Below, one piece after another: positions 1 through 64,000 of a DNA stretch of 64,000 bases. The notes below the pieces were generated by a model. The model saw nothing but the letters and a program-made list of their open reading frames with translations, was not told where the DNA came from and searched no databases. A program made the translations under genes and the position numbers. Source of the DNA: Callorhinchus milii (lineage: Eukaryota); the NCBI RefSeq assembly GCF_018977255.1, contig NW_024704742.1, positions 98,520,001 to 98,584,000 on the forward strand. The letters run 5' to 3'. Each line of letters begins with the position of its first letter. Position 1 is the stretch's first letter.

Positions 1-467
1 TTGGGATATGTCTAGGAGTAGAATATTCTACAATATGATAATTATCATAGCTTGTACTGCATTTTTTACCGTTACTCTTACAGCCAGAATTTAAATTTTG
101 CTCAGAAACAATAGGTGTTGTTAGGAATGTTGTAATCTTATGACAAATGCATTGATAACAGGAAAGTACTAGGCATTTGGGTGCTGCCAAACCAAATTTC
201 TCAGCCAAATCAGTGAAAAGTAATACCATATGATTTCTGTGTTTTAAAAAACACTTCAACCTATATGGAAGTTTCTATCAAATTACTCTGTTGTTTAATC
301 ATTACCATCTCATTGTTACAAATATTATGAAGACATGCACTGTACTTCAGCTTCTGACACATGGATGATTGAGGTAATTTAGTATGAAGTCAAAGAAGAT
401 GTAATGTATTTCATTGATGAAGAAAGAATACAATTCAGTGCATTCTTTCAGGCTTTGCTCATTCTTT

Positions 468-565
468 AATAATAATAATCCTTGCATTTGATATAGCACT
501 TTATCACGTCATTGAGGCGTCTCAAAGTGCTTCACAGAATATATTGTAAAGTGGATTAACTGTAT
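468..565 (-). mobile_element. 3' tail fragment of young tRNA-derived SINE
   Basis: (AAT)n-ccttgcatttgatatagcac...ctcaaagtgcttcacagaatata; reverse complement of the tail of the full copy at 36539-36860. Confidence 0.85.
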
Positions 566-608
566 CATTTTGATTATCAAAAGTGACCTTTCTGTGTTTA
601 TTTACAAG

Positions 609-1010
609 TCAAATGAAGAAGGCCCTTCTGCCCATTTGACCTCATCCTTCCAGAATATCCACCCTATCATCTTCCCAGCACAGAATCAAGCTGCTTTTTT
701 TTTCAAATGAGTTCAGTGTCCCTTCCAGGTAACCCATTACAGTCATGAATTACCTGCTGGGTAAAGAAGTGATTGTCCTGAAATTGCCCTTCTCAATGCT
801 AAACCTATATCCTTTGTTTACTGTCTTGATGCCTCTTAAAGTATTGACCTGGGTTTACTTTCCAATTCTATTTAAAATGTCCTCCACGTCTATACGATCC
901 CCTCTGAGAATTTATTTCCAAGACTGAAAAGCCCTAGCTTTGTCAAATCATTTCTCATAACTTATTCATCTAACACTAGGGATCATCCTCAATGCTCTCC
1001 TCTAGGACAC
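609..1010 (-). mobile_element. CR1 LINE 3' fragment (RT C-terminus + 3'UTR), degenerate
   Basis: Minus strand reads remnants of MIP..SYEK..KLGLFSL..LRGD..FTQ; 3'UTR resembles CR1 ends at 4311, 16245, 48125. Confidence 0.75.
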
Positions 1011-1874
1011 ACAGTCCAACCAAGTGGCCAATGGTCACATGTATACCATCCATTGAGATGTTTTGATGGGATAAGGTGACAGAAGATCCATTTCAATCCC
1101 ACAAGTTGAAATGCAAGTTGATTTGTTAATGTAGAAGTGGCCACATCTGAAAAGCAAAATGACTACAGGTGGCCAGGGCCACTGGTTGGACATTGCTGCT
1201 CTCAGGTCCGCTTATGTCATGGTGAACAAATCTGTATGCAGTCCTCTAGGTGAGGCCTGACTAGGGCTTGAGTATGGTGTCTGGGAATTGGAACTCAACT
1301 GATTCAGGAGTATAGCCCAGCATCCTGTTTGCCTGGTTTACTGCTGCCTCACACTGTTTTGACATAATGAGCATTGAGTCAACCATTAGATTTCTTTCAG
1401 CTTCCCTCTTCACCCCAGCTCAATCTGAGTTAGGCTATTCAATGAAAAATCCCGGAGAAGCACTTTTCGCAAATCACACAGGAAATCTCAACCCAACATA
1501 TAAATGACAGTATTAAGAATGCATGTCACGTAGTTAAATCTATCAGTCTGATTTATGCTTATAGTCATTTAAAAAAGAGCATTTGTGAATCACTAACCAA
1601 AACTAAAGTAAATTAAATGAGATAAATCGTTTGCTGTTTGGCAGTACAGCAACGTAGCAGTCATAGAATTTCTGAAAATGTTTTTCACTACCCATTACAC
1701 ATAGTAATAAGAATTTATGCTTAAAATCAATACATCATAAAAAGAACTGACAGTTCGCAATCAGAAGGAAAAACATATTTTTCTGTATTTCTACCACTGG
1801 AAGGAAATAAAATCCAATGAATGATGACATTATTTCCTGTTAACTATCCCATTGTTTAGTCCTGTTTCCTGTTA

Positions 1875-2470
1875 ACTTGGCTCAGTTGGTATTACAGTTG
1901 CCTATGGGTTGCAAAATGGTAAATTCAAGGCCCATGATATGAGTTCACACTCTCAGTTGACACTCCAGGACACTTCAGAGGTGGCACCTTTCATATTGGA
2001 CATTAAACCATGATCACGTCTGTCTTTTCAGGTGGATTCAGAGATTGCAATCCACAGTGCGCTTTTGGAATCCTGGGATTCAGGATTTTATTGCCACAAA
2101 TCCCAGGATCCCAAATCTTACCTTGTCCAGGATGCTTGCGGTCATTCTCCACATCAGCAGGATGGGGGAGCGAGAAAACCCATTCTTCCCTTCCTTTATA
2201 CAATCCTCAAATCCTAGGTTCTCTTCAATGAATCTCTTCGATGAATCCTGGGATTTCAAGGGCACAATTACCATACCATTCCCGGGATTGGGATTCCAAT
2301 TGGGATTCCAAATGAGGCCTAGTCTGTCCATTCAGGTGGATGTTAAAGATCCCATGGCACCACTCAAAAAAGGGAGGCTCTCCTGGTGCCCTGACTAATA
2401 ATCCTACAGATAAATTGATCGCTCACCTCATTACTGAATGTCCAACTTTGCAAAATTACTTTTATATTTG
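1875..2470 (+). mobile_element. Old Deu-domain SINE (SacSINE1/AmnSINE1-like), interrupted by an insertion at 2038-2312
   Basis: ggctcagttggt head; Deu-domain motifs ttaaacc..gtctgtc..tcaggtggatgttaaagatcccatggcac. Confidence 0.75.
2038..2312. mobile_element. Palindrome-rich insertion, probable relic of a non-autonomous DNA transposon (MITE)
   Basis: About a dozen AATCC/GGATT motifs (ATCCCGGGAT-like units); starts cagagattgcaatcc; splits the Deu domain of the host SINE. Confidence 0.5.
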
Positions 2471-2609
2471 CTTATCAAAAACAGTAATTACACATGGCAA
2501 AAGTTAATGTAAAGTAATACCGTTGTTTTGAAGTGTGAAGTTCTGTAAATGTGCAAAATGTCTTTTCTAATAGAGAATGTTAACAGATTGTAAAATCAGG
2601 AATCTGCAT

Positions 2610-2880
2610 GGAGGCTCCTTCCTCAAACTGCAGTCAGATGGACGCTGGGCTGGAGTTCCAGAGAGTGGACACAGAATGTTTGAAAACCCACCTGCATGTG
2701 AAGCTGGCTGGTGTTCGCCAGCAAAGAGTGTAATTAGGTTGGTGTGGATAGAGGAGGACAAGCGTAGTGACAAAGTGGTAACAACTGGCAAATTAGAGCT
2801 TCCATACAAGGTAAGAATCCAAAGTAAATCCAAACCCCAAAGTAAATAAAGTGGGGCTCCGAATGCATGACTGGGCAAAA
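2610..2880 (-). mobile_element. Highly degenerate L2 LINE 3' fragment
   Basis: Minus strand ggtgggttttcaaacattctgtgtccactctctggaactcc corresponds to the GGRAFS..AP.LWNS segment of other L2 copies in the window. Confidence 0.55.
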
Positions 2881-3087
2881 ATTGCAGCAATGGGTAAACA
2901 ACAAGAACATCAACACTTTGCATCCTATCTCTTCCATTGACTCTTCCCCATTGCAGAAAGTGGCTACCTTTTGCCTTAGTCAGTTGTTGGGTGACAACCA
3001 TGTGCACTTTCAAAAAAGACAGGACACATGGTTAAGAGAGAATAAAGTTGAGGGATGTTGGGAAAAAGCCAGGATATAATAATGAAA

Positions 3088-3404
3088 ATAATAATAATCC
3101 TCGCATTTGATATAGTGCCTTATCACACCTTCAAGACATCTCAAAGTGCTTCACAGAATATACTGTAAAGTGAATTGACTGTATATTTTGTGGGCAAAAC
3201 GCGGCAGCCAATTGCGCACAGCAGTGTCTAACAAACAGTCATGGATTGAATAACCAAATTATTATTATTATTATTTTTTGAAGGGATTCTTACCTCCTGG
3301 GAATGATCTGTCAATCGAATAACAATCGGGTTCCTACTCACTGCTAGGTAAACAGAGGCATGTGGAATAAGGAAACTTGCCCAATGTTTTGCCCTGCCAG
3401 GAAT
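3088..3404 (-). mobile_element. Young tRNA-derived SINE, long form, 5'-truncated
   Basis: Tail, Deu-derived block gcggcagccaattgcgcacagc, extra internal segment, aaggaaacttgccca; lacks the A-box. Confidence 0.9.
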
Positions 3405-3635
3405 ATGGGTTTAGGAATAGAAACTAGGATAGGCAATAAAAACAGAAGTCACTGGGAACACTCAGCAGATCAGGCAGCATCTACGGAGAGAGAAAAGTGA
3501 GTTAACATTTCAGGACGATGAGCTTTCGTCAGCATCTGCAGGATTTTGCATTTAGGATAGGCACTCATGTGGAATATAAACCCCGGTCGGACTGGATGGG
3601 CCAATTGGCCTGTTTCTGAGATGTACCTCTATTAA
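3405..3635 (+). mobile_element. CR1 3'UTR fragment, interrupted by a Penelope-derived element
   Basis: ctcatgtggaatataaac..ggactggatgggccaattggcctgtttctg resembles the CR1 end at 35100-35182. Confidence 0.6.
3436..3552. mobile_element. Short Penelope-like-element-derived repeat, internally deleted, with perfect 11-bp TSD
   Basis: Matches the left arm and the tail of 13918-14151; flanked by taggataggca at 3425-3435 and 3553-3563; minus strand CTGACGA..GAAA at 3501-3532. Confidence 0.8.
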
Positions 3636-4310
3636 TCTAGTAATCTACCTTACTTGTGTTTCCTCAGCAGACTGACTCCTCGTGCCAATTTTAGATTAGT
3701 GTTGGCAGGGGCCCAGCAACAGACTGCCAGCTCATCATCTTTGCCTGTGAAGGTACTTGATGGTGCAAGAAATCTCCTCAGTGGGAAAACAGAGCAAAAC
3801 AAAAGGCAGACTTCAGTGAAGTGTATTGCTCAAAATGATGAACTTTATAAACTTGAGTCATGTCATTAATGGAAAAGATATTAATTTCTGGCAGATACCT
3901 GTCCATCTCTCTGCCTTATCTGTAGCTGCGTTACTAAGGACCAAACGTGCTGTCGATTCCTAATAGAGAATAGGGTTTATTTTAGCACACAGATTATTTA
4001 TTATACTTATTAACCCTCGGGCTGAAATTCTGCATAGCCTTAGCCTGTAATACCAGTTAGTTGTCAATTTAAGACTGCTCAGAACTAAGGAAAACATTTC
4101 ATTTCAGTCTTAACCTGGCAAACATTTTTCCGCAGTTCTTTAAAAGAATCAGCATCCAAACTAAGACAGAATTGAAGAATTCTCCCATATGTCTTTGCGA
4201 CCTTAAATTTTAAGACAAGTTCCAAAGGTGGAACTTTGAGCCTCTTGTACTGTGTAAGAAGATGTCTACAATCACCAATAAGAATCCATGAAGCACAGAA
4301 TCAATCAAGC

Positions 4311-4477
4311 TAATAAGGGCTGGAACAGGTTACCAGGATGGGTGGTTAAGGCCAGGATCCTGGATTCATTTTAAAAACAACTTAATGATGGGAAGATGCC
4401 AGGGTGGATATTCTGGAAGGAAGACATCAGATGGGCTGAAGGGCCTTCTTTATCAGAATCATCCCTTGCGGTCTTGT
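4311..4477 (+). mobile_element. CR1 3' end fragment
   Basis: tggaacaggttacca (WNRLP)..ggattcattttaaaaacaactt..gatgggctgaagggccttct. Confidence 0.7.
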
Positions 4478-4963
4478 GAGCACAGGGCAGGTCATGAAGG
4501 AATGAAGATCCAGAGAGCCTAAAGGAGATAGTTCCCACCAAAATAAAAACATGCAATTTACAAATGATAAATAGTTTTACGACTGAAATGAATTGGGAAA
4601 TCTGTCTAGTCACATTATAGCAACAACTTTGCTATTAATTTTATTCTAGAAACAAATTTGTCAAATTTGTACAGAAAAAATATATTTTATTAATGCTTAC
4701 TATGAAATTAGTGTATGGAAGTCATGCTGTGAACTATTTTAACACTGTAAAATGTTCACTGCATTATTGTTACATTTTTATATCACAGCCTTGGTTCTGT
4801 GAGTCACTGTTGCCATTTGTCATACATCATTTCCCAATTGGAAATGACACTTGTGAATCGATCGTAAAACCTGATGACAATACAGTTAATGTACATATAT
4901 TGGTAAGAAGATTGATTCTATCTGATTCACATTGATTCAGTCAGGAGAAAAGATCTGCAGAAT

Positions 4964-5090
4964 AATAGAATCATAGAAATTACAGCAGATGTGGATACTA
5001 TTCGGTCCATCAATCCTAATCTCATCCCAAGTCTCTGCTCTTTACTATATACCCACTACTTGTCTCCTTTTCAATTGGTTATCCAAAATA
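4964..5090 (-). mobile_element. CR1 terminal fragment
   Basis: atagaatcatagaa is the reverse complement of the (ATTCTATG)n-type CR1 tail, followed by tattcggtccatc. Confidence 0.55.
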
Positions 5091-6965
5091 TTGAACAGAA
5101 TTGTTTATTTCCACTAAGTTCTGTGCAGAAAAGAACAAACTAATAATCTTGATTAATGTGCATGGACTAGCTGTAAAGAGGCATGTATTGCCACTAGCTT
5201 GAAGTATGCATCAGGCAACAGCTGACAATGTATTCAGTGAGGACTGTTTAGCTCTGTTAACTCTGTGCATGCATCTTTTGCACTAAACAATTTGTACGGT
5301 TACAGTAGAAGTAAAGGTGATACTTAACAGCAGCAAAAGTTAAGTCATTGATGAATGTCCCAGCATCCGTTTATCTTAAAATTCATATGAAGATAATACA
5401 GTAGCTGTCATAAATGGTGTATACTATTTTGCACAGCATGAATAGTAAATGTTTATGTACACCCAGTGTGTACCATATAAATCACACAACATTTGCACCA
5501 GCATCAGATTTTACAACGTGATTGTTTCTGATGTAAAGGTTAATGTAGATTGTAAATGACCCAAAATTGTATGTGATAACATTATCATGGTTACCCTCCA
5601 GTTCTCTGGTGCACCCAGCAATAGAATCTGCAGTTAAATATCACCTCTCTCCTGGAAGTTGTTTCCCAATGAACCCATTCAACACAGGGTTAAAAATTCC
5701 AGCAAGCAGAATAGAAAGGAGCACTGTGCTGTTGCCCTTGTGAGGGTGTTTTAAGGTTAGATTAGGAGTGGCTTCAAAGCATAGCAAAATAGTGTGGAAA
5801 GAGAACATCAGAGCGTTCTGTTTGTTACTACACTATAGGATCATTTTATTTTTCATATACAGCCGAATCATTGTTTAATAGTTAATAGACACAGGGTGCA
5901 AAATGTTCTGTATAAGGCAAGTTCTATCGCCAATATCACTGAGCACTTCTGATCAGATAATAAGGAAAATAATTAATTGCTATCCACCAAGGGAATTTGC
6001 ATGGAGAACTGAGAGACATATGAGTGTTTGCTTGTAAAAATGTGTTGTGCTCTTGTTCAAGCATAGAAGCCTGTTATTATTCCTGGAACATAACACAATT
6101 TAGTTAATTCTAAATGATTACACTTAGCAGAGCAATATAGATGCAGCATTCACAGAGACATCTTTGCGCTTGATTTCAATTTCCATAAAATAACTTAGAA
6201 GAGGAGTCAACTGAGCTGAACTATGCGATACACAAAGCCACACTTGTTGCGGGTAACAGCAAACTGTTTGTTTTGCCAAAGTTAAAAAAGAAAACAAATC
6301 CTATTTATTAGCAGTGTAACGTATGACGCACAACAGTCACAGCAGAAAATAGTCCTGGACATATAGCTGAATGAAAGGAATCAGCAAAATCTTAAAAGTG
6401 GACAAAGTCCTTATGATGTAGGATAGAAGATAAATCCTACAAGGGCGAGATAATCTGTCTTGTTTATGAAAAGTGATAGCCTTCTGGCCACTGGTTAATG
6501 TACAAAGCATTCTTCATGGGAAGCCAGCTATATTTTACATTGGTTTGGCAACACTTTTTGTTTTTTGTATAAACTATAAACTATGCTCGATGGCATGTGA
6601 TTATTTCAGTTGCTATTGATGGTATGGTCTCAAATGATTGCAGTAACTCCTTAGGTACTTCAGTTACAGTTCTGCATTGAAATCAAAACATTATCAATTT
6701 ATGTTTGTTTAGTTTATTACACAAACACTACAAATTGATAAATATATTTTAATCTACTAATTCTGCTTAATAACTTTCATCAATCAAAATGCAAAAAAAA
6801 CTTGATTCTCAGAAATCAGATATAAATTGAAAACTTATTGAAATAATAATAATAATTCTTGCATTTGGTATAGCTTGTTGGTAGAAGCATAATAAATATC
6901 ATAAAACAATGTTTCAACATTTCTAATATCTGTCAAACTCTCATGTCCACCAGAAGCCAAACATT

Positions 6966-7402
6966 ATAATAATATTCCTTCCCTTTGATATTGAAGGCCT
7001 TTTACAACAGGAGGGCGATTCAAAGGGCTTCATAGGCTTTACTATAAAATGTGCTGACTGTGTGTTTGTAGGTGAATTCGGCAGCCAATTGACTCACAGC
7101 AATGTCCCACAAACAACCATGAAGTGAGTGACTAATTTTATCTCGACGATTGTTGGCCAGGGCACAGGGTGAAATTTCTTTCCCTTTCCAAAAATTGTAG
7201 TGCCATGGAATTTTTAACATTCCATCTAAACAAGCAGACGGGACCTCATTTACATCTCATTCGAAGGAAAGTACAACAATGCAGTGCACCTAGCTCAGGA
7301 TTGCAGTGGAGTGTCTGCCTAAATTGTGAGTTTAATATGGGGTTTAAACCCACAACCTTCTGACATAGAAGCGAGTGTACGGCCAACTGAGCCAGGCTGA
7401 CA
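6966..7402 (-). mobile_element. Old Deu-domain SINE, near full length
   Basis: Minus strand: tgtcagcctggctcagttgg head, tcagaaggttgtgggtt B-box region, Deu domain, L2-type tail. Confidence 0.85.
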
Positions 7403-9735
7403 TATGAATAGAAAATTTGCTCTGGTGTCCACAACTACTGGATTTCAAATATTCTGTTGGCTCTATCATCAGTACACTGCTTAAGCGACCTGATTCGGGC
7501 TATTCTAATGTCCCCAACCCTTATTATTACACTATCCTTGAGAGGCAAGCTAAGTCCGTAGTTCTGTTAAGCACTTGCTATAGATAACACACAGCAAGTA
7601 TGGTAACAATTCCAGAAGCATTATAACAGATATATAGCATGGTGTAGGCTTTATAATTCGGGGCTATAAAAATAGTCTAGTGTATCTGAACAGCCTCCCA
7701 AGTTACTATTCTCCAGCGAAGGAGCTAAGAATCTTACATAGTCCTGTGTTCTACTTCACTGTATAAAGTCCATTTGGTAAATATTTATATTTCCTCTATT
7801 TCCAGAACTTCTTTATTTATTATAACTTTGCTTGACCATTCCACTATACAACACTGTGACTAAGTATCCATCATCACATTCATCCCCAAATGTCTGTTCA
7901 CATAGGCTTTTAAAGACAGGGGTTAGTATTTCCTTTCAGTTGCCTCACGAGGCATATCATTCACTACCATTTCTATTTAAACATTGCAGCATCACATACA
8001 TTCATATACAAGAAGGAATGATTTTAATAATCATGTACATGTTAAACATAATAAAAAAAGAATAAATTATTTGTATATTTGTATCAAGGTCAAACAACAT
8101 TTAATCTAAATATAAAAATGTTATCAGGCTCTAATGGAGTAAAACAGCTCACAGTCTAGTCTGTCACTCCAGTACAGTGCTGGTGAAACCCTCATCTCTT
8201 TGAGCCCTTTATCCAGGTCTTTTCTTTGTTTAATGTTGCTTTCTTAATCTATGCTGTCCTCAACCAAAAAATAACTCAGTGTTCAGCATGAAGACTTCAG
8301 CCATATCTGATCACTAAACGTTAATTTCTGGTTTAGCAGATTTCCACCCTTTGAGGCTGATTGATATTGTGTTCTCATAACCATATCTTACACACTAAGG
8401 CATAAAGGAATTTCAGATCATGGAGATGAAAAGTTGGCATTCACAAAACACCAGTTGCCTGCTAATTGCAATTGATATTGTGGACTTATCCATCAAATTG
8501 GATGAAAAATGGTAGAAGAAATTACAATTCTAAAGGCCAGCAAAGTCCACCTTGTATTTAGTGCTTTACTTTCTGACATTTCTGTTTGCCTTGTTCTGTC
8601 CCTTGTGATAGATTCTAATAACTTGGATTTTCAGTCCTTTAGAAATTGCCCAAAAGTAAAACACCGACCTCAACATGATTTATGAATCTTGGTTGTGAAT
8701 GTTGTGTTTCCTTGTGAATGAGAAGAAAAGTGGATTGGGAGTGTCTAAAAATCCTCACAAATAATAGTTCCAATGAACAACATCAATACAATATATTATC
8801 ATTACAAGCAAAAACGAAAGAGACTTTGAATCTCAACGGTTCTTTGATGTAATACATTATGGGTGCACTCTGGATACTTGTATGATCACTTTGGTACAAT
8901 AAAAACTTATGCAACTTCTGTTTCTAAAAAAAAATTAACATTTTTGTCTCTCGCCTTCAGAAAGCAGTCAGTTAATTCACACTAGAGAAATGTATTCAGA
9001 ATTTCAGGTAATTCAAAGAGCACTGGGAGTCAATAAACCCAATCCAGTTAATAAAGTCTCATGGTGTGTGCATTAATAGCAAAAAATGATTAATCCCTCC
9101 CAGCCTTTCATCTACACATTCAGTCACATTGTTACGCACAATTCTCAGCCAATATGATCTGGACTCTGGGGGTTAGGTTTGGATTAAACGCTCCAGTATC
9201 ATCTATCCAAATCTTCACGGAAGAACTTTATTTACGCACAGATGTATACACTAAACCACTGTGCAGCTCTTAAACTAACATGCACATTCAGCATGTCTTA
9301 AAAAAAGCTGCAACATCCTATGTGAAACTGGCTCAAGCTACCCTGTGCCAAAGAGGCACATAATCATTTATTCAAGCTGTTTTCAGTACTATAGGTCCTT
9401 GGACGCTGTCTATTTATTCAGTGCCAAAGGGCCAGACAGTACCAGCCTCACAGATAATATGTCAAGTTGTTTGACTGTATCACCAATTTGGTTTTATTAG
9501 AGAGCCTTTCAAAACATTATCAAAAATCTCTCCATGGAAATGATCAACTTTAGTTGTTCACATCGTCTCAAGATACATACCAGCAAAATGTGAACTGGGA
9601 GAAATGTAATTTTGTTTCTCCCAGGTGGAAATATCCCCCACTGTGGTACAGATCCTGGAACTATATAATGGAAATTTTATTAATCTAAAAGGAATAAAAG
9701 GCAGTTAGTTTTGCAATACAATAGGCACTTTCAGG

Positions 9736-9922
9736 AATAGGAACATAGGAACGTAGGAACAGGAGTAGGCCATTCAGCCTCTCAAGCCTGTTCTGCTATT
9801 CAATTAGATCATGGCTGATCTGTACCTCAACTAATCCTTTCAATTCCAATTTCCCACTTTCTCCCCGTATCCCTTAATACCCTGACCTACCAAAAATCTA
9901 TCAACTTCACTCTTGAAGATAT
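9736..9922 (-). mobile_element. CR1 3' end with (TTCCTATG)n-type tail
   Basis: ataggaacataggaacgtaggaacaggagtaggccattcagcc..gatcatggctgatc. Confidence 0.8.
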
Positions 9923-9957
9923 GGATGGATGGATAATGTGTAAAAGCTGTAACATGC

Positions 9958-10260
9958 TACAAGACAATACAATGTATTTATATAGTGTCATTCACATCAG
10001 GAGGACGTCTCAAAATGCTTGACAATGCTGGGTGAGCAATGAGTTAGGATGAGAGCCAAGGTGGGGTCAGGAGGGGAAAGATGACTGAAAGTGTGGTCAA
10101 AGAGATACATTCTGAGACATGCCTTGAACAAGAGGAAGGAGGGAGTGAGTCAAAGGACTACAGGATGGAGCACCAGAGAACAGGACAAAATGGCTGAAAG
10201 CCCATCTGCTGACGGTGGAATATATAGATCAGGGACATGAAGCAAGCTGGTGCCCCACCA
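9958..10260 (-). mobile_element. L2 3' fragment, degenerate
   Basis: tttatatagtg..cacatcaggaggacgtctcaaa tail stem-loop; tggctgaaagccca..cggtgg (TxGxxAFSH on minus strand). Confidence 0.7.
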
Positions 10261-10269
10261 CTATTAATC

Positions 10270-11145
10270 AAAAGAAAAATAAACTATGAAATATCAAGAG
10301 TCAACAGCAAGACTGGAGACTGGAAGAAATAAAGGAATGCATATTGCAGCAAAAGGGGACAAAAAAGATAATGTGGCAGGCTAAGAAGGAATATGAAAAA
10401 ATGTATAACAGTAAGGCATTTTATAAATATATCAAGAGAAAGAGTGAGTGGGTCCATTTAAAGCAGATACAGATGTGACATTAGCAGAGGATAAGGGCAT
10501 GTAAGAATTGTCTTTTTTGGTCAGCCAGGTGTCTGACACGCACGGAAACCCATCACTATGCTTCACATGGAAACCCATCTCTATGCTTCACATAGAAACC
10601 TATCACCATGCTTCACAGTATCCAAACCAGACTGAGAGATCCATGCATCTCATCTACACAAATATTCAATTGTTGAATGAATATTTTGCTTCAGTTGTAC
10701 AGCTGAAAAGGATGATGAGATAACAGAGGTTCAGGAAAGGCTGGAGTTTAGAGCAGGGCAAAATGTAAAGGTCTAGTTATAAACAGAAATAATAACAATG
10801 GATAAAATAATGGGTTTGAAGTTAAACAAATCAATAAGACCAGATGACTTCCAGCTCAGGTTACTAAAATAAATGAGACAAAATTGTGAAGGTTTTTATT
10901 ATTATTTTCTGAAGTTCAATAGATTCAGGAATTGTACAAGAGGATTGGAGCACAGTGAATATAATTCTGATTTTCAGGAAAAGAAGGGACAAAATAAGCA
11001 ACAAAAGGCCCGTGAGTTTAACATCAGTGATGGTAAATCACTGGAACTTATCATCAGGAGCAGAATAACTGAACATCTATATAAGCATGGTCTGGTTAGA
11101 CCGCAACTTGAATACTGCATGCAGTTCTGGTCACTGCGACATAAG
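10270..11145 (+). mobile_element. CR1 ORF2 relic with an internal insertion and a large internal deletion
   Basis: AFYKYIK, LLNEYFASV, GKSLELIIRSRITEHL and VRPQLEYCMQFWS motifs. Confidence 0.8.
10512..10667. repeat. Unclassified interspersed repeat with 3 x 25-bp internal tandem units, inserted in CR1
   Basis: Units at 10541-10565, 10566-10590, 10591-10615; flanking aattgt at 10506-10511 and 10668-10673; homologous to 63298-63390. Confidence 0.75.
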
Positions 11146-11204
11146 GGGGATCCTCACTCAATAATCATGATTGAGGATCCAAAGAAGACAATTAAGTTAA
11201 TGTG

Positions 11205-11350
11205 AAATGCAATCCAGAACTGCTGGAAATGTACAGTAAATCATTCAGCATGTGAAAGAGCACAATAGCCAAAGAAGAGGTCTACCACATGTTAACTGAT
11301 GTGGATTTCCAGCATTTCTCCTTTAATTTCAGATTTTCAGAATCACAGTT
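11205..11350. mobile_element. Old degenerate Penelope-derived palindromic repeat
   Basis: tgctggaaat...atttccagcattt inverted pair plus tttcagattttcag tail, as in 13918-14151. Confidence 0.55.
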
Positions 11351-11849
11351 ATTAAAGTTCATCTACAAAATGGATTGCCACTACAATACCCAGATTTAAA
11401 TGCTCTGAGACATTATTCCACACAAAGGGTGCAATATAAATCCAAGCTGTTGTTGTATATCCTGTTAAGTGCTTTGAACATCCCCCTGACTGAAAACACA
11501 AGGAACATTATCATTTATACTTTTTATTTCTTGTGAGCAGAAGTGAGATTGGTCAGTTCATTATCTATTTTTAAAATATGATTGCAGTTCCTTCAGATCC
11601 AAAATCGCATGACGATTTTACAATTTGCCTCGTTCAAATGTCATAACATGATGAATGTCACTCTTCTTCATGGAATATTGATTACCTCAATCACATCCCT
11701 GATGCTATTACTGCAGCACTTATGATGGCTATAGAGGTGCAAGAGAGCATAATCTAGGAAAGATATGTTTAAGTAAATTTAGAATTCAGATTCGGAGTTC
11801 CAAAGTCAATAATACTTCCAATGGAAACATTCTTGGCTAGAAAACCAGC

Positions 11850-12035
11850 AGCACTTCTCTTTACAAAGGGAATCATGAGAGACTGATATTTCATCCATAG
11901 GACAGTACCTCCGGCAATGCGGCATTTCCACAATACTGTGCCAGCGTGTCGTGCTAGCCTACAAACTCAAGTAGACTTGAATGTATAGTCTTCTGATCCA
12001 GAAGCGAGAATGCCAGCAACAGAGCCAAGTTGACA
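11850..12035 (-). mobile_element. Old Deu-domain SINE, 5' half
   Basis: ttctgatccagaagcgagaatgccagcaacagagccaagttgaca is the reverse complement of the head; acctccggcaatgcggca. Confidence 0.65.
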
Positions 12036-13141
12036 CCTATAATAAGAGTTTACCTTAGACTATCTTTCTACTTCCAATACACAGTAGGTGACATTTAATT
12101 GTACATCAATCCCTTATATCGCTACTAAAATAGCTATATGAGTTAAGAAGGTCCCATCCTAAAGCATGCACCAAGAAGTTGATTGGAATTCAGTGCAGTT
12201 TAGCTTTTAAAATGTTTTCCTACTTATTTTAGTTTGCTTCTTTTCTCACAGAGACTGCACAATTACCTTAATGCTGTGATTTCCATTTCAAATTCAACAC
12301 CACTTGGGAGTTCTTTCTTCAATGTAAACTATCTCGAATGAAATAAGTATTAACATTAATATTCTTTTGGATTAACTGCTTAGATCAAAGATACCAAATC
12401 TGACTGTTAGAATGGATAGTGCATTAGAAATTCAAATTGCTGTATCAGTGAAATCTTAGATCATTCTTGTATTTTCAAAGAGAATATTCACTCTGGTGAA
12501 AAAAATAGCTTCACAAAGGAAGGAGGATATTTCTCTTTATCCAATACATTCCTGACGACAATACTGTGAAGTCCTCAAAATATCTATTTCTGTAAGACCA
12601 TTAAGCTATGATTACTCCAGTTATAACACAAATCCAGCCCAGCAAAGTTACAAACAAAACAGTGCATGGTTGCTTTCTTTTTGTTGTAAAAATGTCACTG
12701 ATGGGAATGGCAAACCTCAGTGCTAATGGTACTTTTGTTATCAGTGAAATTAATCTTTCCGGTACTCAAGTTAGCCTTTAAGAAACATATCATCATTTTA
12801 CTATTAGTTGAAAAATGTACCAGATCATTTAAGTAATGTTATCCATGCGCCTCTATAGAAGAATATTATAACACAAACCAATTATGCTTAGGAGACAAAG
12901 GATTGTGACTGAGAGTTGTGATAGGTAAAAGGTTCCAACTGGCATTACATAATCATACATTAAAAAAAAATGTCAGTTACACTCCAACTCCAATATCCAG
13001 AAACTTATTTTGCTTCCAGCATAGTTTACAAATCCTGAAAATTTTTTTTTCTCTTTTCCTGATTTGAGCATTAATATACCAACTTGTTAAACTTTACCTG
13101 TGGGTGGAGTGGCATTTAAAGCTTGGCACAGAGCAAATGGC

Positions 13142-13480
13142 TGTCAGTCTGGCTTAGTTGGTAGCACTCTTCCTTGGGGTCAGAAGGTTGAGAGTTCAAG
13201 TCCCTTGCTGGGGGAGTGCTGCAATGTCACAGTCATCGTACTTTGGATGAGACATTAAACTGGGTTCATTCTGCTTGTTTAAGTGATGTTAACGATTTCC
13301 TAGCAATATTTGAAGAATATTTTTCACAGTCTCCAAACCAACAAACCCTAGAGCAAAATCTGATCATTTACTTCACAACTGTTGAAATCGTGATGATCAT
13401 TGGTCATTTCACTTCCTTGGGACGTCCTCCCGATGCGAAAGGCGTAAATGCAATTTGTTGCTGTTGTTTGAGGGATATTG
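13142..13480 (+). mobile_element. Old Deu-domain SINE with an inserted L2-type tail
   Basis: tgtcagtctggcttagttggtagcactct..tcagaaggttgagagttcaagtccc head; ggatgagacattaaac; ttgggacgtcctcccga tail near 13420. Confidence 0.75.
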
Positions 13481-13917
13481 CTTGTGCTGGTAACAATAGT
13501 GACTCAGGCTGCAAACGGATAGTTTTTCATTATTAAGGAATTTGAACAAATCTGGAATTTCTATCCTCAAAGTAACAAGGTTTAAACTTTTGAAATAACT
13601 CCATGAAGCTTGTGTGGAACTTCAGGAATGCACTTCACAGTGTTATTGTTCAAACCTAGTGTCATTGGATTTGAAATTGAAGTTGCACTTTTGTTAATCC
13701 TGCAAACGTGTTTGAAAATGGGTGCAAATTGTGGCTTCATCTATGATAATTAACATATCAAAAAAATCTATTATGAAACATCAAGAGTTTTCAACCCATT
13801 ATGTTTTAGTTGTGTCAATATTTCCACACGCAGCTGTGAGGTCAGAATAAAAGAGGTTTGATGGCCAATATTGGAAGATTAACATTGTAATCCAGAAGGA
13901 CCAAACATGGAAGGTCG

Positions 13918-14151
13918 AAAACAAAAATAGGAGTCGCTGGGAACACTCAGCAGGTCAGGCAGCATCTATGGAGAGAGGAAAGTGAGTCATCGTTTCGGGT
14001 CCATGACCCTTTGTCCCATTCTGATGAAGGGTCATGGACCCGAAACATTGACTCACTTTCCTTTCTCCATAGATGCTGCCTGACCTGCTGAGCAAAGCAA
14101 CTTCTGTTTTTGTTTTCAGATTTCCAGCATCTGCAGTATTTTGCGTTTTGT
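13918..14151. mobile_element. Palindromic non-autonomous Penelope-like-element-derived repeat with 15-bp TSD
   Basis: Inverted arms 13946-14011 and 14027-14092 (63/66 match); tail cagatttccagcatctgcagtattttgc; TSD aaacatggaaggtcg 13903-13917 / aaatatggaaggttg 14152-14166. Confidence 0.8.
14016..14054 (+). ncRNA. Minimal type-I hammerhead ribozyme-like motif (probably decayed)
   Basis: CTGATGA (14021-14027)-A-GGGTC-ATG-GACCC-GAAAC (14042-14046); helix II perfect, helices I and III imperfect. Confidence 0.6.
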
Positions 14152-14604
14152 AAATATGGAAGGTTGTTCATTCAGACAGGAATTGTGCTCCTGGGCATTC
14201 CCTCAGATAAAGTGCTGTGGATGCCTTTGTGATGACAAGAGTAGGAACATGCTTTGACTTTAGCAAAAAAAAGTAATAGTTCAGGAAATTCTTGTCGACT
14301 GTAATTACCATTGGTATTATTTCACTTAGAAATAAAATAACTATTATTAGTTGTAATGAATCCAATTCATTACCATCAAACTTGAAAGCTTACCCTTCTA
14401 AATTTCCCCAGAGATCCCACAACCATCAATTACCTAAGCATATTTTAGCTGCTCTCAACTTTATGTAACAACAATGAGGTACCAAATCAATTCTAATGGC
14501 TCCAACTATAAGAATTGCCCATACTCCACCAACTAAGCAGGTTGGAACTTTTCTTAACTCTTGAGTTTGGAACTTTTGTTAGTTCTTTCCTAAAGATCAG
14601 CAGA

Positions 14605-15018
14605 GTCACAGATCACAAAAGAAGTTTAGATGAGAAAGCTCTTCAGTCTATTTCATTTAATCTTTCCAGAATTTCCAGCCCACCTTCTTCCCATTACAGC
14701 ATCAAGCTGTTTCTTAAACCCCTTAAACCTCTTTCCTGGTAGCCTGCTCTGGTTGTTGCTTAACCTGAGTGTAAAGAAATACTTCCTGGTATCCATGCTA
14801 AAATTGTTTGTCAAAATTCTGAGTGTGTAACCTCTTCTTTTGCAGCTTTGATGTACCTGTCTTGGGTTTACATTGACTGTCCCATGTAACCTCTTAAATA
14901 CCTCTACAAGGTACATTCTGAGATGTCTGTTCAAAGCTTTAGAGCTTAAGGTTATTTAATCATTCATTTGAGCTCATCCCTTTAAGATTAGAGATCAGCC
15001 TCATTCATTCCTCTCTAG
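14605..15018 (-). mobile_element. CR1 3' fragment
   Basis: ORF 14653-14934: LVEVFKRL..RGYTLRI..RKYFFTLR..FKKQLD. Confidence 0.8.
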
Positions 15019-15035
15019 TGTTCATTATATATATA

Positions 15036-16138
15036 ACCGCCAGCAGCACATCTGCACAAACGGCTTCTCCTCCCGCTCTCACCCGGTTACCTGCGGGGTA
15101 CCCCAAGGATCCATCCTTGGCCCCCTCCTCTTTCTGATCTACATGCTCCCTCTTGGGGATGTCATCCACAGACATGGGGTACACTTCCACATGTATGCAG
15201 ACGACACCCAACTCTATTTTTCCACCTCCCTTTGTGACCCCCAGTCCCCTGATGTTCTGTCAGGCTGCCTGTCAGACACCAGGAGCTGGATGAGCGCAAA
15301 TTTCCTTCAGCTGAACGTTGACAAGACGGAAGCCATACTCTTTGGCTCTTGTCAATGTCTAAAATCTCATGGCTCTCACCTCCTCCACCTACCCAACCTG
15401 CCCCTAAAACTCTCTGAACCTGTACGCAACCTAGGCGTCAGGTTCAACCCCCAATTATCCTTCCTCCCCCACATCCGGTCCCTCATCAGCACCGCTTTCT
15501 TCCACCTCCGATGCATCTCTGCCAATACCTCTTCCCAAAAGCCGCTGAAATCCTGGTCCATGCCTTTGTCACCTCTCGGCTGGACTATTCTAACACCCTC
15601 CTCACCGGTCTCCCATCCACTACCATCCATAAAATCCAAATCATTCAAAGCTCTGCCACCCGCATTCTCACCCGCATGAAACTCGTCTCCCCGATTACCC
15701 CAGTCCTTGACAGACTGCATTGGCTGCCTGTCCCAGAGAGGATCGATTTCAAGATCCTCACCCTTGTATTCAGGTCCCTGCACTTCTTTGCACCCTCCTA
15801 CCTCTCTGACCTCCTCTCTCCTCAGCACAATACCTGTTGCCTTCATTCCTCCGGGTCTGGCCTTCTCCTCATCCCCCAAGTCCTCCGCTCCACCCTCGGT
15901 GGCCATGCCTTCAGTCACTATGCCCCGAGGCTCTGGCACTCCGTTCCTCACTCCCTCCACCTCATCCCCTCTCTTCCTATTTTCAGGTCTCCGCTGAAGA
16001 CCTTCTTTTCGACCGCGCCTTTGGTCACCTTCCCCCCCCTTCCCCTGACTTGGCCCCGGGATCCGTTACTGTGAAGTGCTCTGAGACGCCATCCAGGGTG
16101 GAGGGCGCTATATAAATCCAAGTTGTTGTTGTTGTTGT
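15036..16138 (+). mobile_element. 5'-truncated L2 LINE, frameshifted RT (pseudo-ORF2) with (TTG)n tail
   Basis: [54 protein letters not shown]; ends gcgctatataaatccaag(ttg)n. Confidence 0.95.
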
Positions 16139-16244
16139 ACATCTTTTGCACTCACCTATCATCCTAACTAAGGGGTTTTATCTGTCTTCCTTTGGGAGCA
16201 ACCTCACACCTGATCCCTAACTGGATATCATCGTGACTGTTTTC

Positions 16245-16436
16245 CAGTATCTTCCTCACCAGAGGGTAATTAATAAACGGAACATATTATTTGAAAGAGT
16301 GGTTGAGGCCAGGAATTTAGACTCATTCTTAAAAACACAACTTGATGAGGCAATAGGGAAATGCTAGAGTATTTTTCAAGGATGAGATTGAATGGGTTGA
16401 AGGCACTTTTTCATCCAAACTTCTGCTGTGATCTCT
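16245..16436 (+). mobile_element. CR1 3' end fragment
   Basis: ccagagggtaattaat..gtggttgaggcc..actcattcttaaaaacacaacttgat..gaatgggttgaagg. Confidence 0.65.
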
Positions 16437-16740
16437 TCTTATCTCAATGTTATTGTTTACCTTCCCCTATCTAGACTCTGATTCACTTGAATTCCACAAC
16501 TGCAAACTCTCTCACCCATCTTCCTTTAACACTAATCTTGCTCTTATAAGAACGGAAACAAATCAATAATTCAAATTAGCATGAATAGAACCAGTTAAGA
16601 ATAATTCATTAAATAGTTATCTGTATTGGTCAACATTAGCTCTGCACATTGAAAATAATTGCTTTTTAAAACAAATGCTGTGTGTACATTATCATTTTAC
16701 ATCTCCCACCATTATTAACAGAGTTTGTGTGGGAGTGCCA

Positions 16741-16985
16741 CCTCAAAGCACTTCATAGGATATGCTGTAAAGTGACTGTGTACTTCATAGGCAAATGTGA
16801 CAGCCCGTTTGCACATAGCAAGGTCCACAAACAGCTATGGAGTGAGTGATCAATTTTATTTGGGGGATTGTTGGCCAGGATATTGAGAGAAACTCTTCTT
16901 GTTTCAAAGAGAACCATGGGATGTTTAACACCCAGTTGAACAGGTAGACGAGACCTCAATTTAATGTACTCTAAGGATGGCAGCG
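16741..16985 (-). mobile_element. Old Deu-domain SINE, 3' two-thirds
   Basis: ttggccagga..ccatgggatgtttaac..cagg.agacgagacctc. Confidence 0.75.
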
Positions 16986-16989
16986 TAGC

Positions 16990-17395
16990 TAGGGAAGTCT
17001 ATATTCTGGAGTACTGTTTGCAAATTGATCACCTGATCTTAGGTAGAACATTATTACCCTTGAGAAGGTATAGAAATAAGCAACCAGGATGATTCTGGGT
17101 ATCAGGCATTCAAACTATGAGGAAAGGTTAAAGAAACTGGGCTTGTTCTTTTTGGGAAAGAAAAGACTTCAAAGATTTCAAAGTGACCTAATTAAAGTTT
17201 GCAAGATTACAAAGGGGATTGACAAAGTTAATGTAGGCAAATTATTCACTGTAGCGAAGGGTTCAAACATCAAGGGACACAAGTTAAAAATTAGGAAATT
17301 AGGAGTAAGGAGGGAAATCTGGCAGAATACTTTTACTCAGAGGATATTAGACTTGTGGAAAAAGTTCCCAAGGAAGCGATTCATGTGAGTAGTAT
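16990..17395 (+). mobile_element. CR1 RT C-terminal fragment
   Basis: LEYC remnant, then ORF 17089-17388 YEERLKKLGLF..DLIKV.KI.KG.DKV..GHKLK..FTQR...W. Confidence 0.9.
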
Positions 17396-18199
17396 TAACC
17401 GTTAGACTGCTGGCAGGTCAACAAGAATGCTCATTGTGAGCTGACCAGGTTTGTACATTTTCAGCTTTCGAATCAATATTATACTCATGTTATGGTAAGG
17501 AAACTGTTTTTTTCAATAACTATTATCATAATATTAACACTAACTCACTAAATGAAATACAGAACACACAATTTTAACTAAAATAAAACGTGTCTTCTCT
17601 TCATTTTTCATTACTGCTATTTTCTTCTCCTCCCTGTCATGACTCTTTTCAACTTTATTTTTACAAGCCTGCAAGTCAAAATCCTAACAGGTAAGGTGGT
17701 CTTACCTGGACCAGGAAAGTAAAGCTTCCCAAACAGTGCTCACAATGGCAAGCTACGCAGTTTTAGTTGGTAATTGGTTGAACTCCAGCAGTACCCCAAT
17801 GCACATTCTGGGATTCCAAACCATATCTCTCACCAACCTGCAATTAATGCATATGTGGAGCTCTCAGTTTGGTTTGCATACTCTTAAGCGTCTTCAAATA
17901 CTAATCTTTTTCCTATCCATTTCTAACTTTAATATGTATAAATCTTGACTTTTCTTGTTCTGACTGAAAAGTGAGAGCAATATTTTTTAAGAATTCTTTT
18001 TGGATTCAGGCCAGCTTTCAGGTTGTCTTTGCAGTCAATAGGAAGAGCAGGCTCCAATAATGTACTTGAACACCATTGATGGAGGCAACAACAACACTTT
18101 AAATTTAATTAGCGCTTTTCAGCTTTGGGAGGCTGTCTCAAAGTATGTCAATCTCTGACATGATTTTCAGATATAAAGCAGGAAGTTAGAAACAATTAA

Positions 18200-18410
18200 C
18201 TTATCAGATACACCAAGCCTTACCACCTACAGGACAAATGAATGCATAGCAAGTGTTGATGGATTCAAGAGATAATGAGATGCATTTCTAGAAAGAGAAA
18301 GGATTGAGGCATATCATCAATAGGCTTGTAAGTGTAATTGTCAATCAATAGGTACAAGGTTGTTGGGCCCAATGACCTTTACCTGGTCCTAATATTTTTA
18401 TTTTCTTATA
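18200..18410 (+). mobile_element. CR1 3' end, degenerate
   Basis: gatggattcaagaga..gatgcatttct..ggattgaggcatat..ttgttgggcccaatgacct. Confidence 0.5.
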
Positions 18411-18698
18411 GTCATTCAGATCTCTGAAGGTCACATTAGGGAAATCGATGCAGGATTAATAATAAACTTGAAGATGTGAAAAGCACTATATCAATTGCAA
18501 GGATTATTATTATTATTGTTATAATAGTCCCACGTCAGGACTTTGAACGCAAACAGTCTAGGCTGACATCCCAATGCAGTACTGCATTGTCAGAGGCACA
18601 AAATACAGTCACTACAATTTACAGTATATGCTGTAAAATGCTTTAACACATCCTTCCAACATGAAAGGCACTAAACCAAATGCAATGTTTATTATAGG

Positions 18699-18885
18699 AT
18701 AATAATAATAATAATCATTGCATTTGATATAGCGCCTTATCAAGTCTTCGAGACGTCTCAAAGTACTTCACAGAATATACTGTAAAGTGAATTAACTGTA
18801 TATTTTGTGGGCAAAACGCAGCAACCAATTGCACACAGCAGCGACCCACAAACAGTTGTGGATTGAGTGACCAAATTATTATTTT
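18699..18885 (-). mobile_element. Young SINE 3' half
   Basis: (AAT)n-ttgcatttgatatagcgccttatc..ccaattgcacacagc..cacaaacag. Confidence 0.85.
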
Positions 18886-19755
18886 TTAAATTTAATTTTG
18901 TTCAATTGATAAAGGATAAATGACTTTAGGGTCTCCAAAGCAAAAATGCAACAGTGATAAAAAAAATGCATTCCTTCTTTCCCCATTATGTTCCTTGATT
19001 TGGCTTCCCAATGATGAGATTTCATAGATTCTTTCCAGACTTGACATGCCTGGCTTAAAGCTATCAGTTAGTATGCATTCCAAATGGACTAATTTGCTTT
19101 ACGTCCCACCTGAATGCATCTTTCAAACTAGTATCTCTTTGGCAACTACGTTGGCTACTCTTTCATTGATCCTGCTCCGTAGAAAGTCATGGAATTGTGG
19201 CTAGAATGTCTCATGACACAATGCAAAATCTTTCTTTGCTTTGCCAACAAAGCTAAAAAAAAACAGAATTTGCCTTTAAATCACAAAACTACAGTTTTGA
19301 CTCATGTCCATATATTACTGTATTTCCAAAAGTAGGCTATTATTTTAATAGCTTAATAGCTGCAAAACTAGGGGTGACTTCTATAATGGAACTAACCTTG
19401 ATCATTTTAAAAGCTACAGAAGGCCAAATAATAAGTGAATGTATAATACATATAATTCTTTCTGATACCAACTTATTCGGCTGCATTAAACTCTTAATCA
19501 TAAACAGACTATTCATATAATGGTCTGCTTATAGTATATAGTTGAGCTCAATTGTTTCTACAATCAATGGTAAGTTGTTGCACTCCATTTGGGAAATTTA
19601 GTGAATTTATTCCCATGTAATTCTTAAATTGTAAATAACATTACATAAAAATGTAAAATTAAATTATACTTTTGAATTCTGTTACATATGTTTACAAGAC
19701 AAATGTACACATTTCCTAAACTTACTGAATGGAGCAGTATGGTGCTTAATTCTGT

Positions 19756-20112
19756 GGAGTCCTGTAGTGTATTGGTTAGAGCCCTCATCTCGCAATTGAG
19801 AGACCTGGGTTTGATTCCCAGCAGGGTGAAATGATGGGCAAGTTTCCTTACTCTACATGCTTCTGTTTAACTGGCAGTAAGTAGGAACCTGGTTGTTAGT
19901 CGATTGGCAGCTCTCTTTCCAGGGGTAAAAATCCCTTCAAAAAAAAATATTGGTGTCTCATTCCACGACTGTTTCTGGAACTATGCACAATTGCTTCCTC
20001 GTTTTGCCCACAAAATATACAGTCAATTACTTTATACTATATTCTGTGAGGTGTTTTGAGATGTCTTAACAATGTGATAAGGCGCTATATCAAATGCAAG
20101 GATTATTATTAT
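19756..20112 (+). mobile_element. Young tRNA-derived SINE, long form, full length
   Basis: ggagtcctgtag..tggttagagc (A box), gggtttgattccc (B box), internal segment ~19861-19930, tail gcgctatatcaaatgcaagg(att)n. Confidence 0.9.
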
Positions 20113-23100
20113 TTTTATTCCACATGCCCTACCGTAATGCCTTCACCATAAAGAGTGCAAACTGGGGTGGGGGCTTACCTTCTGTTATGTCCACTGCAAT
20201 AATTATCAAATGGAGTGCTAAATTGATACTACCAAATCTTCACCAGAACAGTCCATGCACCTTATACCAAACCGGTTATACAGTAAATTAGCTCTGAAAT
20301 TTAATACCTATACAGCTATGCTTCAACTCAGTCCGTGACAGTAAATAATCCTGAACTGAATAGGTCCCCTTAGCACACTAAGCACATTTGCTGCATCCTA
20401 TCAGTTCATTATCAGAGCAAGAAGCAGATAGCATCACAATATAATCTTTTTACTGTAAAAAGTATTATTATTCCCTTAGGACAGCAAGCATCTCCAAAAA
20501 TATATATAATGCCTTGTATTATATTCATTTGCATGTCAGAGTACATCAAACTGACACCATAGTCAATTTGTATGAAAAGCGAAGTAAGGTGAGGCAATGA
20601 TAGTGCACTATCCTGAATAATCAGAATAAGTTACTGAAGTGAGAGTTGACATTTAGATTCTGCAATGAGGGGAAATTGACTAAACAGTTAATGGTACACC
20701 AGTTACCTAACATTAAGAAAGAATGAACTCAAGCAGTTAAAGCTGCAGCACTCTCTAGCCAGATAAGAAGGCCACCAGTCAGTCACCCAATCTAATAATG
20801 CAGTTGAAGCTCATTCAGTCAAGGGCAGTAGGCAGCAGCGCTGGCAAGGTAATGAAGAAACGTCAGGCAAGGTAACAACAAACACAGTGTAACGGCAGTA
20901 TATCAGCAGCCAGAAATGGAGGTGCATAAGTAAAAAGTAATAGCCAAATATAGTAAAAAGAAATATAATAAAACGCTTTTTGCTCTGGTTAGTCGGTTCA
21001 TCTAATCAGGGCAAGAGCAGTGGAGAGTCAACTAGCAACACACAATATTTTAACAAAGAACAACTGACCAAAATAAAATTATAAAAGAAGCAGAATTATT
21101 GTGTGCCAACGACAAGGGCGATTGTTATGATAGACCAATGTGAGTTGACTTGAGTTGCAGTGCTGGTATCATGGAGCAGACCTCAAAGCAAAAAGTGATC
21201 CAAATTAACCCGAAATTGAATGTTACTTGTGAAGAAATCTGAAATTGAATTCAGATCCTTTAGATTTCTTGCTTGATTCAGATCTCACTCATTCTGATGT
21301 ATAACATGATAGAGAAGTTGTGCTCATTTTAGAGAATGAGTAAAATCTTGCCATTTTGACTTGCATAGAGTCAGCTTTCAAATTCAGATCTGGAATCAGA
21401 GGTCCTGAATTTTGAACTCTCTGAAACCAAATGTTAGGTATAGGACTCTGATACCATTAAAGTCCTTAATTGTACAGGATGCATACCTTTTGAAGTTAAT
21501 CCAAATCTTGTGTTTGTCATTAAGCTGTATATTTAAAGTAATGCATTATTTTGTCATTTCTGTTGATATGAAGGTGAGAATATAATGTTTCATAACAAAT
21601 TTAAAATGATCACATCAAATTGGTTATGAAACATTGCATTTTTCTCCCATAGCCTTCTCATTTGTATTGTTCATATGTGCTGTCATTCCAAAACAGATTT
21701 CAGTAATATGCTGCAAAATGAAATTACATCTTCAGATATATATTTAGCATTGTAGGAGTTGATTTTCAGGTAATAGCTTACCACCAGGCAGCATGTATTT
21801 AATACTTGTGCAAAATTAGAGAGCCATGGATATAAATGCTCCTGTACTTATTTCAAATGGATCAGAGGTGGCTCAAAGATAATTGCAGGACATTTCTAAT
21901 TTTCTCCATGCCTCCAGCCACTCTCTGATGGAAAGTTCTCCAATAGATACCCTTGGATTAAGCAATGAAGATTAACTTTGGAATATTAATTGTTAATTTG
22001 TCGGCAATATACTATCTATTGCAACAATCTGTCAAGTTTAATGCCCTTCTTAAGAACAGATTTTCATATCTATGTTAAATTATATTTTTGCCTGCAAGTT
22101 CGATGCATCTACTAATAATATTCTTTTTGTATTTTCAATCAATGGAATTAGCCAAAACATTAAGTCTTCAAGAGATCACGTACTCTGGTCTGACCATAGG
22201 GATTAATAAAGGTTTATTGACCTTCATGAACTGTGTGTGATTAGTTGTACCACTTCCCACTTGCTGTCCTGTTCGAGAGAAGATGTATTCTCCCCAGATT
22301 ATCTGAGCACAACTGAACCAGTGTGTAAAGAAACACAAACCTACATTAACTCTTTCAATGTTTGTCTCCCAGGATTTCATGTTATCAGCACATTGAGTCC
22401 AATGAAAGATTTCTTCATCTCAGTGTACATTCATCACAGTAGCCTCCAACATCATCTCTTTTAAAATGAGATCTTAAAGAAGCTAATCAGTGCAGCATCA
22501 CTGATCTTGTTAGGGGTGGGGGGAGGAGGGTGTTGTTCTTTCATTTCTGGTCCATGCATTCATAAATAACCAAGAATTATGGGATGAAAGTTTTCCCTCT
22601 CTCTCTGCTGCCGTCTAAGTGAATGTATTTGGGCAACATCAACTCAGATTCTGGTGGATCTGGGCCCATTGCACAAAATGCCTATGGGCTGGCACATTCT
22701 AGCACAAAATTGCAAATCTGGTTCAGGATAGCAATTGAAATTACCAGTGATTGGGGTTAATATTATTATTATTGTTATTATTAAGATATTGAGGTAAAGT
22801 AGAGGGAGCGTTATTCTGGATCAACTATACTTAAATTGTCTAATAGAATATGCAAAAATATTTCATTTCTGAATATTTATATCCTTCACCTTGAACACAA
22901 AAACAAAATAAAAATTAAATACAAAACAAGTAAGTCTTTTTTTTAATAGAATCACTAATAGCGAGTTACTTTCAGGATTTATGGAATTTATTTCACCTTG
23001 GAATTTATGAATGTATGCACCTGCAATGCTTGATCTGCAAATCGTTTGGGCAAGCAAAATCCAACTAGCTTCCAATGTAGGGAATAGAAAAATTTCCAAA

Positions 23101-26100
23101 GTCAACTGCAATGTATTTTTAATTGCTCTTGACATGGATCATCATGAATACTTCAGTAATCCAAAAAGACGTACTCTCTCAGAAGAAAAGAAAAAATCAC
23201 AGAGCATGTATGTGTTGTTACTGAATTATTTAAACTACTTTCCAGGAAAGCAGGCAGAGAGAAACGCAATGGATTCTGATGAAAATTAAATAGCTCGAAG
23301 AGCTCCCTGTGGTGAAAACGTGATTATAGCCAAACTGTTAGCATCCAAGCCTAGAGACAACTGAAGGTTCGGAGATTTACCAAATTAGCTTTTTCCACAC
23401 TATCGAGCCTTTGCCACACTCTATAATGATTTCTAGATTTGTTAGGTTGAGTTCTTGGTCATAAGCGGTTTGACAGCTTATCTGGAGCATACTTAATGCT
23501 ATAGTAACACAGAAATCATCGTACTATCTAGCTTTCAGCAGCTGTTACCAAGGGGAAAACCTAGGAAACTTGACTTTCATATGACTAGAAAGCAAGTGTA
23601 AGTTTAACAAACTGCCACCTGATGAAGCCATGTCATTAACCCAAAAATGTTTACCACAATTACCCTGCTCTCTTTTGACTACAAGATATGCAACGGTAAT
23701 TAGAGAGAATAATTTCTTCATAATTACTTCAGCAATTCACCAGGCTTTGCTTCAAAACATTAACAATGGTAGGAATGAGTTTACTGAATTAAATTGTATT
23801 TATAATAATCTTTCCAACATTTGGCATTCTTCTATAGCAAATTAAATCATGTGTAAGATGTAGTTAGTAATAATCAGTTGACAGTGAAGGTGTATGTTTC
23901 AGGATATAACAACAGCAACAAATTACATTTGTGTTGCACCCTTCACATCGGGAGGATGTTCCAAGGCACAGAAATGAAAATTGAATGTGGTTTCATAACT
24001 CCACCAACATCATTAATCCAACATTCTTTATCCATGGTAAACCAGGTTGGATTTTTACAAGTTATAACTGAAATAATCCTTTTGAATTCTGGAAATGCTT
24101 CCTGGACTCAACATGCAATTTTATCCTAAGAACTGGCGAATATTTGTTGCTGGGTTATACGTTGGAGTTCAATAGATGTGAGCAAAGCTTTTTTGTTGCA
24201 GAACAGAGGAAGCAAAAAGTAATTCACAGTAGATATAAGATCCCAGTCTGTTCATTAATAAAAAAGTAAGAGACAGGTCTATAAATCAACATGGGATGCA
24301 GGAGGTGGGATTTCACTGAAGGCAGTAATTAAATAATGGTTCACTTTTCCTTCTTTCAGAGGGAATTAAATCCTTTTCACCTCTTCACTACTGTGGCAGA
24401 AACATCCATTACCACAAGCGGCTACAGCACTTGTCAAATCCAATCAGTTCCAGCCAGCTTTTAGACCAACTGACATGCACTCATTCCTGACTCTTCCTGT
24501 TCCTCCCATACCCCGTCACCCTTTCATATTCGTGTAACAGTCAAAAGTAATTAAATCACTTGCCAACTACGAAAAAAACAGAAACATATGGTATGATGAG
24601 TCACTCCAGATTATGGTTGAGCACTTAGGTCATATATTAGAATGGGGCCTTGACCAAATTTATTTCATTCAATATGCTGGACTTTATGATCTAACACTGT
24701 TCTAATATTCTAATAATACATGGTATGAAGTTGACCAAATAATGACAGATCGCATAATGTATCATCTCTGCCCTCTAGTCAATTACTCAAATTTCAATCA
24801 GTCAAACCCCATGGTAAAGAAATCTTGTGATCCTGACAAAGGCAAATTTTCACCAGCTCTCAATTTATGTCTGGCCCGCAGTGTCAAGCACTTTGAGACG
24901 TCCTCTCACGTGAAAGGTGCTTTATAACTGTAAATTTCATTATATTGTATGTCTGCCTTAGGTCAACCACCAATCTAAAAAAAAAGGCTTTGCTGACCTG
25001 TTTGTGTACAGTTTTTGCTGCTTTATATCGGTAGAGAACTTTCAAAAAATATGAATATTTTATTCAGGGAGACAGACAAATGAAAACTTGCTCAGTAACT
25101 GAACAAAATGTTTGTCCCAATACTATTATATATAATAAAATGATTCTTAGTGTTGAACTAAAAATCTGATATGGAAATATTTGGACTTGTTACTGACATG
25201 ATCTATAGAGCTGGATAAATATTGTGGGATTTTCTTAAGGGGATTTATTATGAAGAAATCCAGAAGCTGCTCCAAATCAATACATTTCAGAGTAGGGCCC
25301 CCATGAGTTGATGAGAAATTGGTGACATACAATCTAAATATAAATAAATGTCTTCATCGAGTATCAGATTGAATCCTGCAAAATTGAGTACTTTAAGAGT
25401 TTTGTATCTTAGTTATAACACCACATTATTCACCACTCACACATAGATAGAAACAACTGAAGTCCTTTTTATAGGTAGATGTCAGAAAATCTTTTATTTT
25501 ATTGATTTCAGAAAATCTGAGATGTATATCCCCACTGCTATTCAGCAAGATGTAGTAAAGGACCGGGGTACATTACCATGACATATTGAGCGCTATTTAT
25601 TGAAAGAGCCACTGTTCTGCTATTGCTGCCAATTTGTCACGCTACCATCAGATGTACCAAAAAATGGTAGCCAGTTGAATAGTACATGAACAATAAGATT
25701 GCTAAATGTCTCAATGAGCTCCACATTCTCCGTATTGTGTAAATACCACAGGGTGCCAAAAATACAATGTTGAGTGTGGAAATCCAAGAAGGCAATGGAT
25801 GATCAATCACATTTACAGATATAAATTCTACTTGGATCTAAGTTATTTACTATTTATGTTGTATTTTAGAGCTTCCAGAATGAGGTGAATTGCTGAATTC
25901 GGTCTTACCTTTGAAGTCAATTTTCTGTTATTTTTTAAAAGATCTTACAGAAACACAACCACAAAATTAAGGCTGTAATTATAATTTTTTGGATGCATGA
26001 AATGCTACATAACTAATCTGAATCCAGACCCCTTTGGAATATTCTCCTCACTAGTTGTGATTACCTGGTAACATCTTAGCCTTGGTCATCACTAATGTCT

Positions 26101-26134
26101 AAATAACTGATCAGCCTTATGATCACTATCAGTA

Positions 26135-26420
26135 CAACACAATGTAGATTTAAACAACGCCTTTCATCTCGGGAGGACATCTCAAAGCCCATAATACTGC
26201 CTGCTGAACACCTGAGCTGGTGCGAAAGCCGAGACTCTGGGGAGGGGAAAGAGGAACAAAAGTAGAGGCAAAGATGGACTCCGGGATGGAGTTCCAGAGT
26301 GTGGGGGCAGAAAGGCTGAAAGGATTGTTAGCCTATCCACCAATGGTGGGTGAATAGGAAGTTTGGACAGGCTGAGTGAAGGGAGTGGCCAGGTAAGTAT
26401 GGTGAAAGGAAGTGGGTGAT
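26135..26420 (-). mobile_element. L2 3' fragment, degenerate
   Basis: gggatggagttccagagtgtgggggcagaaaggctgaaagg reads PFSLSAPTLWNSIP on the minus strand; tail stem-loop near 26160-26190. Confidence 0.75.
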
Positions 26421-27470
26421 AGGTGTGTTATGGGAGAGGAAATGAACTGTGGAAGTTCTGCATAATCTACAGGTTGTGTAGTAGTGAACAACAGACACTG
26501 ATCGAAACAAATAATTGAAATTTTATTGTCTCATTGTACAACTAAAGCTTGTCATTAGTATTTATTGACAAATATTTCAAACTTTATTCACTAAAAAATG
26601 TATTCATGGATAGGAACTACAAATAGTGGGAATGTGATCTTCCCAGTACGCTCCTCATCATGACATTGCTTTCCAACATACACCAAACCCATGTAACACT
26701 CTCCTTGTAGCTCCTCTCCTTGATATCCCATTGGGTTCTTCTCGGCAAAATCTCCAAATCCCCTCAACCACATCCCCCAACCCCTGGCATCACATGTCGT
26801 TTGGAAGTCCAAGTTAAAAATGAATTCAACAACTTGCCCAAATCTTGGCACTCTAAATTGCTATATAAATAGAGTAACTCTAGACCCAGGTGGAATTTCT
26901 CCCCAAATGTGTCTTTACACTCATGGAGTGAACAGTTCTTTTCTGTTTTACATGATGGAACTTACTTTGCTAAATTCAGGGAGAAAAGCTTGAGGGGTAG
27001 AGCCTCTGCCTTCTTAAGGAGGTGGCCATGCCCCCATCAGCCTCTGTTGCTTGGGCTGGAGGTGGAAACTCTGTCGTCCTATGGGACTAGGAAGCACGAG
27101 ACCTAGGCCCGAGATTAGTTAAACTTTGGATCGGGGTAAACTGAGAGTTTGGACGATTGTAAGAGGGACTACAACACTGACCAGGAGCCCGGGTGCCTGC
27201 ATCCCTCTACAGTGGTATTGTTGTACTGTGCTTGTTGTTATGGTGCATCCTCCCCAAAATATTAAACCCATAGTGAGAGTTACCATGTGCTTTCCTATCT
27301 CATGGGATCCACGTGACAGTATGTAGAGCATTTGTGTTGAATGGCAATGCAAATAGCAACCTCATTCAACCCACTGTTGACCAAGTGCCCATGAACAAAC
27401 CAGACACATAGAGGTTCAATAGTTTAGTGAGTTTCCCTTCAACAGGCAAGCGTTTGCTTGCTCTGTTCAG

Positions 27471-27809
27471 TTTTGGTAGAGTAGATAGGGAGAAACTGTT
27501 TCCACTGGCAGGTGGGTTGGTAACCAGGGGACTGGAGATTTAAGATAATTTGGCAAAAGAACTAGTGGGGAGAAGAGAAGAGATTTTATTGTTACGGTGT
27601 GCAATGCATTGCCTGAAAGGGTGGTGAAAACAGATTCAATAACAACTTTCAAAAGAGAATTGTATAGATACTTGAAAAGGAAAAAATTGCAAGGACATGG
27701 GGAAAGAGCGGGGGAGTGGGACTGATTGGGTAGCTCTTCCAAAGAGCCAGCACAGATACAATGGGCCGCGTGGCCTCCTTCAGTGCTGTAATATTCTTTG
27801 ATTCTATGA
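27471..27809 (+). mobile_element. CR1 3' fragment with ATTCTATG-type tail
   Basis: RVDREKLFPL..TRG..NALPERVV..FKREL; ends atgggccg.gtggcctccttc..attctttgattctatga. Confidence 0.9.
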
Positions 27810-28944
27810 ATGTTTTGAGTTCACTGAGGATAAGCTCACAGAGCTCAATAATGGCTTCCTTAGCATCTGAGTGAGAGGTGTATCTCTGCTTCTAACTTAT
27901 GTCATTCATTTGTAAGAAATGGCAACATCTCTAAATCACAATCCTGGACTGTGGTGGATCAATGGAACTGGGGAATAGTAATGATGCCCAAGGAATTTTC
28001 ATAGCTGGATGCATTGATTAACTCAGTCAAGCGGTGCCAACAATCAGTTGGGAAATGTTTCTTGCCTTCAAGGTGAGTAGAAAATAAAATAAGCAGCTCA
28101 ACTTAGAGCCATATTATATTATATAAAAGCATAAATTACTGACAATGTCTCAGATGTATTCATTTTTCAATGATAATCAGTGCTCTTATATGTATTTTGT
28201 GTTGCATAGAGCATCATTCCACTGTAACATATCTGGTGCTTTACAACTTTCAAAACTTTCATTCTATTTCATGTTGCTGGAGTGTTTTGCACATAATGAA
28301 TTTGAATTATGAGAAAATGTGGGCACAGCAGGGTGTTAGCAGACTTAGGACACAGAGGCTACAAATGAGATCATACCCAAATAGTTATCAATTATGCAGC
28401 ATACATAAGATACTGCTGCCTACTGAAACTGAAAGGAAATTTGTTTCATTACCTGGTACATTCTCACCTTCAAAAAATAGGTTATTGTGAGGGACAGCTT
28501 ATTATAGCTGGAACCCACTGTGATACACAGCCTGTAATACACCTTGTTTGATATGTTTGCCGAGCTTATTATGTGTTGTGTACTATGACCACCTGTGATT
28601 CTATTTGCAATATCTCTTTAGTTTGGAAAAAGCATAGTCTGTACCTGCTAATTAACAAGACCCCTCACTTATTTTTTTGTCGTAATTGAAATTGACAAGG
28701 CCAGTGATATAAAGAAGCATTGTCATCTGTTTGTCTCAAATGTGTGCTTTTAAAAATGTTTTTTTGTCCTACTTTTATTGTGTTACCCATTTGAAATATG
28801 GCATGCAGAAAATAATAATGAAATCGAAAAAGTAGAATTCAAGGATTCACAGATATGCGGAGAGGCTTCGTAGTGCTTAACGAAGATCAATTTCTAAGAG
28901 CAGTTCCATCGGATTGGCCTGAGATACAGCTGAGTAGGTGCTGG

Positions 28945-29316
28945 ATAATAATAATAAAATAATCCTTGCATTTGATATAGCACCTTATTAAGTTTTGAAG
29001 CCATCTCAAAGCGCTTCATGAATATACTATAAAGTGAATTGACTATGTTTTGTGGCTGAAACGCGAAAGCCAATTGCGCACAGCAGTGTTCCACAAACAG
29101 TTGTGGATTGGGTGACCAAATTATTATTATTTTATTTATTTAAAGGAATTATTACCCCCAGAAAAGTGATCTGCCAATGACTAACAACCTACTTACTGCA
29201 AGGTAAACAGGCTTGTGGAGAAAGGAAACTTGCCCAACATTTCGCCCCAGCGGGAATCAAATCCAGGTCCTCTCGCTTGCAAGGTAAGTCCTCTAACCAC
29301 TAAGATACAGGACTCT
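28945..29316 (-). mobile_element. Young tRNA-derived SINE, long form, full length
   Basis: Head, internal segment and tail colinear with 19756-20112. Confidence 0.9.
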
Positions 29317-32300
29317 ACAATAGATGTAATAATTCATGAATCCTTCAAATGAGACCCTAGTGTAATAAAATATTTCTGAATTTGTATCCTTCAGAAATGT
29401 TTGCACTCATCTTGGTGAAGAATATCTGTGTTTGTATTTTGGGCATTTGACAAGGTTTAAAATCCAGTTTTGGCAGCTTAGATTCATAAATAGTTACTTA
29501 ATATTAGTTACTCCTAGCGGTAAATAGAAATGCATCAGACTAACCTGCGGGAATCCTCTGATAGCTACTTCCAGGTTATTCAGAACAGTGTTCCTATGGG
29601 TGATGCCAACTGATTATTGATTGACGTGGCTATTTTTCAATCTATGTTGCGAATATTGCATTTGCAGCCCCAATGTCACCATCAATCATTCTCAGGTCAG
29701 ACCTAAAACAGGCTGAGGAAGACTAAGACTCCTGGAAATATACCTTAATCCCAGCCTCAAAATGAGTGAGATTGATAATCTAAGGCTATTTTGTGCCAAG
29801 ATGTGGCTAACTGTGAGGAATAAGGTATGAGCTGAAGGTCTTATCCAGACCAATCTTGTGATCTTTTATGGTCACTTGTCCCTCCAGAAATTGCACATAA
29901 ATTGCCCCATCTCATCCATGCTGCAGAGTTTATTTTTGTCTAAACAAAAAGAGTTGCTAAATAAAATGTTAGTTTACATTATTTTCAGTGTCAAATTCCT
30001 TTGTTTTTCATTTCCTGGTTTATAATGAAATATTGATGACTGTCATCTGTGAAGTGACACTGTTGTGTTTTGGAATTGGGTAATTCATAATAACGGTCAA
30101 TTATAGTCAAGTTTCCATTTATTTCATACTTGGTATCCTCCCCGTAAGTGAACTCAATAATACAGTGCGAACAATTTCTTTTTTTTAATTATACATTAGT
30201 TAGAAACTGTGAATGTTAATGAGTCTCTATAGCTATAATAACACAGAATCATATCTACTTTAAATATAGCAGGGTTGGAGGTAATAAGATATTACATCAA
30301 ACGCCTGAAATTTCGGTAGTCAAACAGTGAAAGACTTATATCAGTTTGTGCATTTTTAGCGCTAGTTCTGTTGTGCCTAAATATTCCAGGGAAGATATAA
30401 ATCTACCCTAGCAACTTGCAGCAAGTGGGGAGAGCTCTAAGCAACAAGCATTTCAAAACTATCTTGCATGAAGCATGCTATATAAATGATGTTGGCTCTA
30501 TTAGTTCTTGAGAGCACAAAATGTTTTTGGAGAGAACCAAAGACCAAATGAATTTCCCAACAGCCGAAGATACACTTCAACTCTCAAAACAGCAAATGAG
30601 GATTAATTCTGCACTCATGCCTGTGCAAAATGACATAGGCAATACATTTGTGTAATAGAGAGTTCTACGTGCTAAAGTCATGAGTGCAGTTTCACCATTG
30701 GTTTCATGTGCGTGCAGACTTAGGATTGATAAGTCAGTGAGGCGATGCTGCTGCAGTTTCTAAGATGAATTCAATATATAGGTTCAGTGAGTGCACGTAA
30801 CACTTCAGAACATGTCAGCTTGTCTTATTTTGATAGGTCTACCCCTATAATTGCCTTAATTGATATTTTAGTTATCAAGTGCTAATCTATCATGGCTAAG
30901 TTTAATTCAGTGCAGAAAATGTGGACCTGTAGCATTTACTAGAAGTGTTGGCATTAATATTTGTGGAAACTTAAACACAACATCAATACTTACAGTAACA
31001 ATGCTTCACACATGACCCCAATATATATTTTTTACCCACTTACATGGTTTTACTGCAAAGTAGGTGCATTGATAAATTGAATTACTATGTTGATTGTTAA
31101 ATCAAATAATCTAAACTAAACTAACATATTGGTTGTGTCTCAGCTGAACATTTGGTTGAGCCAAATTTATTTAGTTCAGCAAAAATCCACAGACATAGCT
31201 TTCACCATTTTAATGAAGACGCATAATATTCACAAGTTGTAAAAGCATATTTCCTGTGGCATAAATTACAAATGTCAAAGCATAGCATTTACATATTAAA
31301 TATTCTAATGCATGCTAATTAAGTCATATAGATAGCAATAAAGGAATTTTGAAGCCTGTTATAGCCATTATTATAGATTCCAGCAATTGCCCATTGACAA
31401 ATGCTATGGAGAAACTTAAAATACTGCCATCAATTTTATAGTTCTAGTTCAGGTTATTCTGGGAGGTGCCTGTTACGACTTAAAATCACAAGGAATTTCA
31501 GAGAGTGATTTTTTTTTAAAGCGTAACATAAATAGCAACCAACTATTCTATCCAACAAATATTGAATTATCAAAATCTGTCAGGAAAGATTGCTGAGATT
31601 TGACGTCAACTATTTTATTCAGAAAAAAATGTCTAGGTTTCTGATCAATACAAACCACTGGTTAGGTTTCAGTCATTGTACGTCTTGGGCTATCCCATCA
31701 GTGAATCATTTGAGTCTATGGTTGAAGATGTATCAATACTTGTAATTCATAATGATGAGCTAGCCAGCCAGGCTGTATAAACAACAACAGCACCTAGGAT
31801 TATTGCAACATTATCTCTCTTTGCAAGTCTGATTTCCTCAGATCGAATTCAACCCCAGGAAGAATCCACTTACAGACCTAAAGTGAGTTACGTTGGGTTA
31901 CCCACTAATTTGATAGATGATCTCCTCTCATCTCTTCCCAATGAGCTACTTGTTAAAGAAATCTGCATGAAGCAAAATATACATGATACAGCATTAATGT
32001 GGATGACACTGATCCCAAAATGTCATTGTACGCAAATGACTCAACCTCATTTTCATATGAATAACCTACATCACAACCTGCGTCAAATGGTTTGGAGTTC
32101 TTTCAGGATATAAAATATAGAAGTTATATTAATATATTCAAATGTTCCCAGCTATTAAAAATGAATTTCCCTTCCAATTTTCTAATTGAACTTTGCTTCC
32201 TACCAAAGGTATTGTAGCCTTCTGTAACTCATCCTTAGATGTCTCTACTGAAATCCAGAACAATGGCTGCCAACAATTGCAAACAAAATGCTTATTATTT

Positions 32301-32369
32301 AATCAGAAGAACTGAAATCTCCCAACCCATAAAACACCACTAAATTATTTTTTCATGGATATACACTTT

Positions 32370-32615
32370 TTCTTATTTGGTGGATTGTTGATCAGGACAC
32401 CATGAGAAATTCCATTCCCTTTTCAAACAGTGATCTTTAAAACCCACCTGATTAGGTGGCCAATACTTCAGTTTAACATCTCACCTGAAGGACAACAACT
32501 CCAACAATGACTCACTCCCCCACGACTGCACTGGTGTGTCAGCCAAGTTAATGATTTCACAGACCCACAACCTTCTGACTCAGAGGTGAGCGTGCTACCA
32601 ACTGAAACAGGCTGA
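32370..32615 (-). mobile_element. Old Deu-domain SINE, 5' portion
   Basis: cccacaaccttctgactcagaggtgagcgtgctaccaactga is the reverse complement of the head; gtttaacatctcac. Confidence 0.8.
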
Positions 32616-33253
32616 AACCTGAAAGTATATACTTATATGAAGCACTGTACATGTGTGCTTTTCAGGATTTTAGGGAGAGTGCCTCTATAGCCATATAGAA
32701 GATAAATACAGCCTTGCCTGCGTTAATGTTACTCCCAATTTCCATCAGCAAACAAAATAGCTTCAGGGTTTGTTTAAGCACAACTTTTCACTTCATTTTA
32801 CAGCAATCGCTTGCATCCTAAAAGGATACCCCCTAAGAAATGCAAACCTTTGTGGTCATTGTTTCTCATAAAAAGGAACCTACATTACTTTCAGTGGCCC
32901 AGCCATGGCATTGGAAGTATATCCATCTGAATCAGAAAAAAATGGGTCAGTATGTAAGTCACATTGTATGCGTTTTGTCTGGGGTAAGGCAACTTAATGG
33001 CATAGCTTTATTTGCATTAAATCAACCAAAAGCATTTTCATAATTATTCTAGGATTATAAAGGTTTAACATTATGACTGCTGACTTACTCATAACAGAGG
33101 AGTCATTTATCCACCACGCCAGGTTAGAAGCAAGGTATTTTGATGCATACTTGGATAGACCAACAAGCACATGAAGAACAGGAAGCTGAAGACAAAGACC
33201 ACAGCAGTAAGTCAATGTAAGTTCACAATGTCTCAGGAAAACAGCTTTCATGC

Positions 33254-34200
33254 CAACAACAACAACAACAAATTACATATGTATAGCACCCTTCACATTG
33301 GAAAGGTGTCCCAGGGTGCGGACCATCAAGAATTTTGGACCGGAGTTGGGTCAGAAGGGGAGGAGGGCAGGGCAGTTGGGAGGGTAGCCGAAGGCACGAT
33401 TGAAGAGCAAGTTCTTGAGACGGGACTTGAAGGAGGCAAGAGAAGGGGTGAGGCGGAGGGGTTGTGGGGTAGAGTTTCAGAGTGTGGGGTCAGAGATGCT
33501 GAATGCCTGACCGCCAATGGTGGGGCAGGAAGTGTGGGGGACGCTGAACGGATGGACGGACAGGCTGAAATGGGGTTATGAGGTCGGAGAGGTAGGGTGG
33601 AGCAAGACCATGGAGCGCCTTAAAGGTAAGAACAAGGTTTTTTTTTTACTAGATTCTCTGAGGGATGGGGAGCCAGTGAAGCCAGGCAAGAACAGAGGTG
33701 ATAGGTTCCCAGAGCCTGGTGCAAGAGAGGACATGAGCTACAGAGTTCTGAATAATCAGCAGCTTGTGGAGTGAAGAGTTGGGAAGTCCAGTGAGCAGGC
33801 AGTTGGTGTCGTCAAGCCAGAACATAATGAAAATGTGGTTCAGGGTCTCGGTGGCCTGCAGTGAGAAGCAGGTGCAGAGGTGAGCAATGTTGTGGAGGTG
33901 TGGAAAGGCGCGAATAAGGGGTTTGAAAAATAGCTGAGGGTCGAAAAGGATACTGAGGTTTCGGATTGGCTCAGTGAGGTGAAAAGTGCAGAATGGTGAT
34001 AGTGTCAGCGGCTGAGGTGAGGAGGCGCTGCCAGGAGCCAAGCAAGAGAGCCTCTGACTTGCCAACATTGAGCTGAAGGAATTTGGCTCTCAGCCAGAAC
34101 TTCATGTCAGACAGACAATTAGTCAGGACATCAACGGTTCTGGAGTCAATGGTGAAGGCGGCGAGATCAGGCGGTGTCATCCACATACATGTGGGAATTG
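33254..34200 (-). mobile_element. 5'-truncated L2 LINE with (TTG)n tail, degenerate RT
   Basis: (caa)n at left; minus-strand HMYVDDT, FLQLNVGKSE, IRNLSILFDPQL, LHWLPIPQRI. Confidence 0.92.
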
Positions 34201-34765
34201 AGCACAGTCAGTAGGTCAATATAAGTTCACAATGTCTTGTGGATAAAGCTTTCATGTCAAACAGGAAATTATTCATATAGTTATTTGAAGGACTGTTCTT
34301 TGTTGCATGAATTGTATTTGTTGTTAGTTCATCAGGGTGAACTATAGAATGAAAACTAATGATTATTAATTTTAATAATGAATCAGCAATGCCACTCAAC
34401 CTTCAGTGCTGAATTAACGGTTCCAGCTTTAAATTTATTATAGGTTGAGTATAATACATTCACATTCAATGCATCACTCAAATGGGAAGGGATGTGTATC
34501 CAAGCTGTGGGCAGGAAGATCGTGGCAATGCTCTCATGCAATTCATGCTGAGCTGTGTTGCTTAAGAGGAAGCTTGCATAGTTTGCGCCCTCACTGATTG
34601 AGTACCTGCCATCTACCTAGTGAGGGCTCAAACCCATACTTGTCAAATGACCATCCCATGACTATCCTTTGGGTGAGGAGTGGGAAGAGGTAAGCAGAGT
34701 CTTTTAGCGCATTGTCATTCTCAGTATATTCTGTTGATTTCCCTTTCCTGTTGGACAATTTAGAC

Positions 34766-35182
34766 ATAAGCTTGGAATCTTCTCTTGAAAAGAGAAATGT
34801 GAGGGATGACCTAATAGAGGTGTTTAAAATTAAGAAAGATTTTGATAGAGAAGATGTTTCCACTTGTGGGAGAGACCAAAACCAGGGACCATAAATATAA
34901 AATAATCACCAATAAATCAAACGGGGAAGTCAGAAGAAACTTATTTACCCAGAGAGTGGCAGGAATGTAGAACTTGCTACCACAAGGAGTAGTTGAGGCG
35001 AATAGCATAGATGCATTTAAGGGGAAGCTGGATAAGTACATGAGGGAGAAAGGAATAGAAGGTTACACTGATAGACGTAGTTGAGGAAGGGCAGGAGGAG
35101 GCTCGTGTGAAGCATAAATGCTGGCATAGACCAGTTGGGTAGAATGGTCAGTTTCTGTGTTGTATATTCTATGGAATTCTAT
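34766..35182 (+). mobile_element. CR1 3' fragment
   Basis: SLEKR..RDDLIEVFKI..FTQRV..FKGKLDKYM; ends attctatggaattctat. Confidence 0.9.
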
Positions 35183-35410
35183 ATGTAATTTTGACCTTCG
35201 GTGATTGGATTGTTTCTTTTTAACAGAGAAAGAGTAATCTGCTTTTTATCTTGTACCATGAGGGTGACTTGGAGATTGACTAGAAAATCCATATTAGGAA
35301 CATGAGGTGATTGGTTTAATGTTCTGGCTGTCTACTTGAAAACTGAAAATAAAATTGAATCATCCTAAGCATAGGCTTAGGTATTCATTTCAAATAAGAA
35401 CATGTCTCAC

Positions 35411-35575
35411 CTGCTGCCTCTTGTCTGCATATTGTGTATTGCTGCTTTAATGTCTCAGCCCTTCTTTGATATGCATCACTGCAAGTAAGATTTGCAAACA
35501 CAGCAAGGCAGCAAACAGTCAACGCTTCGCAGAAATAACTGTTTTCGCTGCAGCTCTGGGGCACTAGGCATTGCA
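35411..35575 (-). other. Candidate internal exon (165 bp) of an unidentified minus-strand transcript
   Basis: Acceptor cctctcctttcag|, donor cag|gtgaga, length divisible by 3, one open frame; peptide not recognised. Confidence 0.25.
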
Positions 35576-35894
35576 CTGAAAGGAGAGGTAAGCGACATTT
35601 ATCTTGGGATGTTTTAGGTTTAATTCGAATTTTGGAAACTACAACAACAACTTGGATTTATATAGTGCCCTCCACGCCGGATGGCGTCTCAGCAATAATA
35701 ATCCTTGCATTTGGATTATCAACTGTCAACTGACAGGGAGAGGCTAAGTATCAGATTTTATGAAAATTGCACCGCCTGATAGAGGTGTTTAATGTAGGTA
35801 ATAGGTAAAAAGATAATAAAAAGTTTGTCAAAGAAGAGCTAGATGCATTAGGGCACCATGTGATTGGTATTATAGTAATATAGTAATATGAGGA

Positions 35895-36017
35895 ATTATT
35901 GCCCACGTTTCTCCCACAAAATATACAGTCAATTCACTTTACACTATATTCTATGAAGCACTTTGAGGCATCTTGAAACCATGTTAAGCCGCTATATCAA
36001 ATGCAAGGATTATTATT
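35895..36017 (+). mobile_element. Young SINE 3' fragment
   Basis: cccacaaaatatacagtcaattcacttt..gctatatcaaatgcaaggattattatt. Confidence 0.85.
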
Positions 36018-36375
36018 GGTGAAAAATTACAGATTATCATGTACAAAATAGAGTATATACAACAGTAAAGATTCAATGATCAATTAGAGACATGTTTTGG
36101 GATCAAAGTTCCAACAATTCTGACGAACAATCACCTAAATACAATTGGACATTCACTTCATGACTGTTTGTCGGACATTGCTGTGTGCCAAGTGGCTGTT
36201 GAGTTTGCCCACAAAAAACACAGTATGCCCTGTGAAGTACTTTGGGATTTCCTTCTGACATGAAAGGTGTTACACTAAATCTAAGGATTTTGTCATTATT
36301 ATTTTTATTATTATTATTATAAGTTAACAGTTTGTATTCAGCCCCAAAGCCAGAATAGATCAAAATAAACTTGTA

Positions 36376-36487
36376 ATCTGTGACCGGAGCTCCCTCTGAC
36401 TCCTTATCCTCATGGATCTCTCTGCAGCGTTTGACACAGTCAACCATATCATCCTCCTCCATCACCTCTCCTCCCTTCATCTACCTT
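36376..36487 (+). mobile_element. Short internal L2 RT fragment
   Basis: CDRSSL*LLILMDLSAAFDTVNHIILL. Confidence 0.8.
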
Positions 36488-36493
36488 AGTGGT

Positions 36494-38085
36494 CAAGGTT
36501 TCCAATGACAAGGTTACCAATGACCATTCGGAGCATTTGGAGTCCTGTAGCTCAGTGGTTAGAGCACTCGCTTTACAAGCGAGAGACCTGATTTCAATTC
36601 CAGGCAGGGCGAAACCTTGGGCAAGTTTCCTTACTCCACACCCCTAATAATAAACCCTCCAAAAACCAAAAACAATAATTAAATTGGTCATTTTCAATCT
36701 ATGACTGTTTGTGGGACATTGCTGTGCGCAATTGGCTCCCGCGTTCGCCCACAAATATACAGTCAATTCACTTTACAGTGTGTTCTGTGAAGCGCTTTGG
36801 GACGTCCTCCCGATGTGAAAAGCGCTATATCAAATGCAAGGATTATTATTATTATTATTATCTGCGACCAGGGCTCCCTCTGCCTTCTCGTCCTCCTCGA
36901 CCTAATGGCAGCATTCGATATGGTTGACCACGCTATCCTCCTCCACCGCTTGTCCTCCCACCTCAACCTTCAAGGCCCTGTCCTTGAGTGGTTTAGGTCG
37001 TACCTCTCCCACCGTCTTCATTTTATTTCCTCAAACGGCTTTTCCTCCAGCCCCCGCACTGTCTCGTGTGGTGTCCCTCAGGGCTCTGTCCTCGGTCCCC
37101 TCCTCTTCACCCTCTACATGCTCCCCCTTGGTGACATCATCCGCAGACATGGGGTTAACTTCCACATGTATGCGGATGACACCCAACTCTACCTTTCCTC
37201 CTCTATCCTCAATTCCACGACCACCGATGTCCTGACAGCTGCCTGTCTGACATCGAGTCTTGGACGAGAGACAACTTTCTTCAGCTCAATGTGCGCAAAA
37301 CTGAGGCCCTCCTGATTGGCTCACGTCAGCGCCTCCGCACCTCAGGCGCTGACAGCATCAGCATCCAAAGCTGCACTCTCCACCTCTCAAAGTCAGTCAG
37401 GAACCTCGGCATTCTGTTCTACCCTGAGCTGTCCTTTCTTCCTCATATCCGCGCCACAACTGGCACCACCTTCCATCACCTCCGAAACATCACCAGACTA
37501 CGGCACTACCTCACCCCTTACGCTGGTGAAACTCTGGTCCACGCCTTTATCACCTCAAGGCTGGACTATGGGAACTCTCTCCTCGCCGGCCTTCCCGGCA
37601 CCTCCCTCCACAAGCTGCAGGTCATTCAGAACTCTGCAGCTCGTGTACTGTCCCGCACCAGGCTTCGGGACCACATCACTCCCACCCTCGCTCGCCTCCA
37701 CTGGCTCCCCATCCCCCAGAGGATCGAATTCAAGATCCTCATCCTCACCTACAAGGCCATTCACGGCCTTGCTCCCTCCTACCTCTCCGACCTACTATCC
37801 CCCACACTTACCTGCCCGTACCCTCCGTTCCTCTGGCTCCGGTCTGCTCCACATCCCCCGCCCCAACCGTCCTACCATCGGTGACCGGGCCTTCAGCCTC
37901 TCAGCCCCGAGGCTCTGGAACTCCATACCCCAGTGCCTTCGCCACTTCCTCCCTTTCCTCCTTCAAGGCCGGTCTCAAGACCTTACTCTTTGACCGTGCC
38001 TTTGACCCTCTCTCAATCCCTCCGCCTTGCCCCTTCTCACCCCTTTTTCAAGTCTCGCTTCAAAACCCTCCTTTTCGACCTTTGA
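36494..38085 (+). mobile_element. 5'-truncated L2 LINE (RT domain, frameshifted), interrupted by SINE 36539-36860; terminal tail missing
   Basis: KVTND | [64 protein letters not shown]. Confidence 0.95.
36539..36860 (+). mobile_element. Young tRNA(Ala-like)-derived SINE, short form, full length
   Basis: tagctcagtggttagagc A box, ttcaattcc B box, ctcgct..agcgag anticodon-like stem, Deu-derived block, L2-type tail, (TTA)n. Confidence 0.95.
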
Positions 38086-39054
38086 CAAACAAAATCATTG
38101 CTCATTCTCACTGACATTTTGCTCACTGGCCTTTTTGCAGATTTTGCCAATTTAGGATTCATCATTTCCAATTAATGCATCAAATTCAGTTGGCGAATAT
38201 CACATTTTAAACCCTGTTGTGCCCTTGTCTTAAAGTGGTGCAGTATATTAACTGCAGCTATGAATGGCTAACAAAACTATATAAAAAGAGAATAAAACAA
38301 TAAGACACAGTAAATAAACATTGAGGTTGTTCTATAGCAGATATTATTGTGGCAGTTCTGCAGAGTAGTAGATAAGATCTAATTTTAGAAGTCTAATTTT
38401 GTGTTTGAAATTGTCATCTTAAATAAGCCACGTATAATTCAAAAATGCCTTGGGCAAAGATTTAATAATGCAATTTGCATGCAAATATTAGCAATAATCG
38501 GGTCTAGTCTCTCTTTTTTTAAAAAAATGTTTTTCTAGTTTCCAGGTCTTTGTAGTGAACATTTATTATATGTAAATAATTATAATGACCATTATTCCTG
38601 TATGTATTAAAATAAAAAATGAAATAAGACTTAGAACTAAAAGAATAAAAGACCAATAGATAAGGTAAGAAGAAAATCAATACCTACTAAACTGTTTTGT
38701 TCCAATCTCTACTTTTATTATTTACCTCTCTGACCTGCTTGTACCTCACTCCTATTTAAGAAGTCCGGTATATTAAGTACGTTTTATCTGTGTCCATATT
38801 GAAGATGTGGTTCTTGTCAGGTATGAGTCGCTGCAGAGAATGCCAAGAACATAATTCCATTATAACCAAGAAAATGGAAGAGTATTCATCTTTCCACCAC
38901 TGGTAATTGGATTCCAATTGGATTTACCTAGTTTCCCATTTTACCAGTCTATCAACGTCACTAAGAAAATTAACACAAAGTGTCCTATTACGATTACATT
39001 TCATCCAAAAGACCATCAGTAAAAAATGACCCATTCTGGCTACTACACTGCAAG

Positions 39055-39394
39055 ATAATAATAATAATAACAATAATAATAATAATAATCCTTGCATTTG
39101 ATATTGTGCTTTTCACGTCTTCTAGACATCTCAAAGCACTTCACACAATATACTGTAAAGTGAATTGACTGTATATTTGTGGGCGAACGCGGCAGCCAAT
39201 TGCGCACAGCAATGTCCCACAAACAGTCGTAGATTGAAAATGACCAATTTATTATTGTTTTGTTTTTTTGGAGGGATTATTATTAGGCTCTGTGTGGAGT
39301 AAGGAAACTTGCCCAAGGTTTCGCCCTGCCTGGAATTGAACTCAGGTCTCTCGCTTGCAAAGCGAGTGCTCTAACCACTGAGCTACAGGACTTC
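39055..39394 (-). mobile_element. Young SINE, short form, full length
   Basis: Colinear with 36539-36860; TTTGCAA (TGC, Ala-like) anticodon loop on the minus strand. Confidence 0.95.
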
Positions 39395-41130
39395 AATGCC
39401 CTTTCACTGGAATACCAAAGAAATATGTGCAGATGGCAAATGTTACATAGGAGGTGAAAAATGCACTTGATCCTAGAAAAAAGTACATCTTATGCAGAGA
39501 ACCCACTGTACAACAAACCAACACACTTGCAAGACTTTGACCCTGACCCAAGATTGCTGCGGAGCTGACATCTTAAGAGATGACATTATATACTATATGT
39601 TTCAATCCATTCATACAATTTATTCTCCAATTGGCTGCTGACTCTTGAATTGTTTACATAATAGACCCTCATATTTCACCAAGTTTTTGAGTGTATGGTC
39701 ATTCTGTCTTAAAATTCAAGAATGTGCAGAATTGTGGAGAATTTGTATGTTTTGTCTTAATATCAGTCATTTTTTCCACAAGAATGCACAATCTTAAATT
39801 TTAAAATAAGATGTCTTACAGACTAAGACTAAATAGAATTTCAGACCCAATATGCCTCTACCACTCCCCTGGATAAATCATTTCCCACATGCACCTCCCT
39901 CCGAAAAGTAGTTAAATGTAAACTCTTTTCACTCCAAGCTTTTCATGCTTCTTAAATTGCTTTCTTTTTGACTTAAATATCACAGTTTTATATATATATA
40001 CATATATGGCCTTAGCTTGTGAGACTGAACTTTGATTTTAGTACTGTAAAATTAACTAGAATGTTCAGCCACAGAAAGGATTAATCTTCGATTTAGAAAT
40101 CAGAAATTCAAATAAAATGGTACATAATTAATGTATTATTTACTGTAACCATATTCTTCAGTATGTTTCACTAAATATGCTATAATTTAGCAATATGTTT
40201 TTGAGTTTTAAAAAAAGTCTTTAATCTCTTCATTCCCTCCACCATAGCATGTGTTTGAGGAACACAGTCTGTGGTCAGTGTACTGTAGCAAATGGAGGAC
40301 TAGCACTGATATTCCTCACATCTTTTAAAACACTCACAAAGCTTGTTTTTTGAACATTTAATGGATCCATTAAGAAAGTTGGCAGAGCACATTCCTAAAT
40401 GGCAATTTGAGAAATGTGAATTTGAAAGCAGTAAAAATAGCAGCTAATCATGGTGCAACTGCAATTTCCAAGCTTCAGAAGCAACAAATGCTTGTCCCCA
40501 CCCTACCACACTTTATAAATGTATATAAAAAATACTCCAGCTGTGGAGTGAGAAACTTGGGTGAAACACATCTCAAAACCATCCTCTCTGCTTGTGCTGG
40601 TGAACACAGTTTTGGGAAGACTAGAGTAATAATAATATTAATCCTTACATTGAATATAGCGACTTTCACATCAGGAGGATGTCCCAAAGCATTTCACAGG
40701 ATATATTGAAAAGTGTAGTGACTGTGTGTTTTGTGGGCAAACATGGCAACCAATTTATACACAGAAATGTCCACATTCTGCCAATCTGCTACATATGCCT
40801 ACAAATACAAAGTCACTACACTTTATAGTAAAATCCTGCAAAGCCCTTTGGGACATCTCAACAATGTGATAAGGTACTATTACAAAAGTAAGAATTATTT
40901 ATATACTTCTTCACGGATATATTTAAACTAAAATGTTTGGTCTGAAATGCCAACAAAACCATGATTTATGCTGTTCCAAAGATTTATACAGTACTGATGT
41001 TCCTTTAAAAGTTACCCAAATTCCTATGTTAAGAAACTCCTCCAGGAGTACATGGCAAAGTTCATGGGTTGTACGGCACTGCCATAACTTCACAAAGTCC
41101 TTCCAAACTGTCCCAGGAATTCAGCAAATG

Positions 41131-41463
41131 AATAATAATAATAATAGAATAATAATAAAATAATAATAATAATCCTTGCATTTGATGCTTTTCACATCTT
41201 CTCGACAGCTCAAAGCGCTTCACAGAATAGACTGCAAAGTGAATTGACTGTATATTTGTGGGCGAAACGCGGCAGCCAATTGAGCACAGCAATGTCCCAC
41301 AAACAGTCGTGGATTGAAAATGACCATTTTATTATTGTTTTGTTTTGGAGGGATTATTATTAGGCGTGTGGAATAAGGAAACTTGCCCAAGGTTTCGCCC
41401 TGCCTGGAATTGAACCCAGGTGTCTCTCTTGCAAGGCGAGTGCTCTAACCACTGAGTTACACA
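41131..41463 (-). mobile_element. Young SINE, short form, near full length
   Basis: Colinear with 39055-39394; A-box region duplicated at the 5' junction. Confidence 0.93.
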
Positions 41464-42059
41464 CTCTTACCACTGAATTTACACACCCTGTGTTCAAGCA
41501 CTTCCCAAATAATGCAAGCAATCAAATTTTGTGTTTCCTATTTAGAGCACAGAATTTCTAGCCCAAGGTGAGTCACTAACCATCATTTATTATTATCAGT
41601 GAACAAGAAGCAGCAGTGTTGATGATTGATGACAGACCATCTGGTGCAAGACAGAGAACCAGCATGCAGCTGGCTCCCACTGAGTTGTGTGAGGATATAA
41701 ACCCTGGTGGGCCTGATTTCAAACAAAGGCTGTTACAGCAACAGTATCAATGAATGAGTTACTTCCATGCATTTGGCTATGAAAGGCTGGCCTTCGAGTT
41801 CTGCAGAGTCAAATATCTATACATACCTTGTCAGCTCCACATGAAATATGTTGTGAAGAAAATGGACATCTGTATTGCTGTTTGCCATTCAGCATGTTAC
41901 CATGCAAATGGCACCTCCAGTACAAACAGCAACTAGAACAACACCTTATTGCATATGTTTTACAGCCTGTGCATACCTTAGTTACACAGGTTATAAAACA
42001 TACACAGTAGGAGGGTTGAAAACTCACACTACAAGATGTATTCATTTCACAAGAGAGGT

Positions 42060-42445
42060 TTGTGTGAAGAAAGCCCTTCAGGACATTTAATCTGATGCTT
42101 CCAGAACACTCACCCTACTATCCTTCCATCATAGCATCAAGCTGTTTTTAAAATGAGTTCAGCATCTTGGCCTCACCCACCCTTCCTAGTAAACTGTTCC
42201 AGTTGTTAATTACTCTCTAGGTAAAGAAATACTTCCTAGTGTCTGTCCTGAAATTGCCCTTTTCATATGCTTCTTTGCAACCTAAACTTCTGTCATCTGC
42301 TGTCTTGGTGCATCCAAACGTACTATTCTGCAGTTACATTCTGGATCCAATTTAAAATCTTGAATATCTCTATAAGTTCCACTCTGAGATGTCTTCTGAG
42401 ATGTCTCTATACAGAAGAGCCTTATCTGCCATATTATCTCAAATG
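42060..42445 (-). mobile_element. CR1 3' fragment
   Basis: gtaaagaaatacttcctagtgtctgtcctgaaattgccc (GNFRTDTRKYFFT on minus strand); similar to 609-1010 and 14605-15018. Confidence 0.75.
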
Positions 42446-42689
42446 TTATTGTTATTATTACTATTATTATTATAGACAACCATAACAGAGAAAACAGACC
42501 TCATAGATGCTCACTGTTCTATGCTCCCACAAATGAGTGGTCATATTGAGGAGATGCCTTTGAATTATGGCATGCATGGAATAGCCCAGATGCAGTCAGT
42601 TGACAATCATGTCAGCCGCCATCACATAACTCTCCTTAAGTGACAGTAGCTGTCACTTCTGAGAGCTCCAATTCCATTGTCGAGCACGC

Positions 42690-42890
42690 TTTCAGCCACT
42701 TGGTGCCCGTTTTCTGCATCTTCATTCCCAGATCCCTCTGGCTTGCTCCCTCTTTCCCCTCTTTCAGGGGAAGTCTCAAGACATAGCTCTTTGACTGTGC
42801 TTTCATTCATTTTTCCCCTCCTCACCCAGCCACATTTGTCAAGCAATATGGGATGCCCTCCGGACGTACAAGCCGCTATATAAGTATTAT
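42690..42890 (+). mobile_element. L2 3' terminal fragment, degenerate
   Basis: gctttcagccac..gtctcaagac..ctctttgactgtgc..gggatgccctccggacg..gctatataag. Confidence 0.6.
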
Positions 42891-43679
42891 ATATCGTGGC
42901 TGCCACACCAGGGATCCCAGCATTGAGAGGTTCAGATACAAGTAATGGTATTTGTGTATTTTCTGTATCTCTTGTCTAATTGGCATCAGAAAATAACAAT
43001 GATATACCTTATCAGTTTCTCAGTGTCTATGTGATTTCTTTTGAGTGTTAAAATAACTTCTCATTTCAGTAAATTTGTCCAGCTTGGGTGAAAGATAGAC
43101 TAACTTGGCCACATAACCTGCTTGCAGCACACCTCCTTCCAGTCTGCTAAACAATGCCATTGACAGCAGTGATGGAAAGAGCCTACAGCCTCCCAATTAA
43201 TGGGATATCATGGAGAGAAAGCACTCTTGTAGATAAATAAAAAGAGGACCAAATGTAAACATTTTTCATAAAGAGATATGAATAGAAATAAAGACTGAAA
43301 CAGCATTACATTTACTTATATATGACTATTTCCTATAGTAGGTATGTTTTGTGACCACTTCATTTACATCAAACACCCATGCCTTTCACTAAATCTTTCT
43401 GACTATCTTAAGCAGGCTACTGAATGGCTGAAGGCACTTCACATAGATGCTGGGAAGAGTTAAGGAAGCAGCCTAATGACAGTCTGTTAAGATCTGGCAG
43501 GAAGAGACTATGACTAATTAACAGTGGCAATATTTCTTTATTGTACAGCTTAGCAGCATTTACATTTTAAAGTTGATCTAAAACCACATAAAAGCTCCTT
43601 TGTTATTGTGGGAAACAGCACTGAACTTGCTTTCTTCCCCTATCTACAACTCACATTGTGCCTTAGCACCTACCAACTC

Positions 43680-43985
43680 TCCAACCACCTCGCACCCCAC
43701 TCCCCTACCCATACCCTTCGCTTTGCTGGCTCGGGGCTTCTACGTGTCCCTCAACTCTTCTGCTCTATCATTAGCGGCCATGCTTTCAGCTACGACACTC
43801 CAAAACTCTGGAACTCAATCCCTCCATCCTTGTCCCTTCTTTGCCCATCTTCAGATGGCACCTGAAGATTTTCTTGTTGAACTGTGCCTATGGTCTCTCC
43901 CCTTTCTCCCTGTCTTTGTGTCAAATTATGCTCTTGTGCAGAGCTCCAAGGCTCTACCCCCATGAAGGATGCTACATAAATGCAC
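43680..43985 (+). mobile_element. L2 3' fragment
   Basis: TLRFAGSGLLRVP..SGHAFSYDTPKLWNSIP; gctacataaatgca end. Confidence 0.8.
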
Positions 43986-44332
43986 ATTTTATGGTTGTCC
44001 TTTAATTTTTTTCAATCTAGTTATGTTCTTTACTATGCGTCTCACTTGCCACCTATGTTGCTCAATTCTCAATAAAAAAAAGCCATATGCACAACAACTG
44101 GTCATTTTATCTAAAAAAATTAGGTCATGCAAAATTGTGGAAAATTCTTCAATTCAGTCTTAGTTTGGAATCCAATTCTTTTCAAGAAATGTGAAAAACC
44201 AACCTCCAAATAAAAACTGATTTTAAGAATTTCCACAATTCTACATGTTTTAAGACTAAATAATCATAGAAACTAAGAGTAGGTGGAATTTCAGGTCTAA
44301 GCCTGTCAGAATAACATATATATGTTATCTTA

Positions 44333-45015
44333 TAATAATAATTCTCGTATCTTATATAGTGCCTTATCAGACCATAAAATGTCTCAAAGTACTTCATTAT
44401 GAATTACCGCAAAGTGTATTTGTAAATAAACTTGATAACCAATTTGCACATAGCACTCTCCCACAAACAGCCAAATGTATGACTAATTTTATCCTGGGAC
44501 ACCAGTAGAAACTCTTCAAATAGTGTCATGGGATCTTTAATGATTACCTGAACAGGAAGGTGGAACCTCAGTTTAACATCTCATCAAAAGGACAGCAACT
44601 CAAACAATGCAGTGCTCCCCCTGCACCATATAGAAGCATCAGCCTCAACTATCTGCTCAAAGTCTCTACTGTAAAGTATAATGATTGTCTGTTTGTGATG
44701 AATGCAGGCGCCTATTAGCACACAGCAACATCCTCTAAAAAAGTGAAGCATCAATTTTATCTGGGGGATTGTTGGTCATGACATTGGGAGAAGCTACTTT
44801 TACTTTTAAAACAGTCCCATGGGATCTTTGACAGGGAGTCGGGACCTTGGTTTAACATTTCATCCAAAGGACGGCAATTTTATCAATGCAGCACTCCCCC
44901 AGCACTCTATCGGAATGACAGCCTGCGTTGTTGGTTCAAAGTCTCCATTTAGGGCTTGAACCAACAACTTTCTGACTCAGTGGTGAGAGTGTTACAAATC
45001 AAGTCTTGCTGACAC
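44333..45015 (-). mobile_element. Two tandem or nested old Deu-domain SINE copies
   Basis: catgggatcttt..gtttaacat..caaaggac.gcaa..caatgcag.actccccc occurs twice (about 44520-44650 and 44815-44930); single head at ~44960-45015. Confidence 0.8.
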
Positions 45016-45851
45016 CAAATAATACCAAACACTTAAAAGCCGTTATTTGCTGCTTAAGTTTCTAGTTGGTATACAGTACAAATTTCACAGCAGGAAGTTC
45101 AGGAAAATCTTTCTGCTTCCCATACCAGTGAAAATTGCAATATTTCACAACAGATTGGATATAGTTATGAAACATATTTTTCACCACATTGGATACGTCT
45201 TTGAAAGCTTGGCTGCAGCAGCTGTTTTGATGCTAGGTTTTATGCTTTGCTAAGGTTGTTTTCTCTCTTTCTACAGTAGTTTCTTCTTGCTGTAATGCCA
45301 AGAGTAAATTATTTGCCAGATACTTTATTCGATATCTTAGGTCACAGATGACATTTAAACAGCAGTACTAGACTAATGCTTTGCCTGTCCTCCCTTCATG
45401 TGCAGTGAGGCTCACTAAACTGACTCACCAATGTTCAATTCCTTGACTCAGGGATATAAATGGATATGTAAACCTTATAGCAAGAGCAGTGTATCAGTAA
45501 ATTCATTCAGGAGCAATCCATATTCCATGTAGTTTGGGTGAAGTCTGGACCTCGAAGGTCCACAGTAATGCCAGATAGAATTCACCAATATTTGCATCAT
45601 GGACCTACGGTTCTGCTTTGGCTCTCCAATATAGGTATTGAGTGCAAAGTCAGTATCAAAATGTTGCCTTCAATATATTCAACAGCAACAATAACAACAA
45701 AATTACATTTCAGTGTCATTGCCAAATGTATCACTGGATGCAGCAAGCTTGGAATTGCCTCAACCTTTCCCTTAGATAGATTGATGACAGATAATGGTAA
45801 TGTTGACTTTGTTGTGATCACAGAACATCCCACTGGATAATTATTGTTTTC

Positions 45852-46195
45852 AATAATAACAACAACTTGCATTTATAAATCGCCCTCCACGCCAGGCGCA
45901 TCTCGGAGCTCTTAATAATGGTGGAGCTCGAGGCCAAGCCAGGGGGAGGGGGAAGGTGACCATCGGGATGGTCGAAGAGGAAGGTCTTCAGGCGGAACCT
46001 GAAAATGGGGAAAGAGGGGACAAAGCGAAGGAATTAAGGGAGGGAGTTCTATAACTTAAGGGCATAATGGCTGAAGGCACGGCCGCCGATAATGGAGCGG
46101 AGGATTCAAGGGTCAAGGAGGAGGCCGGAGCCAGTAGAGCGGAGGCAGCAGGTAGTGCTGTGAGGAGAGAGAAGAGGTTGTAAGATAGGAGGGTG
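45852..46195 (-). mobile_element. L2 3' fragment with tail
   Basis: aacaacaacttgcatttataaatcgccctccac; IIGGRAFSHYA on minus strand. Confidence 0.9.
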
Positions 46196-46204
46196 AGTCA
46201 GATT

Positions 46205-47229
46205 TGATTCTCAGTTATCCTTCCTCCCCCCACATCCGGTCCCTGACTAGCATTGCCTTCTTCCACCTCCGCCACATTATCTGTCTCCGACAAAACCTCA
46301 CCTTATAAGCTGCCAAAACCCTTGTCCATACCTTTGTCACCGCTCGGCTGGACTACTCGTGGACTCCTGCAGCTCAGTGGTTAGAGCACTCACTTTGCAA
46401 GCGAGAGACCTGGGTTTGATTCCTGGCAGGGTGAAACCTTGGGCAAGTTTCCTTACTCCACACGCCTGACAATAATCCCTCAAAAAAAACAATAATAGAT
46501 TGGTCATTTCAATCCACGACTGTTTGTGGGACACTGTTGTGCGCAATTGGCTGCCGCATTTCGCCCACAAATATACAGTCAATTTACTTTACAGCATATT
46601 CTGTGAAGCACTTTGAGACGTCTAGAAGACCTTGTCCCCTCTTTCCCCATCAAATGCAAGGATTATTATTATTATTATTACTCTAACGCCCTCTTTGCTA
46701 GTCTCCCCTCCTCCACTATTTACAAAATCCAGCTCATTCAAAACTCTGCTGCCCGTATTCTCACCTGCACCAAACTTCGTACCCCTATTACTCCACTCCT
46801 TGCCAAACCCCACTAGCTCCCTGTCACAGAGCGGATCAACTTCAAGATCCTCACTCTAGTGTTTAAATCCCTCCATTCCTTGTCCCCCCACCCCCCATCT
46901 CTCTAACCTCCTCTCTCCCCACAGCAGTACCTGCTGCCTCCGCTCTACTGGGTCCAGCCTCCTCCACGTCCCCCAAATCCTCCGCTCCACCATCGGTGGT
47001 GTGCCTTCAGCTACTACGCCCCCAAAATTTTAGAACTCCCTCCCTCAACCCCTTCGCCTTGCCCCCTCCTTCCCCATCTTCAGGTCATGTCTAAAGACCT
47101 TCCTCTTCGACCGCCCCTACAGTTACCTTCCCCCTCCCCCTGGCTCGGCCTCGGGCTCCACCATTGTTAAGCGCTCTGGGACGCTGCCCAGTGTGGAGGG
47201 TGCTATATAAGTGCAAGTTGTTGTTGTTA
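46205..47229 (+). mobile_element. L2 3' fragment with (TTG)n tail, interrupted by SINE 46361-46680
   Basis: FDSQLSFLPHIR, LVHTFVTARLDYS | NALF..KIQLIQNSAARIL, RINFKIL; gctatataagtgcaag(ttg)n. Confidence 0.92.
46361..46680 (+). mobile_element. Young SINE, short form, full length, inserted in L2 (apparent TSD tactc)
   Basis: Colinear with 36539-36860; tactc at 46354-46358 and 46679-46683. Confidence 0.93.
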
Positions 47230-47408
47230 TTTATGCTGTTGTGGAAGATAGGAGTGTGTCACGGCTTGGGGGGATTAAGCATTTAACCAGGGTTAAGCGT
47301 GTAACATTCATTTCACAATAATCACTCAGGTAACATTTTTCACCCCATTATAATCACATAGAATTGGAGACAAAAAAAATTAAGCCATTTCTAAAGCATG
47401 TAAAAACA

Positions 47409-47610
47409 TGTCAGTCTGGCTCAGATTGCACCTGAATTAGATCATTATGGGTTCAAGGCCCACGTCGGGCCATTGAACTCATGTAGTCTAGGCTGACACT
47501 CCAATGCGGTAAATAAAAGTGAACATTCACTTCATGGCTGTTTAGGGGACTTTACCATGCACAAATTGGCTGCTGCATTTGCCTACAAAATATTATTATG
47601 ATTATTATTA
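47409..47610 (+). mobile_element. Old Deu-domain SINE, internally deleted
   Basis: tgtcagtctggctcag..gggttcaaggcccac..tctaggctgacactcca..gcacaaattggctgc. Confidence 0.7.
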
Positions 47611-47829
47611 ATCCTGGGTCATTGTGAAGAGCTTGGTTCAGGTCTGCATTGTTTTAAGGCAACGGTTTTAAGACAAAGACAATCAGAAATTGTAGGCCTC
47701 AGCAGATGTCTGTGTCAATAACGAAAGTGCCTTTGTTCAATAAGATGCCTTATTCATTGTTGCTTTATTTAATGGCTATTTCCACTACACAGCGAGTCAT
47801 TAGCAAGAGACATACATTGAGGTTTAGCA

Positions 47830-48283
47830 GCAGAAATTAAGAGGAGGTCAGAAGATTTTTTTACACAGAGGGTGATTAGAAAGTGAAAGTGGAATGCTTT
47901 AGCACAAATGGCTATTAAAACTGTCGATAACAGTATTTAAAAGGGAATTAGCTAAATACTTGAAGAAAAATAACATTACTTATCACTTATTTCACCCCAT
48001 AATATGAAATGGTATAGGGAAAGAGTAGGACAATAGGATTAGAGTAGATAGCTTCAGTGGATTAGCTAATTCCAGCACAGATATGATGGGACAAATGTCA
48101 TCTTTCTGTCCTCACAAGATCTTAAGAGGACAAGATTTGTTTGGATGAAAAAGGCCCTTCAGCCCATCTGATCACATCCCTCCAGATTACCCACCTACTC
48201 ACTATCATAGCAATGAGCTCCTTTTTTAAATGAGTCCTGTGTCTTCATCCCAGCCACCCTTACTGGTAACCTGTTCTAGGTTA
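47830..48283. mobile_element. Two CR1 3' ends tail to tail (+ ~47830-48110; - ~48125-48283)
   Basis: FFTQRVI..WNAL..FKREL.KYL on +; ggatgaaaaaggcccttcagcccatc on -. Confidence 0.7.
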
Positions 48284-48313
48284 AACGTGAAAAGTGCTAT
48301 ATCAAATGCAAGG

Positions 48314-48369
<56 letters not shown>
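48314..48369 (+). repeat. (ATT)18 microsatellite, expanded SINE tail
   Basis: Perfect ATT run directly after gtgaaaagtgctatatcaaatgcaagg. Confidence 0.95.
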
Positions 48370-49794
48370 GTCTATCAGCTTTGAAATGCTTGGTGGAAAC
48401 ATTGCCAGAAGTAAAATCTGGAGCTAGAAATAAGATATACACAGAGGCCAAATGATCAAGCAAATTGAAATTCATCCCATTCATTCAATCCAAGTTAACC
48501 ATTCCATTTAAAATAAACTCTTGCTGGATGTTATTACATTATCATTTAAAAATAGAAACCTGGCATGAAATTCTTATTAGATTGTGAAGTGTAAGGCAGT
48601 GTTATTATTGCCATGTTATTGCTCTATTAATGCCAGAAATCACTGGATGGGAGCTTGCGTGTTCTAGTGGGCATTCAATTTATTGAAAGCATCTGTCCTG
48701 GGTGCTTTAAGTCTTCAGCAGCTAATCCTGCAACTTCTTTCCTGGCAGTCAGAATGGCTATGGATAAAGTCTGAAACATCCATTCAATGTGTCTGCAATA
48801 TCCATCCTTTGGGCCTGGTGCATCTGCTCTTAGATTTTGAAGCATCTGTCCTTGGGGGTGGAGAGATATGCAGGAAGTAACTAAAGAGATTTGATTAAGC
48901 GATTGCGTTAGATTTTTAAAAAATAATATACATAGACTTAAATATTCCTTAACGAGTAGAACAATAATTTCCAAATTAAAAATAAAGTGAAAGTTGTGAT
49001 AGACAGCAAGCAAACTCCTTCACATTAAGCAAGGAATCTTGAAGTGAAGGGGGATGATATGCTTGTATGAAAAGCAAATTGCAGGTCTGGTAATATGAGA
49101 ATTAAGAAAGAAAAGAGATTGAAAAGCAAAAATGAGGAATCACTCTTGCTGTAATGAATAGCACAGACCTAACAATGTTGGTTTATAATCAGATTTTCCC
49201 CATTGCAATCACACATCAGCAAAATCAGTACACTGAGCAGCAAGGTAAATTTCAGCCCCCAGTTTTCTATGGGCAATGAAGAGAAGCTGTATTCTGATTG
49301 CATTGAAGAGAGGCAGAATGTGAAGAATAGTCAGGTCACTGAAAGGATGAGGTGGGAGCCATCGACAGTATATCTAGACATGGCCCAACTTTTTAATTTT
49401 TTCTTGTTCAACACCGAATTGTCGAAAACTAGAAATAGGCAAGAAAGTGGTTATTTGGACACCAAAAGTGCTTTGAAAAGATTGATTCATTTTGATTCCA
49501 AAAGCATTTATCCCAGGATATTAAAGGAAATAAAGGAAGAAATTGGAGAAGTCTAGGTAAGAATTCTCTGAAATTCATTCAAAAGTGAGGCTTGGTTCTG
49601 AAGGGATATGAAAGCAGTAAATGTTATACCAATTCAAAACAGGTTTGTCAAAATGCTTGCTTTTGCATGTGCACACTGAGAATTAACTGAGAAAGTGTCC
49701 CACTTCCACACTAGACATGATTTTGCCCACAAAATATACAGTCAATTTGCTTTACAGTATATTCTGTGAAGCGCTTTGAGACATCTCAATTGTG

Positions 49795-50930
49795 AGGTTT
49801 ATGAAGTCGATCTGTTTGGTGATAGGGAACCACTGGAGCCTGGCTAGAACTGGTGTGATGAGAGTATGGAGTTTAGTGCGGGTGAGCATATATGGGTGGT
49901 GGAGTTTTGGATTAGCTAAATATTGTGGACAGTGGAGCTGGGGAGACTGGCAAGGAGAGCATTTGAATAGTCAAGCTGGGAAGTGATGAACACATAAACG
50001 ATTGTTTTGGCTGAGTTTGGGGTAAGGTCCAGTCAAAGGCGGACAATGTTGCGGAGGTGGAGGGAAACGGTCCTGGATGTTGAGTAAGAAGGACAACTGT
50101 GGATTGAACCATAAGCATGATCGAACAGGGGGGCCTTGAAAGAGGGGACAGAGGGGGCAAGGTGGAGGGATTGAAGGAGAGTGTTCCAGGGTTTTGGGGC
50201 ATAGTGGCTGAAAGCATGACCTCCAATGGTGGGGCAGAGGGTGCGAGGGACGAGCAGGAGGCCGGTGTCAGTCGAGCAGAGGTGGTGGATTGGGGAGTGA
50301 GGAGGTCGGAGAGGAAGGGAGGTGCCAGAGAGTGAACGGATTTGAACACGAGAGTGAGGATCTTGAAGTTGATTCGTTCGGTGATGGGGAGCCAGTGGAG
50401 TCTGGCCAGAACTGGTGAGATGTGGGTATGGAGTTTGGTCCGGGTCAGTATGCAGGCAGCAGAGTTTTGAATGAGCTGGATCTTGTGAATGCTGGAGCTG
50501 GTGAGACGAGAGCGATTAGAGGGATCAAGGGTGGGTTTTTTGAGGAGGGGTGTGATGACTGCGGTTTTCAGGGGCCATGGAACAGAGCCTGAGGAGAGAA
50601 ACTGGTTGACAGTGTTGGCCAGCAGGGGGGGGAGGAGGGGGAATTGAGTGACCAGGAGCTGGGTGGGGAGAGGGTCGAGGCAGCAGGTGGTAAACCATGC
50701 GGGTGATTGTGGTTAAGAGAGAGGAGGGAGAAACTGGGGCAAATGATGGGGGAGTGGCAGGAGCCGCGGCGGAGGGAGAAGGCAGTATGGATGATCCTGG
50801 TGGGGTGGAAGGGGACATGGAGGGAGGATGATGCAGCCAAACGGATGTTTTCAATACCAGACTGGAGGGGCTCAATGAGGGAATGGAGGAAGAGGCGTGA
50901 GCAAAGCTGGTTAGCGACAACGCATTTCAG
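49795..50930 (-). mobile_element. Mosaic of several L2 fragments in the same orientation
   Basis: HWxP/RIxF segment twice (~49800-49850 and ~50360-50400); EPLQSG near 50860; purine-rich ORF2 linker 50525-50850. Confidence 0.8.
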
Positions 50931-51348
50931 AGAGTTGTTTGAATCCTATTTTTCTTCAGATAAACTTTTTCTTTGAAATAAAAATTGATCTGAACTGGAA
51001 ATTCACTTTTCGCTGAATATGATATCTGCTATGAAATATGAACACGCACTTTTTTTTTAACTTTTGGATGAGCAGTGAGGTTTGATGTTTTCTGTGGCTC
51101 TGCATGATTTGTGTGAGTACGGGAACAAGAAACAAATAAACCTCAAGTGATTGATTATTTTGAGCAAATGTTACCAGGGTAATGAATAAAATAAACATCA
51201 GGAGGATACATCGAAACTCACATTCTAACTCTAAAGAGGAGACAGTCAATCAGGATCTGTGAGAGACAAGTTAGCATTCCAGGTGTGACTCTTCATGAGA
51301 ATTAAAATTGATTGCTGATTCTGATTGACCTACAGTGGGTTTCCAGCA

Positions 51349-51912
51349 TTCAAAGTTCTGTCCTTGACTGGTTCAGGTCCTACCTTTCACACCGCTTCCA
51401 TTTCGTCCCAGCAAACGTTTTCTTCTCCAGCCCCTGCACTGTCTTGTGCGGTGTTCCTCAGGGCTCGGTCCTCGGAAACTTACCCCATGTCTGCGGATGA
51501 TGTCACCAAGCTGGGACATGTAGAGGATAACGAGGAGAGGACCAAGGACAGAGTCCTGAGGAACACCGCACGAGACGGTGCGGGGGCTGGAGGAGAAGCC
51601 GTTTGTTGAGACGAAGTGGAGGCGGTGTGATAGGTGGGACATGAAACAGTCAAGGACAGAACCTTGAAGGTTGAGGTAGGAAGGGAGGCGGTGGAGGAGG
51701 ATTGAGTGATCCACAGCATCAAAGGCAGTGGAGAGGTCAAGGAGGACGAGGAGGCAGAGGGAACCCTGGTTACACATGGTCAGGATGTCATTTGTGACCT
51801 ACACCAGAGCAGTTTCCGTGCTGTGGGCAGCACCGAAACCCAATTGGAGGGGCTCATGAAGGGAGTGGGAGGAGAGGAAAGAGCGAAGCTCAGAGGCAAC
51901 GGCTCTCTCAAA
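51349..51912 (-). mobile_element. L2 RT fragment (51476-51912, minus) with a 127-bp fold-back inverted copy (51349-51475, plus)
   Basis: HSTETAL, LLDLSTAFDAVDH, GVPQDSVLGPLL on minus; GVPQGSVLG on plus. Confidence 0.9.
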
Positions 51913-52260
51913 AGAAACAAAAGTTCCACTATTGACTGTTACAATGTCCTTATGGTGTGTCTTGTGATTTTTTATTTCAAGTCGGAAACCTCCCAGAGAT
52001 CACATGGAGCCTTTTCCTCATTCCATTGCTGATCTGAAAACATGGCTTTTCCGCAACTGATGTCAAGCCAAAAAGACTCCTAAAAATATATTTTTTTAAG
52101 ATGTCACTTCAGAACCTGAACAGCTGGACTTTCATCTAGATGGTTATAGTTTAGTGATGGCATGGCTGCTGGTCACTCAAATTTGTTGAATCAAAACTCT
52201 ACCTCTTTCTGTTTGTCTATTTGTCCACCTTTTTCTCAGTCTTTCTAACGGTTTAAGGTC

Positions 52261-52381
52261 TGCTGTGCGCAATTGGCTGCCGCGTTTCGCCCACAAAATA
52301 AACAGTCGCTAAACTTTACAGTTTATTCTGCGAAGCGTCTCAATGACATGACATATCAAATGCAAGGATTATTATTATTAT
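52261..52381 (+). mobile_element. Young SINE 3' fragment
   Basis: tgctgtgcgcaattggctgccgcgtttcgccc..atcaaatgcaagg(att)n. Confidence 0.85.
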
Positions 52382-52713
52382 GACGATGATGAAGTTTTTG
52401 GTCTAAGAATGCATAATGATATCTTCCAACAAATTAATACACCGAAAAGGCGGTGAATTAAATTATCCTGAAATCCAAGCTTTTATCTTTGTGAACATTT
52501 GCAACATGGTTGGAAATATTTTCAGATGATGGAAGTATTCATGATTAACACATATTTCAATTAACTCAATAGTGAATTTATTCCAATTACATCTATCGAT
52601 TGGCAAATAAAGAGATAAAATGACACAACATGGGCAGAGCAAGATCTATGCCAGTGATGCTGAAATCTTCTATGAATTGATGTAGTACACATTAAGAATG
52701 GTTACACACCCAA

Positions 52714-53110
52714 CCCTTGCATTTATATAGTGCATTTCACATCAGGAAGATGTCCCAAAGAGCTGGACAGTCAATGGGAAAGATAGCCGAACACAGTGAA
52801 AAAGCGAGGTCTTGATGCAGTCCTCGAAGGAGATGAGGGAAGATGTGAGCCAAAGGTACTCCAGGATGGAGTTCCAGAGAATGGGGGCAGATACCTTGAA
52901 AGCCTGGCCACCGATGGTGGGGCAGGGGATGTGAACCACCTCACTGCCTGCTGAGCAGAAGGAACGGCCAAGGTTGTAGGGTTTATGGAGGTCACAGAGT
53001 TAAGGTTGGGCAAGACCAAGGAGGTATTTAAAGGTTAGAATGAGGATCTTGAACTTGATCTGTGGGACATGGGGAGCTAGTGGAGCCAGGCGGGAATGAG
53101 GTGATAGGCT
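52714..53110 (-). mobile_element. L2 3' fragment
   Basis: PTIGGQAFKVSAPILWNSI; gatcaagttcaagatcctc (IKFKIL) on minus strand. Confidence 0.85.
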
Positions 53111-53616
53111 CATGAAGACTTGCACTATGTGCAAAGAAGACATTAGGAAAAGGTCACTGAGTGCCTCCAAGAAGTGCAGACAATGTGAAAAGTTGACATG
53201 AAGTCCCCAAGGAATTGTACGGAATCAAGAACAATGCAAAGTTTCAAAGTATTTTTCAAACATGCTACCCACATCTGAGGTAGCAACTCTGAATAGAATT
53301 CAACACATGGAAATTGAAATAAGTGACCTACAAAAGTAAAACTAATTTATAACATGTGATTTTATAGTTCTACTTTAAAATAAACGGCTACACAGATAAA
53401 ACTTATTGTTACTTAAAGAAATGTTGCTCTAATTCTGAGGTTCAGTACCTGATTGGGAATATGCAGCCTGTTTCATTGTAGCCTTCTGTGCAGATTTAGG
53501 AAGAGGTTGGTAGAGCATTAGAGCTGCACTGAGAAGATCCGTGCCTCATTAAACAGCTTTTTCGATAAGGGTGATTCATTCAGATTACAGATGACATCTA
53601 ATAAAATATAATAAAA

Positions 53617-54365
53617 TAATAATAATCTTTGAATTCGGTATAGTACCATTCACATCAGAAGGACGTCCAAAGCGCTTCACAGATATACTGTAAACACAAA
53701 CAGTGATGGATTGAAAATGACCAATTTATTATTGTTTTTGGTTTTTTTGGAGGATTATTATCAGGCGTGTGGAGTAAGGGAACTTGCCCAAGGTTTCGCC
53801 CTGCCTGGAATTGAAGTGGAGTTCAGCCCCTAGGCTCTGGAACTCCATCCCCCAGTGCCTTCGCCTTGCCTTGGGACATCCTCCTGACGTGAAAGGCGCT
53901 TTATAAATGGAATCTTGTTGTTGTTGTTGTTGTTGTTGCCTCCTCCCTTTCCTCCTTCAAGGCCGGTCTCAAGACCTTTCTCTTTGACCGTGCCTTCAGC
54001 TCCCCTCTCGACTCTCTCCCCGCTCCTCGCTCCCTCCCTTCCCTCCCCTCACCCTGACCATTTCCCCCCTGCTCGGGTCCTGACCCAACTGTACAGCGCC
54101 TTGGGACGTCCTCCCGACATGAAAGGCACTCAATAAATTGAATCTTGTTGTTGTTGTTGTGGAGTGACTGCAAGTTTTTTTTGTGTGGGTGGGTGAATGC
54201 TACAGCCAGATTTGCACACAGCAGCTTCCCACAAATCACCAAGAAATGAATGACCAATTTTATTTGGGGTATTGTTGGCCAGGGCCCAGGAGAAACTCCC
54301 TTCTCTTTTTGAATAATGCTGTGGCATATTTAGTGTCCATATGAACAGCAGACAGGATCTCAGTG
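53617..54365. mobile_element. Nested cluster: old Deu SINE (-), young SINE fragment (-, ~53694-53814), L2 3' end (+, 53823-54158) containing a second L2 tail
   Basis: TSD gtggagt at 53816-53822 / 54159-54165; TSD ttgcct at 53866-53871 / 53936-53941; two (TTG)n tails. Confidence 0.8.
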
Positions 54366-54689
54366 TAGCTGAGGTTTAGTGTAACTGCGGTTTGGCCTGT
54401 ATTGTGAATCTAGTTAATCAGATACACCTTTTTATTGCACTGAACAGCAGAGCTTGTGGCAGGAATTTGTCCATGGATGTTGTAATAAGCAATTAAGAAG
54501 CTGAATCATACATATTTTTACAGATATTTGTTTGGGGAGTATTTTTTGGACCAGTACATTCATGGTTTCTTGCACTAAAAGATCACAAGAGATGTTTGAA
54601 TGAAAGACACGTTGGACCATTTTATCTAATTCTTACAGAATGTCAAAACTGCTATCAATTCAATATCGTGTAAACAACTTCTTAAATTA

Positions 54690-54830
54690 AACCAGTGTCC
54701 TAGTGGTTGAGGCTAGGACACTGGACCCATTTCAGAAACTATTAGTATGCTGGAAAAATAAAATTGAATGGGTCAAACAGAGCCCTCTTCTTCCAAATGT
54801 CTCATGTGATCTTGGAAAATTGTAGTGAGA
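54690..54830 (+). mobile_element. CR1 3' end fragment
   Basis: gtggttgaggctaggacactggacccatttcagaaac..gaatgggtcaaacagagccctcttc. Confidence 0.55.
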
Positions 54831-55158
54831 CAAGATTAACATGTGCCAGCCTACACATGGTCCCTGAGCAGCTTCAGGAAAATGGGTGTAACATTTGTGA
54901 TGAGCAATAAGAAAAACACAAACAGAACCAACGCTAAAGGTATTTTTTGAAGTTCTTAATGATCTAATGACATATGTAAACAATAGTGGTACATCACATG
55001 TGAACCCAGGTTACAAATTCCTAACATATTTGTATTCACCCATATGGATTTTGCTCAGTGAGCCCTTACTCTATTGAAATGTGTCAATTATTTGGGACAG
55101 ATCCAATTAAGTAAGGTCCGAATTTCTAATATAACTAATCTTTTCTGGCACCTGTTCT

Positions 55159-55845
55159 ACAACAATAATTTGCCTTATATAATGCCCTCCACACAGGGTA
55201 GCGTCTCAGAGCACTTAACAGTGGTGGAGCCTGACTCTGAGCCACGGGGAGTGGGGAGGTGGCCATAAGCATGGTCGAACAGTAAAGTTTTTAGGCAGGA
55301 CTTGAAAGAGGGGAGAGAGGGGGCAAAGTGGAGGGATTGAGGGAGAGTTTTCCAGAGTTTTGGGGCATAGTGGCTGAAAGCACAACCACCAATGGTGGGG
55401 CGGAGGGCACGAGGGATGAGCAGGAGGCCAGTGCCAATCGAGGGGAGGCGCCGGGTGGTGGATTGGAGAGTGAGGAGGTCGGTGAATTAGGGAGATCCAG
55501 TGAGTGAATACATTTGAATACAAGAGTGAGGATCTCAAAGTCGATCTGTTCAGTGATGGGGAGCCAATGGAGCCTGGCCAGAACTGGTGAGATGTGGGTA
55601 CGGAGTTTGGTCCGGGTCAGTATACAGGCGGCAAAGTTTTGAACGAACTGGATCTTGTGAATGGTGGAGCTGGGGAGACCGATGAGAAGTGCACTGGACT
55701 AATACATGCGGGAGGTGACAAACCCATGCACGAGAGTTTCAGATGCATTTGGGGTAAGGTACAGTCGGAAGCGTGCAATGTGTTGGAGGTGGACCGGATG
55801 TGGTGGAGGAAGGACAGTTGGAAGTTGAACTGGCCGCCTAATTTG
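55159..55845 (-). mobile_element. L2 3' fragment with tail
   Basis: QLSFLHHIR, HKIQFVQNFAA, LHWLPI, IGGCAFSHYAPKLW on minus strand; caacaa tail at left. Confidence 0.9.
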
Positions 55846-56339
55846 CACACTGGTTACATGTGTTACAAGTAACACTCGAGCTAGACTTTAATGCTGCTGT
55901 TGGACCGTCTGTTTGAAGTTACAAGTTAATAATTTTACCAGAATTGTATTTTCAATTGTGTTGTCAAGAGTGGGAGTGAAAATGCAGTGTAACATTTCAG
56001 AGTCAGGAAGAGGTCTAACCTGTGAACAAGGGGATACAGGTCACATCTCAAGTGCTTAATCACAGGCTTGTTCCAGTCATCAGAAGCCAATTTTGTAAGT
56101 GTTAGCCAAGGTATAACATCTGCCTCCTGATAGGACATGATTGATGTGCTGTTCTGTAAGGTGATCAGGTTCATTCATATCCTAAGGAGTCCAGAGCACC
56201 TACGTGCTTCACATTCGAGCAAAGCTTTGGTTTGCTTATGTAGAGATTCACATGCTTCAATTACTTGCAGAATACTACCCAGGGTAATCATAATAATAAT
56301 TCTCACATTTGATATCACACCAGGATAAATTACACCAAT

Positions 56340-57035
56340 GTTCCGCTCACCAGACAAACCAGCCTCTTCCCTTCACAAGCTGCAGCTCATGTCTTTTCTC
56401 ACACTAGACTCCACAAGCCTATCATCCCCATCCTCACCTGACTCCGCTGGCTTCCCATTCCCCAGTGGACTCAGTTCAAGATCCTCATTCTAGCCTTCAA
56501 ATTGTCTGCCCCACCCTACCTCTACAAACTCCTCAAATCCTATTTACCTGGCAATTCCCTCCGCTCAGAAGGCCTGCTCCACAACCCGTGATCCACCTAC
56601 CACACCATTGGCAGTCGGACTTTCAGTGTATTAGCATATTCACTTTGGGGCTGTTTGTAGGATATTGCTGTACCCAATTGGCTGCAACGTTCACCCACAA
56701 AACACACAGTCACTAAAATTTACAGTACAGTGAAGCACTCTGGAAGGTCCTCCTGATGTATAACCAAATCTAAAACATATTAGTATTATTATTATTTTGC
56801 ACTGTATTTCTGGAGATCTCAAAGTGCTTCACAGGATATAGTGCAAAGTATAGTAACTGCATATTTTCTAGACAAATGTGGCAGCCAATTTGCACAGAGG
56901 AATGTTCGCAAGAGCTATAAAGTGAATGACTAATTTTATTTGGGGGATTGTTGGTCAGGACACCAGGAGAAACTCCTTTTGTTTTTTGAATTGTGCCTTG
57001 GGTCTTTAAAGTCCATCTGAACATGCAGACAGGAA
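56340..57035. mobile_element. L2 fragment (+, ~56340-56630) followed by two Deu SINE 3' parts tail to tail
   Basis: cttcacaagctgcagctc, gttcaagatcctc; ctgtttgtaggatattgctg (+); ttggtcaggacaccaggagaaactcc (-). Confidence 0.7.
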
Positions 57036-57203
57036 TCAACAACGACACAGACTCATTGAGCTGAATGGCTTGTTTCTGTGCCATATCACTCTTTGCAACT
57101 CAAACCTTTTAGTTTTAATATTATTTTTCAGCATGCACTTTTTGAAAATTCACAAAAAATGTAATATATGAATTTGGTTTCTGATGACACCAAATATATC
57201 ACT

Positions 57204-57525
57204 ATAATAATAATAATAATAATCCTTGCATTTGATATAGCGCTTTTCACGTTGGGAGGACGTCCCAAAGCGCCTCACAGAACACACTGTAAAGTGAATT
57301 GCCTGTTTATTTGTGGGTGAACGCGGCAGCCAATTGCGCACAGCAATGTCCCACAAACAGTCGTAGAAATAAAATGACCAATTTATTATTGTTTTGGGTT
57401 TTTGGAGGGATTATTATTAGGCGTGTGGAGTAAGGAAACTTGCCCAAGGTTTCGCCCTGTCTGGAATTGAACTCAGGTCTCTCACTTGCAAAGCGAGTGC
57501 TCTAACCACTGAGCTACAGGACTCC
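57204..57525 (-). mobile_element. Young SINE, short form, full length
   Basis: Colinear with 36539-36860, same gggacgtcctccc tail variant. Confidence 0.95.
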
Positions 57526-58869
57526 ACGACAGTGTTTAGCCAACAATTTGCTCAGCCCAATAACATGTTATTTCAAAATCCTGAACAACCTCTTGAAAAG
57601 AGCAATCTTATGTATGTCTAGAAACGTCTTCAACACACAACAAACTGCACAAAAGAATACATTTTGCAAAATGATCCCAGCTGACATTTCAAACACCTTC
57701 ACTAACCTGAAAACCTGAACTTCAGCAAAGCCACAACTAGCAACATTTTCTTCTTTTTTCTGAATTGATTAAAAGTATGAAATAATAAAAATAATCCCTG
57801 CATTTGGTATAACAGCTTTCAATGTCAGGGGATGTCCAAAAGCTTTCATAGGATATACTGTAAATTGCAGTGACTGTGTTTTGCATCCAGCAATGTTCCA
57901 CAAACAAAATAGTAAGCGGAAATACTATGGAAAGAGCGGTTTAACAATTTGCTGTTGTTTGGAAGCAAAGCAAGATGTATAACTTTCGACTGGTAGGGAT
58001 GAAATCCATGCTCAAAAGATTCAGCGCTGAACTAAAATTCATCACGCAGCAATTGAACATTTCAACCTGAAGTGGCTAGAAGCGTTTTTTTTATTAGATG
58101 GAAATACTTCGACCATAAGGGAGATTTGATCAGAGTTAATCTTAAATGCACTTCACTGTGCTGGTTGAGGTCACAGTGACACTGCTGTTATAAACATGAA
58201 AGGTTCATCAGTCCCTAATCCATCCACTAACTAAGAAATCCATTTGTGATTGTTTTTATTCTCAACTTTAACCCCTTCGTCCTTTCACCTGCTTTGCAGC
58301 ATCTCCGAGCTTGATGACGTTGTGTCTGCCGTGCCTGCCTGATCCTGTTGTTTTCCACAAAACAACACAGGACGAAATGTCATAACGCATTTTACTGTCT
58401 GGAACCACTTAGCCTTGGGGGAAGGTCACTTACGAAGTAACTTAATTAAAATGTACCATTGCAGACTAGGGGAAATATAATCATTAGATAAGTAAAGCAA
58501 CATTTTCAAAGCAGATATCAGTTTTGATAGTTTTCTTTTCCCTCCAACTATGCTGCATGTATAAACCTTTTCAGTATGAGCGGTTTTGTTACATTTTTAG
58601 GGCTGTGTTTTTCAGCATATATTCACGCTCATACTAAATTTCACAATGCCTAAGTAATAAAGTAACCAAGGAAATCAATTATGAAGTATTTAGACATTGT
58701 CCGTTAGTAATTAATATTACAATATTTTCTGCTGAAATCTGGGCACTATTGTAAGGATTTTCGATTTATTATAAAACTCAGTGTTGAAAAGATTATGCCA
58801 AGTGTTATCTTGTCAAAAGGCAAGCGTTAGTGCTGAAATACTATCAAAAATTGTTACAAGCTGATTCCA

Positions 58870-59655
58870 CCTGACAGCTCCACTCACTGTGTTTCGCACA
58901 TGATTAGAAATGGTGGTCATTAACGTGAATGCTGAAGCCAGTGTTTCCATGGAAACCCCAGACCACTATAGCGCACACTAGAACAATTTGTGCCATTTGT
59001 CCATTTGATTAATTATGCCTTTGTATTCAACATGGTTTGGCCTGATTGTCCCATCAAGTATTAGGGAAGCTGATGGTGTGACAAATGTGGCTATTGTTTG
59101 GAGTCTATTCATCTCCACGCATCCTTGAGAACTGACAGACGTTTAAATGAAATTACTGTCCCTTAACAAAATACTGGCTGTCAGTAATGTTTATGCCTTC
59201 CTACTGAGCGAAGGACCCTGTGATGACAGCTTCAGCTATTAGTACAATAAATGTGACGTCTATTGAAATATATTTTGCACCATAGGCTTACCTTTGTTTA
59301 ATGTAAAGATTATTTTAATTTGATACACTTGGCAAGCACAAGTTTATTGTTCACGATTCTTATTGGTCCATAAAGTGAACAAGGAACATAAATATATTTC
59401 AAACAACACACAGAAAGAAAATACAAATGTATTGATTGATAAGGATTTCATTGTAAGCGTAGTCTCAATGATAGTTCCAGGACCAGGCTCTCAAGTCGAT
59501 TTGTGTTTTCCTCTGTCAGTCCATTCCAGTGAAGAACAAGTTAAAGTCCTCAGAGGTTTGGGAGAAACCGGCCTTGCAGCTGTGGGTCAAGGCCTTCACA
59601 TTTTAGGTCTTGGTAACTCCCCCTAATTCTAAATCATCTTATGTGTTTTGACAGT
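58870..59655. promoter_or_regulatory. Candidate enhancer: cluster of Meis-type TGACAG and Pbx-Hox-type TGATNNAT motifs
   Basis: TGACAG/CTGTCA at 58872, 59133, 59178, 59224, 59513, 59649; TGATTAAT at 59006, TGATTGAT at 59433; lies in a transposon-poor island. Confidence 0.3.
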
Positions 59656-62600
59656 TTCACTTCAAAAAACACAACCGCGAATGACTGACACAATTACTCT
59701 GAAGACAATTTCTAAAGTAATAAAATAATGGATTGCACAAACTAACATTTTCATATTTCAGCTTTTGTGCCCCTCTTTTGTTTGTCGCATAATAGTGAAT
59801 CAAATGTATTGTATAATGTCTGTGGACCATGCATGAAAAGAGATTTTATGGGTTATAGCACTTAGAGCGCTGCTCAGGTTCGGTCATGTGGGAAGAGTAA
59901 GCACCAATGAAGGTGCAAATCCCTGTAGATTTCTCTGATGTACTTATAATATACCCTTTGGTATGTGTGTGTGTGTTGTGTGTGTGTGGAGGGGGAGTGT
60001 TGTATTTTGTTAACCTTTTGACGACTGAGTATAAGGGAGGTGCACTTGGACAGCAAATGCTTTACAGGTTAACTTTTATTTAAGAAAGGTCCTAAACTTC
60101 TGCATTCAAAAGATTTTAAGGGGTATTCCCTGTTGTTTTTCTTTGCATCCCCACTAAATCTATGTAATACTTGGAAATGCTGGCAATTTAAAAATGACAT
60201 ATATTGATGTGCAGAAACAATAAGCCCCCCAAAACACAGTGCAAATAACAGCAGTGCAATAAAACACACTGGAAACATACCAAACGTAAGGAAATATATT
60301 TTAAAAAACTATCAACCCACAATTGAGGGGGAATTGACTAATTCTAACCTTTGGTTCATCATATAAGCCTGTTCATTATTATTTACATTGTTTTTTTTCA
60401 GTGATATTCCCCATGATTCCAAGCCCATGCTCACATGTCATGGCAGTGGGTGAGTGCAATGATTTAATGGTTGTGAGATCCAACTAATGTTTCTAATGAG
60501 ATGGTGCTTGAAGGTGTGCAATGATACAGAACATGATTTCTATGTAGACAACAGCAGGCTTTGTCTGATCAGCAGAGAGCCACCATAAACCAACCATTAT
60601 GTCATTGGGATTAGGCAGGAACAATCGTACTTTATTCTGGCTTTAAAAAAGTGTCAGTGTATATTTTATTTTCATTCAAAAAAAGATAATATTACTATGA
60701 TACTTAGAAAGCTGGTTGGGTTTTAGTTAATTTTCCCTTCCCAAATCCATCAAATCCATTCTTTTATTGATACATGAAGATCAGAAAATGTAGTAGTGAT
60801 CTGCAGAAGGTGAAATAGAAATAGGGATTTTTTCTGTTTCAAAGAAAAACCTCTAGTTTTAACCAAAATGTTAATTTTGATGGCACGGTAGGTGAGAGTA
60901 CTAACCCACTGTGCTCTGGAATGGTAGAATTCAGGCTCCTGTCTTAGATGTTCTATAGCATGAAGCTTGGATCTCGAGTGGAACTGTCTAAACAGCTGAG
61001 GGGTTTCTCTTGAGGGAGGGCGGGGAGAACGGAGGCCAATGTTTCTCTCGTGTGCCCTTTACTAATATCAAGTGTCAGTACTGTCATAACCTGGTGGCAG
61101 GTCGCTGCACACCCTCTGAATTAAAGGTTGTCTTGCAGATCCTTTGCATTGAAACAAAATGGTTATTAAACAGAGTGATGGATAAATGAACAAAAACAAA
61201 ATTTAAACAGAACAATTTACAGTCTGTTTGACTACAGTTTAAGACAAAAGAACATGAAATAGCCAGGAATATCAAAGTAAAATTACGGCAAAGGGCAAAT
61301 AATTATAACTACTATTACATTATCTCTTGCAATAATATTTCCTGAAATTCTGATAATCACTCCCATTTTTGTAATAGAAGAAAATTTAATGTGAAAAGAT
61401 GGAAAATTAATGTTTTCCTGCACTACAAACTATTGTTACATCTTTCATAAAGCTTTTATAAACAATGCAATCGGTATGAATCAGCAATGACTGCAGCTAT
61501 TGTTTCAAATGTATCGCAACTATATTCCGTAACTTTAAATACAAATTATGTTTTATTTTTTGATTCCACATGAAATATTTTCTATTTAATTACTACACGC
61601 AAATTATTTTTTATTTCATGTGCATAAATTATTGTACTTTTTCATTTATCGCACAAAAAATATTTTTGAATTTAGAAGCAATTCCTTATTTTTACGAGTT
61701 TACAACTGTCTGGAACATGGGTAGAGCTGCTATTGATAACAGCTGCTGCCGAATCAGTTAATGCCAGTGATTAAACTGTGCTCCAGCTATCGGTAATGAG
61801 CACAGATGGAACTGAGTCCAGCCGCCTTGTAACAGACACATTTAATCTACAACGATCGTGGATTATAATTTCAATTAATCTTACTGGTCTACGGTTTCAC
61901 GGGATTGTTTGCGTTTAAATTTGCATGTTGTCTAGACATGACATCACATTTACTCTTTGTTTATTTGAAACAATATAATTAAAATATGAGTCTGCTCTCA
62001 CTCATAATCACTTTCACTCCATGTAAACAATGCCATTGCCTCCTATACTTTACTGGGCAGCTGGGATAGCACAAGACATGTTAATTATAAACTGAGACTT
62101 GACAGTTCTTAAATTCTGAATTTTGGTTATATTAAATTGAATCCATTTTAATTTGCTATCGCAGTTCGCCAATCACCATTGGATTTTAATTTGAATCAGT
62201 AAATATCTCTTTTAGTTTTTCTGCTCACAATTGCGTTTTAAATTTTTACTGTGAGGTCTTTAATACTACAGTGCTCCTGTTAAATCAATTATTCCAATCT
62301 GCGAGCACATAAAGGACAAAAGCATTCATTGTGAAATGGTACTGTTTCTCCCAATTGCTTCTGTGCATTTAGATTGTTTGGGGAAAAAAAAGTTGATGTC
62401 AAATTCACGTGGAAATATTTCTTTAAGTGTCAGGGAAATGGACAATAAGGTTTATTCTCTGGCATTTCAGATGGTGGTAGCTAAATGATGTACCAAAATG
62501 TAGGAAAAAGACTGTTTGGGTGTTTATATCAAAACATGTTCTTAATCTATGTAGGATTTTTAAAAAAGTATATGCCTCAGGATATCTTTTTTTCATCGAA

Positions 62601-62684
62601 TTTGTAAGCCCTAAAAGATCCAAGTCAATATTGGCCAGCTACTCTTCAAGTACAAAGAAGAACGTAAACAAATACCCTATTCAC

Positions 62685-62825
62685 AGAAATAGCTAATTAG
62701 CATCTGATCTGTTTTGCCTTTTTCGCTCACAAAATATACAGTCAATTCACTTTTTAGAGAAATAGCTAATTCACATCTGATCTGTTTTGCCCATTTCGCT
62801 CACAAAATATACAGTCAATTCACTT
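62685..62825 (+). repeat. 68-bp tandem duplication spanning a SINE 5' junction
   Basis: 62685-62752 vs 62758-62825, 64/68 identical. Confidence 0.9.
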
Positions 62826-62909
62826 CACAGTATATTCTTGAAGCACTTTGAGACGTCTTGAAGACGTGATAAGCTGCTCTGAAATGCAAGGATTATCATT
62901 ATTATTATT
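62790..62909 (+). mobile_element. Young SINE 3' fragment
   Basis: cacaaaatatacagtcaattcactt..gagacgtcttgaagacgtgataag..aaatgcaaggattat. Confidence 0.85.
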
Positions 62910-63297
62910 CCTACCGGATCTCCTTTATTCTGCTTTCCATTTTCTTCCACTCATTGTATCGCCTCGGTAATATGACGCAGAGAAGCATAATGGCCAGCAA
63001 AATTATTTTGGGAGATTCATCTTTCCTTTTGTTAGACTTTCCAGGATTTTCAAGTTCGAGAAACAGCCCAAAAGCAAAAGCATCAAACCAGAACTGTACA
63101 GTGCAATTCTGTGGAATCAGACGTGGACAATATTCGACTTGGCTTTAATAACTTTTGCAGGCAAGTAGCCTGCTAATACTCCCTGTCAATATTCACAGAT
63201 AAACAATGGGCATTTAGATGAAGACATTTAGATGAGGAAAGACAATTGACACAAGTGGAACCAGTAAAAGGGGAAACTAAATCAGATTCCATCAGGG

Positions 63298-63390
63298 GGT
63301 CAGCCGAGTGTCTGGAACATGTGGAAACCCATCACCATTCTTAAGAGTGTCCAAACCAAGGCTGAGATTTCCATGCATCCCACCTACACA
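63298..63390. repeat. Unclassified interspersed repeat, homologous to 10512-10667; may extend to ~63920
   Basis: ggtcagcc..gtgtctg..ggaaacccatcaccat..tccaaacca..ctgaga..tccatgcatc..ctacaca shared in the same order. Confidence 0.65.
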
Positions 63391-64000
63391 TGGAAATCGC
63401 AGAGATAGATTATTGGAATGCTCTCTCCCTGGAGGGACTCATCCTGCTTACTTAATTCTGTAAAGTCTTAGGTACAGGTTGGCAAGAACTAAGGCTTGGG
63501 GACTCCAGAGTCTGCATTGGGGTACTGCTGGAGTCTAACCAGCTAAAACCACATAGGTTGCCATTGATATCACTTGATTGTCATCAAGCCATTGATGTCC
63601 GGCAAGCTTTCCCACTGCTTGTCCAGCTTGGTCCACCCTACCCAATTGGGCTTTGGGTTGCAAGATTAACAGGAGCTGAGTGGGATGACTCTCTGCCCCC
63701 AGTGACTGGTCTGCCCTTCCTGGCCCTGCTGAAGAGGTGTCATCAGCAGTGCCCTGGAATATTGCAGACTCGCCGACCTCAGAAACTTGACAACCAAGAC
63801 CGTCAAAGAGGACTGGCTCAATTTCTACATTCCATTGCCAAATATGTCACCTTGGAACCAATTCAGCTCCAAGTAGACCCCACTTATTCCTTCAGAAGAA
63901 AAGAGGAGGTAACATAGTGGAGAAATAAACAAATAATCAAGTATTATTATTATTATTTATTATATATTATTAGACGGATTCTCAGAGGTTTTGAATTATT

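Follow-up and report, generated by a model that had tools for sequence, protein, structure and literature searches.

The window analysed here, a stretch of 64,000 nucleotides from Callorhinchus milii, carries at positions 13918-14151 a hairpin element flanked by a direct repeat. The core arms of the hairpin (13946-14011 and 14027-14092) are 66 nt long and 95% complementary, with 3 mismatches and a 15-nt gap between them. These positions and mismatches reproduce those given by an earlier sequence-only reading, and the true arms prove to be longer: a gapped alignment stretches them to 13917/13918-14015 against 14023-14117, with 85 matches, 10 mismatches and one 4-nt gap, leaving only 7 nt unmatched at the centre of the palindrome. 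The predicted fold has an energy of -161 kcal/mol (z = -20), and none of 200 shuffled sequences was as stable. From left to right, the element comprises an inverted, 5'-truncated copy of an element end (13918-14015, minus strand), which starts at the tail boundary and ends within the CUGA box, a short junction between the head-to-head copies (14016-14018), a sense 5'-truncated copy of the same end, which is part of a pseudo-LTR (14019-14117, plus strand, with a private change at 14093-14096), and a one-sided unpaired tail of 34 nt (14118-14151, plus strand). The junction is placed by the mirror register of the arms and by the consensus of loose contig ends before 14019; it consists either of three non-family bases, or of the family's upstream run minus one base, in which case the sense copy would begin at about 14015. 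The tail, which had not been set apart in the sequence-only reading, is a separate part that stops at the family 3' end, as seen from the gapped arm alignment, the sequencing depth and the loose ends. Two further details were observed in the 3' half of the sense copy. An 8-bp stem (14071-14078 with 14125-14132) closes a stem-loop that contains the inner end point at 14114-14117, and a stretch of pyrimidines that closes with CAG at the tail boundary (14101-14119, plus strand) resembles a splice acceptor, with no host exon identified in the window.

The element entered as one block with a target-site duplication (TSD) of 15 bp, of which the left copy lies at 13903-13917 and the right copy at 14152-14166. 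The two copies match at 13 of 15 positions, both differences being C/T, and the last G of the left copy also fits the element. A fraction of only 0.0006 of 5000 random flank pairs scores equally, and the flanking repeat described from the letters alone is reproduced. Part of the target site (13908-13917) is similar to the reverse complement of the first bases of the tail, which may reflect a priming microhomology or chance. The mobility of the 234-bp unit is further backed by a probable empty site in a related species (organism B, run X15), which is deduced from four alignment tables. One contig of this run, with a depth of 66.3, covers 13750-13902, from which it departs by 19 differences and 1 gap. 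The same depth, from one contig, recurs on the right flank, where the end distances put the piece at 14152-14273. Since the contig has 186 letters left on its right side, too few for 234 bp plus this piece, it would represent a site without 13903-14151, with one target copy and no element; the joint itself is not among the joints listed. The divergence of the flank from organism B (about 13%) and that of the arms (10 of 95 positions) would fit an insertion shortly after the lineages split. The locus is also a probable presence/absence marker between the two related species.

The family is represented at 3436-3552 by another, independent insertion. It is made of an inverted piece (3436-3532), whose outer start corresponds, to within 3-4 nt, to the family position where the 13918 arm begins and which ends at C3 of the hammerhead described below, and of a sense tail of only about 23 nt (3530-3552), which overlaps the inverted piece by a 3-nt microhomology. 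Its TSD (3425-3435 and 3553-3563) is 11 bp long and perfect (11/11), with a chance value of 0.0006. The inverted piece is identical to the left arm of 13918-14151 at 79 of 95 positions, and the centres of the two insertions differ.

The sense copy begins with a minimal type-I hammerhead (14019-14053, plus strand). It includes CUGAUGA at 14021-14027, an extra A at 14028, a 5-bp helix II at 14029-14041 and GAAA at 14042-14045, extended to GAAAC at 14046, with a predicted cut after 14049. A minimal-hammerhead descriptor confirmed the core proposed earlier at 14021-14046 as its single match on both strands of the window, where 0.035 matches are expected per window from 200 Markov simulations. The Rfam hammerhead models gave no score at the element, neither at the gathering threshold nor at E values up to 10. 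The 10 matches obtained with other Rfam models at E up to 10, miRNA-like hairpins and some weak others, all fall below their gathering scores and were discarded as matches to the long stem.

The three motif copies noticed earlier in the window, one in each arm and one at 3435-3535, are all broken. In the right arm, position 16.2 is A, where the family has G, and 2 of the 4 family pairs of helix I are present, which suggests that this copy is catalytically impaired, as had been supposed. The left arm was said to have a damaged CTGANGA box; the box is in fact cut off, C3 and U4 being absent, besides being mutated, and in this arm G8 and U16.1 are both changed to A. At 3435-3535, helix II is interrupted by two mismatches and the 5' strand of helix I is missing. 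The suggestion that a read-through hairpin would hide the core is supported by folding predictions, in which the probability of helix II is 0.67 in the isolated 49-nt motif and below 0.001 in the full unit, also when about 220-250 nt of flank are added on each side.

More can be learned about the ribozyme from the family as a whole. Contigs from 4 of 24 runs were aligned at a likeness of at least 80% to this one diverged copy, which served as reference, and 13,233 (X1), 27,790 (X15), 9,385 (X9) and 4,405 (X19) contigs did align. The depth-weighted majority letters in X1 are G at 14047 (73%), A at 13990 (96%), C at 14025 (57%), C at 14012 (52%) and G at 14034 (62%), the first of which agrees with the majority reading CGTTGAC proposed after GAAA. 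Taken together with the two upstream bases of the loose ends, the family majority has a full core, a 5-bp helix II, an ACGU palindrome at 15.1-16.1 and a 4-bp helix I, in which position 1.1 is G or A, either of which pairs with U. Within the palindrome AACGTT of the sequence-only reading, the helix-III palindrome is limited to the four letters ACGU; the outer A and U are the core A14 and the cleavage-site base. Endings in C-G-U-U, like this one, are frequent in Fig. S3 of PMC4209133, and the family majority letters give a complete minimal type-I hammerhead fitting the consensus shown there for metazoan Penelope-like elements (PLEs). Position 11.1 of the family frequently carries U (A at 13997, 54% in X1), which counts against a tidy conservation.

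The repeat is plainly abundant. The family depth is confined to about 13918-14151: in X1 the summed depth, which is not a copy number, is 7.6-8.6 on the flanks and from 7,000 to 570,000 inside the unit. At the 3' end of the family (14149-14151), the depth drops to flank level, and the loose ends beyond are heterogeneous and A/T-rich, with an agreement of 0.37-0.41. Upstream of 14019, where loose ends were read out to 30 letters, at least about 13 nt of family sequence are shared in all four runs and then fade, with an overall agreement of 0.38-0.45; this 13-mer does not recur elsewhere in the window beyond chance. The depth is several-fold lower over the hammerhead core than over 14044-14085. 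This fall was considered as a mark of cleavage and rejected, contigs being unable to show ends and stem II being variable. At least 12 different left-to-right or back junctions occur among the rows listed, some of which are alignment artefacts, since a single diverged copy was the reference and 80% likeness the threshold. The joints 14015-14114, 13981-14114 and 14019-14114 are of the type made of an inverted piece plus a tail. Of the 15 joints listed, 11 (13919-13938 to 14102-14117, on opposite strands) were left out of account, because they probably come from ordinary sense copies whose alignment is divided between the two arms. Run X19, guessed to be RNA, contains family contigs and none on the unique flanks of the locus, and is uninformative on expression.

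The absence of convincing coding capacity, noted from the start, was borne out by the four frames of at least 55 aa over the element, none of which carries a Pfam family. The plus-strand frame translated through the hammerhead core stops at 14089-14091. A protein search with the frame through the element, restricted to longer proteins, returned 2 candidates, none significant, which is weak evidence. Pattern scans of viral contigs gave 0 and 0 matches; those found in metagenomes (6) and prokaryote genomes (3) were all dismissed, since the 9 are 21-22-mers that occur by chance in GC-rich DNA and the likeness goes no further. No PLE open reading frame was found among the 337 frames of at least 55 aa in the window, which gave 3 RVT_1 matches, one sub-threshold cyclin match and no GIY-YIG domain. 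The three RVT_1 matches presumably belong to LINE fragments of the L2/CR1 kind.

The window, with a GC content of 34-50%, is filled with LINE reverse-transcriptase fragments and tRNA-headed repeats. Decayed LINE fragments lie at 14972-16137, 36791-38080, 51376-51798 and other places, three of them with Pfam RVT_1 above the cut-off; the nearest, about 0.8 kb from the element, has no BLAST likeness to it. One LINE fragment (RVT_1 at 51376-51798) contains inverted 132-nt arms (51344-51673, 85%, 66 nt apart), which is a fold-back within a non-PLE element. Inverted SINE/LINE 3' ends with (AAT)n tails cluster at 18467-18809, with arms at 18597-18652 and 18752-18807 among others. Five tRNA-like heads (19758-19829, 36541-36612, 39321-39392, 46363-46433 and 57452-57523) belong to a dispersed repeat of about 320-370 bp with AAT-rich tails, 66-94% alike, which is a SINE family. 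At 62685-62825, a 73-bp unit is tandemly duplicated (94%) and overlaps a SINE-tail fragment.

The long inverted arms and the lack of coding capacity could also recall a DNA-transposon MITE or a fold-back element, in which the hammerhead-like motif would be incidental, and the silence of the Rfam hammerhead models is in line with this view. MITEs, which are class II elements, are bounded on either side by terminal inverted repeats and have short TSDs of constant length. In contrast, the inverted repeats do not reach both ends of the element, which has a one-sided tail, and the TSDs measure 15 bp in one copy and 11 bp in the other. The motif moreover agrees with the minimal-hammerhead consensus, also for helix I, which can be recognised only in the family, at the low chance expectation per window given above. 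The MITE reading is largely refuted, and we regard it as extremely improbable.

It had also been proposed that the 234-bp unit moved as a retrozyme-like, ribozyme-bearing element, that is, as a fixed palindromic master transposing as a unit. Part of this proposal stands, since the unit did enter as one block with a TSD, and many of the longest pieces listed are palindromes of about the same length. However, these pieces differ in their centres, with gaps of 0-16 letters and many different joints, so that a fixed palindrome does not appear to propagate. The copy at 3436-3552 is built differently, no tandem units were found at the locus or in the window, and the hairpin would hide the ribozyme. 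Transposition of such a master is thus very unlikely. The different centres of the other inverted copies, including 3436-3552, make it most likely that the palindrome arose at integration and was not copied from a palindromic master.

The explanation that we consider probable is that 13918-14151 is a single dead, truncated PLE insertion, made by a PLE reverse transcriptase/GIY-YIG endonuclease. As no PLE reading frame could be linked to the repeat, PLE membership rests on four structural features, namely a minimal type-I hammerhead, an adjacent inverted 5'-truncated copy, a one-sided tail of 30-40 nt and a TSD of variable length (15 and 11 bp). The Penelope-like origin proposed earlier is thus backed by the architecture and the type of motif, and not by an open reading frame. 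The enzyme would nick both strands about 15 bp apart, the distance recorded by the TSD. One nick would then prime a cDNA at the outer end of the tail (14151) and the other at its inner boundary (14117), by analogy with PMC11167929, which reports, in the part available, that in vitro a PLE protein acts on both strands, nicking and extending them, and that the tail lies between two reverse-transcription start sites. Both cDNAs would run toward the 5' end of the RNA and stop after about 135 and 98 nt at the 5' edge of the hammerhead. Their ends would be joined head to head, which would produce the palindrome and its one-sided tail on the spot. The overlapping arms at 13918-14151 would require two RNAs, or one used twice, and one RNA would suffice at 3436-3552. 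Since both arms span the predicted cut site, the template RNA was presumably uncut, and the hammerhead would be a passenger of the element end. Self-priming on an antisense template is another possible route to head-to-head junctions, after what is available of PMC3846280.

What speaks against this explanation, besides the failure to find a linked PLE reading frame, is that all three arms of the window end only a few bases from the 5' edge of the core. A short dedicated template would equally explain these end points: the same integration chemistry could have acted, with a PLE in trans, on a SINE-like non-autonomous RNA of about 150 nt consisting of the pseudo-LTR only, with the hammerhead at its head. 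The lower depth over the core than over 14044-14085 points in the same direction. According to the available parts of the sources, pseudo-LTRs alone can direct integration in trans (PMC3846280) and non-autonomous elements have been derived from them (bioRxiv 10.64898/2026.07.22.740005). On the other hand, the family sequence continues upstream of 14019 in all four runs before fading, as staggered truncation would give, and no sharp start is reported there, though contigs cannot show one. Such a dedicated template appears unlikely. A broader proposition, that either this RNA was used or the PLE reverse transcriptase stalls at the uncut hammerhead fold, seems rather unlikely too. If one or the other were true, thousands of these stumps would record two-strand priming base by base and could be used to map late PLE integration. 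Non-overlapping pieces, as at 3436-3552, would then mark priming on one RNA, and overlapping arms, as at 13918-14151, priming on two.

Returning to the probable truncated PLE insertion, the element is a real insertion of an already described pattern and of an ordinary kind. Taken alone, it is of little weight, being one of thousands of copies, and a dead one. Collectively, short inverted insertions represent a natural data set for PLE integration, with its two priming sites, its one or two templates and its uncut ribozyme, and these steps are not yet validated according to the available part of PMC11167929. Among the papers open to search, none on this family was found, and none contains one or the other of two 19-mers taken from the element. 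The accessible portions of PMC6155905 and PMC4350176 hold nothing specific on it, and the terms shark, Callorhinchus, Leucoraja and skate are absent from supplement file 2 of PMC4209133. The bioRxiv study 10.64898/2026.07.22.740005 covers, in its available part, one chondrichthyan genome, and its supplements may list this family.

Among known systems, the animal non-LTR retrozymes are similar in being non-coding, in carrying a type-I hammerhead and in their kinship with PLE terminal repeats (PMC7229834 and bioRxiv 10.64898/2026.07.22.740005, as far as available). As described there, retrozymes consist of units of 150-450 bp in head-to-tail tandem, have canonical hammerheads and yield circular RNA, whereas the present element joins two copies head to head and its motif is minimal and broken. 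No tandem array of this type was found at the locus or in the window (periods up to 500). A canonical type-I hammerhead has a 6-bp helix I and loop-loop contacts; helix I is 4 bp long in the family and 2 bp here. The retrozyme-like label of the sequence-only reading is thus not retained, since tandem units are lacking and the motif is minimal rather than canonical. The ribozyme itself is closer to the minimal hammerheads of metazoan PLEs, as presented in the available part of PMC4209133, with which it shares CUGANGA followed by one extra base, the G10.1-C11.1 pair, GAAA-C-G-U-H, the lack of a loop III and a short helix I; it differs by its 5-bp helix II and its broken state. The same source describes pairs of such motifs on opposite strands 100-700 bp apart, finds that most copies are single and truncated, and reports that intact motifs cleave little or not alone.

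Similarities also appear with the Poseidon PAc element of Anolis carolinensis (PMC11167929, available part), in which two end points bracket the tail about 90-130 nt downstream of the hammerhead and the RNA template is uncut. The start of reverse transcription in the Anolis PLE lies in a stem-loop, as the inner end point does here. The Anolis hammerhead cuts only with the protein of the element and is dispensable for insertion in vitro. The PAc reading frame starts inside the hammerhead, whereas here the plus frame stops early, as mentioned above, and no link to a PLE reading frame was found. The closest overall likeness is to insertions of endonuclease-bearing PLEs (Penelope/Poseidon, Neptune, Nematis), as described in the accessible parts of PMC3846280 and PMC8557442. 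The former reports a 31-bp tail, TSDs of 8-10 bp and head-to-head copies as the most frequent arrangement, and the latter a 30-40-bp tail with an adjoining inverted 5'-truncated copy. The present element differs in having no open reading frame, in both copies being cut to about 100-135 nt, and in its 15-bp TSD, compared with the 8-10 bp of the rotifer examples. It shares with them the head-to-head 5'-truncated copy, the one-sided tail, the TSD and the hammerhead in the terminal repeat, a combination which is the published signature of endonuclease-bearing PLEs.
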